DNA of 64,000 nucleotides, taken from the NCBI RefSeq assembly GCF_000143415.4, contig NW_003314275.1:873955-937954 (forward strand), given 5' to 3'. Positions 1 to 64,000 of this stretch are shown here, piece after piece. A program made the translations under genes and the position numbers. This stretch comes from Selaginella moellendorffii (lineage: Eukaryota > Plantae > Lycopodiophyta). Under the pieces are notes generated by a model. It did no database searches, was not told the DNA's origin, and saw nothing but the letters and a program-made list of their open reading frames with translations. How positions within the stretch are numbered: position 1 is the stretch's first letter; each line of letters starts with the position of its first letter.

Positions 1-856
1 AGTTTGTCAACTAAAAAAAGCATTGGATAATCCCTAGAGCAAAGGGACGAGAAACAAAGCTCTTGGACGGATAAATTGGGGGACATCTCTTCCAGTCAGG
101 TAGAACTCAAAGAATTTCTGAATAACTCTGCGTTAGAAGCGCAAAATGTAGAGATTATCCTGGAACATTATGGGAAGTGTGTCGAGTATTCATAGATCCA
201 AGAAAAAAATGAGAGAGAACTTACTGCATCCACCAAGTCCCTAGTTCTTCTCTGGAAAAAAATACTTCCAGCTTGCCAGCAGGCCCAAGCTTGAAAATCA
301 AAACTATGATTGGTGTCTTGACGCCAGGCGCCCAAGACGGAAAAACCAAACTGGGGTATCCCTGGCGAGCTTTTTTCTTTTTGAAGGTTTCGGTTCCTCG
401 CTTGGACCGCAACGCGATTCGCGCCAAGGTGCAGCACCAGAGCAACATCTCTATGAAGCACTTTCCACACTTGCCATTGTGAGCCATGGCCTGTCGCAAA
501 ACCTAGGGTTTCAAAATAACCGAACATACCAATAGGTGTGGAGTGACCTTAAAGCCCGCCCCGGAAAGCAATGGCTGCGTCGGGAACTTTCCCGAACAGA
601 TCTCCGAGAGGGTTGAAGCTTTTCAAAGTCGCGAAACTATGTTTGTCTTCTCAAAGCATTTCCTTGTCTATCGGAGGGAACATTTTGGTCCTTCGAGAAA
701 AACGAAAGATCAAGCCAAGAACAATTATTCTTTCTAGATTGCATTTGCTTTTTCATTTGGAAAGCTGTCTGAGATAATTATTCTCCTGAATGTCCTGTGC
801 TTAACCAAAAACTTCCAAACTAGAATAGATTTAAATTCTTGAAAATCATGCCAAAA

Positions 857-1840
857 TCAAACATGGCATAATCCTAGCACAAACCCAAATATATTTTGAA
901 ACCCCCTACAAACCCTTTGAATATCATTTCTTCTCCATGTTTTTGTTTGGTAGTTGTACAAAGCCAAAAAATCTGGATGTGCAATCAAAAGTATGTTGTT
1001 ATAAGCCATACATACAGGTTCCACAATATCGTTCCATTGATGAGTAGTTTCTTCAACAAAACCTGTAGAATCCAGTTTCAATAAGTAACATGTAGACTCG
1101 GTTGCAGTTGTCACAAATAAGGATTTTGCTGTTACTACAAGGGTATCAAAGCAAAAATATTCATCTGTCATACGATAGCCACGATGGTCCCGTGTTATCA
1201 CAAGATTAGATAAGTTGCCATCACACAAATTTAGGCACCACACTTCAACATCCCCTGAAAACCTTGTGCAATATACATATAATTTGTTATCCCTAATAAT
1301 TGTATCAAATAACGTGTCACTATCCACCAGAACTTTGTTCCACATTCCTGTTTTTCCTGAATCATATATATAAATCATGACTCCTTGCTCCACCTCTCTA
1401 AGTACACAGGCCCAATAGCACTGTCCAAAGGAATCCATCCCCATTGCAGTCTCCTTAGAACATGGTTCACCATCCAAACAAAGTGGCGGGAGCATCTTAG
1501 ATGCTCCAGTGAGAGGATTCCAGACCATAAAATCTTTTCCTCTCATCCCAAGTATCAAACCACCGCTAGAGTTCAAAACACGATCCATGTTATGCTCCAT
1601 GAGAACCCAATCACTTGCTTCTTGCCCCGCAAAGGGATTGCATCTGAAAAGAGGCCCTTCACTATCCAGATCTTGACCCAAAACATGAGGAGGACTACGA
1701 TTCAAGTGTTGTCTGTAGTGAATAGCAGCAAATCCCGGTGTCTCTATGAGATCCTTCCATTTCTTGCACACGGCTCTCGCGCGCCACAAAGCAACTGCTG
1801 GCAAGTGCTTGAGCACCTCCTCAACTGGGATCCAATCCAT
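857..1840 (-). CDS. F-box protein with C-terminal FBA/kelch-like beta region, 327 aa, intronless
   Basis: N-terminal F-box motif IPVEEVLKHLP...LWRARAVCKKWKDLI. SSGGLIL and VWNPLTG are typical of plant FBA-type F-box proteins. Confidence 0.9.
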   Translation of the reverse strand: MDWIPVEEVLKHLPAVALWRARAVCKKWKDLIETPGFAAIHYRQHLNRSPPHVLGQDLDSEGPLFRCNPFAGQEASDWVLMEHNMDRVLNSSGGLILGMRGKDFMVWNPLTGASKMLPPLCLDGEPCSKETAMGMDSFGQCYWACVLREVEQGVMIYIYDSGKTGMWNKVLVDSDTLFDTIIRDNKLYVYCTRFSGDVEVWCLNLCDGNLSNLVITRDHRGYRMTDEYFCFDTLVVTAKSLFVTTATESTCYLLKLDSTGFVEETTHQWNDIVEPVCMAYNNILLIAHPDFLALYNYQTKTWRRNDIQRVCRGFQNIFGFVLGLCHV

Positions 1841-2749
1841 GACTACCCTTACCTTGACCTAGCCTAAACGGCGATAGGGTTTCACCTTTCTTGCTTTAAA
1901 ACAAGGGAAAAGGGGAGAGAAGCCAGGAAAGGGTGCAAGCTGCAAGAATGCTGAAAACAACGACCGTGATCTGGATCACGAGCTTGCAAAGAGTTATATC
2001 CTGTGGTCACGGCCATCTTTGAGCGCCACGCTCTTGGACTTATCTTGGTAGACGAGTGTTTTCTTTTATTCAAGGTACGTTCTCCAGTGGCGATTGAACC
2101 AGAAGAAAGCGCTGTTCTCGGGACTTCCTGTAGGCACTGGAAAGCAAACTTACACTCCGACGAACTTTAGACTCGCTCGTGTCCTTCGTCCATGATCCAG
2201 GAAGATAAACTTGTCGGTGTTGGAGCTTCTTTTCCCAGCTGTAAACGTCACACTTCTCGGTAATGGAAGTGTCAAGTAGCCGATAGCTCTCCAGACCGGT
2301 TTTAGCTGACACGATCCTGTGCGCTTGGAAACGAATGAAGCTTCAAGTTCAGGTGAATCTCCATGCATTCTCGTGCAAGTAAGCCATTCCCATCAACTCC
2401 AAGACGTTTTCCGCGTAGATCCATCTGTCAACCGTTTCCCATATGCTCATAGATACCATCCTTAATCACAAAAACCGAGCGATGAAAGTTTGCGAAACCA
2501 AAAAATTACCAAACAGAGCAGTATTCCAGTTAAGGCAACACTCCACACAGCAGAGAGCTTCTCACAAAGAGGCAGTAGCAACACTAGTTAGTAGCCTCAA
2601 AACAAGAGCTGGATGAGTCCAGCCCGTTACATACGTCTTTGGAGAGCATCATCACAGATTGTGGAATCCTCGTGCTTTGCTGTTCAAAAACTTTTCGAAG
2701 CGTTCCTTCCTTTCTTTGCTTTGTGAAGGTTTTGGATGAGATGTAGCAG

Positions 2750-3880
2750 TTGCAAAGGAATTCTGTTCATGAGAAAGATTGTACCACATCCTGTTCTTCC
2801 TTCTCCAGAAAATGAAGCTCCTGAATACCTTTGCCATCCGATCCCAGTAACCTCGAGAATCGGCAATGAAGACTCGAGTAGTAAACACTTCGTGAAGATG
2901 TGAGATTGTTTCAAGAAAAGCTGAGTGTTCAGATGTTGCATGCGTTTTCGCATGTCGGGTTCTGCAGCGACTTCTCTTGTATATTCCAAAATGCTTTGCT
3001 CGGATGGAGCCGCGCCTGATGTCAAAAAAGAAAGTAACGAAACCTCTTACAATATCTGCTAGCTTTTCCACAATTGCCTGGAGTGTCCTTTTTTCGCAAT
3101 GCAACCGTCACTTCGTTAAGCCGCATCTTGCGCCGTCAATAGGAAGGCATTGCTTTCATCTGCATCACTAGCTTTGGACGCAATGTAGTGTTGAGAACAA
3201 CTCCGAGTTGTTGAAGTTTTCATAGTCATTAGGATCGAGCCAGTGAATACGCGACTGCGATCTAAACTACTTACCTGGTTAGTTAGGCACACTATATAGT
3301 GTCAGAGACCTCCGCCTTGCTAGCTTCTACAAAGTGACCTTTGGTACCATCACTTTGGCACCAGGACATCTGTGTAGTGCGTCTCCAATGCTGTTAAGAC
3401 GGCATAAGCCACTGCCTATATGTTAAAAAAACATTGAGAATCAATAATAATCTGGTCACCCTTACATTCACTAGAACAAATGTGTACCCTGGCCAGGAGC
3501 TGATAATCACGTCATCCTCGCCAAATGTTTCTGTCATTCTGTCATAACCTCTTCAACAAAAGGCGCAGTACCGTGTCCTGGAGGAATTTGTCAGATAAGC
3601 AGAAGTGATTAACTTGCAAACTTCCAATAATTTTCTTCGACGTGAAAAAGGCTTTACCTCCGCAATATTCCATAAATACAAAAGTCCTGCTTCTTACTTT
3701 ACGACAAGGGGAGCCGATTGCAAACCTCCACATTATAGATGCTAGCGAGCTGCAAACAACAGCTTGAGGCTGCTACAACGGAAGTTCAGAGTAGAGTACC
3801 TCGGAAGTACATGTTGGTTGTGGATTTCCACGTCCGTAGGAATCTCTGAGATTTTTCATTTAAAGGCATGCGTTGATCCA
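2750..3880 (-). pseudogene. Truncated, frameshifted copy of At4g24610/At5g48310-like gene (3' part)
   Basis: Fragments in different frames: LQAIVEKLAD, ILEYTREVAAEPDMRKRM, ETISHLHEVFTTRVFIADSRGYWDRM. They resemble the C-terminus of this plant family as I recall it. Cut at ~3885 by the filler segment. Confidence 0.7.
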
Positions 3881-3882
3881 TC

Positions 3883-4540
3883 AAACAGAAAGGCCAAGGT
3901 GATGTTAAGAGCTTGCAATACCAAAGTATTAATGAAAGACATTTATCTCCACTCCGCTAACCACCGTGTCTCGTCGACCTACGCCACCACCGCTGATCTT
4001 CAAGTCGGCTCGAAGATGCTCATCGCGTCGTCGTACCGCTAGTTCTCCACCAGCTTGTGGACGAAAGTATTGAGCCGAGTCCTCACGTCCAGCACCGAGA
4101 ACATCTTGTCCGCGACTTTGAGGGCGTCGTCCAGGCGGTCCCTGAGCGTGGAACGTCCCTTCGTGGTGTACTCCAAGCTTGTCCGCCCGGCACAGCCCGT
4201 TGCCCAGCTGGTTGTATCCGGCGTCCAGCAGCCTCCCTCGAGCGGTGTGCTCGCGCTCATCCCGTCCTCTCGGTCGCAGCGCATGAGGAGCAGCCGGTTG
4301 AGAGCCGACCCGTGCGGAGTGAATCCACGCTGGCCAGGACCTCGTCGTTGTTCTTGGAGTTGATGTAGCCGATGTAAGTCGCCGAGTAGGCCATCCTCTG
4401 GACCTCCGGGAGGTCACTGAGCTCGCTGGCAACCTCCAACTTCTCGCCGTTGCGAAGAACCGTGATGAACCGATGGACGGCCTTGCTCTCGGCCGGGCCC
4501 AGCGGAAGAGCGGCAGAGCAAACTCGGCCATGGCGCACTG
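3883..4540 (-). pseudogene. Chimeric filler: degraded copies of the DEAD-box helicase intron 2/exon 2 (19270-~19470) and of the PPR gene (~15590-16360)
   Basis: 3883-3942 aaacagaaaggccaaggtgatgtta...tattaatgaaagacat matches 19270-19336. About 3985-4537 aligns to ~15590-16358 with many short deletions. Confidence 0.9.
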
Positions 4541-5599
4541 GCAAGCGATGCCTCACCTTGCTGTCTTTTCTTGCTTGAAACGCTGTTTCTCTCCGCCATC
4601 CGGTCGAAGACCCGGATCGCGTCTCCCTCGCCAGCCTCTTCCTCCTGTTCTTGAGCAAGGACGTGAGCATAGCATTGCTCACACCCCCTCATCACGGAGA
4701 GTGACCCAGACCGACCCTGATCTACTTTGTGCTCAACGTTTGCATTGAATGTTTACTTGGTGTTTATTTCCGATAATTCTTTTCCGGGTTTCCCAGTTCT
4801 GCTTGGTGATGTGTTTATGCTGATTGTCATATATGTGTGCTTGGACCGCGGCATTCTGATAGCTTCCCTGGGCATTCTTATTTCATCACTAGCCAATTCG
4901 CTTTCGAGCATTTTACTTCCTTGTACTTCCTTTTGCTCCGCAGTCTCTTTGATTTCCTACCACCTAGTTTCGTGCTGACAGACGACTCGCTGTTTACGCC
5001 GAATCGGCAAAATCTGGTCTCCGAGGGGATCAAACCTCCTCTACCAGACGGAGGATGATGAAGCCGAACAACATTCTGGCTTCTAGAGTTGATTGAGCTG
5101 GGTTACTCAGACAACATGTTCGCTCTGATCATGTTTGTCTATGAAAAAGTCTTTGCTGTGTGGCTGGTCTTGTCAATCTATGAAAATGAAAATGGAGGAG
5201 ACTGATAAAAAAGATAGTGAGAGAGAGCTTCCCTGTTTGACTTGCCTGGAAGTCGAGATAGAAAGTGTTAGGCAGAGCAGAGCGCGTTACAGATAACAAG
5301 ACTTCCTTTCTCGTCAAGGAGCTCTGCCCAAGGCCTGAGTTCTCTATCAATCAGCAGTGTGGGGCATCTCCAAGAAAAATCAAAAGGGAGATGAGGTGAT
5401 GAGCACTTGTATGAGGAGTTTACCTGGGGAAAGATAGGCATCCTTTGTCATCCGGGCGAAGCATTTGTACTTTTATCTTGAATAGATTTCCTAGACTGCC
5501 AAAACATTTGAGCAAGGAATGTTTTTCTGCTTACCCAAAAATGTGATGGTACCCGAAAAGACCACGAAACGCACAAAGGCTCGCATTCGTGGCATGCGT

Positions 5600-6211
5600 T
5601 CAGCTTGTTGCTCTTAGAGATAAAGTTTGGGATTTAGATTTCGACTCATCTAGAGAATAAAACACAGATACGACCACTTCAAGTTCATTTTCAAGTTCAT
5701 TCATGCACAAGTTCAAATGAGCCAAAGATCGTGATCGACTAAAATTCTTTTCGTGATTGGATCCATTGCAAAAGGAAACAAGTTTGTCAACTTTCGAGAG
5801 AAAAAACCAGCACTGGATAATCCCTAGACAAAAGAATAAAGCAAAGGTATGAGAAACAAAGCCGAGAGAGTACCATCCTCTGCGACAGATAGATTGGACT
5901 TTATCACCTCCTCCAGTTAGATAGAAGATAAAACTCAAAGAATTTCTGAATAACTCTGCGGAGCCTGTGAGGGCCATCTTGATTGTAAATCTAAGCTCCC
6001 ATGTATCGCAAGCGGCCTCTTTGACATCTGGATGTGGCAAAACCTGTGTCAAATATTCAAAGATCCAAGAAAAAATGAGAGAGAAGAACTTACTGCATCC
6101 ACCAAGTCCCGTGCTCTTCTTCGGGAGCACAGGTGCTTTACATTGTGCCTGCTCTGGAAAAAAATAACAAACTGCTTGCCACATCCTCCAGCGCAGGCCC
6201 TTGAAAATCAA
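5600..6211 (-). other. Hypothetical or degenerate ORF region, with a more eroded copy at 1-330
   Basis: 203-codon open frame with no recognisable motif and a non-ATG start. The homologous segment in copy A carries deletions. Confidence 0.2.
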
Positions 6212-9200
6212 GCTGTGATTGGTGTTTCCCTAGCGATTGAGATGAATCAAAATCAGCTCTTGGCTGGAGCGCCAAGGTGCAGCGCCAGAGCAACATCTCT
6301 ATGAAAAACTTTCGACACTTGCCATTCCTTCCTCGCTCTCGTGAGCCTTGGTCTGTCGCAAAGCCTTAGAGGCTTTCAAAACAATAGCACGCCCCCGGTG
6401 TGGAGTGTCCTTACGCCCCGGCCGGAGGTGGCCACCGCTACCGGGGCCTCTGCCCGCTGATAGAGCACGCCGCGAACGCCCGTGGCGTCAGGATGTGACC
6501 AACAGCGCCGACCGCCCGGAAAGCAATGGCTGTCCAATCTTGGCGTCGGGAAAGTCGCGAAACTATGTTTGTCTTCTCAAAGCATTTCCTTCTCTATCGC
6601 AGTGATATGTTGCGACTGGGAACAGTTTGGTCCTTCGAGAAAAACGAAGGATCAAGCCAAGGACAATTATTCTTTCTAGATTGCATTTGCTTTTTCATTT
6701 GGAAAGCTGTCTACATGCACCATCTCCGAGCCAGAGACAATTATTCTCCTGAATGTCCTTTGCTTAACCAAAAACTTCCAAACTAGAATGGATTTAAGTT
6801 CTTGAAAATCATGCCGAAATCAAACATGGCATAATCCTAGCACAAACCCAAATATATTTTGAAACCCACTACAAACCCTTTGAATATCATTTCTTCTCCA
6901 TGTTTTTGTTTGGTAGTTGTACAAAGCCAAAAAATCTGGATGTGCAATCAGAAGTATGCTGTTATAAGCCATACATACAGGTTCCACAATATTGTTCCAT
7001 TGATGAGTAGTTTCTTCAACAAAACCTGTAGAATCCAGCTTCAATAAATAACATCTAAACTTGGTTGAAGTTGTCACAAATAAAGATTTTGCTGTTACTA
7101 CAAGGGTATCAAAGTAAAAATATTCATCTGTCATACGATAGCCACGATGGTCCTGTGCCCGTGTTGTCACAAGATTAGATAAGTTGCTATCACATAAATT
7201 GAGGCACCACACCTCAACATCCCCTGAAAACCCTATGCAATATATATATAATTTGTTATCCCTGAAAATTGTATCGAATAACGTTTCACTAGGCACCAAA
7301 ACTTCGTTCCACAATCCTGTTTTTCCTGAATCATATACATAAATCATGACTCCCTGCTCCATGTCCCTAAGTACACAGGCCCAATAACGCTCTCCAGAGA
7401 AGTCCATCCCCATTGCAGTCTCCTTAGAACATGGTTCACCATCCAAATAAAGTGGTGGGAGCATCTTAGATGCTCCAGTGAGAGGATTCCAGACCATAAA
7501 ATCTTTTCCTCTCATCCCAAGTATCAAACCACCGCTAGAGTTCAAAACACGATCCATGTTATGCTCCATGAGAACCCAATCACTTGCTTCTTGCCCCGTA
7601 AAGGGATTGCATCTGAAAAGAGGCCCTTCACTATCCAGATCTTGACCCAAAACATGAGGAGGACTACGATTCAAGTGTTGTGTGTAGTGAAGAGCAGCAA
7701 ATCCCGGTGTCTCTATGAGATCCTTCCATTTCTTGCACACGGCTCTCGCGCGCCACAAAGCAACTGCTGGCAAGCGCTTGAGCACCTCCTCAACTGGGAT
7801 CCAATCCATGACTACCCTCACCTTGACCTAGCCTAAACGGCGATAGGGTTTCACCTTTCTTGCTTTAAAACAAGGGAAAAGAGGAGAGAACCCAGGAAAG
7901 GGTGCATTAGAATGCTGAAAACAACGACCGTGGTCTGGATCACGAGCTCGCAAAGAAGGCCTTGCAGAGTTATATCCTGTGGTCACGGCCATCTTTGAGC
8001 GCCACGCTCTTGGACTTATCTTGGTAGACGAGTGTTTTCTTTTATTCAAGGTACGTTCTCCAGTGGCGATTGAACCAGAAGAAAGCGCTGTTCTCGGGAC
8101 TTCCTGTAGGCACTGGAAAGCAAACTTACACTCTGACGAACTTTAGACTCGCTCGTGTCCTTCGTCCATGATCCAGGAAGATAAACTTGTCGGTGTTAAG
8201 TGTCAAGTAGCCGATAGCTCTCCAGACCGGTTTTAGCTGACACGATCCTGTGCGCTTGGAAACGAATGAAACTTCAAGTTCAGGTGAATCTCCATGCATT
8301 CTCGTGCAAGTAAGCCATTCCCATCAACTCCAAGACGTTTTCCGCGTTGTCAGGATAGATCCATCTGTCAACCGTTTCCCATATGCTCGTAGATACCATC
8401 CTTACCGAGCAATGAAAGTTTGCGAAACCAAAAAATTACCAAACCGAGCAGTATTCCAGTTAAGGCAACACTCCACACAGCAGAGAGCTTCTCACAAAGA
8501 GGCAGTAGCAACACTAGTTAGTAGCGTCAAAACAAGTAGCTGGATGAATCGAGCCCGTTACCTACGTCTTTGGCGAGCATCATCACAGATTGTGGAATCC
8601 TCGTGCTTTGCTGTTCTAAAATTTTTCGAAGCGTTCCTTCCTTTCTTTGCTTTGTGAAGGTTTTGGATGAGATGTAGTAGTTGTAAGGGAATTCTGTTCA
8701 TGAGAAAGATTGTACCACAACCTGTTCTTCCTTCTCCAGAAAATGAAGCTCCTGAATATATTTGCCATCCGATCCCAGTAACCTCGAGAATCGGCAATGA
8801 AGACTCGAGTAGTAAACACTTCGTGAAGATGTGAGATTGTTTCAAGAAAAGCTGAGTGTTCAGATGTTGCATGCGTTTTCACATGTCGGGTTCTCCAGCC
8901 ACTTCTCTTGTATCTTCCAAAATGCTTTGCTCGGATGGCCTGATGTCAAAAAAGAAAGTAACGAAACCTCTTACAATATCTGCTAGCTTTTCCACAATTG
9001 CCTGGAGTCTCCTTTTTTCGCAATGCAACCGTCACTTCGTTAAGCTGCATCTTGCACCGTCAATAGGAAGGCATTGCTTTCATCTGCATCACTAGCTTTG
9101 GACGCAATGTAGTGTTGAGAACAACTCCGAGTTGTTGAAGTTTTCATAGTCATTAGGATCGAGCCAGCGAATACGCGACTGCAATCTAAACTACTTACCT

Positions 9201-9808
9201 GATTAGTTAGGCACACTATATAGTGTCAGAGACCTTCGCCTTGCTAGCTTCTACAAAGTGACCTTTGGTACCATCACTTTGGCACCAGAACATCTGTGTA
9301 GTGCGTCTCCAATGCTGTTAAGACGGCATAAGCCACCGCCTATATGTTAAAAAAACATTGAGAATCGATAATAATCTGGTCACCCTTACATTCACTAGAA
9401 CAAATGTGTACCCTGGCCAGGAGCTGATAATCACGTCATCCTCGCCAAATGTTTCTGTCATTCTGTCATAACCTCTTCCACAAAAGGCGCAGTACCGTGT
9501 CCTGGAGGAATTTGTCAGATAAGCAGAAGTGCTTAACTTGCAAACTTCCAATAATTTTTTTCGACGTGAAAAAGGCTTTACCTCCGCCATATTCCTTAAA
9601 TACAAAAGTCCTGCTTCTTACTTTACGACAAGGGGAGCCGATTGCAAACCTCCACATTATAGATGCTAGCGAGCTGCAAACAACAGCTTGAGCCTGCTAC
9701 AACGGAAGTTCAGAGTAGAGTACCTCGGAAGTACATGTTGGTTGTGGATTTCCACGTCCGTAGGAATCTCTGAGATTTTTCATTTAAAGGTATGCGTTGA
9801 TCCACCAA
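5781..9808. repeat. Tandem segmental duplication, copy B
   Basis: Direct-orientation homology to 1-3885, offset ~5.8-6.0 kb. Confidence 0.95.
6820..7809 (-). CDS. F-box protein, paralog of 857-1840, 329 aa
   Basis: ATG at 7809 (MDWIPVEEVLKRLP). About 90% amino-acid identity to copy A by eye, plus a 2-aa insertion (AQ). Confidence 0.9.
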   Translation of the reverse strand: MDWIPVEEVLKRLPAVALWRARAVCKKWKDLIETPGFAALHYTQHLNRSPPHVLGQDLDSEGPLFRCNPFTGQEASDWVLMEHNMDRVLNSSGGLILGMRGKDFMVWNPLTGASKMLPPLYLDGEPCSKETAMGMDFSGERYWACVLRDMEQGVMIYVYDSGKTGLWNEVLVPSETLFDTIFRDNKLYIYCIGFSGDVEVWCLNLCDSNLSNLVTTRAQDHRGYRMTDEYFYFDTLVVTAKSLFVTTSTKFRCYLLKLDSTGFVEETTHQWNNIVEPVCMAYNSILLIAHPDFLALYNYQTKTWRRNDIQRVCSGFQNIFGFVLGLCHV

Positions 9809-10600
9809 AAACCCGTCACTTGTAGTCGCAACAAAGCCATCAGTTTCCGCCATGAGTCGCTTGCATCTTTTCCTCGCAGGAGTCTAATCAGAAGCCACGT
9901 GAGAGAAAGAAAATCATCTTGAACGACATACTCTCGACAGGCACAAGCAGCGGTTCGGAATTACTTCCAGGCAAGAACTTCGGTGCAGCGACACCAGATG
10001 GCGGCTGAAAGAAATAACAGGGAGGCGATGCCTCGTCAAGACAATTCTCAAAAACAAAAGCCAGAAGCAGGGAAAGTTGTTCTTCAACACCTGCAAAAAT
10101 CCGTTTCTAGCGAGCCATAATCCTAAGTACTCATTTCTGTTGCGGCTTACCTCCTGTCGTTTAGGCTCACTCTCATCCCTGGCAGTGATTATAAGAATCA
10201 ACAGCTCATAATCAATGGTAGGCAATCTTCCCAAATGCAAGGTACCTGAAAGACTCCATTGTGAAATCGAAAGCGTACCGAGTTTGGTATAAATGACCGA
10301 AACACCGTAATACAGTAAACTCCATTGCCAGGACCCATACAATCGTAGTCTTCGCCGTCCAAAATGGTGCACTTTCGTACCAACCTCCAAAACGCAACAG
10401 TTTCCCCCACCGAAAGAGATAAACGCAAATAGGAAAGGTGAAGAAAAACAGCAAAATTTAGTAACCTTTCTCAGGGCAAGTTCCCATGATGTACTGATAA
10501 ACAGCTGCAATTTTCCAACACATTCATCATCGTGCTCCCTATAGATTGGCCACCATCGCACACGGTCGCTCTGAGACATTCACGGGTACCTGGTGCACAG
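8690..10600 (-). pseudogene. At4g24610/At5g48310/At5g65440-like pseudogene (longer copy)
   Basis: Collinear fragments broken by stops and frameshifts: RVRWWPIYREHDDECVGKLQLFI, LEVGTKVHHFGRRRLRLYGSWQW, YYGVSVIYTKL, DVIISSWPGYTFVL, AVLTALETHYTDVL, SRGYWDRM. The family call is from recall. Confidence 0.75.
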
Positions 10601-11064
10601 AAAAAAGCGAAAGTTTAAAAAGAAATTCCATAGAAAGCAAAGGACCTGTTCCACAGCACACTTTGGATCCAACGTGCGAAGTGCAGTATATTCGTCCATA
10701 TATTTCTATGATCAGAATTCATACTTGACATAAAACTGAAAAGCATATTAGTTACTCACCCGTACCAACGCGATACCCTTTACTCCCCTGGAAGCCTGAA
10801 GAAAGCCTCGTCAAGCTGTTTGGTGAAGTTCTGCCTGGCTTTGTCACTCTTCGCCTCATGTGGAGCTTCTGTAGAAACACCAGTCGGTTTTGAAGTATAT
10901 CATCCCATGCTTCGACATCATCTTCTCAGTTGAAGAACAAAAATGCTCCAAGTTTTTTCCAATTTTTACATCCTGGTGAGGTCATGACCTGAGCCAGAGT
11001 TCCTTCAGCATCTTCGTGAGCAGGTGACGCAGAAAGTAGCGGATTTGATGGCCAACTTCCCAGC

Positions 11065-13140
11065 ATCTACTGTGGAGTGTGATATGTGCTACCTTTCTCA
11101 AGAATGAGAGAAGTGATTGATCGTTTTTGTAATATAGAAATTCGTTTTTGTAAGTTTCTCTAGGCACTGGACGACAGGCGGATGAAGATCACACGTCCAG
11201 GGAACATTTTCTATCTGTTATGAAAGAGACGACGGGGATCTGTCCATGATCTCATGGCCGATTTCATGTGAGTTCTTATCAACATCAATGTTTCCAGCAA
11301 AGTATCGCTGCGATAGAGAAGGAAAATATTTTCAGGAGAGGTTTTGCGACTTTGAAAAGCTCGAACTGGGAGGAACATTGAAGCAGCCATGCGACGAAAA
11401 TGCAGGTGAAGCTATTTTCTTGTTCTCGATCAATTCGCTTTCTAGTTCTCGAATGATTCGATCGACTTCGTTCTTGACAAAGGAGCACTGGATGCTGTGC
11501 ATGGACAGGCGGATGAAGGTCACACGTCCGGGAAACGTGTTCTATCAGAGGTGCGCTTTCTTTTCCTTTCCATTTCGTTCTTCGTTCTTTTCTCGAGAGT
11601 GACAGTTTTTTTGAACAGGTCAAAAGAGTGTTAAGGCTTTTGGGAAAGTATGCTTGCATCACCCAGATACTTGGCTCATGTATGCTACAGAGGGTGCGGG
11701 CCACAGAGCTCCAAGTCAAGGTGAACAAGCTCGCAAATTCTCCTCCCGTATGAGATTTCTTCGTGGGGATCGGATCGAGTTTATCCTAATTTGTATTTCT
11801 AGATTTTTAAGCGTGCGTTGTTGCTTTCAAGGGCGAAAGGCTGTGGTGGTAGTAAAGGTTTTGAAGGTTTTCACATGTCTTTCAATACCATAGGATTTTG
11901 GCACTGGTAACATGGACACTCACGTTTGTACCACGTCAAGGAATCCCGCGGCTCGCTTAGAAATGTACAAGATGGTACCGATTGAGCTATAGTGCTCTAT
12001 GAGAAGGCTATCAGCGGTATGCTGGCCCTGTGCTCTAAAATGCCTTTTGCTTGTATGCAGAGACTCCACAAGGGGACCAACAACTGGCGTGGTTGGGAGA
12101 TTCCACCGAAAGGAACGTCTTTCCAGCGATTTGGCACACAAGTCGCGGCATCTGTAGGCGAGAATGATCCTACTTGGCCAAAGATTACAAGGCTGTGGAA
12201 CTGGAGGCTGGTCGAACATTTCAAGGTACAGCACATTCCGTAATATCTGCTTGCTAAAATGTTTTAGAAGGTTTTTGGAGCAAATGGCATCCCTAGGCCA
12301 AGGGTCCTTAATAACTCAATCAATGGCTTGGATTTAGGTTCCCTGGTGTATATATATATTTTAGAGCAACAGTTAGCATAGGAATTCTTTGAGAGAGTTT
12401 ACTTCACTCTATTTGTTGGTAGGTACTAATTGTGGTCCATGTTACCAGGCATGAGTATTTGGCACCTGGTAGATAGCTACTTGCCAACCATGTCGAAACG
12501 TTGGTTATAGGAGTCCTGTTATAAAACAGAAGAAGGTACGTGATCTTTGATAAAAGGAACACCAGTAAGTGATGCAAGCATACTTAAACCTTAAAAAGAA
12601 GAACGAAAGAGAAACTAAAAAAGAAAGGAAAAGCACCTCCAGAAACACTTCCCGGGTCATCCGCATGTCCAAGAATAGCATCCAGTGCTCCTATTTAAAG
12701 AACGAAGTCGAATGAATCGCTAGAACAAAGAAAAGCGAGTAAAACACATTGTTTTCAGCTCGATCGAGAAAAGAGATTCAAGAAAAATATGCATTTCCGG
12801 GAAACATTGGTGTTGGACGTTCATAACTCAGAAAAACACTCACGTGGAAATCAGTAAGGACAGATTGCTGTCGTCTCTTTGGCAGCGAATAACGACTTCA
12901 TCTCTGCCAAACAATCGGTGGTTACAACTGAGGGAAAGGCGAAGCACCTCTGATAGAGACGTGTGATCTTCACCCGCCTGTCCACGCACCGCAGTGCCTT
13001 GTCCATTCGAGTAAAAGAGTAAACTGTCAGAAAAAGAAATTTACCAAGACAGAACCTAGCGGCTAAGAAACATAGAATAAAACTAAGTTATAATCTCTTC
13101 TCCTCATGAGAAAGGAAGGACATATCGTACTCGACAGTAA
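11065..13140. repeat. Diverged inverted repeat (arms ~11065-11950 and ~12380-13140)
   Basis: Nested reverse-complement anchors: 11162-11215 vs 12948-13000; 11224-11297 vs 12798-12880; 11463-11662 vs 12569-12711; ctggtaacatggac near 11904 vs gtccatgttaccag near 12435. Confidence 0.8.
11454..11665 (+). pseudogene. Class I SAM methyltransferase fragment (METTL13/EEF1AKNMT-like), two exons
   Basis: DSIDFVLDKGALDAV...SGKRVLSE, then a GT..AG intron (11551-11618), then VKRVLRLLGKYACIT. This matches the DKGxLD and EVxRVLxxxGxY motifs. No N-terminal part found. Inverted degenerate copy at ~12569-12715. Confidence 0.7.
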
Positions 13141-13292
13141 TCAGCCATGAAAGCAGCCACTTCTGCTCTTGGAAAAATGAGAAGATGCCAAAGGAAGCTT
13201 CCTAAAACGATGACACAAATCTTGACACTTCGTCAGCTTGTACGGAAACCTTAGTGACACCTTAAACCTAAGGAAAAAAGGTTTATGAGGTT

Positions 13293-14235
13293 ATGAGGAC
13301 GGTAATTGAGGAGGTGCTCACAGCAGCTGTTTTATATTCCCGAATGAGAGGCGTGTGCAAGCAATGGAAGAATCTCATAGAGACACCCGGATTCGCAGCT
13401 CTTCACTACACACGCCACTTGCCTCATGTTTTGGGTCTAGAGTTTCATCTTTACAGATGCAATCCTTTCGCAGGACAAGAAGCAAGGGCTTGGGTTGCCA
13501 TGGAACAGAACATGGATCATGTTCTAAACTCTAGCGGTGGGTTGTTGCTTGGGATGAAAGCAGAGGATTTTATGGTCTGGAATCCGCTCACTGGAGCATC
13601 CAAGATTCTCCCCCCACTTCGTTTAGAAAGTAAACCATGTTCGAAGGAGACTGCAATGCGGATGGACTCATCTGGAAAGTATTATTGGATCTGTATATTA
13701 GTGCCAGAAAAGCAGTCAATCTACGCATATGATTCAGGAACTGTGGAACAAGGTTGATCTTGACGAAAAATATGTTTTGAATACAATTATCAATGCTAAT
13801 TGGGATAACAATCTATATGTATGCTCAAGGGTTTCTGAGGAGGATGTTGGGGTGTGGTGCCATAATTTGGAAGATGGCAGCTTATCTAATTTAGTGACAG
13901 CATATAGACATTGTGAAGAAGATGAATGTCATACCTATAGTATCTTCGTGGTGACAGCAAATTCCTTCTTTATGACAATTGCAACCAGCTCTACATGTTA
14001 TTTATTGAGGCTGGATTCTAAAGGTTTAGTCCAAGAAGCTAGCGTACTTATCCATGGCTCTATGTTGAAGAACCTTCTAGTTTGCTTTATGAGAACATAT
14101 TTTTGATTGTGCATTCAGAATTTTTAGCCATTTACAACTGCCAAACAAAGACTTGGAGAACTAATAACATTAGGAAGGATGGGGATGGGTGGTTTGAAAA
14201 TGTTTTGGGATTTGTGAATATTTTTAATAATTGTA
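13293..14235 (+). pseudogene. F-box paralog, frameshifted, opposite orientation
   Basis: ORFs 13293-13757 and 13729-14106 are collinear with the intact F-box genes (KQWKNLIETPGFAALHY, NSSGGLLLG, VWNPLTGASK). At least two frameshifts. Confidence 0.85.
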
Positions 14236-14389
14236 GAAAACTTATAGGGTAGAAAATATACATTAAATTTCCAGGTATATTCCAAGGATTTTCGTTAATC
14301 TGCTTAATTTTAAACCAAACCAAACGAATATTTCCTTCTGTGCCAGAGTCCTTGGAAAACCTTGGCTTGGGCTCCTCCAAAAAGTAGAG

Positions 14390-14900
14390 CGCGTGATTGA
14401 TTGAGTTATTTTATTTCCAGAGCAGGAGAATGCATGAGAGTCGCGTGGAAGGATCTCATACCTCACGTTTTGGGTGTAGATTTTCATGACAGGATGCAAT
14501 CCTTTCACAGGACAAGGATTGGTTTGCCATGGTCTGGAATCCTGCCCAAGATTCTTCCATCACTTTGTTTGAAAAGCGAACCATGTTATAAGGTGTCTGG
14601 AAAGGGGGGGTCTGTGTACTAGTGATGGCACCAATAAATGTAAATGATTCAGGAAAAACAGGATTGTGGACCAAGGTTGTGACTTTGTTTCATTGTCATA
14701 ACTATACTGGCACCTGGGGATGTTGTGATTGTTGGGGTGTGGTGCCTCAATTTGGAAGATCCTAGACATCGTATAACAGATAAATTTTTCTTGCTATGAT
14801 TCCCTTGTGGTTACAATCTTTGTGATTGAGGTGTGGATGTCTCCGGTATTGGGCTTCAAAACAAAGACTTTGGAGAGCTATGACATTGTGAATATATTTG
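14390..14900 (+). pseudogene. Fourth, heavily deleted F-box remnant
   Basis: Pieces in the right order but compressed to ~0.5 kb: WKDLI|PHVLG, atggtctggaatcc, tgattcaggaaaaacaggattgtgga, ggggtgtggtgcctcaatttg, caaaacaaagact. Confidence 0.75.
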
Positions 14901-15302
14901 CTAGAAATATTCTCTCTAGCCGATAATATTTACTGAATCAGCAAATTATTTCTGTGTTTAATTTTACTTTTTTCCTAGTTGAAAAATCACAGTAAGCTTT
15001 CTGAATCCAAGCTTCACTTTTGACCCAGAGATCTCTACGAGAGAACACCTCTTGCCACAGATCCTGACTTCCCTCTTCAGAATTCCTTAGCCAAATCCAA
15101 AAGAAATTATTTGGTCAGCAGAATGGAAGTGTAAGATTTTCGTGTTGATCATCTAAGGAAAATCGATGGAACTCTCTCTCTCTCGATAGAAAAGACTAGC
15201 CCCTCCTGCCTGCCTGCCTATCTATACTGCTAATTCTTCGAAATGAAATACCAGAATGAATAGAACGTACTTTTAGCGCGTCGCTTGACATCATCATCCC
15301 GA

Positions 15303-16865
15303 TCACGCCTTGTTGCTCTCGCTCTCGCTCTCGTTCTCGTCGAAGCTCTCGTCGATCGCCTTCTCTTCTTCCTTCTCCACTTCTTCTTTCTCCACTGCCT
15401 TGCTCACCTCCTTTCCGGAGCACATCGCCAGATTGGTACAAGTCTCCGCGTCGGGGCTCACTCCGGCCTCCACCATGATATCAAACACCTTCCTTGCATC
15501 CTCCACCCTCTGTGCCTCGCAAAGCTTCGCCACCAGCACCTTAAACTCCAAGTTATACTTGACTTGGTGCTTCCTCATGAGCTCCGCCACCTCCACCGCT
15601 CGGTCCAGCTCCCCGGCCTCGCACAGCAAGCTCACGATCTTCAAGTCGGTCGGCTCCGTCGCCCGGATCAGCTGCTCGAAGATTCTCATCGCGTCGTCGT
15701 ACCGCTTGTTCTCCACTAGCTTGTGGACGAAAGTCTTGAGCGGGGCACAGCGAGTCTTCACGTCCAGCACCGAGAACATCTTGTCCGCGACTTTGAGAGC
15801 GTCGTCCAGGCGGTCCCTGGAGTGGAGAGCGTGAATGAGCACCTGGAACGTCCCTTCGTGATGCACAACTCCCTTGTCCAAGCTCTCCATGAGCTCCGCC
15901 ACCGCCTCGTCCATCTTGTCCGCCCGGCACAGCCCGTTAATCAGCTGGTTGTATCCTCCGGCGTCGAGCAGCCACCCTCGAGCGGTGTGCTCGCGCTGGA
16001 GCTCCAGCATCCCGTCCACTCCATCTCGGTCCCAGCGCATGAGGAGCAGCCGGTTGAGAGCCGAGCCGTGTGGAGTGAATCCACGCTCGGTCATCTCGGC
16101 CAGGACCTCGTCAGCTTTCTCGTTGTTCTTGGAGTTGATGTAGCCGATGTAAGTCGCCGAGTAGGCCATCCTCTGGACCTCAGGGAGGTCACTGAGCTCG
16201 TTGGCAATGAACGCTCGAGCTTCCTCCAGCTTCTCGCCGTTGCGAAGAACCGTGACGAACCGATGGACGGCCTTGCTCTCGGCGCAAAACTCCGGGCGGG
16301 TTGTGGCCCAGCGGAAGAGCGGCAGAGCAAACTCGGCGGAGGATCCAGCCATGGCGCGCTCCAGCGCCGCCACCGAGAAGGGCCCCTCGTACTCGGCCAG
16401 CTTCTTCTTGAGCACCTCCACGTCGCCACTGGATTTGGATATGATGCTCTTGAGCGTCTTGAGCGTCTTGAGCATCGGCGGGGAATCACCACTCTTCTTT
16501 GCTGGGGCAGCAGCGTCATCGCTCTTCACGGGCTCACTAGCCTTCTTCTTTTTCTCCCCCTCGATCTTCTTCTTCTCTTCATTCTTGCTTGTGCTCTTCG
16601 CCTCCTCGCTTTTGGGCGACTCCTCCTCGACCTTCTCGGCCTTCTTCCGCGGCGCCCTCTTCTTCTTGGGCTTGGCCTCCTCGATCGAAGCAGCAGCAGC
16701 AGCAGCGGCGGCAGATCCCTCTTCCTCGCTCACGCCCGCCGCCGCTTCCTCCACCGCTGCAGCATTCTGGGCTGCCGCTGCGTACCTAGCGCTCGCGCCG
16801 TAGCTCGAGATTCTCCGGATCACACCGCTGCTGAATGCGCACAATCCGCGCCTGGGAGCCAACAT
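15303..16865 (-). CDS. P-class pentatricopeptide repeat protein, probably mitochondrial, 520 aa, intronless
   Basis: Arg/Ser-rich presequence-like N-terminus, an A/E/K-rich linker, then 35-aa repeats (YNQLINGLCRADKMDEAV, FKVLVAKLCEAQRVEDARKVFDIMVEAGVSPD). Confidence 0.9.
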   Translation of the reverse strand: MLAPRRGLCAFSSGVIRRISSYGASARYAAAAQNAAAVEEAAAGVSEEEGSAAAAAAAASIEEAKPKKKRAPRKKAEKVEEESPKSEEAKSTSKNEEKKKIEGEKKKKASEPVKSDDAAAPAKKSGDSPPMLKTLKTLKSIISKSSGDVEVLKKKLAEYEGPFSVAALERAMAGSSAEFALPLFRWATTRPEFCAESKAVHRFVTVLRNGEKLEEARAFIANELSDLPEVQRMAYSATYIGYINSKNNEKADEVLAEMTERGFTPHGSALNRLLLMRWDRDGVDGMLELQREHTARGWLLDAGGYNQLINGLCRADKMDEAVAELMESLDKGVVHHEGTFQVLIHALHSRDRLDDALKVADKMFSVLDVKTRCAPLKTFVHKLVENKRYDDAMRIFEQLIRATEPTDLKIVSLLCEAGELDRAVEVAELMRKHQVKYNLEFKVLVAKLCEAQRVEDARKVFDIMVEAGVSPDAETCTNLAMCSGKEVSKAVEKEEVEKEEEKAIDESFDENESESESNKA

Positions 16866-17133
16866 TGATCTTCCTCCGAAGAACCCTAAACCCTAAACCC
16901 CCGGATAGCGGCGCAAAGGCAAAAAGGGCACACAAGATATTTTCTAGAGATCCCATCCGAATATTCGAATTTCAAATCAAAACTTTTGGCGCGCTCTTAT
17001 TCTTCTCTCGTTTTCTCGTAACTCTCTTTGGTTCTCAAAAGAAATCAGCCGCTGCGTTTGCGTCCCTGCTGCTAGCTAGAAACCACCAACGAGCGAACAA
17101 AATCGATCGAATCGTGGGAGAGATGGATCTCGC

Positions 17134-19890
<2,757 letters not shown>

Positions 19891-20255
19891 TCTGGAATCC
19901 AGGATCGCTCTTAGACACTAGAATCGCTGCATGCAAGGGGGAAAGAGCCACAAAATACCTCGCTGGAGCCCCAAGATCCGGTAAGAAATACCCCAATCGC
20001 GCGCCTCACCAGCAATCGATCGAGCAGAGCTACACCGCCAGCATGCTGTTGCAATGCAGCGCAATCAAGCTATCGAACAAGAGGAGACGAGATACGATAC
20101 CCTGATCGTCGCCTGGGCGCGAGAGAGAGGAAAGAAACGAAGAGCCCTAACCCTAATTTTGCATTTGTGGTCGGTGGAGAAATAGACGCGTCGTGGGTTC
20201 GAGCCCCACCAGAGATTCCAGCGAATATTTAGGGTTTTAGGGCGGAAGGAGCGCG
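19891..20255. promoter_or_regulatory. Bidirectional promoter/5' UTR region (helicase and RecX) with telo-box-like motifs
   Basis: Divergent starts ~365 bp apart. ccctaaccctaa at ~20145 and ttagggtttt at ~20229. Confidence 0.6.
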
Positions 20256-21873
20256 ATGGCGCTCAAGCCGATCGGCAGCTGGTACGCGCTTGGAAGCCGG
20301 CATTGCGGTCGAGGTATTGGAATTCCAGCCGATGCGATGGTTTCGATTCACTGATTTCTAGTTCTAGGAAAATGGAGGTCTCTCGGCACGGCGAGAGCGA
20401 GCTCTAGCGGCAAGAAACCCTCTCAGATACCCTCCCTGGTGCGTTACATCCCCAAGCTAGCTAGAAAACACGACGGGGAAATCCTCGAGAACGTTCACTT
20501 TCCCCGGACGATTTCTAGCGGTGAAGACGATGGTGAAGAAGAGGAATTTGGGAGTGGATACTTTGACAGTGATTCACAGGCTGGGAAGAAGAAGAGGAAG
20601 GGTGCCCGGTTCTATTTTGATGACACGGAGAAGCAGCGTAGCGAGCTCGGGTTAGCATCCTTTAGAAGGAATGCTATAGAGCTGGAAGAGTTTGAAGAAG
20701 GGAATGAAAGAAACGATGCGGTGTCTAGCAACGAGACGATTTCTACAGAAGAATCTAGCAGCGATAGAGAGGAAGAGACTTCCGGGCAACAAGAAAGACT
20801 TCCAAGCTTGCATCGAATTACTAAGGAGCAGCCACCAAGAACAAAGGAGGTGAAAACTTCGATAAGAAAAGAGGTTCTTTCAAGCTTGCAACTAGTTCCA
20901 GCATCACGGCTCGTTTCAAGGCCAAGACCGGGACCTTCCACTGCGGTTTTGGATTCTAAAGCCGCTACGAGTGACGACGGCATTCCTTCACAGTGTCCAG
21001 CAATGCGTTTACTTCCAGCATCGCAGCTCAATTTAAATCCCAGAAGCATGGAAGATGATGAACCAGAGGAGTTTGACGATGAAGAAGAGGAGGATGCGTT
21101 GTTCGCCCTTGAAGTCCAGACGCGAAAGACAGAGTTGCCAAGCTTTCCAGACAGCGGTGGAGAGAGAACGGCTGCGAAGAACTATGCCGTTTTTCTGCTG
21201 AGTAAATGGTATGCTCTCTCTTCTCCTTGTTTTTTCATTTCTCTTTCCATCGTAGCATCATTTTTTCGCATTCAGGCAAAGAACCGCTGCGGAGCTCCGG
21301 AAGAAACTGAGTGAGAAGAACTACTCTGTCCAAGTAACGGAGAGCACAATCGCTGCACTGCGAGAAGAGTAAGCTGGTTTTATCTCGGTGTCCATTTCGT
21401 TGCTCATGGACTCTTCTTTTAAGCAGAGGATTGCAGAGCGACACTTCTTTCGCAGAAGTTTTTGCACAGTCGAGGTGGAACACGAGAGGCTGGGGTCCAA
21501 AACGGATAAAACACGTAAGTATTTGTCATGTTTTCTTCTCAAGCTTTCCCTTGTCTGTCGCGGTCAGGAGCTCGTCCGCAAGGGTGTTGACACCGCCAAC
21601 ATCGATCGGGCGCTGCAGAAAGTGTTCAAAGCGGACGGGGATGGAAACATTGTACAGGACGACGATGACATGCAGTGGGGAATGTCAAAACAAGCCCAGG
21701 AGCACATCTTTGCTCTCTCTGCTCGGAAGTGGAGTAGCGGAGGCAATATCTCGGTGCAAGCTCGGAGTCGGAGGTTAGCAGGGTGGCTCCAGCGAAGAGG
21801 ATTCAGCTGGAAAGTAATCAATGGGATCATCCACATATTGGAAGGAAATGGATCCATTCAAAAAAGTTTGTAG
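20256..21873 (+). CDS. recX: RecX family regulatory protein, probably organellar. Exons 20256-20313, 20368-21208, 21276-21368, 21427-21514, 21568-21873
   Basis: The spliced product has RTAAELRKKL, GLQSDTSFAEVFAQSRW, WGPKRIKHELVRKGV and LAGWLQRRGFSW, after a long acidic N-terminal extension. Confidence 0.9.
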
Positions 21874-21899
21874 TGATATTCAGAAGATTGTATGTATAT

Positions 21900-23095
21900 G
21901 TCTTAGATTTTTATTTTTCCAATTCAACATATGTATTTTCCAATAATTATACATTTGTTTACACAACAAATATTGAGACTGACTTCTTTTATATGAAATT
22001 ATACAATTTTAAGTTTTTGCATTTCTCAAGAGAAACGATTTTATTAGTAGTGGTTCAATAATTTTTAATTTGAATAAAATTTTTGTATCGCACTAATTTA
22101 ACCTTTAGCATATTGTCATTTTTGCAAATTTAGTTATAAAAAAAATGACCAAAATTCTTGAATAAAAAGGTTTTAATGACACAGACAACATATGTTAATA
22201 TAGTAATATTTAAAAACTGTAAATAAATATAACTATTAATATATATATATATATATATAAAAGCTAAAACTATTATTCAATTTTTAAGTTATAATGATAG
22301 AGAAATTAAAGGTGTAATATTTGTTGTAAGAAGTGAGGTAAACTTTTATTATACAATAAGGTGGTCTATAACATTTTCTAAATTGATTTATTTTTAGATA
22401 TGCAAATAATATATAAAATCTAGATTTTTAATCAAATGAATATAGCAGTATATTATTTAAATTCTTAATTATCACCAACAATAGAAAATTATGTTTTTAA
22501 AAATATTTATGAGTTTTGTTATAATTTTTTTTACTAAAGATGAATAATTAACACCATTGAAACACAAAGGTTTTATAAATGTTTTTGTATTTTATAATTA
22601 TGCACATTCTAAAACTCTTGTTTTTCTAAACGTGTCTAAGATACAACATATAATGAAATGATTTAAAGTTGCTTAAATTTTCTTTATGCATGAATAAATC
22701 TGAATTATAATATGCAATTTTAATGTTATATATTTTTTATTTTTAATAAAAATTTAGAAACATTTACTTTTATGTGTATTACTTATAAGTTGCATTAATA
22801 TAACAAAAATGTCAATGCATTATTTGTAAGTTGCATCCTCTTTTAATATTATTTTATTTATAATGTTCCTTTTAAACACACAATATAATTATCTTAGTCA
22901 TAACAATGGTCATACATTTAATTATAAGTTACATTTTTTATTTTTATTCCTAAAAAATAAAAAACTGCAAAAAAAAAATATTTAGTTGGAACTTTATCTT
23001 TATTTCCTTTTTATATAAAAATGTAACACCATAATCACCATATTGTATTGAATTGGTGTACATTTGTAAGTATATTTTAATCGTTCCAGCATCTT
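21900..23095. other. Very AT-rich intergenic island with (TA)n at ~22238-22259
   Basis: Abrupt compositional shift and no ORFs. Confidence 0.6.
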
Positions 23096-23696
23096 TTGTT
23101 TAATTGCAGCCAGACACGTAAAAAGCTGATCAATCACGAGGAAGTGGCCGGATGGCAGCCGTCCGATTGTCTGGCGTCTCGTACTGGACGGTCCCGCGTC
23201 CCCAGCCGTTCGATCACAAGTTTGGCAGCTGTAACTTTTTTTCCACTACGTGGTGCTACCCAACGGTGGAGATTTACCGCGTTGATAAATTTCTTACGGT
23301 TGGATGTGTTGTGTCGGGAAGAATAAAAACCTTATTATTTTCTCGTGCGCTCCTCCGTCTCTCTCTTCTCTCTCTCTCTCTCTTGTGCGCGCGTGCGTGC
23401 TTTGGCGATGGCGGACGATAGCGACGATTCGAGCAGCGATGCGGCGCTGGGAGCTCACTAACGCCGGTATGCTCGCATTTCACGAATTCCTGGTAGAAAA
23501 TTCCGGCCGGCAGGAGCTCCGGCTGGAAATTTCGCTGTGGCGCGCCTAGGGTTGTCCAGATCGTCGAGAGCTCGCACGATTGAGCTCCGAGGCAGGCGCT
23601 GGATGGAATCCCAGCGATTCTACAGGCGCTGGGCTGGAATCGGTGGAATGTAGCTAGCGGACAGGGCATAGAGCAGGGAAATTCTTGGCGGACGAG

Positions 23697-25377
23697 ATGG
23701 TTTTCCCGGTGGGGGACGTGGCGACCGTTGCCCAGATTGCTGGCCTTGATTCTCTCAAGCTCATAGCGGCTGTTGCGGCCGCGGCCAAGAACGCGCGCAT
23801 GCACAAGAAGAACTGCCGGAATTTCGCGCAGCACTTGAAGCTCATTGGGAATTTGCTGGAGAAGCTGAGGCTATCGGAGCTCAGGGAGCATCCAGAGACT
23901 AGCGAGCCTCTCGAGCGTCTAGAGGAGGCTCTCAGGAAGGCTTACATCCTCGTCAACAGCTGCAAGAACAAGAGCTACCTCTACCTCTTGGCGATGGGAT
24001 GGAACATCGTTAACCAGTTCAAGCTACGCCAGGCCGAGATCGACCGACTTCTCCAGATTATTCCTCTCATCAGTCTCGTAGATAACAATCGGGTACGCTG
24101 GCAGCGTGATCTTTCTTTCTTTTTCTTATTTTTTTGTTTTGCTCTTTGGTTTGTTTGTTCGGTCGTCCATCTTTCTCACTATTTCGGTTTGTTTTACAGG
24201 CCAAGCGAGAGCTCCGTGAGATACAACGAGACCAGAAAGAGTACACTCTGGACGAAGACGAGCTCCGGCTCCAGGAAACAGTTTTAAAACCTGACTTAAG
24301 CGTCAACGAGTCGAGGGAGCTGCGGAGGAACCTCTCTCGGAACTACCCGGGGCTTGCTCTCGAGGAAGCTCTCCGGAAAGAAAACAAAAAGCTCAAGAAA
24401 GAGCTCCAGAAGATGCAGTCGCTCATGGAGGAAGACCAGTGCGACGTGATCCGCCGTCTTATTGACATCACCGAGACTGACGTGAAGGGTACCTACGAGA
24501 AGGATCCCGATTATATGAAAGAAGCCAAGAAGTACGAGCAATCCAATTACGAGCAGTCCAACTCCGACGCATACACCTATCAGGAGAGCCACAAATCCAA
24601 GTAAGCTGGCTTCCATCAGATGATTCCGACTTTGTGATTCTAATCTTCGTGTGAACAGTGAAACGGCTTCTAAATCCTGGCAACTACAAGATTGGCATCA
24701 TGATCTTTATGGATGCTGTGGGAGCCCCCTGCTGTGTAAGCCAACTAAATTATGTGTATTAACGTAAAGTGGCTTGCGTGTGCTACAGGCGTGGGGACAT
24801 TCTTGTGCCCTTGCTGCACATTTGCTACAGTCGCGGCGACTGCCACTAATGGAATAATGCGTGAGTAAGCTTTTCATCAAGCCATGCTGATTCTCACTTA
24901 CGTTTTTTTTTCCTTTCTATGTGGGGCCTCAGCCAAGCATGCTGCTTGCACAAACTGTTTGATTTACACGATGGTGCTTAGCTGCTGCTTCTACACCTGT
25001 TGCTTCCGGCGTAAACTACGCAAGCTGTACAACATCGAGGTACAGATCCACTTATTTGATTGTTTTATTTTCTCCTGATCGCGTGGATGACAGGGCGGGT
25101 CCTGTGACGATTGCTGGGCACATTTCTTGTGCTTCTGCTGCGCGCTCGTTCAAGAGGCACGGGAAATCAAAGCTCGTGAACGGGATGGAGGTAATTGCCA
25201 CACTCTCCTCCTTTTTATTACGTGATTGCGAATTAGGTGAATGCGTTGCTTGCATGTGATACTCTTTGGTGATCCATTCTCACTTACACTTTTGGTGCCT
25301 GCGCATTTGCAGAGGGCAGTAGCAGCCAGAAGAGGATGATGCCCCCATCGGAGCAATGCATGGAGCGCGATCATTGA
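23697..25377 (+). CDS. MCA1: MCA (mid1-complementing activity)/CNR13-like mechanosensitive Ca2+ channel with PLAC8 domain. Exons approx 23697-24092, 24200-24600, 24659-24735, 24789-24860, 24933-25039, 25094-25190, 25313-25377
   Basis: GDVATVAQIAGLDSLKLI...ARMHKKNCRNFAQHLKLIGNLL. Cys-rich PLAC8 exons: DWHHDLYGCC, CCFYTCCFRRKLRKLYNIEGG. Confidence 0.93.
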
Positions 25378-25942
25378 CCCCCCCTTGTGCAATACCAACA
25401 CTTAAACAAGGAGGTACTTTTGGATAGTGAAATGCTGGCTGGCTTTGCTGTGGCTGGCTTTCGTGAGAGTGAGTGACAGAAGTATGGTTTGGGACTGATT
25501 TCTCGAGTATGTTTCGTTTTCCCTACTTATACTTCCACGGCAGGGACAAGCCGAGAGAAAGTTTTTGTTTGTCGGAGAAGTTTGGAGGGAGGGAGAAAAA
25601 GAGAGGGGGAGAGAGATTTGGTGTTTGGTTGGGTTTGGTTTGTGACAGGTCACGTTTGTAAGAACAAGGCGTCAAAGCGAAGATAAAGATGGATCGTCCA
25701 TCCATCAAAAGATATAACTTGCAACACTCGGTACCCATGGATGGAGCCAGCAAACAAGCACATACAGAGGTACTTAAAAACTTGCCTTGATGGATATTTA
25801 CTCGCTCGTCGTCTCGCCATGTCTTTACTTCCAGCAAAGCAAGCAGCAGTGCCGCCTTGATTGGTGCACACGACGTTTGCATCCCTTTGACATCCACGTT
25901 TTTATTTATATGCGGCTTTGAAAATCGCGGCTAAGGGGAGCT

Positions 25943-25963
25943 CTCCTCTCTCTCTCTCTCCCT

Positions 25964-26005
<42 letters not shown>
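25943..26005. repeat. (CT)n microsatellite
   Basis: ctctctctc... run with a few ccctct units. Confidence 0.9.
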
Positions 26006-26008
<3 letters not shown>

Positions 26009-26647
26009 TTTCAAGGGGGGATCTTTTCCAAGCGCGAAAGTGATTTGCGTTTGCATGGCAACGATGCAAACGCGAAAAAGGAGCTCGCTGTCTACGTATG
26101 TGTATCCAATTCAATCACATTTACGCGATCGGAGCTCTACGTCATCGTCGTCATGTCCAAACGCTCCCTTTCCAGCCTCTGCCAAAGAAACTAATTAATA
26201 AAGAGGGAGAAGGAAAAAGGAGTCTCTAAACCTCTTCTTTGTAGCAGCTTTGGTAGAATGAATATAAGCGTTCGCTCGTTTGCCTCTCTCTTGCCTCTCT
26301 AATCTAATCTCCATCGATCATCTCGCTCCCTCTCCCAAACCCCAAAACCCAAAAGAAGAAAGAAGAAGAAGAGAAGAAAAAAAAAAATGTAGGAATCGCC
26401 TCGCCCGCCAGTGTTGTAAGAAAAAAAAGAAAAGTAGCTCCAGACATCCACAGTCCATCCAGAGAGAGAGCCCTTCCTTCCACTTCCCACCACCACCACC
26501 ACCTCAGTTCTCCTCGTTCCACTCAAAGCGCTTCGCCACCCACTGTTTCACCAATCTCCAAGCTGTCTGTGATGGACTTTTAAAGGCACTTGCCTCTTCT
26601 TCCTCCTCCTCCCTGTTTTTCTATCCATTTCTTCGCTTTCTCATCCT

Positions 26648-26695
26648 CTGGCCTGGCCTGGCCTGGCCTGGGCTTGGCTGGGCTGGACTGGACTG
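26648..26695. repeat. Degenerate (GGCCT/GGGCT/GGACT)n pentamer repeat
   Basis: ctggcctggcctggcctggcctgggcttggctgggctggactggactg. Confidence 0.8.
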
Positions 26696-28108
26696 CTTCC
26701 GTGGTAGAGGCCTCTCATCTCCTCCAAGCACAAGAAAGCCTGCGCACTGCTTCTCTCTGCGTATGTGTGTGTTGTTGCACGTGGTACACTGCCGCTGAGC
26801 CCGTGCACGGTGCGTTTGCTGCTGCTTAGTAGTAAGTGAAACGAGAGAGAGAGAGAGGAAGAGGCCCACCTTTTCTCTCTCGCCTTCTCTTGGACTTTGT
26901 GTGTCCCTCCTCCTGCTCTTTCTTGTAAGAAAGTACCAAAGTGAAGTGATGATGAAGTGATGATCCTTCCATCACCTCTCCTGTGTATATACTTTTTTGC
27001 CTTCCCCTCTGTGACCGCTTCGCCTCTCCCGAGAGGCGGCTTTTATAAACCGATTCCGAATGGGGGAAGCTGTGAATGAAGAAACGGCGACAAATTGCGA
27101 GAATTAGCCCCCTTCTCTCTCTCGAGGACGCAAGAAAATGAAGACGAGGCGTACCTACGGTGTGGTCTCTTTCACGTTCAATCTCGCCATGTCCGTAGAC
27201 CCAAAGTGGAAGTGTTATGTAGTGAGTGTGAATTGTTTGTATGCTTTGGATCAAAAAAGCTGCCTTCTGCGCTTGCCTGTGAGTCACTGCGCTTGCTGCT
27301 GCTGCTGCTGCTACACTGAGCTCTCACTTGTGGAGTATCGGAACGATGGGCAATAGAGATCTCCGGTGGTAGCTTTTGGCTTGCTGCTGCGAGCTGAGAC
27401 GAGAGCCCAAGAGAGAAGCTCTCCCTTTCCATCTCTGTTGTCAACTGATCAAACGCCATCCTCATCAACTTTCGATGCCGTGCGCTTAAAAGTTTGCCTT
27501 GTTCCACACCGCTCCCTCGTACAAAATGCCCCCAACTCCCCTTCCGGCCAAAACGATGCACCAACTGGATAAACACCCGACCCCGACCCCTGTGCGAAGG
27601 CACGGCCCTGGATCCCGAAGTGAATGGCTTGCCTCCAACCTGACTCAAAACAAAAGCCGGGACCCCCCTCCCCAGTTCCTGAGCAGCAGCATGTATCTCT
27701 CTCCTAGTGATAAAAGCCTGCAACACAAACAGCATTCAAGAAGTCATTTTTTCCTCGATCAAGTACCAAGTTTTTCTGGTGCACTAGAAAACTAGACATT
27801 TAGGACAATCATGTTGGGGAGACAGTACCCATGGATACTGCAGGATGCTGCTGCGGCGGAGGAGGAAATATAAGCCACTCCTCAAGGAAAAGCAAAGCCG
27901 CACAGCACCAAAACAAAAAAACGTCGCCCAGAAAACAAGCAAAACTGATCATCTGGAAGACTGGAACACCAACACCGAAACACAACGACCAAGCCAACCA
28001 AACCGATTCCCCAAACAACAAATTTCACAAGAAAAAAAAAAAAAAGAAAAAAAGAAAAAAAGGAAAAACGAGAAGAAACCAAAAAAATGCAGCATACCAA
28101 AATCAAGA

Positions 28109-28855
28109 TCATGAATGCCCGACGACACTACCTCCGCCGCTGCTGCCGCCGCCGCTGGCTCCGCTCTCGCTCCCCGACCCGCGCGTGGACGACGCCGCAA
28201 ACGGCCCCAGCGGGCTCAATCCCAGCACCGCCAGCCCCGCCTCATACGACCCCCCACCGATTCTCGCGATGTCCATCACTTGCTCCCGCGTCAGGTGCTG
28301 CTCCCTCGCGATCTCCAGCAGCTGGTCCCTCGTGAACATCTGCTGCTCGTGCTGCTGCTGCTGCCCAATTCCCAGATGGGCCGCCCCGGCCTGCGGTGGA
28401 TGAGCTTGCGGCGATTGCTGGTGTTGTTGCTGGTGCGGATGTGGGTGTTGTGGATGTGGATGTTGATGCTGCTGCTGCGCCGCCGCCGCCGCCACGGCCA
28501 CCATCGGCACTGATGCGCTTGTGTACCTCGCGAGATCCTGCTGGGCGATGGCCAGCTCGTGCTGCAAGCGCGCTACTTGGCGCTGGAGCATGGAGATTGC
28601 GCCGACGCAGCCGTAGACGGGATCCTTGACGCGGGCGTCGGCCTCGTAGGCGAGCGAGTTGACCGCGTCCTCGCGCTGGTGTGGGGGGAGCTCGTTGAGC
28701 AGCTTGGTGATGTTGCTGGCTCCAAAGATCTTGTGCACGTTTGCGAACTTGTGGGGCTGGTCCGGCGGGAAGTACGGCGCGAAGACGCACTCGGGCGTAC
28801 ACTTTCGCCGCAGGAACTTGCAGGCGGCACACGGGGAGCTCGAGGACGATGCCAT
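28109..28855 (-). CDS. LBD: Class IA LOB-domain transcription factor (AS2/LOB-like), 248 aa
   Basis: CAACKFLRRKC...C, GAS block (KIFGASN...DPVYGCVG), leucine zipper and a Q/H-rich C-terminus. First ATG at 28855. Confidence 0.95.
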   Translation of the reverse strand: MASSSSSPCAACKFLRRKCTPECVFAPYFPPDQPHKFANVHKIFGASNITKLLNELPPHQREDAVNSLAYEADARVKDPVYGCVGAISMLQRQVARLQHELAIAQQDLARYTSASVPMVAVAAAAAQQQHQHPHPQHPHPHQQQHQQSPQAHPPQAGAAHLGIGQQQQHEQQMFTRDQLLEIAREQHLTREQVMDIARIGGGSYEAGLAVLGLSPLGPFAASSTRGSGSESGASGGGSSGGGSVVGHS

Positions 28856-30054
28856 GGCGGTGGTGGATGGCGACGAAGATGAAGCGCTGCTTGATCTTCT
28901 CCTGCTGCTACCACCGCGGCCAGCCACCTTGGATCGGAATTTAAGACTCTTCCCGAGCGCGCCCTCCAATCCTCGTCTGGCACCTGATCACATCGCGGAT
29001 CTCCTGGGCCTCCTAGTCTTCGTCTTGGTGACCATGGAGCCGATGATCTCGAAGGATAAAAAAATGATATATCCGGTGCTGTGTGGGAGCTGCTCGAGGC
29101 GAGGCGACGAAGGAAACACCAGTGGTTGACGATCGATTCTCTTGTTTTGTAGCGTCGATGGCTGCTGGCTGGCGTTGCTCACCGCGGCGACGGATCTGAT
29201 TGACGAGGAGGAGAAAAAAAAACTGGCGGAAGTGGCACTGTGGTGGCTCGGGAACAACGAAAGCGGTCCCTCTCGTCTGGATTGGGATTGGAGATCCGTC
29301 CTGCCGATGGCCGAAGCTTCACAAACCTAAAATATTCCAAGTCTGCGTTGAATGCCACCAGCAGCCAGCACGCAACCACATGTGAGCCGGCCACAAAGAA
29401 GAAATACTTTTTTCTCCTCTTTTTCTTCCTCCTCGCCTCCTCCCCTTCCGTGATCTTCTTGCAAGAACGATCCGCAACAAGGCGCGCCTCACGAGAGATT
29501 TCGCCGACAAAGCAAGCAGCAGCACCTGTGAAGGCCGCCCGGTAACCACCGCGCCGGCGCGGCACAGCGCCTTCTTGGACGATAATCCGGCCGACAGCGC
29601 CGAAATTCTCCGCGCGGCAATGCAGCCTGGCCAAGATCCGCGACCACGGCCACGGCCGACGCCTGCCCGGGCGAATTCTCGACCAAATGCCGCTGGGATT
29701 CGCCTCACAGCACCCGAATTCTCTCCGGCAGTGCCGCAATCCCGCCGCGGCTCCACGAATCGCGAGCATACTGCTGCCGGAGCTGCCGCATATCGATCGA
29801 TCCGGATGGAGGATCCGGAAAATATCCCTAATCACGCAAGAGCTCGGCCGCGCAAAGATGAGACGATCGATCACGCAAAGAGAAGGAGAGAGCGCCCCAA
29901 GACGCGCAAAGCAGCACAAAGAGGGCAAAATGGGAAAAGAGAGAGAGAAGAGAGATGAGAGCGGAGAGAGGGAGAGAGGGGAAAACCTAGGTTGGTGGTG
30001 GGTGGGAAAAAAAAGGGCCTTCCTTCCAGGAGGGTTTATCACCTCTTTAAGAGG

Positions 30055-30500
30055 GTTTAAGCCGACAGCCAGTGACCGCCCGACGCGTGTCCAGGACCCC
30101 ACGTGGAAGTTACGTTACGCAAGCGGTCACGCCGACGTCAGCGGTTCCTGCCAGCGTGGCAGCGCCACCCCGACAGCTGGCGTACCGCCGGTGGCACCAC
30201 GTGGAAGATCTCTGCTCATGGTCAGCATCGCTTAAAGAAGCTTCTTTGCGCCACAAAAAAGAGGCGGCCTTGTTCTTGTGCTATGTGACCGTGACGTGGC
30301 CGCGAAAGTCCATGCTGCGTCAGTGAGGCCATATGTCAGTTTTCCGGCCGCGGGGCGGTGACGGGCGCCCGTCACGGCGGATATTCCATATTCCAGTGGC
30401 ATCCGGGGTCTCCATCGATCGATCCATGGGCGGAACTAGATTTCCATTTGGCCGCTAGCAGCAGTAACACTCACCACTACGTGACGAGCCCGCGAATAAC
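30055..30500. promoter_or_regulatory. ACGT/G-box-rich upstream region of the LBD gene
   Basis: ACGCGTGTC at 30083, CCACGTGG at 30099 and ~30197, GACGTCA at ~30134, GACGTGGC at ~30293, GCCGAC at 30061 and 30131. Confidence 0.5.
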
Positions 30501-32232
30501 AGAACGAATATGCGGGTTTACGCTAGGGTTTAGCGGGGGGGTTTGAATGGTCAACTTTGTCTTGGAGAGACATTGAATCGAGCAGCATTCGCTCCATCTA
30601 TTGACAAGCCCCCCGTACGGATTAGGGCTTAAGGTGATATGCCAATCAAGAAATACGGCGGATCTCTTGGCTGGCATGTCATTCTTGTGTTCTTCAACGA
30701 TGGCATTGGCGGGCAATATGGAAAACGAGTGAAACAAATGAAGGGATGGACACCAGCGAGTGAGAGAGTGAGAGAGATTATACGTTCAAAGTTTAAAGAA
30801 GCGCCAGCAAGGCAGGACCCTAAAATCGAGCTGACGTGGCAGGTCGCGAGTCGCTTGCGGCATTTGTGTGTGCCTTGTCGGCGGCTGTGCCGGCTTTGTT
30901 TCCACAGTTTTTTAGTTTTAATTTTTTATTTTTATTAATTTTTTTTGAGCTTTATGTTTACAGCTTTCTTGAATTTTTTCTATAAATCAAAAAAGAAAAT
31001 GGAAAGAAAAACCAGCAAATATTTAAGACATAGAAGACTTTGAGAGCGTTGTCTCTGTCCAATTCATACAACTTGTACTTTAACCTATCGATCGATTGCG
31101 CAGATAGACACCGAGATCCCCGACTTCCAAGGGTATATAACTGCTATGGTTTCGGCAGACAAATAATTCCCGGCTTTTCCGTCCAACTCCAGATTGTAAC
31201 TGGGAGCTGGAGGCTCTGGCGCTCGAATTGATTGAGTGAATTGGATGTAAGTAATGTCGCCAGCGACTCGCTCGCTTGTGAGAGTTCTTCCTCGACCAAA
31301 AAAGGAGATTTGGAGATGGGGTATGTTCCGTTTTATAGCAGGAATCTTTTCTTCTGTTAGATAAGCAAACAAACGAGGAGATCGTTTTCGGTTTTCCAGC
31401 CATCGAGGTACGGGAAGAACATTCTCTAACTGGAGAACCGTGCGAAAGCGATGGGATATTCCTCCCTTCCTGTGTCGATTGTCTGTCCATACATAAAAAA
31501 ACTCCAAGCGCTAGAATGTCTATTTTGCATTCTCGGGGCTTTTCGGAGGTTTGATTGCTTTGAGGCATACTATGGTAGGCTATTCTATTTCCTTAAAACA
31601 TGTTAAAGTTCCAAATTTTAAGCATTTTAATTCACTTTATTTCATTTTTATTACTCTTTACAAAAGTTTACAATTTTTTCGCTAGCCCGAGCAAATAATT
31701 TTTACATGTTTTGTGACATCGGAACAGTAGTACACCGAGAGTCGGGAATCAAATGATCCAGGACAGTATTTCTGGATTTTTGGTAAAAAAATAATGGAGA
31801 ATTAGAAAAATAAATATATATTTTTCCAAGTTTATACTTCGAGCTTGAAATTCCTATTTGAGAATTGTGCGCGTACTGTCGAAAACATTCCAACCGTATG
31901 AAAGTGTACATATTTGGAATTCTCACTTTTAACCCTTGTCCAAGAAATAATATAAAAAACGGAATGATGTGGCAAATTCTGGGCCGCGCGATTCAAATCC
32001 TCTGACGGCCGGATGGCGACGGGCAATTAAATGGGGGAAGGTGGAATCACTACTGGGTGGAGCGCAACACCAGCGAAAGAGAGCAAAGAGGGAATGAGAG
32101 AGGAAGATTCTCTCGCCTTGGTGCGTGACCTAGGTCTTAGCCCGGCTATGGCGCCGCGACGAGGAGGTGGGCGACGGACGGCGCCTTGAGAATGTGAGCA
32201 TTCTTTCGGAGATTTCGATCCGGGAGCTCGCA

Positions 32233-34211
32233 ATGGCGGCACGGATCCTTGCCATCGTCTTGCTCTGTAAGTCTTGCCGAATTTCGGGCGGTAATCCACC
32301 AGCATTGCGAGCGCTTGCTCATCTAGTGCTTGGCCGTGGCCAGGGCTTGTAGGTTTTGGAGATCTCAAGGCCGAGGAGGCGCTACCAGCATTCGATGGGA
32401 ATCTGTCGATTCCCGCGGTTGTAGGCGCGCAGCCGCCCTTCTTCCTGCCTGTGTCGCCGAGCGCGCCTGGAGCGATCCCCATTGTCTCGCCATCGCCTAT
32501 GATTCCAGTTCTGCCCAATCCATCCTCGCCAAAGCTATCAGGTAAGTGTGCCTCTCTTTTCCTTTCGCATAAGCATACAATGCTTGTTGTCTTCCATGCT
32601 AGAGTGTAAGTTGGATTTCTTTGAATTTGCCTCGTTCAGTGTGTCTGCATGGATATTATACTTCTTTGCTTGCGTCTCAGTCTCATTCAAATGCTGGCTT
32701 GAGTGTTCTCCAAGTTGGTGTTTGTCTCCTTTTTGTTGTTTTCGACTAATCGAACTAAATAATGTTTTCTTCTTGTCTAGGACACTGTAAGCTCAACTTC
32801 TCGGCTCTAACTCCAGCAATCGATCGAACAGCACAAGATTGTCTCGCTCCCTTGGCATTGTACGTGGGCGAGGTTATCTGCTGCCCACAGTTGCAGACAC
32901 TCTTTCGTCTAGCTCAAGGGCATCACATTAACACGTCCGGTCGGCTCACTTTCAATCGTACTGAAGCAAGCTACTGTTTCTCCGACATTAGCAGCCTGCT
33001 GGTGAGCAAAGGAGCCAACACCACCGTATCGGAGATATGTTCCATGGAGCCGAAAAGCTTGACAGGAGGGCAGTGTCCGGTGTACGAGACAAAGGAGCTC
33101 TACAGGCTTGTCAACACTTCTAGGCTTCTCCCGGCCTGCAAAGGAGTGGACCCCCTGAAAGAATGCTGCAAGCCGGTTTGCCAGCCAGCGCTCGAAGAGG
33201 CCGCGTTACAGCTCGCCTCGAATGGCTCATTTGGATTCGTGAAACAGAGCGGACTTGTTCCAGCCTCGGCGGATGATCAAGTGTTGGAAGACTGCAAGGA
33301 CGTTGTTCTTGCTTGGGTCGCTGGTCAGCTCAATCTAACCGAGTCTAACACGGCACTCCGGAATCTATTCAGCTGTAAGGTTAACAAAGGTGAGACTGAT
33401 TCTTTCTATTCTGGATAGAAGTTTTCCTAAGCTTTTGTTCTTTTCAGCGTGTCCTTTGGTTTTTAGCGACGTATCTGCAGTAGTCGATGATTGCCATGGA
33501 CTCTCGCCATCCAACGTTACCTGTTGCAGCTCGCTGCACAGATACATCTCCGAAATGCAGCAGCAGAAGCTGATCACGAACTTGCAAGCGCTAGAGTGTG
33601 TGAGTTTACTCGGCTCGATGCTGCAAAAGCGGGGTGTTACAAGCAATATTTACGATCTATGCGGCATCTATCTCAAAGATTTCAGCCTTCAAGGTACCGC
33701 AAGCTTCTCCTTTGTGTTTCGCTTGGCATCTAAAACAAAGGTTTTGTTCTTCTCTTGTAGGTGCTGGAGATCAAGGTTTGTGTTTGATGCTCACTAGCTT
33801 TGTGCTGCTGGTCTTAAAAGTGTTGTGTTTTTGTAGGGTGCTTGCTAAATAGCTTGCCGTCTGATGTGATGATCACGAGTAGCTCCGGCATCACCTTCAC
33901 TTGCGACTTGAATGACAACATCGCTGCTCCATGGATGCCAATGTCTTCGAGTTCCCTGTGCTCTGGAGGAAGTAAGCCACTTCCCTTTTACTACTCAAAG
34001 CTCATCCCTCTTGTTTCTACAGGGCCAAACATTTCCTTCCCAAAAATCCCACAATCCGCGGCTCCCCTCACGTCTGGTACGACTGATCTGTTCTTTTGAT
34101 TCTCGTTTCATTTCTCAAAACGTTTCAGGAACTAACTTCGCAAGAGCCAGCTCGATCACTGCGTTTGTAGCTCCGCTCCTGATCCTGGTGATACTATCAA
34201 CTTCGATTTGA
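32233..34211 (+). CDS. SPARK-domain GPI-anchored protein (At1g61900-like), about 8 exons
   Basis: Signal peptide, Pro-rich stretch, two Cys-rich domains (CKLNFS...TAQDCLAPLALYVGEVICCPQ; CCSSLHRYI...ITNLQALEC; GITFTCDLNDNIAAPW) and a hydrophobic C-terminus. Confidence 0.88.
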
Positions 34212-34397
34212 CACAACTAGCGCGAAAGTTCTTCCAGTCGATAGAATACATATTCAAGGCTTTCGAGTGTAAGGGAGTTCCTCTTTTTCTTCCTCGGTCT
34301 AAGGTTTTATGATATTTCAGAGTATATAAAAAAGAACTTAGCTTCTCTCGATTTTCCAGACTTATTGCGGTGAAAAATAAATCTCCCAAGTTTCTCC

Positions 34398-34926
34398 TCA
34401 GTTCTTCACTGTTGTCACGTACTTGATCAAGAGAGAAGTGATCTACACAAAAAACGAAACGCTCGATCAAAACTCCAATCGCAAAGATATGCAAAATCAC
34501 CTCTTGAGACACTCTGGATGCCTCCGACGAGAGCGTTTTTATCTTGTGCGTGGTGTCGGCTTCCAGCTTCTTGGCAGTGGATCCAGAGTCGCCGCTGCTC
34601 TGCTCGATCAAATCCACTGGAAAAATTAATTGGAGGAATCGAGACAAGGAAACTCTCACCTCTGCGAGTTTCTTCCGGTACTCGCTCTCTCGCTGAGCTC
34701 TGTAAGCCGCGACTTCTCTGTCGGCTTCCTCCTTGGCCTGGCGCAAGCGGGCCATCTTGGCTGCGATCCCACCAAAGAGAAGAAATCATTGAAATTGGAT
34801 CGAGCAGCGATTGGATTCGGCCGCGAATCGCAAAGAGAACTTACCGCTCCTGGCATTGGCGACGATGCTCTGCGCCTCCTGTTCCGCCGCCAGCAGCTGC
34901 TGGATCCCTCCCTGCGACTTATCCAT
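34398..34926 (-). CDS. VHA-G: V-type H+-ATPase subunit G, 4 exons
   Basis: MDKSQGGIQQLLAAEQEAQSIVANAR / KMARLRQAKEEADREV / SSGDSGS / ITSLLIKYVTTVKN*. Confidence 0.95.
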
Positions 34927-35879
34927 CTCCCCTTTGCGGAAGAACCCTAAAAAAGATACCGATCGAATATAATACAAGCCTCGTATATATTCTAAAATTT
35001 GTCTGGAACCCTAGCCTATTGGAAAACATTGCGCTTTCCCCTCTAAAATTCTTATATTTGGAGAGTATATTTTCCATGAGACAGGCAAAAAACTATTGGG
35101 CTTGGGCACATTGCAAAAGGCCAAAGACAATCGAGTCTGTCTTCATGATTGAAGTTTCAAGGTCTTATATGCTATTAAGAAGATCAAGTGGTGTTGTTGG
35201 AGAAACCTGTCTACATCCTCCTTTTTGCCAGTGAAATGGGTGATTATAATATATCATGCTGTACTATCTTGTACCATTTTATACTGTATTATATGAACTT
35301 TCTCTTGTGCTCATTAGCTGGATTTTAATGTGTATTGTTTGTATGATCTTAACTTAATGTTATCCTTTGAGTTAGTAAGATCTATAGATGGTAACCAAAA
35401 GTTTTTATTATATTACCATGGGTAAAACATAAGCCTCCCTAAATTTGCTACTAGTGGATCCTTCCTAGACATAATTATGGCTGTAACAATACTAATTGTA
35501 GAAGGAGGTAAGAATATTGGGTATGAAAACTATATACATTTTTATTTTTTTTAAAAGTGTTTTAGTATACAAAACTTATATAGAACATAGTTTTATTTAT
35601 TATACATAAGTTAGTACAATATTATAAATCCCTGCTTCAGCTATATAATCAATGTTGGTGAACAGTTGGCCTTTTAGGAATGACAATTTGGGGCAAGAAG
35701 TGCTATCGTGTCTTTAGGAATCCATAAATTAGTTTAGATTCATTTAAAATAATTTAATATTATTTACTTAAATCCCTTTATTAATATTAATTATAATTAG
35801 TAAAGATTCTAAGTATTAGTAAAATGAAAAATAAACAAATTAATATTAATATTAAATCCATCAATCCAGAGTGTACTCA

Positions 35880-36990
35880 GTCACTCGAGCTGCTCAGTCA
35901 GCATCCTGCTCGAGCTTGCAGTTTCCCAGCAATGCACTCCACGCCCGTGGCCTTTTCAAGAGGTGGCACTACCATGCTATGGACAAACTACTGCTGCCCG
36001 GTCCTCTCTAGCATGTCTGCAACGCAGTTGAAGTGGTCTTTGGCCGGAGCTACGCCAAAATCACTTATCGGGGCATGCAATGTGTGGCAAGAAGCATCCC
36101 GACGTAGCTGCACGCCGCCATGACGCTCTTAAACGATGCCTCATCAGGCATCACGCCGCAGAGAAGCATCTCGTGGTAAGCTCTGAACGGGCATAAGCTT
36201 GGATCATAGCATTCCATGAAACGATGTTCCTCTTTGGGAGAGATTCAAACAAGCACCATGCAAATGACCATTCAGAACATTTGCTGCTATCAGTGCGTTC
36301 CAGGCAACCACGTCGCGGCATGGCATCGTGTTAAGATTTTCCATGGCGGGCTCGAGATAGCCTCCCTGACCATGCACATCGATCATGGAGGTTTATGTGA
36401 CAATGCTACGCTTCGGCATGGAAAGAAAGAGCTCCGTAGCGTGATCCAGGTGGCCGTTTTGGTTACATCGCTCGAAACAAGGAGATAAAGTCCCAGGCGG
36501 GAAGGCCAAGTTAAGTAGAATCATAGAGTTCCAAGCCCCAACGGGCATTTTGTCAAAGCAACACTTCATGCCCATACTGGGCATAGATAAGCTGCCAGCA
36601 TAGCGCTCCATCACAGGGCATTGTAAGAAAGACTCTAGTTGCCTCCGCTACTTTTCTTTGCTGCGCATAATACGTTGCAATGCTCCAGAAAGGGATCTTG
36701 TCAAACACGTACTTCATTTCTTTTGGATGTCCATTCTGGGCAGTCGCTTGAATGCCTCGTTGCTAGTTGGCATCAAATGGAAGTAGAATGGAACGGCATC
36801 AAGATCACCAACTTGGGCACACTCCGTGACGAGGTAGCTCAAACAGACAACGCTCCACCATGAGTAGCCGAGCGTCTTGCAAGTGCCGGTGCTGGCATAT
36901 GCGGTAGTAATGTTGTTCCAGGGCACGGCGTCTCTGCACGGCATGGCGTGGAGCACCTTCATTGGGCCATTGCGAAAGAAAGATGTTCTA
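35880..36990 (-). pseudogene. PLS-class PPR pseudogene
   Basis: Broken motifs: AMPCRDAVPWN, FDKMP..AWNSMI, QNGHLDHATELFLSMPKRSIV, MPCRDVVAWNALIAA, DFGVAPAKDHFNCVADML. Many stops and frameshifts. Confidence 0.8.
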
Positions 36991-39133
36991 GGTGAAGAGA
37001 GTGGGCCGTGGCCGGTAGCAGCATCGCCCAGGCAGCCGCGTTGCACGTAGGCGTGGACGAGGAGGTTAAGACGCTGGGGCTGTGGCGATCGCTAGCGGCG
37101 ATGGACGATCCTGGTGCGAGCAACAGCTTTGTGGGCGAGTTGTAGAACGAGTTTGCCACGGCAGCTAGCACAAGCCCATGCCAAACGCTCAAGAATCAGC
37201 GTGTTTCATCAAGTTGGCTCAAGAAATGATAGTAGGTGCTGGACTAAATTACACAATGGTGGCCGGTCCAAGAATTTCCAAGGGTTTGTGGAAGCACTGT
37301 CACCTAGTTAGAAATGTTTGGATCAATGGCTTCTTCCATCCCAGCTGGTTTCCCAACAAGTTGGTAATCTAGCTTCACAAACCTGACATAAGTTACTCAA
37401 ATTACTAGGAGGCTCGCTCGCGGCCGTCCCCCCTTGTGTCCAAGGTTTGTGAAGAGGTGGGCACGCTAGGTCAGCTATGGTTCGTGACACTGGAGGTTTG
37501 CAACCACTAGCTGGAGAGATTCTGGAGTGAATGCAGAGATATGTACCACTAAAACACATTCACCTACGAGGTGGATTTCGAGGTCAAGACTGCTCAACCA
37601 GGCGATGCTCGCAGATGATACCCCCTCATCGAACAACGGGTTCATCGAGAGCTGAGACGCTGTCATTGATCTCACCCGAGGGATTCTAAGTGCGTCTAGT
37701 GATGAATGCGAGGTTGGAGAGATGTTTCCATCAATGTTGGCCCTGCATTCTCCTGCAGTATGCAGCTTCTGTGGTTCTTGGGCAAGAAATTCCAGATGCT
37801 TGAGTCTGGAGCATCTGGGTTTTTGTTCGACAAGGAGGAATCATCTGTGAGTGTTACTCTGTCTTGGCCTCAAAATCCAATTTGTTTCCATCATTGAAAG
37901 TCGAGACACCATTGTCGATCTCTCAAAAATGCAATTCAAGTAGCTCAATGTTAGAATAGAATATACCGGCAGATATACACATGTATTGATCAAAGGGATA
38001 TAATATTTATATACTCTTTACCTTGCTCCAACACTCCCCATTGGCTCACCATTGGCAAAGAGGTCACAAGATTCAAAGTCCTTTCATTAAGTTATAAATA
38101 TGTTGAATCAGTTGAATTTCTCCCTTTTTTATCCTCTCACTCATTTTCAGCTGTTCCAAAAGTTTCTTTTTAACCCAATGTAGCAACCCATCATAATCCT
38201 CTAACCATCTCCATCTTTGTGATAAACAGACATGTTCTAATCTGACAAAACCCAACATTGGAAAAAAAAGTTAATTAAAGTATTGTACCAAATTTGTGGA
38301 GATTGTATAAATGGATTGTTTCAGCTTACACACATAAATCTCTTTGCTTTCTACTTCAAAAGTAAGAAATTGTCATATGTGTACTAGTTGCTAAAGTTTC
38401 TGTTCAAAAAAGTGTTCTTCGCATCCATCTACATCGCAAGTCCTGAATAGTTAACAATTGTAAAAAACAAACATATAGAAACCATTTTAATAACTATTCA
38501 TCATAGTCAATACATCTTTCTATGTGCATCTGCCATCCAAGATCAAAGAGTAACATACTCAACACTCCTATGACCACAAGCACTTGAGCTAAGGAGTGAA
38601 TACCTCCCCTCGGGGAACACCATCTCTTCGCTGGATATCAGCCCACAGTACAACAGTGCTAAGATGCACAGCCCTCAAAGCCATTGGCCAGAACAGAGAA
38701 AAAACGCCACGGCCATTATCTGTGAGCAAGAAGACATGAACAGAGTGAGAGATCTTCCATCCTGGCCTTCACAGTTTGTTAATCAGACTGTCTGTATCCG
38801 TTGGATTGAAAAGTGTTACAGTCAAGAATGTCCTTATTCTCGAGAATACACTCCACCATAACATCGCCCTTAACAGCTCAGGCACATCCCCATTATTCAG
38901 TCACATATATCTGATTATATTATGTACCCCAATCACTCGCCACAAGCTCGTGATAGACTGTTCTTAGCTAGTTCGGGCACAGCCCCGAAGGACGGGCAAA
39001 CTCGCCCCGGCTTGGACGGTAGCAAAATATATCTCTAGTCTGATAGTTAAGATGTTTGTAATCTCGAAAATAGCTCGTCACACCTCGATGCTCAACCATA
39101 CCATATTCAAGTTACTAGCCTCTAAAATTTGCC

Positions 39134-40030
39134 TCAAGAAACTGAAAGAGGCGATTCACCACTCGTATACCATCTACTACTCTCCTGGATTCCATCAAGA
39201 TACAGCTCCTTTGAAGCACTTTCGATGTCTATAATAATGGTTCCCATTGATCCATTCCAAAAGGCAGTAGGCCACTGTCCTCGATTCCGGTAAAGGAAGT
39301 GCAGCTGCATAGGAATACAGTGTGCTAGAGCGGGATCCCTAACACCCGACTTTAGCATAGCATCTTCAGTCAGCTGATGTTGATCAGTGCAGAGTACCGA
39401 TACCGTCTTTCCATCAGGGAGCTGGAACTCAAATTCCCTGACCACATCATTGTTTTCACAAACGAAGGCAGTGCACAGCTGCTGATCCTTGCTCAAATCA
39501 GAGAGGAACATCGGCAAGGTATACCCGTTCGAATGCACATAGACATTGTAAATCCCCTCCTTCATCTTGCCATGTACGTTTGCGGCGTCACGAAACCAAC
39601 GTGGACATTTCGGATGTCCCAGCAGCGGCAAAAACAACGGCATAGAGGCCATCCTTCCCCTGTGTTTCTTCCACATAGCCTCAAAGGCAGCTACTATGAC
39701 GTTCTGATAGCCTTGTGGAGAAATCTCAAGCATCCACCTTAAGAGCTGCTGGGACGCTCAAGCAGGGCCAGATCTTCTTGGGACAGCGGGAGCACCCGTC
39801 CACCATCTGTTTCGGTCCATCCCAAGCAGAGAAGTTGGTGAATTCTCCCGGCCAACCAGTCATTTTCTCTGCTTATAATGTTGTGCCAGTAACTACTACC
39901 ACTCCGCGCTTGAGAGCTTGAACCAGTGGATAAGCCAGTTCTAGCATATCCCTCACAGCTAGCAGAGCTCCATCAAGAACCACAATCGGAACCAACTTTC
40001 TGAGGTGTCGTAAGCTAAAGGATCCTTGAA
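39134..40030 (-). other. Lineage-specific hypothetical gene or pseudogene (199-aa open frame at 39134-39733 plus disrupted upstream frames)
   Basis: Protein-like composition but no family recognised. The upstream continuation is broken by stops. Confidence 0.35.
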
Positions 40031-41256
40031 AGCATGACTGAAATGACAAAAAGTTCATCAGATGGGACTGAGTTTGAGATCGAATTTAAGACCGACTCTG
40101 AGACCGAGTTCGCGGAATCAGACTAGGAAGAAAGATCATATACTGAATGTTTGTAACATTTAAACTTGGCTGATTCAGAAAAACAGTTTTTTGTTTTCTT
40201 GTGCTGTGAAAAAATACCTCTTCCTAGCTCTCTGGAAAAAACTGCAAAATGCATTGTAGTTGGTCTTCATGCTTCGACATGCGGTTTGCAGCAAAAGCCA
40301 GTTAGCCCCATTTGCCTTACAGTACTGATAAATAACCATCCGACAGGCGAGTAGAAGCATCACGTAAACCGCTACAACTTTCTCGTTGCTTCTTGTTTTG
40401 TTAGGATACGAAATCTCACTACGGCCTCGGACAGGTCATTGGATCCTACCATCAGTTGAGCAGACATTACAGCAAAACTTCCAGGGAACGGCGACACTTT
40501 CTTTGCCATCGTCATCCTGTATATCATTCAAACCAGCAAAGATATGAGAACAGTAAAAATGAAGTAAGGATACCTGTTAGTGGTCTAGTTTTCGAACTGA
40601 AGCCAATAAACTGAGATGAGCGTAACGTCAACTCTGCAATTCAAGAAAACATTGCGGTACCTTAGGCTCTTCCAGGCAAGAGTCTTATGTCGATGGTTCA
40701 TTTTGTCTACCAAAAAATTGTGTATTCACTTAAGGAATCGAAACATCTCTCACCTGATTTACAATTTCTTGTATATGTATTAGTAGTGTGCCTGAAAACA
40801 ACCTATAAAACAGTCGCAGGAGTGTTTCAGCCAAACCATCTGCATTACACGTACCATTCTTCTATGGGACGATCACTTGCTTCCCTTTCTTCCACGTATA
40901 ATCGCCTGGAACCAGGAACGGGTCCGCGTGCTCGGAACTAGGATTCGAACTTTTCATCCAAGAAAACCAGGATCCAGTATGCTCGGGGCCGCTCTTGGTT
41001 GGAAAACGTGACGATGACTCGAATCGTCGGCACCACCGGAATGGACATGAGAAGCAGCAGGTCATACTTAGTCTTAAATTAAACACCAAATTACACCCCT
41101 TTAAATTTCTTCGGTGTTTACTCTCTTGCTGAAAGCCTCCTCACCAGGAGGGCCTTCGTTCATTCATTCTGACAGCACACAATCGCTGAGCTTTGTAAGC
41201 CGCTCGGGGCCTGCCATCTTGGTACCACAGAGAAATTGGAGCGAGCAGCATCGCAA

Positions 41257-43245
41257 TCAGCGCTTACGGGCCAAGGATGACGGAAAGTCCTTTTGAAGCT
41301 TTGCTCTCTCCCCTATAAAACTTCCATCTTTCTCGAGCTTTCCTAGCATGAGCTTGCACAAACTCCATCTGGGGTTGACCACATTGCAAAAGGCCACAAA
41401 ATAATCGAGTATCTCTTCATGGGAGTCTCCAAACTTTGCTAGCATGCGTTCCAAGGTCTTGGGGAATGCCCGGCCGCGAGGATCCCTCACCACTACCAAG
41501 TCAAATAGCTTTCGGCTGATCAGAGAATCGTAATCTTTTGATTGGACAGCCTCCTCCAGCATGTCGTCTAGAACGTCCGGGCCAAGTGACTCCATGAGAA
41601 CCCCCAGAGCATCGCGGCCAGAATTGCTCCTCAAACAATCCAGAACTAATTGGCCCTTGAAAGGATTCAAGGATTTGATGCTCACACCCCTGAGTTTGGC
41701 CTCCTTGACGACCATGACAGCATCCTCGAAACTCTTGGTTTTGTTGTACAGCATCGCGTAAACCTTTGCAGGCTCATCGAACATTATATCGGGAAGAAGA
41801 TCAAGCGCTGTTCTTGGAGAAACCTTATTAATGCTCCTCTCGAAAGCCTTGTGGTGTTTGTGTACGTTTAGTTTGACACCCTTTGCTCGTGCCGCAATAA
41901 TAACTCGGTGAGCAAATTCTAGATCCCCCTTTTCTGCAGCCACGGACAAAGCAAACCTGTAGTTCTTTGAAGTAGCAGTTAAATGCGGGTGCTCTTCAAC
42001 CATGGCATAAAACAGGTCTTTGATGCTCCATTCCGGAAGTCTGGATAGCTCAAAAAGCTTAAACCCGCGCTTGTAACCCAATTTCTTCATCAACTCCAGC
42101 TTCTGGACAATCTTACTGCGAGATACTTTCGATTTGAGGGAGCTTTCTAGCACACTCGCGAATGCCGCTTGGTCACAACCTTCGTTGAGGAGCTCCAGAG
42201 CTGTAGCCACGAGGCCTTGCTTCAGGAACTCTTTTGCTTCATTTGGAGTTGCGCTTTCCAGATGCACTTCAACTTGAGATGCAGAGAGCAAAAGTTCTAC
42301 GGTCTGATGAAACATTCGCCACTTTTTACTTCGTACCAAAAGCTCGAGGATCACACCACCTTTAAAATCCTGCAGTATGTTGATTTTTTTCACCATGCTC
42401 TTGTCCTCTAGGCAATCCAGCTCTTTCAGGAAACTAAGCACACATTCATCCTGTGCAACGTCGTAGTCACAATGAGAGAGCTGTTTTGCTACTATTTTCA
42501 GTGGATTCAACGTTGTAACACCCACACCCTTGGCCTCTCTTGCAATCGAAAGGGCGTCGTCCAGATCCCAACTGTAATCAAGCAATATCTGGTAAGCATC
42601 TTTGGACGCCCCACACAAATCCAACACTTTCTGCTTCCAGAAGTTGTCATCCTTGTGGTTCCAAATGCAGTGCCTCAAGTATTCCAGATCCACCATCAAT
42701 TGGACACCCTGGGCTTTTGCTTCCATAACAACAGAATGGTAGAAATCCAAATCGTAATCAGTGGACCTATGCTTGATGAGTTCTACCACCTTTTCATACC
42801 CTTTGAATTTCACAAGCTTTTGCGGATGCTTCTTCATCATTCCCAGGAAAACCTTTCTGACTGCATTGGTTTGCGAGAACGCATCTCCAAACAGCTCAAC
42901 TCTGCTCCAGTAATCAGCATCCCTCACCTCTGAAAGAAACCTGAGCTCGAGATTGGGATTCCGTAGCAGCTCCGAGTATAGAGGCTCGTCGCACTTGTCC
43001 ATGATTTTGAAAGCCACGGCCAGGCAATCTTCCTCCACAAGCCTGGACACAAGCTTGTCATGGCATCTGCCTTCGGTAAGCTTGTGAAACGCCATAGTGT
43101 GCAAAGGATTCGCCCTATGTAGTATCGCAGTGATGATCTCGTCGGAGAAACAATCTTTACACTCCGAGTAGAGGCGGCCAAGTGCACTGCAAAGCTGCCG
43201 ATCCAGATCCACGTTCTCTATCATCACCAACAACACGCTCTCCAT
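41257..43245 (-). CDS. Uncharacterised alpha-helical repeat protein, 662 aa, intronless, with internal duplication (possibly a highly diverged PPR/TPR-like solenoid)
   Basis: Uninterrupted 2-kb ORF, L/K/E-rich, with visible repeated blocks. First ATG at 43245. Confidence 0.75.
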
Positions 43246-43360
43246 GGATGCTTTAGGGCTTTTAGGGGGGACCAATTTTATTTGGAGGTTTAGGGTTTTT
43301 TGGCGTTTACTAAAGAATATTCGACACCCGCGTTTACAGGCTATTAGGGTTTATGATGGA

Positions 43361-46300
43361 ATGAGGAAGATTTCCTGCGCGCTGCGCTCGATCTCTCTTC
43401 CTGCTGGATCCAGAGCCAGGTATCTCTCGTCGCAGTCTATTCTATTCCCCGCGGCCGGAGCGGATTACGATTACTCGCGGCTCCTGCAAGAATGCCGGGG
43501 TGTGGAAGATCTTGCCAGAGGTAGGGGGATTCATGCCCGCCTAGCGCAAGAGACAGGGGTGCTGGAGGAGTCGTTTTGCGTGGGGAACAATCTCGTCAGC
43601 ATGTACAGCCGGTGTGGAAGCCTGGGCGACGCAGTTGCCGCGTTTGGGAAAATCCGGGCGAGGAATGTGGTGTCCTGGAACGTGATGATCTCGGCCTACA
43701 GCAGCTACAAGAGCTTCCAAGAAGCGCTGGCGCTCTTCCACGCGATGCTGCTCGAAGGCGTGGCTCCAAACGCGATCACGCTGGTGGCGGTGTTGAATTC
43801 CTGCGGGAGTTTTCGCGAGCTCCGGGATGGGATTCTCGTGCATGCTCTCAGCTTGGAGCGGGGATTCTTCCAGAACACTTTGGTGGCCACCGCGCTTCTC
43901 AACATGTATGGGAAGTGTGGGACTCTCTTGGATGCGCAGTCAGTCTTTGAAGAGATGGCCGAGAAGAACGTCGTGACTTGGAACGCGATGCTGGGGGTTT
44001 ACTCTTTGCAAGGCTGCTGCTGGAAGCTCGCGGTGGAGCTCTTCACCAGGATGCTGCTCGAGGGTGTCAAGGCGAATGTCATCACTTTCCTCAACGTGCT
44101 CAACTCCGTGGTGGATCCCGACGCTCTTCGCAAAGGCAAGTTCATTCATTCTTGTGTGCGTGAGAGCGAGCATTCTCTGGATGTTTTCGTGAACACCGCA
44201 CTGGTTAACACGTACACCAAGTGTGGTAGCTTGACTGACGCAAGGAAAGTTTTTGATGGAATGCCTTGCAGGAGTGTCGGTACTTGGAACTCGATGATTT
44301 CGGCGTATTCCATTAGCGAGCGAAGTGGAGAGGCTTTCTTCATTTTCCAGAGAATGCAGCAGGAAGGTGAGCGTTGTGATCGGGTGACGTTCCTCTCAAT
44401 TCTCGATGCTTGTGTGAATCCAGAAACACTCCAACACGGGAAGCATGTCCGGGAAAGCATCAGCGAGACTAGTTTCGAGCTCGATCTATTCGTCGGGACG
44501 GCTCTCATCACCATGTATGCGAGGTGCCGGAGTCCGGAGGATGCAGCTCAAGTTTTTGGTCGAATGAAGCAGACGAATCTCATCACCTGGAGTGCGATAA
44601 TCACAGCTTTCGCTGACCATGGTCACTGCGGAGAGGCCCTACGCTACTTCAGGATGATGCAGCAGGAAGGGATTCTTCCCAACAGGGTGACTTTCATCAG
44701 TCTTCTCAACGGATTCACAACTCCCTCCGGTCTCGAGGAACTCAGCCGGATCCATCTCCTTATCACGGAGCATGGACTCGACGACACCACCACCATGAGA
44801 AACGCTCTTGTCAACGTTTATGGACGTTGTGAGAGTCCGGACGACGCAAGGACAGTGTTCGATCAACTCGAGCTTCCGAATCTCATCTCGTGGAACTCGA
44901 TGATTGGAATCTACGTGCAGTGCGAGAGACACGACGACGCTTTGCAGCTCTTTCGGACCATGCAGCAGCAAGGGATCCAACCAGACAGAGTAAATTTCAT
45001 GACCATCTTGGGAGCCTGTACGATTGGCTCTCACGGAAGAACTCGCAAGTTAGTGCACCAATGCGTCGAAGAGAGTGGACTGGGAGGCTCGCCCCTGGTG
45101 CAAACATCCCTGGTGAACATGTATGCCAAAGCTGGGGAGCTCGATGTAGCAGAGGTGATCCTGCAAGAGATGGACGAGCAGCAGATAACCGCATGGAACG
45201 TCCTCATCAATGGCTACGCACTACACGGGCGAAGCAGGGAAGCTCTGGAAGCTTACCAAAAGCTCCAGCTCGAAGCCATCCCAGTGGACAAGGTTACCTT
45301 CATCAGCGTCCTCAACGCATGCACAAGCTCAACATCTCTGGCCGAAGGCAAGATGATCCATTCCAACGCTGTGGAGTGTGGCCTCGACTCCGACGTGATC
45401 GTGAAGAACGCTCTGACCAACATGTACTCAAAGTGCGGCAGCATGGAGAACGCTCGCAGGATCTTCGACAGTATGCCCATCCGCAGCGCGGTGTCCTGGA
45501 ACGGCATGCTCCAAGCCTACGCTCAACACGGAGAGTCCGAGGAGGTGCTCAAGCTTATCAGAAAAATGGAACAGGAGGGCGTGAAGCTCAACGGAATAAC
45601 TTTCGTCAGTGTTCTCTCGTCGTGCAGCCACGCCGGTTTGATCGCAGAAGGCTGCCAATACTTCCACTCTCTGGGCCACGACAGGGGGATCGAAGTAAAG
45701 ACCGAGCACTACGGCTGCCTCGTAGATCTTCTGGGAAGAGCAGGGAAGCTCCAGGAGGCCGAGAAGTATATCAGCAAAATGCCGTTGGAGCCAGGGATAG
45801 TTACTTGGGCTAGCCTTCTCGGAGCTTGCAGAGTTCAAAAAGATCTCGACCGGGGGAAGCTCGCTGCAGGGAAGCTCCTCGAGCTGGATCCAGGCAACTC
45901 CTCGGCCAGCGTGGTTCTCTCCAACATCTACTCGGAGCGCGGAGACTGGAAGAACGCTGCGAAGCTGAGAAGAGCCATGGCCAGCAGGCGAGTGAAGAAG
46001 GTCCCGGGCATCAGCTCGATCCAGGTGAAGAACAAAGTTCACGAGTTTCGAGTCCGGGACACGAGCCATCCTCGAGCAGCGGAGATTTACGACAAAGTGG
46101 AGGAGCTGTGCTTTGCGATGAGGGAGGCAGGCTACGTCCCAGACACAAAGATGGTGCTGCACGACGTGGACGAGGAGCAAAAGGAGAGCTTGCTGGCTTA
46201 CCACAGCGAGAAGCTGGCAATCGCGTTTGGGTTGATAAGCACTCCGGAGACGAGCTCGCTACACATCTTCAAGAACTTGAGAGTGTGCGAGGACTGCCAC

Positions 46301-46411
46301 ACGGCGACCAAGTTTATCTCCAAGATCACCGGGCGAGAGATCGTCGTCCGCGACAACCACAGGTTCCACCACTTCAGGGATGGCTCCTGCTCGTGCAAAG
46401 ATTACTGGTAA
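43361..46411 (+). CDS. PLS-E-DYW pentatricopeptide protein (C-to-U RNA editing factor), about 1016 aa
   Basis: Repeated P-L-S triplets, E domain, PG box, HSEKLA, CEDCH and C-terminal [27 protein letters not shown] looks like a mitochondrial presequence. The ORF is open from 43244. Confidence 0.96.
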
Positions 46412-46726
46412 AACGAAATGAATAATTTTAAATACTAATCTAATTTAAACTTTATTATAAATTATATAATTAATTTAAGATTTATCTCTTCAGTCTCTAA
46501 CTTATCTCATTTTATTAAGTTTATAAAATATCACTAATGTAAAAACTTTCTAAACTAATTTTTTTCATTTTTTTGTGAAAGCTCAATCTAACACAATTAA
46601 CAAAAAAAAGTTTTTGATGAAAAAGTCTTATAGAAAAGCTCAGTTTATAGTAAAACCAAAATTGCATTAAGTTAAATGTGATATGGATGTTATAAAAGAA
46701 AACCATGTTTGCTTTCCAGACTTAAG

Positions 46727-46756
46727 ATTTGATTTGATTTGATTTGATTTAATTTA
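46727..46756. repeat. (GATTT)n microsatellite
   Basis: gatttgatttgatttgatttgatttaattt. Confidence 0.8.
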
Positions 46757-48675
46757 GCAACTTCACTTTATTTGATTTGAACTAGTTTGGCTCAAGATTT
46801 TGTTACTATAAACCAAGTTTAATATAACTACTTAATTATATAAAAAAAGCTGTGTATATTTTTTTTTGTTGCTTGGCTACTTTGTTGTATGGGGTGAGAG
46901 CTTTGGAAAATCTCTAATTATATGTCTTGCCAGAGGAGGCTAAACTTCCTCACAATACTGATATGCCTTCCTTTTTGCCACCATGGTGGAAAAAGACTGT
47001 GAACTTACCATCAAACTTCTACACCATGGCTTGAGAAGCAAAAACGCTTGTAGCTACTTTCTTCTTTATCAATTTCTTAAACACCAATGATCTTCATCAA
47101 GCTAAGAGATGCACTCAACCAAGTAGAAACCACTGACCATCAAACACCAAAATTTTGTGTTGAGTATGTCATGAACATGCCAGCCCCGCTCTAGGAAAAG
47201 TTCCCACCTTGGTAACAAAAAAAAGAAAAAAACTTTCTCACCTCACAAAGATGGCCTGAGACCACAAAGGCAGCACATTAGGTTCACGCTAGAGGAAATA
47301 TTACCTGGTAATTTGCACAAAATTGCAAAAACTGCCCCAAGGGCAGGAAAGCAATAAGGATGCAAGAACATATGAGTACCCTGGGGGATTTATAGAAACT
47401 CGAGAATCATTTACCTAAACCACCACCTTTTATAGTCAGTTGTGTGGTATTTGTCAAAGCTATGGCAGCAATTTTGCAGCCAGGATACCCCTTGCAATCA
47501 CAATGTTTTGAAAAGGAGATGACATGCACTAGCATTTGCATCATAACCGAGCAAAATATTGCCACAGAGTTGCCGCCTACGCAAAAGCTGCATTGAACAG
47601 GTATTATAGGTTTTCTCAATGCGCCTCACCACTTACAAGTGAAGCCCGGCCCATCTACTTTCAAGAATCCCTCTCCGAGATCAATGCCCTGGTTGAGTGC
47701 AAGGGACCTCAGTCACAGCGTGAAGGCCATCCTGAAGACTCTTGTAAATATTCATCAAAAGAGGAGTGGATTACCTGGAGAGGGTGAGAGACCACGGTAG
47801 ATATAGCCACGGATTGCGCAGTGGTTGTTATTCTGATACCCAAATGCCGCATTCAAAACACTTAAAAGATGGCATTTTATGTTCTACTATGCATGTTTTG
47901 AATCCACTACCATTGAACGAAATAAAAAACGCAAATATGTATAAAAAGTGAAAAAATATAGAAACCGGAAGCAAACCCATTCGTTAGACAGCATGACAAA
48001 TTGAATACGAATTGCTATAGAATAATTTTAGAAGAGATCGAGCAGTGCAGTTCCAGGAGATATGTTCAACAATACCAAACTATTTATGTTTGTCACCTGA
48101 CATCATCCAGAATAAATTGACACACAAAGTTTGAGAATGAAACGTTCTTTCTTAAGCCAGAGACGCGTTTGACTTTTCCAAAGTGGCCCATCTTTTCTGA
48201 AGCAAATTTGCCTCTTTCAGGGATATTCCAACAAAATACGAAATTCCAAAGAAAGAATATGTTTCTCTCTATTTGCCGGCCTGAAAGTACAGTCTAGAGG
48301 GCCGGAACAAGAGAAAAAATAAAACAAATTCATACGCTCTCGTGCACGACCAAAGTCAAGAATCATTGCTGACTGGAACACGCTCTTTGACTTTCTCCTT
48401 AGTGAGCGATTGCGTTTACACGGGCTTGGGGACGTTCCTGCATGTTGCAATCGCCTTTGCTTGGGAGCGTCGTGATGGTAGGGCCGGAGTCCTATTGGCA
48501 TCTGGTCCAGAACAATGGCACTTTGTTCGAAACTTTGCATCCGCCTTTATATTTTTAAGGACCGTTCTGGGGACCCAGACTCCACAGAAGCAAATCACTC
48601 GAGGAGGAAACAGCAACTCTATATTTTTTCCTTTTCTTGCGTCTCAAACCAGGTGTAGATTCGAGACGAGGAGAG

Positions 48676-49752
48676 ATGGAGAGAACCAATCTCATACTAT
48701 TGCTCTTCGTTTTTGCACAAGCAATGATCATCGCACAAGCAGGTAAATAGTTTTCAAACTAAATCGATCGGTCATATATTGCTTTCTTTTCTTCTAGACG
48801 AGGAGTATGACTACTCGAATGGGACTCGAGGCCAGGCAAACTGGGGAAACTTGAGACAAGAATGGAGGGCTTGCAGCAGCGGCAGAATGCAATCTCCGGT
48901 CGACATTCAATCCAAGGAGCTCCAGCCAGTGTGCTCTTTGAAGTTGCTCCAGACGAGATACAAACCAACGAATGCCACTCTCACCAATCTCGACCACGAC
49001 ATAGCAGTATGTATCTCCTGAGTCCATCTCATCTCCGAAAGATCTCCATCTAATCATGGCTCGGGCCCCTCGTTTTTCTATTCTCTGTTTGCGCAATAGC
49101 TCGAGTTTGGCGATGCTTCATCGGGATCGCTCATCATCGATGGCACCTTGTACAGTGTGAGCGAGTATCACATCCATGCTCCCAGCGAGCACACTGTGAA
49201 TGGGAAGCACCTCGCAGTCGAGGGGCATCTTGTCCACAGGAGTGAAGACAACAGGCTTGCAGTCGTCGCAGTCATGTACACGATTGGATCCGAGGACGAC
49301 CCTTTTATCGATCAGGTAAACAGAGATCTGCGTGATTTCTTCGAGTTTTATTCACTGTCTTTTTGGAAAGGTTGAGCATTTTCTACCTGAGCTGAGTGGC
49401 GAGCAAGATGTTCAAGTGGTGGATCCCTCGCTGCTCAATGTTGGAGGCAAGCGATTCTTCAGATATGTTGGATCACTGACATCACCGCCCTGCACCGAGC
49501 AAGTGACATGGAGCGTGTTGAGAAGAGTAAGCAAAATAATTTCCTTAATCTTTAGTTTCGTTCCCTCTGACCTTGGTTCTGATGTTGCAGCCACGAACGA
49601 TCTCGAAAACCCAGTACCGGCTTTTGGTGAATGCCCTCAATGTAAGAACTAATTCACGCGCTAAAAAACAGCTTCTAACATTCTGTGTACAGGGTGATAA
49701 CAACAGATCGATACAAGGATTGTTTGGAAGAAGAATAAGCTATTATAAATAG
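48676..49752 (+). CDS. ACA: Alpha carbonic anhydrase, secretory. Exons approx 48676-48742, 48798-49006, 49099-49315, 49371-49527, 49591-49641, 49693-49752
   Basis: Signal peptide, WG...C..GRMQSPVDI, Zn ligands EYHIHAPSEH and EGHLVH, YVGSLTSPPCTEQVTW. Confidence 0.93.
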
Positions 49753-50098
49753 AAGATTCGTTAGAGTCCTTTTAGGGCACACATTTTTTTAACCTACCAG
49801 CTTAGGCAAATCTTTCTACTCTTAATTCTTTACCCTTTCCTTTTTTAAGATTATGCTGCACTAATGTTTTTGGTTTGCTTAAGCAAATTATAGGATATTT
49901 TTAGAATACAATCTTGTGTATAAATATGTTTATCATCACTAATATATTTTACTGCACAACGCACTAAATTAAGTTTTCGAAATTGATATATACTGCAAAA
50001 CAGTTTTAAGGTTACCCAAAAGCCCTAAACCCTTGTGTTTTAAAGATGGTCAAATTTTTTAGATCATTGGATGGAGCATGGAAGATGGAGATTTCTTG

Positions 50099-50998
50099 TC
50101 AAATGTCTTTGAGATTGTCTGCCACCCGGTTGAGCGCCACGGCCAGATTGGCGAGCTGCGCCGCCAGCTCCCTGCGATCCCTCGACTCGATCTGGAGCCT
50201 CTCCCTCTCAAACTGGAGCGCCTCCCTGTGCCGCGCCTCGCGCTTCTCCTCCATGCTCGCCACCGCCGCCATGTACGTGCTCGTCAGCTTCCCAATCGCC
50301 GCCACCACGTCGCTCGCCGACTGCTGCCTCTTCTTCTTCCCGCTCGACCCCGGCGCCAGCTCGTGGTGGTGATCGTGATCGCCCTTGCCCGCGCGCGTCG
50401 ACTGCGCGCTGGTGCTGAGATGGTCCAGCGCCTGCGCCGGCGGCGGCGGCGACACGATGGCCAGCCGCCCCGAGAGGAAAGAGTCGAGGCGATCGAAGAG
50501 ATCCTTGTCGAAGTAGCAGGGCAGCGATGGATCCTCCTTGCGCCGCTCCTCGATCGACATGGCGAAGTAGTTTGGCCTGCCGCTCTTCTTGAGCACGCCC
50601 TTGATCGTCTTGTAGTCGGAGAGGAGATTGTCCCACTTGCCCTTGCACTGGGCGACGTCGCGATCGTCGATCCCGTTGCGCTTCATGTGATCCACCACGC
50701 GCTTCCACTTCTCGCCCGAGCTGATCATCACCTTGTCCCGCGACAGGCAGCTCGCGCCGCTCGTGTCGATCGTCGCCTCCGATTCCATCTTCTTGCCCTC
50801 GATCAGGAGCAGCACCTCGCTGTGCGTCCAGTTGCGATTCCTCTTCCTCTTCCCGGACAGCTGGTCGCCGGCATTCCTCGCGGCGCCACCGCCGACGCCG
50901 CCATAGCCCTTGTGAGCGGCAGCGTCCCCGACGATCACCTCCGAGCCCCCGAATCCGGCCTGCGATGCCTCTACCAGCTCCACCAGCGGCGATGCCAT
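50099..50998 (-). CDS. Trihelix (Myb/SANT-like) transcription factor, ASR3/SH4-like, 299 aa, intronless
   Basis: RNWTHSEVLLLI...KWKRV...QCKGKWDNLLSDYK, NYFAMSIEERR, and a C-terminal coiled coil. Confidence 0.9.
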   Translation of the reverse strand: MASPLVELVEASQAGFGGSEVIVGDAAAHKGYGGVGGGAARNAGDQLSGKRKRNRNWTHSEVLLLIEGKKMESEATIDTSGASCLSRDKVMISSGEKWKRVVDHMKRNGIDDRDVAQCKGKWDNLLSDYKTIKGVLKKSGRPNYFAMSIEERRKEDPSLPCYFDKDLFDRLDSFLSGRLAIVSPPPPAQALDHLSTSAQSTRAGKGDHDHHHELAPGSSGKKKRQQSASDVVAAIGKLTSTYMAAVASMEEKREARHREALQFERERLQIESRDRRELAAQLANLAVALNRVADNLKDI

Positions 50999-51208
50999 CG
51001 TAATCTCGCCCTACAGCTCCATGGAGTCTCCCGAGCTCTCTTCTCACCTGGCTCGATCCATCGCTCTTGCCCGCTCGCGGGAGCCCTAAACTCCGGCTGA
51101 CGTGGCGCTCTGGACGGCCGGGGTGGATTCTCTCGAAGCAAGGGCTCGGATTGAATAGGGTTTGAGGGCTTGCTCTTCGTTGTTTGTGCTCGGTGGAGGA
51201 AGGCGCGC

Positions 51209-52087
51209 ATGGCATGGGACCTAGCGCTGTGGATTCTCTCGTTTCTTGCGGTCGCAGCGGCGCTGGGGATCATCGTCTACCAGGTGAGCTCTCTTCCTCC
51301 TCGGAATCTCTTCGTCAGTGATGAGAAGGCAAAAATTCATTCTCGGCGAGTCCTTTGGACAAATGAGCTGGAGTAATCGCTAATCTTCTCTCTGAGACGC
51401 TTCTTGCCACTGATGATCCACTGTAGCGTGTCATATGAGTTCTTCTTTAGGACAGTGACTATAGCACAGTCTTTGAATCTGAGGCTTCAAAAGGGATTTT
51501 TTTTTTCTTCTCTTCTGATGATGTGTTTTTTTTTTGTCCTTCTCTCGCAGCTGCTATGTCTCTCCGATCTCGAATTCGATTTTATAAATCCCTTTGATTC
51601 TTCATCGCGTATCAACCGGTTTGTTCTTCCTGAATTTGCTATCCAGGGAGTGCTGAGCGCGATCTACCTTATTTTCGGCTACTGGCTCATGTTCTTGCTA
51701 AACGCCCCGCTCTTATATTATAACATAAGATTGTAAGTTGCCATGTTTTTCATGTTTCCCTGGCTCTGATGTTAACGTGAATTTCTTTTTTTTTATCCTC
51801 AGATACATGAGCAAGAGGCACCTTGTAGATGTCACGGAGATCTTCAATCAGCTTGAACCCGAGAAGAAGATACGCTTCTACAAGCTCGGCTTTTACCTTT
51901 CTTTGTTGTGCATCGTCATATACAGGTAAGCATAGCTCCGTGTTTATTTCTTAAAAGTTGGATTACTTTCTTGTACAGGATGCTGTTGAGTGTGATTTAA
52001 GGATTTTTGTTGCTGCTCTGTAGGCTGGTGGTTTCCTCGATGGAGGTCATTCTCGAGTCGGGCATTGCATCCATGGCGGAGATTTAA
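51209..52087 (+). CDS. CNIH: Cornichon family ER cargo receptor. Exons 51209-51283, 51551-51732, 51803-51925, 52024-52087
   Basis: MAWDLALWILSF...YQ/LLCLSDLEFDFINPFDSSSRIN, HLVDVTEIFNQL. Confidence 0.92.
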
Positions 52088-52394
52088 TTGTGAGAATTCA
52101 GTTGTTCCACTCTTTAGTGCTGAACAAATTTTCGTCCACGCAGGATTTTAGTTTCTCAAACGTGTAGAGTGAGGTACAAATAGATGGTAATTTTTGATGT
52201 GATCTAATGACTTCTATGTGCAGGAAAGAAAAGTATTTTCTTTGTGAATATTGTAGTCTATCTTCGGCTATAATATATGTACGCATTGCGTCAAAAATGA
52301 AGTGTCGCTTCTCATTGGGTACGCGGCGAATAAATACCGCTTCCTCAAAAATTCGTGGGACCAAATGTTTTCAGAAAACAGCTCCGCTCCATCT

Positions 52395-53961
52395 ATGCCC
52401 GTGCCTTGTCGACAAATTTCTATTTGTCGGGTAATCACATTTTTAATTTTTTTTTCCCTCTCTTTTGCGGCTTGTTGTGGAATCCGTCTCATGGTATTAT
52501 ATATTTGCAGATGCGGCGGGACGAGAGCTCACTTCGAATGGGGTTTCTTTCCTTGCTGCGATCAAGGAAGTCAGGTTTCGTTCTGGAAGGTGATGAATCA
52601 AGCTCGGCACGCAGTAGTGGAAGTGTCGCTCCTTCAACAGAGTTAGAGGGTGCTGCTTATGTCTGCTCCGCTTGCAAGACTCGCAGTTTTAGGAGCTCGG
52701 GAAGGCCACTGAAGGTTTTCTTTTCTGACGAGCTCAAGGCAGCTACCAACGACTTTGGGTTTTGCAACTACATGGCAGACGCAGAGGGTGGTCATGTATT
52801 TAGAGGAGTTTTAGAAGGAGGCGAGGTGGTTGCCGTGAGAGTTATATCGGACGCATCAGTCTTTCAATCTCGCAAGCAGCTCTTGGGCCGCATTCGGTCG
52901 CCTAATATTGTGAGACTGGTAGGCTACTGCGACGAAGGCGACGACAGGAAATTTCTTGTTTATGACTTCATCTGCAACGGCTCTTTGGAGTGGCATCTAA
53001 CAGGTAGCGAATTTTTTCCTTTTCATCTTTACGTCGTCGTTGTTCTCTAACCGTGACCTTGTGTAGTTCTCACTCGGAATGCCATGGGTTGGTCTATAAG
53101 GAAGTCAATTGCCGTGGGAATAGCCAAAGGTTTGCTTTACTTACACAGCTACTCAATCGTACACAGGAACTTGCGATCTAGGAACGTTCTCTTGACTCAT
53201 GATTATACACCAGTTGTAAGTAAGCTATGTTTGTAGTTTCAGTGCCTAAAACATTTGCACAGATTACAGGGATGGGCTATGCAAAGCATAAAACTCAACC
53301 AGCTTTTCCAAGTCCTCCTTGTGTCACTGGGTAAGTTTTGTATTTATCTCAGACGCCATTGCTCATTTTCACGTTGATAGCTACTCTGCTCCAGAACATT
53401 TCCGGGGGCATGCAGTGGACGAGAAGAACGATATCTTTTCCTATGGTGTCATACTGCTGGAACTCATCACTTCTCGAAAGGCCATGGAGGATTCAAGCCA
53501 ACGCCTTCTGACAGAATGGGTAAAATGCTGCCTCGTGGTGTTCGTCTATTGACATAGAGTTGTTTTATAGGCGTCCCCGCTGCTCCGAGACTTTGACCGC
53601 CAAAAGCTCGTCGATCCCGAGCTTGGCTGCGACGATAACAACACCTACGAGCTTGTCACTATGATGAGCATTGCGTCGCTCTGCTTGAACGAAGATCCAC
53701 TGGAAAGGCCAAGCGCAAGCAAGGTAAACGTGCGAGAACTTGAGTGTCTCATCGCCCTTTTAAATATCGTTCCAGATTTTGAGCCTGCTAGAAGAGGATT
53801 GTGACGGGGAGGTTTTCAGCTCCGACGATGACTTGTCTACTCTGTCGCAAGCTTCGTCGTCGCTAACACATCGAGCGGAGAAAAAGGTGACTTGGAATGC
53901 TTGCTCTCCAGTAAGAAGAGGTCCTTCTCGTCGCCTCTCATACAATGTCATGCTATCTTAA
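52395..53961 (+). CDS. Receptor-like cytoplasmic kinase-like protein, predicted pseudokinase, about 7 exons (start 52395 or 52511)
   Basis: CSACK motif, FSDELKAATNDF, NIVRLVGYC, YSAPE, DIFSYGVILLELIT. VAVR replaces VAVK, HRN replaces HRD, and DFG is absent. Confidence 0.85.
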
Positions 53962-54245
53962 AAAAAACTATGGTTCTTCTACTAAAGAAATTCAATCCTT
54001 TTCGTTGCCTAGGGGAAGGAAAAGTTATATTAGGAAATATAATATCCCGTTAATAATCATACTCCTAACGAAATTCTATTCCCGTGAGGATAGCCATTGT
54101 TTCCTTTCTGTCCTCTAAAGAGAATGAAAAATTATACTCGAACATAATTCAATGCCATCTCGAAGTTTCGTAAAATTTCAAACTGATACTACTTGATTTC
54201 CTACGATCTCACCATATTCAAAACCGTTGATTGTTCCGATTGATA

Positions 54246-54879
54246 TTAGAAAAGTATTTGCGCCAAGAAAAACATCACCGTGGTGACAAGAGGAGAGAAA
54301 TCTGGCAAAAAGGACAAAACAAAAGAAAAAAGAAACCAATACATTTTAATTACTTTTTCCATTCTAAAAAGCTTACCAGATCGACCAGCACTGTTCTGCT
54401 CGAGCAAAGCTGCAAACACACAAAAAGTTAGGCCTGGAAAAAGAAAGAACCAAAAAGGAGAGGATAAACATGGAAGTGAAAAAGCGAAGGAACACACTAT
54501 CACCTACAAGCAAGGAATGGCAGGCAGAGAAAAGAGAGGAGAGATTACTAGGACAGGCACTGGTGTTGGAGTCGAGCTTGCAATGCGTGGGAAGCATGAC
54601 GGCGTTGGTGATATTGATCCCGGGAGTGGAAGTTACACCGCCAGTGGAGGAGAGGAGCTCGCACAGGCAAACGGGGCTGTGCTGATAGATGTAGTGGAGC
54701 CCCCGGCAGCACCTCGAGCCTGGAAGATCTCTCTTTCCCTCGATGTAAGTGATGCACGGCTGTATCCTGGCCAAGCGAGCTGTGCACTGCTTGTCCTCCC
54801 CAAGGACCAACTGTACCACCAGGAGCAGCAGCAACACTAGCATACTCACTCGCGCCGAGGAAGACAAAGGAGAAGCCAT
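54246..54879 (-). CDS. LTPG: GPI-anchored non-specific lipid transfer protein. Exons 54879-54549, 54409-54377, 54301-54246
   Basis: Signal peptide, eight-Cys motif C..C..CC..CLC..C..C, and a short tail ending in hydrophobic FSPLVTTVMFFLAQILF*. Confidence 0.88.
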
Positions 54880-55475
54880 TCTCTTCCTTCCCCGAGCTCT
54901 GTCCTTGCGATCGAAAATGGAAATGAGACTCTACCTCGGCTCGGCTCGGCTTGAGCTTGAGCTTGAGCTGTGCTCCACCGCTTTTTGAGACTCGCTCCAC
55001 CTCCTCCTCCTCGAAGGAAGAACTTTGAGGCACCTGAAAATCTGCTGCCTCTGCTCCTGAAACTGTGTTCTTGTTGCAGAGTAAAACTTGGTGTTTAATC
55101 GCTTGCCACTGCGGGAATTGAATGGAAACGTGTCAGGTAGCATTTAAGAAGACAACTACCACGCTGCACTAACTGCACCACCTTTGGCTGGCGTATATGC
55201 GATTCCCATATGTTTCTCGAAGAATTCAACTTTATCAATTTTTGGAGCTCGTCCTGTCTTTTTGTCCGCGTCAACAAATTCCGAATGATCATTAAATAAT
55301 CAACGCTTTGAGCTGATCAACCTGGAAAGAAACCAAGTACAAGATGAAGTTTCCATTTATGTAACAGAGCAAAGAAACACCAGTCAGTGCACGCACCTCA
55401 CTACAAAATAGCAATCGCTTTTGTCTGGTCAAGCCTGAATTATAAAGCACGTCCATCGATGAGAAACAAGAAATT

Positions 55476-57257
55476 CTATAACGGAGGAGCAACAAAACGA
55501 ACCTCATTGTCCTCCTCCTCATCGCCTGCCGAATGGATCATGTTGGACAAAACTACGTAACCCGAGCAGTCGTTTGGATCCAGCTCCAGCAACCGTTCAG
55601 CTGCACGCTTGCCACACTCGACGTCTCCGTGAACGCTGCAAGCTCCCAGCAGAGCAACCCACAATCCCCGATCACTGTCCATGCTCCTGAGAAAGTTTTC
55701 TGCCTCCCTCAACCATCCAGCACGTCCTAGCAGCCCGACCACACAGCCACAGTGCTCCAACCCGGGAACCAGCTCGTCGTCCACGAGCATCGCGTAAAAG
55801 TTCTCACACCCATCGGCCAAGAGCCCCGCATGGCTGCAAGCCCAGAGAACACTGACGTAGGTGACTTCGTCGGGATCCACACCAGCTTGTTTCATCTTCC
55901 TGAATAGGTCCACGGCCATACTGCTGTCCCCGTGTTGCGCATAGGCATTGATTAGCGCGGTCCACGAGATGGAGTCCTGGTGGTCGAGGCTGTCAAACAC
56001 TCGTTGCGCGTCTTGAAAGCTTCCACACTTCCCATACATGCTCACGATGGCGTTTCCAAACGAGCTCTGCAACGCAGCACCAGTCTCGGCGCTGCAAGCA
56101 TGAACCATCCTCCCCTCGGCCAGCGAGCTCGTGTTCCCGCAAACTTCCAGCATGCAGAGAAGTGTCACGAAGTCAGCCCTCACGCCTTCCAGTTGCATCC
56201 TCAGAAACAGCTTCAGCGCCTCAACGTCTTGTCCATGCTGAGAGTAACCAGTGATTATCACAGTCCAGCTGACCACATTCCTGTGTTGCATCCTGCTGAA
56301 AACCTCCCTGGCCTTGTCCAACCTTCCACACTTTGCGTACATGTTGACTAGCGCATTCCCAACCTGAAGCTCGTTTTCAAACCCGGCTTCAACAAGGCAC
56401 GAGTGAATCGCGTCCCCGGCCCTGAGATCATCACACGCGGTGAGGGTGGCAACGTAAGTCACGCTATCACTTCGGACTCCCTCCTGTTGCATGGAGTGAA
56501 AGATCTCCATGGCTTCCCTGTTATGCCCGTGTTGAGAATAGGCGGTAACCATCGCAGTCCAGGACACTGTACTCCGGGGACTCATCGCGTCAAACATTTG
56601 CCGGGCACTCCACGGACAGTGGCACTTGCTGTACATGGTCACTAAAGCCGTTGCCACGAAAGTGTCCGACTCGATGCCAAACTCCCGTATGCATGAATGG
56701 ATCTTCTTCCCTTCCGAAAGTTCGTGAGAGCCACTTAAAACTCCCAAAACTACGATGAACGTGATCCTGTCAACTTTGGCGCCCTCCTGCTGCATCCTCC
56801 AAAAGAGCCGGAGACAGTACCTCGAGTGCATACGCCCGGCTTGGGCATAAGCTGAGATGAGAGCGTTCCAAGACACCGAGTTGTGCTGCGGCATAGCTGC
56901 AAAAGCCCGACTTGCTTCTTCCAAACTTCCACACCGCCCATACATTCGCACGATGTGGTTCCCCAAGATGAGGTTCTCTTGGAGACCTGCCTGAACTGCG
57001 AAACCATGAACTTTCCTCCCTTCGACCAGAGCGTTTGCGTTCCCACATGCCTGGAGAGCTCGAGCATATGGACCCGGATGAGATGGTAGATTATCCGGGT
57101 CCAAAGCATCCACCAGTCTCGTCAAACTGCTGCTTTCACTGGCAATTTGCTCCAACCGATCAAACAATCCCTTGAGCTGTTGCTGCTGTCCGGTCTTCTG
57201 GATTCTTGCCAAAGGAGCGGGAGTGACCACCACCGGACCACGAAGAACATCGCCCAT
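55476..57257 (-). CDS. PLS-E class PPR protein, about 593 aa, intronless, no DYW domain
   Basis: P-L-S triplets (GNALVNMYAKCGRL, RNVVSWT), ACSHAGL, EHCGCVVGLLGRAG, ending after GYVVLSN. Confidence 0.92.
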   Translation of the reverse strand: MGDVLRGPVVVTPAPLARIQKTGQQQQLKGLFDRLEQIASESSSLTRLVDALDPDNLPSHPGPYARALQACGNANALVEGRKVHGFAVQAGLQENLILGNHIVRMYGRCGSLEEASRAFAAMPQHNSVSWNALISAYAQAGRMHSRYCLRLFWRMQQEGAKVDRITFIVVLGVLSGSHELSEGKKIHSCIREFGIESDTFVATALVTMYSKCHCPWSARQMFDAMSPRSTVSWTAMVTAYSQHGHNREAMEIFHSMQQEGVRSDSVTYVATLTACDDLRAGDAIHSCLVEAGFENELQVGNALVNMYAKCGRLDKAREVFSRMQHRNVVSWTVIITGYSQHGQDVEALKLFLRMQLEGVRADFVTLLCMLEVCGNTSSLAEGRMVHACSAETGAALQSSFGNAIVSMYGKCGSFQDAQRVFDSLDHQDSISWTALINAYAQHGDSSMAVDLFRKMKQAGVDPDEVTYVSVLWACSHAGLLADGCENFYAMLVDDELVPGLEHCGCVVGLLGRAGWLREAENFLRSMDSDRGLWVALLGACSVHGDVECGKRAAERLLELDPNDCSGYVVLSNMIHSAGDEEEDNEVRFVAPPL

Positions 57258-58954
57258 CACAAGTCTTTTCGGAAGAACATCTCCGCGAGTTGGTCTCTCA
57301 GTTCCTGGCCCTGCTGCTCCTCTAAACTAGCACACTCGCCGTTGCCTGCCTGTAGATGGTGGTGTTGTTGGTGGTATCTTACAAGGCTGTCCTCGTCCAG
57401 CCTCAGTGTCTGGAGAATGCTCTCGACCGGGATCTCGTTCTTGTCCAGCAAAACATTGTGTAGGATGCAGCAGGCTGCGATGACTTTGGGAACAAACTTG
57501 ACGTTGTGCTTCACGCACTTCGCCAGTATCTCGAACGTCTCCTTGAGAATCCCGAAGCTTTGTTCGATGTGGATCACCGCCCGAACATGCCTCCTGTTAA
57601 AACTCTCAGCCATCACAGGCGTTTCAGCCTCCTGGTAGCGGACCAGCAGCCACGGAAGAAGCGGGTACTTGTCACCACCCACAAGATAGTGCACCGAAGA
57701 GTTCTCAGACTGCGCCGCCGAGAGTAAGTTCGCTCCAGTTTTCAGTAGACCAGGACTGTGGGGATGCTGAGCATTGCAGTGTATATCCAGAAACCTGTAC
57801 GAGGTGTCGCAAACAGCCTGGAGCGCGATCAAACAGCTTGGTACGTCTCCCGAAGCCATAACTTGAACATTCGTCGTACCAATCGCACCAACGCAATTCG
57901 GAAGCTCGCACTTGTCGACAAACCCAGCAGCCGTCTGCCTGAGCCTCTCGGGAAACCTCAGACAGCTTCCAAAGTGCTGGTTGATCGCCCTGACCACGTC
58001 AATGACGCAGCTCTGCGAGCTGCTCACACCGATTCCAAACTTGTCGCCTATGACGTGCAAGTCAGCCCCGCTGGTAAGCCGGTAGAGCGCGGCACCCAGC
58101 CTGCATGGAACCGGAATCGGCGACCTGAAGGTGGTGACTTTCTTGTTGAGCAGCGGCTTCAGCTGGTCGCAGATCCACAAGAACGTCTCCCGAGACATCT
58201 TGAGAGCGTTGAACCAGCTATCCCGGTCGTGCACCTCGAGCAGGAACTTATCAAACCAGGCTGGGTTTCTCGGCTTCACCCACCACCCAGCATCCGTGGA
58301 AAGCGCCAGAGAAGCCGACAGCATTGCACTTTGGAAGAAGAGCGCGTTGAGCTCGTCATCCTCTTCTTCCTGGCGTTTCTCTTCGTCCTGGTGACGAGCG
58401 AGACCGGTTTCCAGTCCAAACGACGCAGGACTTACGTTGATAATCTGCTCCACAGCACTCGCGGCAGAACAAGCTGTCGCAACAGCAAGCCTGAGCTTCT
58501 TCCGCCGGTCCATCTGTCCATATCAAAAACAACTTCGTATCACTACCACCAAAGGAGAAAATCGGTAGGAAAAAATCTCCCAGGTCGCACTGACAACCAG
58601 CAGGACAGATCGTCGTCACAAGAGTGAAAAGTCAAAAAACAAAGAGCTCGTGCGATGGCGAATTGAATAAGAAGGCGCCAATCATTCATGCGTCATGACC
58701 GAATCAAACAGTCGCAGACTTGCAGACTTGCAGATGTGAGCGCCGATCGATAGAATTAAGACCTCACGAACAAACAATCGCCATTTCACGAGCGATCGCT
58801 CGAGACAAAACAGTTTCACGACCAAAACTCGAGGGAAATATGCGAGAAGAATCCATGAAAATGCGCAGCTAAAATCTAGAGCGCTCTGACACCGCGTTCT
58901 TACCTTCGGATGCACGCCATCGAAGATGCAGCTCTCCTCCTCCCAATCCGCCAT
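57257..58954 (-). CDS. ALP1: ALP1/HARBI1-like domesticated Harbinger transposase nuclease, predicted inactive. Exons 58954-58904 and 58513-57257
   Basis: KMSRETFLWIC, RLGAALYRL, LPNCVGAIGTT, LQAVCD, YLVGGDKYPLLPWL, IEQSFGILK, ACCILHN. A 51-nt in-frame first exon ends in AAG|GTAAG and the acceptor is CAG|ATG. Orthology to ALP1 is tentative. Confidence 0.88.
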
Positions 58955-59196
58955 ACCCTAGCACTGCGACTTCTTCTCCATCGCTACAAGCAAGCCAGCA
59001 GCCCTTAGGTCAAAATCTTTCACAAGGATTTTTTTTTTTTTTTTCTTCGTTTTAACATCACAATATCTGTACATCAGGGGAAGAGAATCGAAAAACATTC
59101 TCTGGTATTTTCTCTAAGCTCACTCTCTTCTAGCATCGATTCTCCACCGATCTTTCGCCGAGAAGAAAATGCGATGGCCGCCGCCGCGCGAGAAGA

Positions 59197-60744
59197 TCAC
59201 GAGTAGAGCATCGCGGTGGACAGATCGTAGGCAAATCCCTGCTTGGCCCGCGGGATGGGCGATCGGCACGTACTCCGGACGTCGTCCTCGTCCTCGAATT
59301 CCAAGCGCGGCCTCTTCTTGGCGGCGGCGGCGGCGGCGGCGGAGCTCTGCTGGATCTGGAGCAAGATCTCGCTGATGTTGCTGGGCACCGACTCCAGCTT
59401 CATGGGAGGAGGATTGATGATCCTGGGCTGCTGCAAAGAGCTCGGGGGAGTATTGGCAGCCTGGAACGATTGGGTGTTGAGGGATTGATCGTAGGCCCAG
59501 GGATTCACCTTGCTCATCATCACCATGGTCGTGTTGCCGGTATTGTGGAACTTATCGCCCAAGAAGGTCTGGAAGCCATAGCCGCCGCCGCCGCCGCCGC
59601 CACCATAGCCGCCGCTGGTAAGTGACGAGGATTGATGGTGGTAGTGGTCAAAGCTCTCGGAAGTTTGCTGCTGCTGGGACGAGGATTCGAAGAGTTCCTG
59701 CTGCTGAGATGGCGGAGGAGCTGACGATAATCCTCCTACGAACTGCGTGGCTAGCTGCGCCGACGAGGATGATCCGAAGGGTGGGATTTTGTAGAGGCGA
59801 GAGTTGTCGTCGATGTCGGGGAGAGATGCTAGAACGTCGTCGAGCTCCTCCTCTGGCGGCTCGGATTTCATGCTGCTCCTGGGCGTGGTGCTGCCGGATA
59901 GCATCGGCTTGAATGCTCCACTGCTCTTCTTGTAAATCCGGCACAGTACCCAGTCGTCGAGCTGGAAAAAAAATCGATGAGAAAAACTGGAAGAAATGAC
60001 CTCACAAGACACGATCTCTCGAAAGAATCGATGATTCACCATGAAAACTCTAGAAGAAACGAGGATTTCGGCAAAGCATGGAGGATTTCACCACAAAGAA
60101 TCCCAGAAAAGCAAGGATTTCATGGATTTCTTGAGAGATCGAGCCCGACGATTCAAGCAAGAAACGCGAATTTCACCAGGAAATCGAGGATTTCACCACA
60201 AAGAATGCAAGAAAGAAGCCATGACCGAGGCGATGGCGGAGATTCTTCTTACCCTGAGCGATCCTTTCTTGCGCATGGCCGGAATCGCTGCGGCGGCCTT
60301 GGCGCTGCTATCGGCGAGGCGGTACTCGTGCATGATCCAATTCGTCTTGGATCCCTTGGGCGCCTTGCCCTTGTAGAAGACGAGCGCCTTCTTCACCCCT
60401 ACCTTCTTGCCCTTGCTAAGAATGGGCTTGTCCGTGCCGGTGGCCTTCCAATACCCGGATGCGGCAGCCCGGTTGGGGCGCGCGCCATTGGGGTACTTCC
60501 GGTCCCTGGGGCTAAAGAAGTACCACTCCCTCTCCCCAAACAGGGCCTTCTCCGGGAGCTCCCACGGATCAAACTTGTAGAGATCGATCTCGGCGATGAT
60601 AGGGATCGCGAATGGCCGGCTCTCCGCCTTGATCGCCAGGTAGCTCACGACGAGCTCCTCGTCCGTGGGGTGGAATCGAAAGCCCGCGGGGAGATTGAGC
60701 TGCTCGGATGGAGGCGCTGTGCGCGGCTTGCCGCCGCTGTCCAT
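59197..60744 (-). CDS. NAC transcription factor (ATAF/stress-NAC-like), 418 aa. Exons 60744-60253 and 59961-59197
   Basis: [68 protein letters not shown]. Confidence 0.95.
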
Positions 60745-61842
60745 AGATCGATCGAGCGAAATTGGATCGATGAGCTCCCGAGGAATGCCGAGCTTTCTAA
60801 GGCGATTGGATTGCGCTCGCCTCTCTTTCTTGACCGAATCTCGCTGGCTGGCGTGCGGATGGATGATCCCTTCCTCTTCTTCTCGATAGCTCCTTACGTG
60901 ATCATCACAGCGATGAATCAATCAAGTGGAAGAAAGAACACACAGAAGAAAAAAAGAAGAGGAAAAATGTGGGCGCTGGCTTGAAAGTCGGCCACGTGTT
61001 TAGGTGGCGATTGAGGCGGTCGAAAGAAAAATAAAGGGAGGGGATGAATATATGCACGCACGCTTTACACTAGACGAAGACGCTTCCGCGAAGGCAGTGC
61101 GGAAGCTTCCTCCTGGTGAATATGCTGCATCACACCTGGCAGCCAGCTTGGACCGTGCAAGGGCTGGCGTGGCACTCCGTACCGCGACCGGCATTTGTCC
61201 GCTAGAGTACGGCCTGGCGGCGTGGCGACCGGCATCAACCGGTCCCGGCCGGTCACAAATGTATAAAAGGTGTCACAGGACAGCTTGGTCCGGCTTGAGC
61301 TGTGCAAAGCTCCAAACTTTCATCCACGCTTTGGACAGGCAAAAGAAATCTCTCTTTCATCACGCACAGAACAGACAATGGCTTTTACATCATCTCTCGC
61401 AATGAAGTGAGTGAGTGATCCATCACCGCACTGGAACTGAATGATCCAGGGATCAATCGCTGGGATCACCACATTTCCAGATGGTTTTGACTTGGGTCTC
61501 TCAAAGTCTCGAATTTCGCAACACCCATCTTCATGACAAGTTCCTGGGACTGGTTTCTAGAAAACGAATCCAGCCAAGCACAAAGTTATATCAATCAGTA
61601 AAGAACTTTGGCTTACCAGGAGACGGTCTTTTAGAAACGCGAATCAAACACGACCTCCACTCCACTTTATTTTACTTTTTGGATGTTCCCAGGTTCCACA
61701 CTAACATGGGCGGCAGCGCATAATTTCCTTGCCTGCTTCAAAGCTGCCCACGTGAGTATTTGCCATCGTCGTATGTAACAAACGCGTGCGTAGCTTTCTC
61801 CGGCCCCACCGTACGTGGATACTTCCGCTCATACATACGCCG

Positions 61843-63444
<1,602 letters not shown>

Positions 63445-63475
63445 TCCTTGTACCTCGAGCCCGCCCTAATTTTTA

Positions 63476-64000
63476 CTAGGCTTCCCAAGCATCACTGTCG
63501 CGAACAGGGCCGCCACCTCCAAAGAATGGTCGCATGTAAGAATCATCGAAGCCTCTCCACAGACTATGCACCGCCGAGGTTGGATTGGCGAGAAGCATGC
63601 TGAGGCTGCTGCGCCGGAGAAAGATTGACGAGCCATCTTCGTTTGCTTCTTCGCAAGATTCGTCTTTCGGGGACGAAGGCTCCAAATGCCGTAAGTGGTG
63701 AGGGAGTAGTGTTGCAATCAGCGGTTTTGTGACAACTCCCACCACCTTATAGAAAACGAAGTTAGCAAGTCTTGTCAGTTCCAGGAAGAAAATTTTACGT
63801 ACCAAGGTTGTGAAGAGTACTACTCCAGTTGTGCTATAGATCATGGTTGCATAGTCCGTGTTCATGGTTCCACTTGACGTTGAGAACTGAGAAAACAAAG
63901 AAAATGGTGATGATCTTTTCTGATTAGATGATCATTTCTGATTAGATGCTTGTGTACCTGCTGGTACGCAAGGGCGATGGAGACTGCTCCCCGCATTATC
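63476..64000 (-). CDS. NHX: Vacuolar-type Na+(K+)/H+ exchanger, 3' exons only (continues beyond the window)
   Basis: MRGAVSIALAY, STTGVVLFTTL, TKPLI, SLSMLLANPTSAVHSLWRGFDDSYMRPFFGG. Confidence 0.92.

Follow-up and report, generated by a model that had tools for sequence, protein, structure and literature searches.

Introduction

Nuclear genes of land plants are held to be monocistronic, and the few accepted exceptions carry a tiny first open reading frame (ORF). In caliciviruses and influenza B virus, termination-reinitiation of the TURBS type takes place at a stop/start overlap after a long first ORF, with the motif UGGGA, complementary to 18S rRNA, lying within about 90 nt upstream in a structured element. 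The plant CDC26-TTM3 transcript (cited in PMC11291117 and PMC9768141) is bicistronic; its upstream ORF, CDC26, is very short, and conservation of the pair extends from algae to angiosperms. Nuclear bicistronic loci of green algae, for which single-molecule and proteomic proof has been provided, are translated by leaky scanning and possess a first ORF that is short (median about 300-600 nt), AUG-poor and set in a weak context (PMC11291117). Readthrough transcripts with intergenic splicing were described in Arabidopsis by Kurihara et al. 2022; their second ORF is rarely translated and most of the second genes have start sites of their own (PMC9768141).

Here we present a locus of Selaginella moellendorffii at which two independently selected nuclear genes, one for a "protein ALP1-like" (a name given by NCBI automatic annotation) and the other for an RNA-binding protein of the organelle type (PPR protein), lie head to tail with an overlap of one base, a layout that is unusual for a land plant. 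The window is the whole stretch of 64,000 nt that was analysed (contig NW_003314275.1, positions 873,955 to 937,954), and all coordinates refer to it.

The locus resembles the Arabidopsis readthrough transcripts (PMC9768141) in that its RNA crosses neighbouring same-strand genes of a land plant, in that three GT..AG introns (68, 75 and 73 nt) are spliced out between the PPR C-terminus and the ATG of the following LTP-like gene, and in that the stop codon of the first ORF is situated far 5' of exon junctions, so that the RNA should be sensitive to nonsense-mediated decay. Intergenic splicing of the Arabidopsis type is found at the step from PPR to LTP-like and not at that from ALP1-like to PPR, where, unlike in Arabidopsis, there is neither an intergenic region nor an intergenic intron; since the ALP1-like gene leaves no space in which its own poly(A) site could lie, the long form would be obligatory for it and not a by-product. 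With the algal loci (PMC11291117) it shares two complete, differently framed ORFs near each other on one spliced nuclear RNA, and with some of those in Auxenochlorella also the overlap of stop and start codons, but its first ORF of 435 codons (1308 nt) has a strong first AUG (G at -3 and +4), 15 AUGs come before the second start, and it is known from contigs. Similar to CDC26-TTM3, it is a land-plant nuclear RNA with two conserved ORFs, although its upstream ORF is a long one and only the two haplotypes of a single species are known to have the pair. The stop-start pentanucleotide overlap after a long ORF is reminiscent of the viral TURBS systems, whereas this is a cellular plant gene with neither UGGGA within 200 nt upstream of the junction nor stable local structure.

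Results

On the minus strand, the stop TGA of the ALP1-like gene (57259-57257) shares its A with the ATG of the PPR gene (57257-57255), the letters of the junction being ...AAA GAC TTG TGA with the ATG overlapping as TGATG. The first-pass annotation had noticed this shared base and had argued that it leaves no room between the genes for a 3' UTR, terminator or promoter. Genome letters, RNA contigs and the second haplotype agree on the shared base, TGATG being present in the latter too (L001, 97.7% DNA identity) when the suggested comparison was run, and the one-base overlap bears out the lack of space. The overlap of 1 nt is already contained in the NCBI annotation of the two genes. An assembly frameshift concealing a fusion was ruled out: the two haplotypes agree with the RNA contigs from four runs, and no indel occurs.

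The features of the unit are collected in Table 1. New in this analysis are the 17-codon ALP1-like exon 1, the 68-nt PPR intron, two further short introns and the run-on into the LTP-like gene. Exon 1 is in frame with exon 2 and extends the ALP1-like protein from 418 to 435 aa, which equals the length of the public model P0001. Database comparisons were run with the unspliced ORFs or with the public models P0001 and P0009, the spliced products serving for frames and lengths. The outer limit of 58954 in the first-pass annotation marks the actual ATG of ALP1-like, which lies in a 5' exon of its own. Its lower limit of 55476 is the stop of the unspliced PPR form only (57257..55476, 593 aa). When the 68-nt intron, which is retained in run X6, is spliced out, that ORF loses its final 8 codons together with its TAG (55478-55476), and the spliced PPR protein of 586 aa agrees with the NCBI model in length. 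The next in-frame PPR methionine falls at about residue 105, within the first repeats, just as had been annotated.

Table 1 Features of the ALP1-like/PPR unit in the window
Feature	Positions	Strand	Remarks
ALP1-like exon 1	58904..58975	-	ATG 58954-58952, 17 codons; joint 58513->58904 in all 4 runs
Intron 1	58514..58903	-	390 nt, GT..AG
ALP1-like coding part of exon 2	57257..58513	-	418 codons + TGA; DDE_Tnp_4, degraded catalytic triad
Last 7 ALP1-like codons, internal ATG (57280) to shared TGA	57257..57280	-	AUG list
TGATG stop-start overlap	57255..57259	-	Both haplotypes; bridged by one contig per run, 4 runs
PPR ORF within exon 2	55503..57257	-	PLS-class repeats, partial E motif, no DYW
Intron after PPR exon 2	55435..55502	-	68 nt, GT..AG; RNA contig joint
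Exon 3	55397..55434	-	38 nt; spliced-form stop TGA 55431-55429
Intron 3' of PPR stop	55322..55396	-	75 nt; RNA contig joints
Exon 4	55182..55321	-	Non-coding, AT-rich; RNA contigs
Intron between exons 4 and 5	55109..55181	-	73 nt; RNA contig joints
Exon 5 / spacer to LTP-like ATG (54879)	54881..55108	-	RNA contigs

The RNA evidence consists of assembled contigs, which cannot show the 5' ends of RNA. Spliced transcriptome contigs from four studies, one contig per run, are colinear over 55503-58513 with spliced joints flanking this stretch on both sides, and they carry no splice, indel or frameshift at the junction. The contigs begin at about 58975, with adapter sequence beyond that position in run X1, and intron 1 is also covered unspliced by contigs of low depth. 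At the other end, contigs break at 55051-55080 in three runs, while in run X12 the ALP1-like/PPR contig goes on into the LTP-like coding exons. Because of this merging into the next gene, contig continuity is no proof of a single mRNA; X12 shows that contigs in this compact genome merge neighbours that must own separate start sites. The existence of an RNA with dicistronic structure is nevertheless supported at contig level, which agrees with the first half of the earlier proposal of a dicistronic mRNA with reinitiation; the second half is weighed in the Discussion. Three further joints (56040->56323, 55841->56323 and 55842->56019) and a loose end at 57188, with sides of 21-22 nt in the PPR repeats or a CAG run, are read as cross-matches of paralogous transcripts and not as introns. 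Likewise sought was a splice that would link the donor of exon 1 with an acceptor just 5' of the PPR start, and such a joint is absent in the four runs. An in-frame AG sits on the stop of the PPR frame, 5' of the PPR start.

Neither a TATA motif nor an AATAAA-like hexamer was found between 59060 and 55100, and the ALP1-like exon yielded no promoter-like motif. AT-rich sequence first occurs at 55500-55200, and an ATTAAA at 55099-55094, in exon 5, is the sole AAUAAA-like hexamer in the unit. Since nothing ahead of about 55500 is AT-rich or resembles a poly(A) signal, the mRNA of ALP1-like must run through the PPR ORF and, judged by these signals, would necessarily carry it.

Among the routes by which ribosomes might reach the PPR AUG, whose context is good (G at -3 and +4), leaky scanning is opposed by the 15 upstream AUGs and the strong context of the first. 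Reinitiation of the TURBS type has the UGAUG overlap in its favour, but neither UGGGA in the 200 nt upstream nor stable structure was found, the junction fold being less structured than shuffled controls (z = +1.54). Stop-codon readthrough is rejected, frame 0 closing again after 42 codons.

The ALP1-like ORF matches the Pfam family DDE_Tnp_4 (PF13359, E = 5.4e-15, residues 232-353) and has 4861 relatives at E <= 1e-3. In an alignment with HARBI1-like proteins whose D-D-E triad is complete, the first D is replaced by G in Selaginella, the second D is lost and the E is kept; in its closest group (Ginkgo, Marchantia, Riccia) no member has retained all three. The stretch 54800-59400 is not flanked by terminal inverted repeats. 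The gene is single-copy, with one Selaginella cluster only; its neighbours do not differ between the haplotypes, and orthologues are present in Marchantia, Riccia and Ginkgo. Going by these sequence features, it can be regarded as an old, catalytically dead derivative of a Harbinger transposase with 435 aa and 2 exons, and it ends at the native C-terminus of its family. The description as a domesticated Harbinger nuclease is thereby supported by its fold, degraded triad, missing inverted repeats and the purifying selection given below. A transposon with a captured PPR gene was also considered and rejected, given the absence of terminal inverted repeats and target-site duplications, the single copy, the constant neighbours and the orthologues in the three genera. 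We know of no domesticated Harbinger gene described as adjoining a PPR gene. Like the domesticated plant Harbinger transposases ALP1 and HDP1 (PMC5339849), the protein has the DDE_Tnp_4 fold with a degraded triad and lacks terminal inverted repeats, and its gene is single-copy, under purifying selection and conserved across land plants. The ALP1-like name is that of an automatic annotation; a place in the clade of Arabidopsis ALP1, a PRC2 accessory protein, would call for orthology to ALP1/ALP2 in a tree and for association with PRC2.

The PPR ORF matches the Pfam families PPR_2 (3e-56), PPR (2e-55) and PPR_1 (2e-30), has 4825 relatives at E <= 1e-30 and is 100% identical to the public model P0009. 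The protein ends inside an E motif (PF20431, E = 4.5e-12, profile positions 1-44 of 63). In the Pfam comparison the DYW cytidine deaminase (PF14432) gave no match in the PPR ORF, and the three downstream exons do not supply one, all three of their frames being closed with no continuing ORF. The second gene can accordingly be classed, from its motifs, as encoding a PLS-class PPR protein of 586 aa with the E motif only and no DYW domain. Its first 30 or so residues hold 4 basic and 1 acidic residue and residues 31-60 are acidic.

Comparison of the haplotypes gave a pN/pS of 0.23 for ALP1-like (4 nonsynonymous against 5 synonymous changes, p = 0.03) and of 0.17 for PPR (6 against 10, binomial p = 0.0006), with no indels in either. 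Both ORFs are therefore under purifying selection, at a pN/pS of about 0.2. Intron 1 is 94% identical between the haplotypes, as against 99.3% for the exon.

Outside S. moellendorffii, the protein collections searched contained no closer orthologue of ALP1-like or PPR. The Marchantia orthologues of ALP1-like are not followed by a PPR gene: the locus of Marchantia polymorpha has a second ALP1-like gene and a SNARE gene and no PPR gene. Two Logan contigs likewise lack a PPR gene. The literature searched contained nothing linking Selaginella to nuclear bicistronic mRNAs or to an ALP1-like/PPR pair.

Discussion

The best explanation, to which we assign a probability of roughly one half, is that the PPR protein is made from a start site nested inside ALP1-like exon 2. 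On this explanation, the ALP1-like mRNA could not end before the PPR gene and would be a spliced RNA of bicistronic structure. Its layout of exon 1, a 3-kb exon with both ORFs and then three short introns, and its partial reading on into the LTP-like gene in a manner resembling the Arabidopsis transcripts, would make up a long RNA whose structure is either visible in the contigs or dictated by the sequence. This long RNA would serve ALP1-like and would probably be a target of nonsense-mediated decay. The PPR protein would come mainly from a shorter RNA with its start within exon 2 of ALP1-like, probably in roughly the last 200 nt. On this RNA the PPR AUG would either be the first AUG or follow nothing but a 7-codon mini-ORF that ends at the shared UGA; the ATG at 57280 would open such an upstream ORF if the RNA started between about 57455 and 57281. 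Translation of PPR off the long RNA looks hard, given the 435-codon first ORF, the 15 earlier AUGs and the strong first context, and the rare translation of second ORFs in the Arabidopsis readthrough transcripts (PMC9768141) points in the same direction. Against a nested start stand the absence of any 5' end inside ALP1-like from the RNA data, which are assembled contigs blind to 5' ends, and of a promoter-like motif from the exon, as well as the exact one-base overlap in both haplotypes, which a nested promoter does not need and which favours termination-reinitiation.

That latter mechanism, in which ribosomes that have finished ALP1-like at the UGA start again, without leaving the mRNA, at the AUG overlapping it, is the strongest competitor, though we consider it unlikely. 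The yield of PPR protein would be low, which may suffice, and the long mRNA could possibly be shielded from nonsense-mediated decay. Besides the overlap kept in both haplotypes, the good context of the PPR AUG, the weakly structured junction and the colinear spliced RNA of the four studies fit it; so does purifying selection on a PPR gene with no visible promoter space, and overlapping stop and start codons also occur at some green-algal bicistronic loci (PMC11291117). However, reinitiation efficiency drops steeply with the length of the first ORF (a point also taken up in PMC11291117), which here has 435 codons; neither UGGGA within 200 nt upstream nor stable structure is there to assist it; and the green-algal mechanism is leaky scanning past a short, AUG-poor, weak-context first ORF, the opposite of this locus. 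The pair is moreover not conserved in Marchantia, and contigs do not prove single molecules. In its full form, that a land-plant mRNA makes an unrelated PPR protein by reinitiation at UGAUG after a 435-codon ORF and without a viral TURBS element, the claim is somewhat more doubtful still.

It is improbable that the 3' UTR of ALP1-like carries the PPR ORF along as an untranslated passenger, for instance an old retrocopy, with the overlap being coincidental. The missing DYW domain and truncated E motif, an N-terminus that is not a clear transit peptide and bears 2 of the 6 nonsynonymous differences within its first 14 codons, and the lack of a close orthologue or paralogue (best other match 39-43% identical) would suit such a passenger. 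Yet the ORF of 586-593 codons is intact in both haplotypes under the selection described above, its identity between haplotypes is 99.1% as against 94-97% with gaps in the flanking non-coding DNA, and neither a poly(A) remnant nor a target-site duplication was found around it.

A single ALP1-PPR fusion protein, which the first-pass annotation had raised by way of -1 frameshifting or of a splice skipping the stop, is very improbable: although the PPR ORF is read in the -1 frame relative to ALP1-like, and that frame stays open over the last 25 codons before its ATG (being closed 25 codons 5' of it), the last 40 ALP1-like codons hold no slippery heptamer X_XXY_YYZ, no downstream structure or RNA indel was found, the only introns are 58903-58514 and the three downstream of 55503 with no joint near the junction in four runs, and no DDE_Tnp_4-PPR fusion occurs among the best 120 of the 4825 PPR relatives or is visible among the ALP1-like relatives examined.

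Overall, two long selected ORFs without a spacer mean that the mRNA of the first gene must contain the second gene, and the locus is of small size, shows expression in numerous public data sets and lends itself to direct tests. If the PPR promoter lies inside the upstream coding exon, as we favour, the locus would be a clear-cut case of genes packed to the extreme, in which coding sequence harbours regulatory DNA. If PPR is instead translated from the long RNA, the locus would offer a cellular eukaryotic mRNA on which ribosomes reinitiate efficiently behind a long ORF. This might be one instance of shared mRNAs being used more widely in the compact genome of Selaginella and, if true, would point to a way in which new, promoter-less copies in the very large PPR families of lycophytes come to be expressed.

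Results

The junction and its public gene models

At the end of the Harbinger-derived ALP1-like gene the minus strand reads ...AAA GAC TTG TGA, and the ATG of the downstream PPR gene shares the A of that stop; the TGATG overlap described in the first-pass annotation was verified in the sequence, in its coordinates as well as its shared base. The PPR frame runs into a stop 25 codons before its ATG. The next in-frame Met, at about residue 105, falls among the PPR repeats, as was also described. Domain search of the downstream ORF returned a partial E motif; no DYW domain was detected. Unspliced ORFs or public proteins served as queries in the searches, and spliced models were assembled for reading frames and lengths.

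Features of the ALP1-like/PPR locus (window coordinates)
Feature	Position	Strand	Remarks
ALP1-like 5' exon	ATG at 58954	-	17 codons, in frame
Intron 1	58903-58514	-	390 nt; connects 5' exon to next exon; RNA contigs
ALP1-like ORF in exon 2	58513..57257	-	418 codons; DDE_Tnp_4 match, 5.4e-15
ALP1-like stop TGA	57259-57257	-	sequence
PPR start ATG	57257-57255	-	sequence
PPR ORF, unspliced	57257..55476	-	593 codons; PLS-class PPR
PPR-end intron	55502-55435	-	68 nt; RNA contigs
Second downstream intron	55396-55322	-	75 nt; RNA contigs
Third downstream intron	55181-55109	-	73 nt; RNA contigs
LTP-like start ATG	54879	-	next gene after PPR

The ALP1-like ORF is 99% identical to P0001, the public model 'protein ALP1-like [Selaginella moellendorffii]' (435 aa), and PPR is 100% identical to P0009, a 586-aa model of the same species. 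At this locus the contig of P0001, GL377602.1 (L001), matches the window at 97.7% identity and is therefore the other haplotype; TGATG is kept there, both in the sequence, where it is identical, and in the gene calls (ALP1-like 6001-7710, PPR 7710-9538), which overlap by one base. The anatomy is not new, as public gene models already contain the overlap; a literature search found no paper discussing it.

Selection on both ORFs

The low pN/pS and absence of indels between haplotypes show that selection keeps both ORFs, and the purifying selection on the PPR ORF argues strongly that PPR is translated.

Differences between the two S. moellendorffii haplotypes (binomial p against neutrality)
Region	Nonsynonymous	Synonymous	pN/pS	p	DNA identity	Indels or gaps
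ALP1-like exon 2	4	5	0.23	0.03	99.3%	no indels
PPR	6	10	0.17	0.0006	99.1%	no indels
Intron 1					94.0%	gaps present
3' non-coding region					97.3%	gaps present

Identity of ALP1-like and age of the pair

Alignment with HARBI1-like proteins whose D-D-E triad is intact shows G in place of the first D in the Selaginella protein, which has lost the second D and keeps the E. An exhaustive HMMER search placed its closest group, at 35–39% identity, in Ginkgo, Marchantia polymorpha (Mp2g14130), M. paleacea and Riccia, and at least one triad residue is missing in every member of this group. No inverted repeats were found around the ALP1-like/PPR unit, and Selaginella has a single cluster for the gene. 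Together with the purifying selection, these features agree with the earlier description of a domesticated Harbinger gene, and ALP1-like is, judged from its sequence, an old and catalytically dead derivative. In Selaginella the conserved C-terminal family motif, E-x-R-x-Q-L-x-E, is found 12 residues ahead of the stop, and related proteins end within a few residues of it. The PPR ATG thus coincides exactly with the native ALP1-like end, and the upstream gene is not truncated.

Conservation of the overlap in other species was not borne out: in M. polymorpha the gene downstream of the orthologue is an opposite-strand SNARE gene, not a PPR, and PPR is absent beside ALP1-like relatives in two Logan contigs. 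Protein collections contained no closer orthologue of either protein (best other PPR matches 39–43% identity), and the pair is thus documented as conserved between the two haplotypes alone. The Marchantia orthologue (L002, the AP031352.1 locus, 2538-8551) has a tandem neighbour on its own strand about 2 kb upstream, a longer DDE_Tnp_4 gene of 807 aa.

RNA structure

Assembled contigs from four runs of four studies were aligned to 54200-60150. Minus-strand GT..AG introns are missing from these contigs at the locus and in neighbouring genes, which identifies the runs as RNA; intron boundaries were refined to canonical splice sites. Every run has one contig that follows the genome colinearly over 55503-58513, extends more than 1 kb past TGATG in both directions with no joint or indel there, and shows spliced junctions on both sides of the ORF pair. 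Splicing of the PPR-end intron removes the last 8 codons and TAG of the unspliced ORF and supplies one new codon and TGA (55431-55429), giving 586 aa, exactly the public model; this intron is retained in run X6. Variant letters at 57235, 57218 and 57180 in X6 and X12 agree with the L001 haplotype, so both alleles are expressed with the same structure.

Low-depth unspliced contigs over the intron 1 region (58535-58933) occur in all four runs; their differences, among them a 10-nt insertion after 58870, are of the haplotype type, and they could represent intron retention or pre-mRNA. Apparent joints of 176–481 nt within the PPR repeats (55841-56323) look like cross-matches of paralogous PPR contigs rather than introns, given only 21–22 nt on one side and accompanying loose ends entering unlike sequence.

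Tight neighbours

The three downstream introns, all short and GT..AG (68, 75 and 73 nt), separate the PPR C-terminus from the LTP-like gene (54301-55503, minus strand). One spliced X12 contig holds ALP1-like exon 2, PPR and, running on through 54549-55108, the spliced LTP-like coding exons; in the other three runs short contigs with 30-nt overlaps tile that gap. The PPR–LTP-like stretch looks like readthrough with intergenic splicing and closely resembles the Arabidopsis 'readthrough transcripts with intergenic splicing' (PMC9768141). A secreted LTP-like protein as third cistron is very unlikely; contig continuity in this compact genome thus merges genes surely having their own start sites, and continuity over TGATG shows RNA crossing, not one molecule for both proteins. 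For the dicistronic mRNA proposed earlier, this supports a dicistronic-structured RNA at contig level, in all four runs.

Upstream (59022-59197), the minus-strand NAC (NAM-domain) gene has its CDS end at 59197 and RNA contigs to about 59056, beside an A-run; less than 100 nt separate this RNA end from the ALP1-like 5' end (about 58975), an extremely tight spacing here too. A 7-codon minus-strand uORF (ATG 58981, TAG 58960-58958) stops 3 nt before the ALP1-like ATG in the same frame; an X1 contig end at 58975, followed by adapter, falls inside it (58981-58958), and the uORF may or may not be on the mRNA. A second tight same-strand pair (63442-63478, minus strand; L001 1417-1453) joins a Na+/H+ exchanger (TAG 63478-63476) to an agmatine deiminase (PAD_porph; ATG 63444-63442) with 31 nt between, spaced equally in the other haplotype.

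Discussion

Neither TATA nor an AATAAA-like hexamer occurs on this strand from 59060 to 55100. The PPR ORF has an AT content of 38–51%; the first AT-rich stretch (57–65%) is at 55500-55200, and the sole ATTAAA is at 55099, beyond which the contigs of three runs break at 55051-55080. Given no poly(A)-type hexamer or AT-rich stretch before about 55500, we infer that no ALP1-like mRNA can terminate ahead of the PPR ORF, and the bicistronic-structured RNA would be the ALP1-like mRNA itself. With the ALP1-like stop about 1.8 kb and three exon junctions away from its 3' end, this long RNA should be a target of nonsense-mediated decay.

The reading we favour, with a probability of roughly 0.5, is a nested start site, within ALP1-like exon 2, that makes a conventional PPR mRNA. 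With a start in the last ~200 nt, the sole upstream AUG would be at 57280, opening a 7-codon ORF that ends on the same UGA. Reinitiation is efficient after such a 7-codon ORF ending on an overlapping UGA.

A less likely alternative is that ribosomes ending the 435-codon ORF of the long RNA make PPR through termination-reinitiation at UGAUG. The exact one-base overlap retained in both haplotypes speaks for it, but the general effect of ORF length on reinitiation favours the nested start, as does the LTP-like case, in which separate genes are merged in contigs. Viral TURBS-type reinitiation uses a UGGGA motif; none was found in the 200 nt upstream of the junction. The Arabidopsis readthrough data likewise favour the nested start: most second genes retain their own start sites, second ORFs are seldom translated and nonsense-mediated decay removes the long RNAs (PMC9768141). 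Leaky scanning is implausible, as the PPR AUG comes after 15 others on the spliced RNA, the first of which (58954) has G at both -3 and +4; in green-algal bicistronic loci, which do use leaky scanning, the first ORF is instead short, AUG-poor and in weak context (PMC11291117).

That PPR is an untranslated passenger ORF is improbable, considering its maintenance by selection between haplotypes. Least credible is an ALP1-PPR fusion protein, whether by the -1 frameshift or the splicing suggested in the first-pass annotation: the junction has neither slippery heptamer nor downstream structure, its 241-nt region folds worse than shuffled controls (z = +1.54), and no fusing joint is present in contigs of the four runs. 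For stop-codon readthrough, the frame closes again after 42 codons.

Overall, the pair is an undescribed candidate of land-plant readthrough or bicistronic RNA with extreme geometry, and the interest of the locus would be high only if termination-reinitiation were true.
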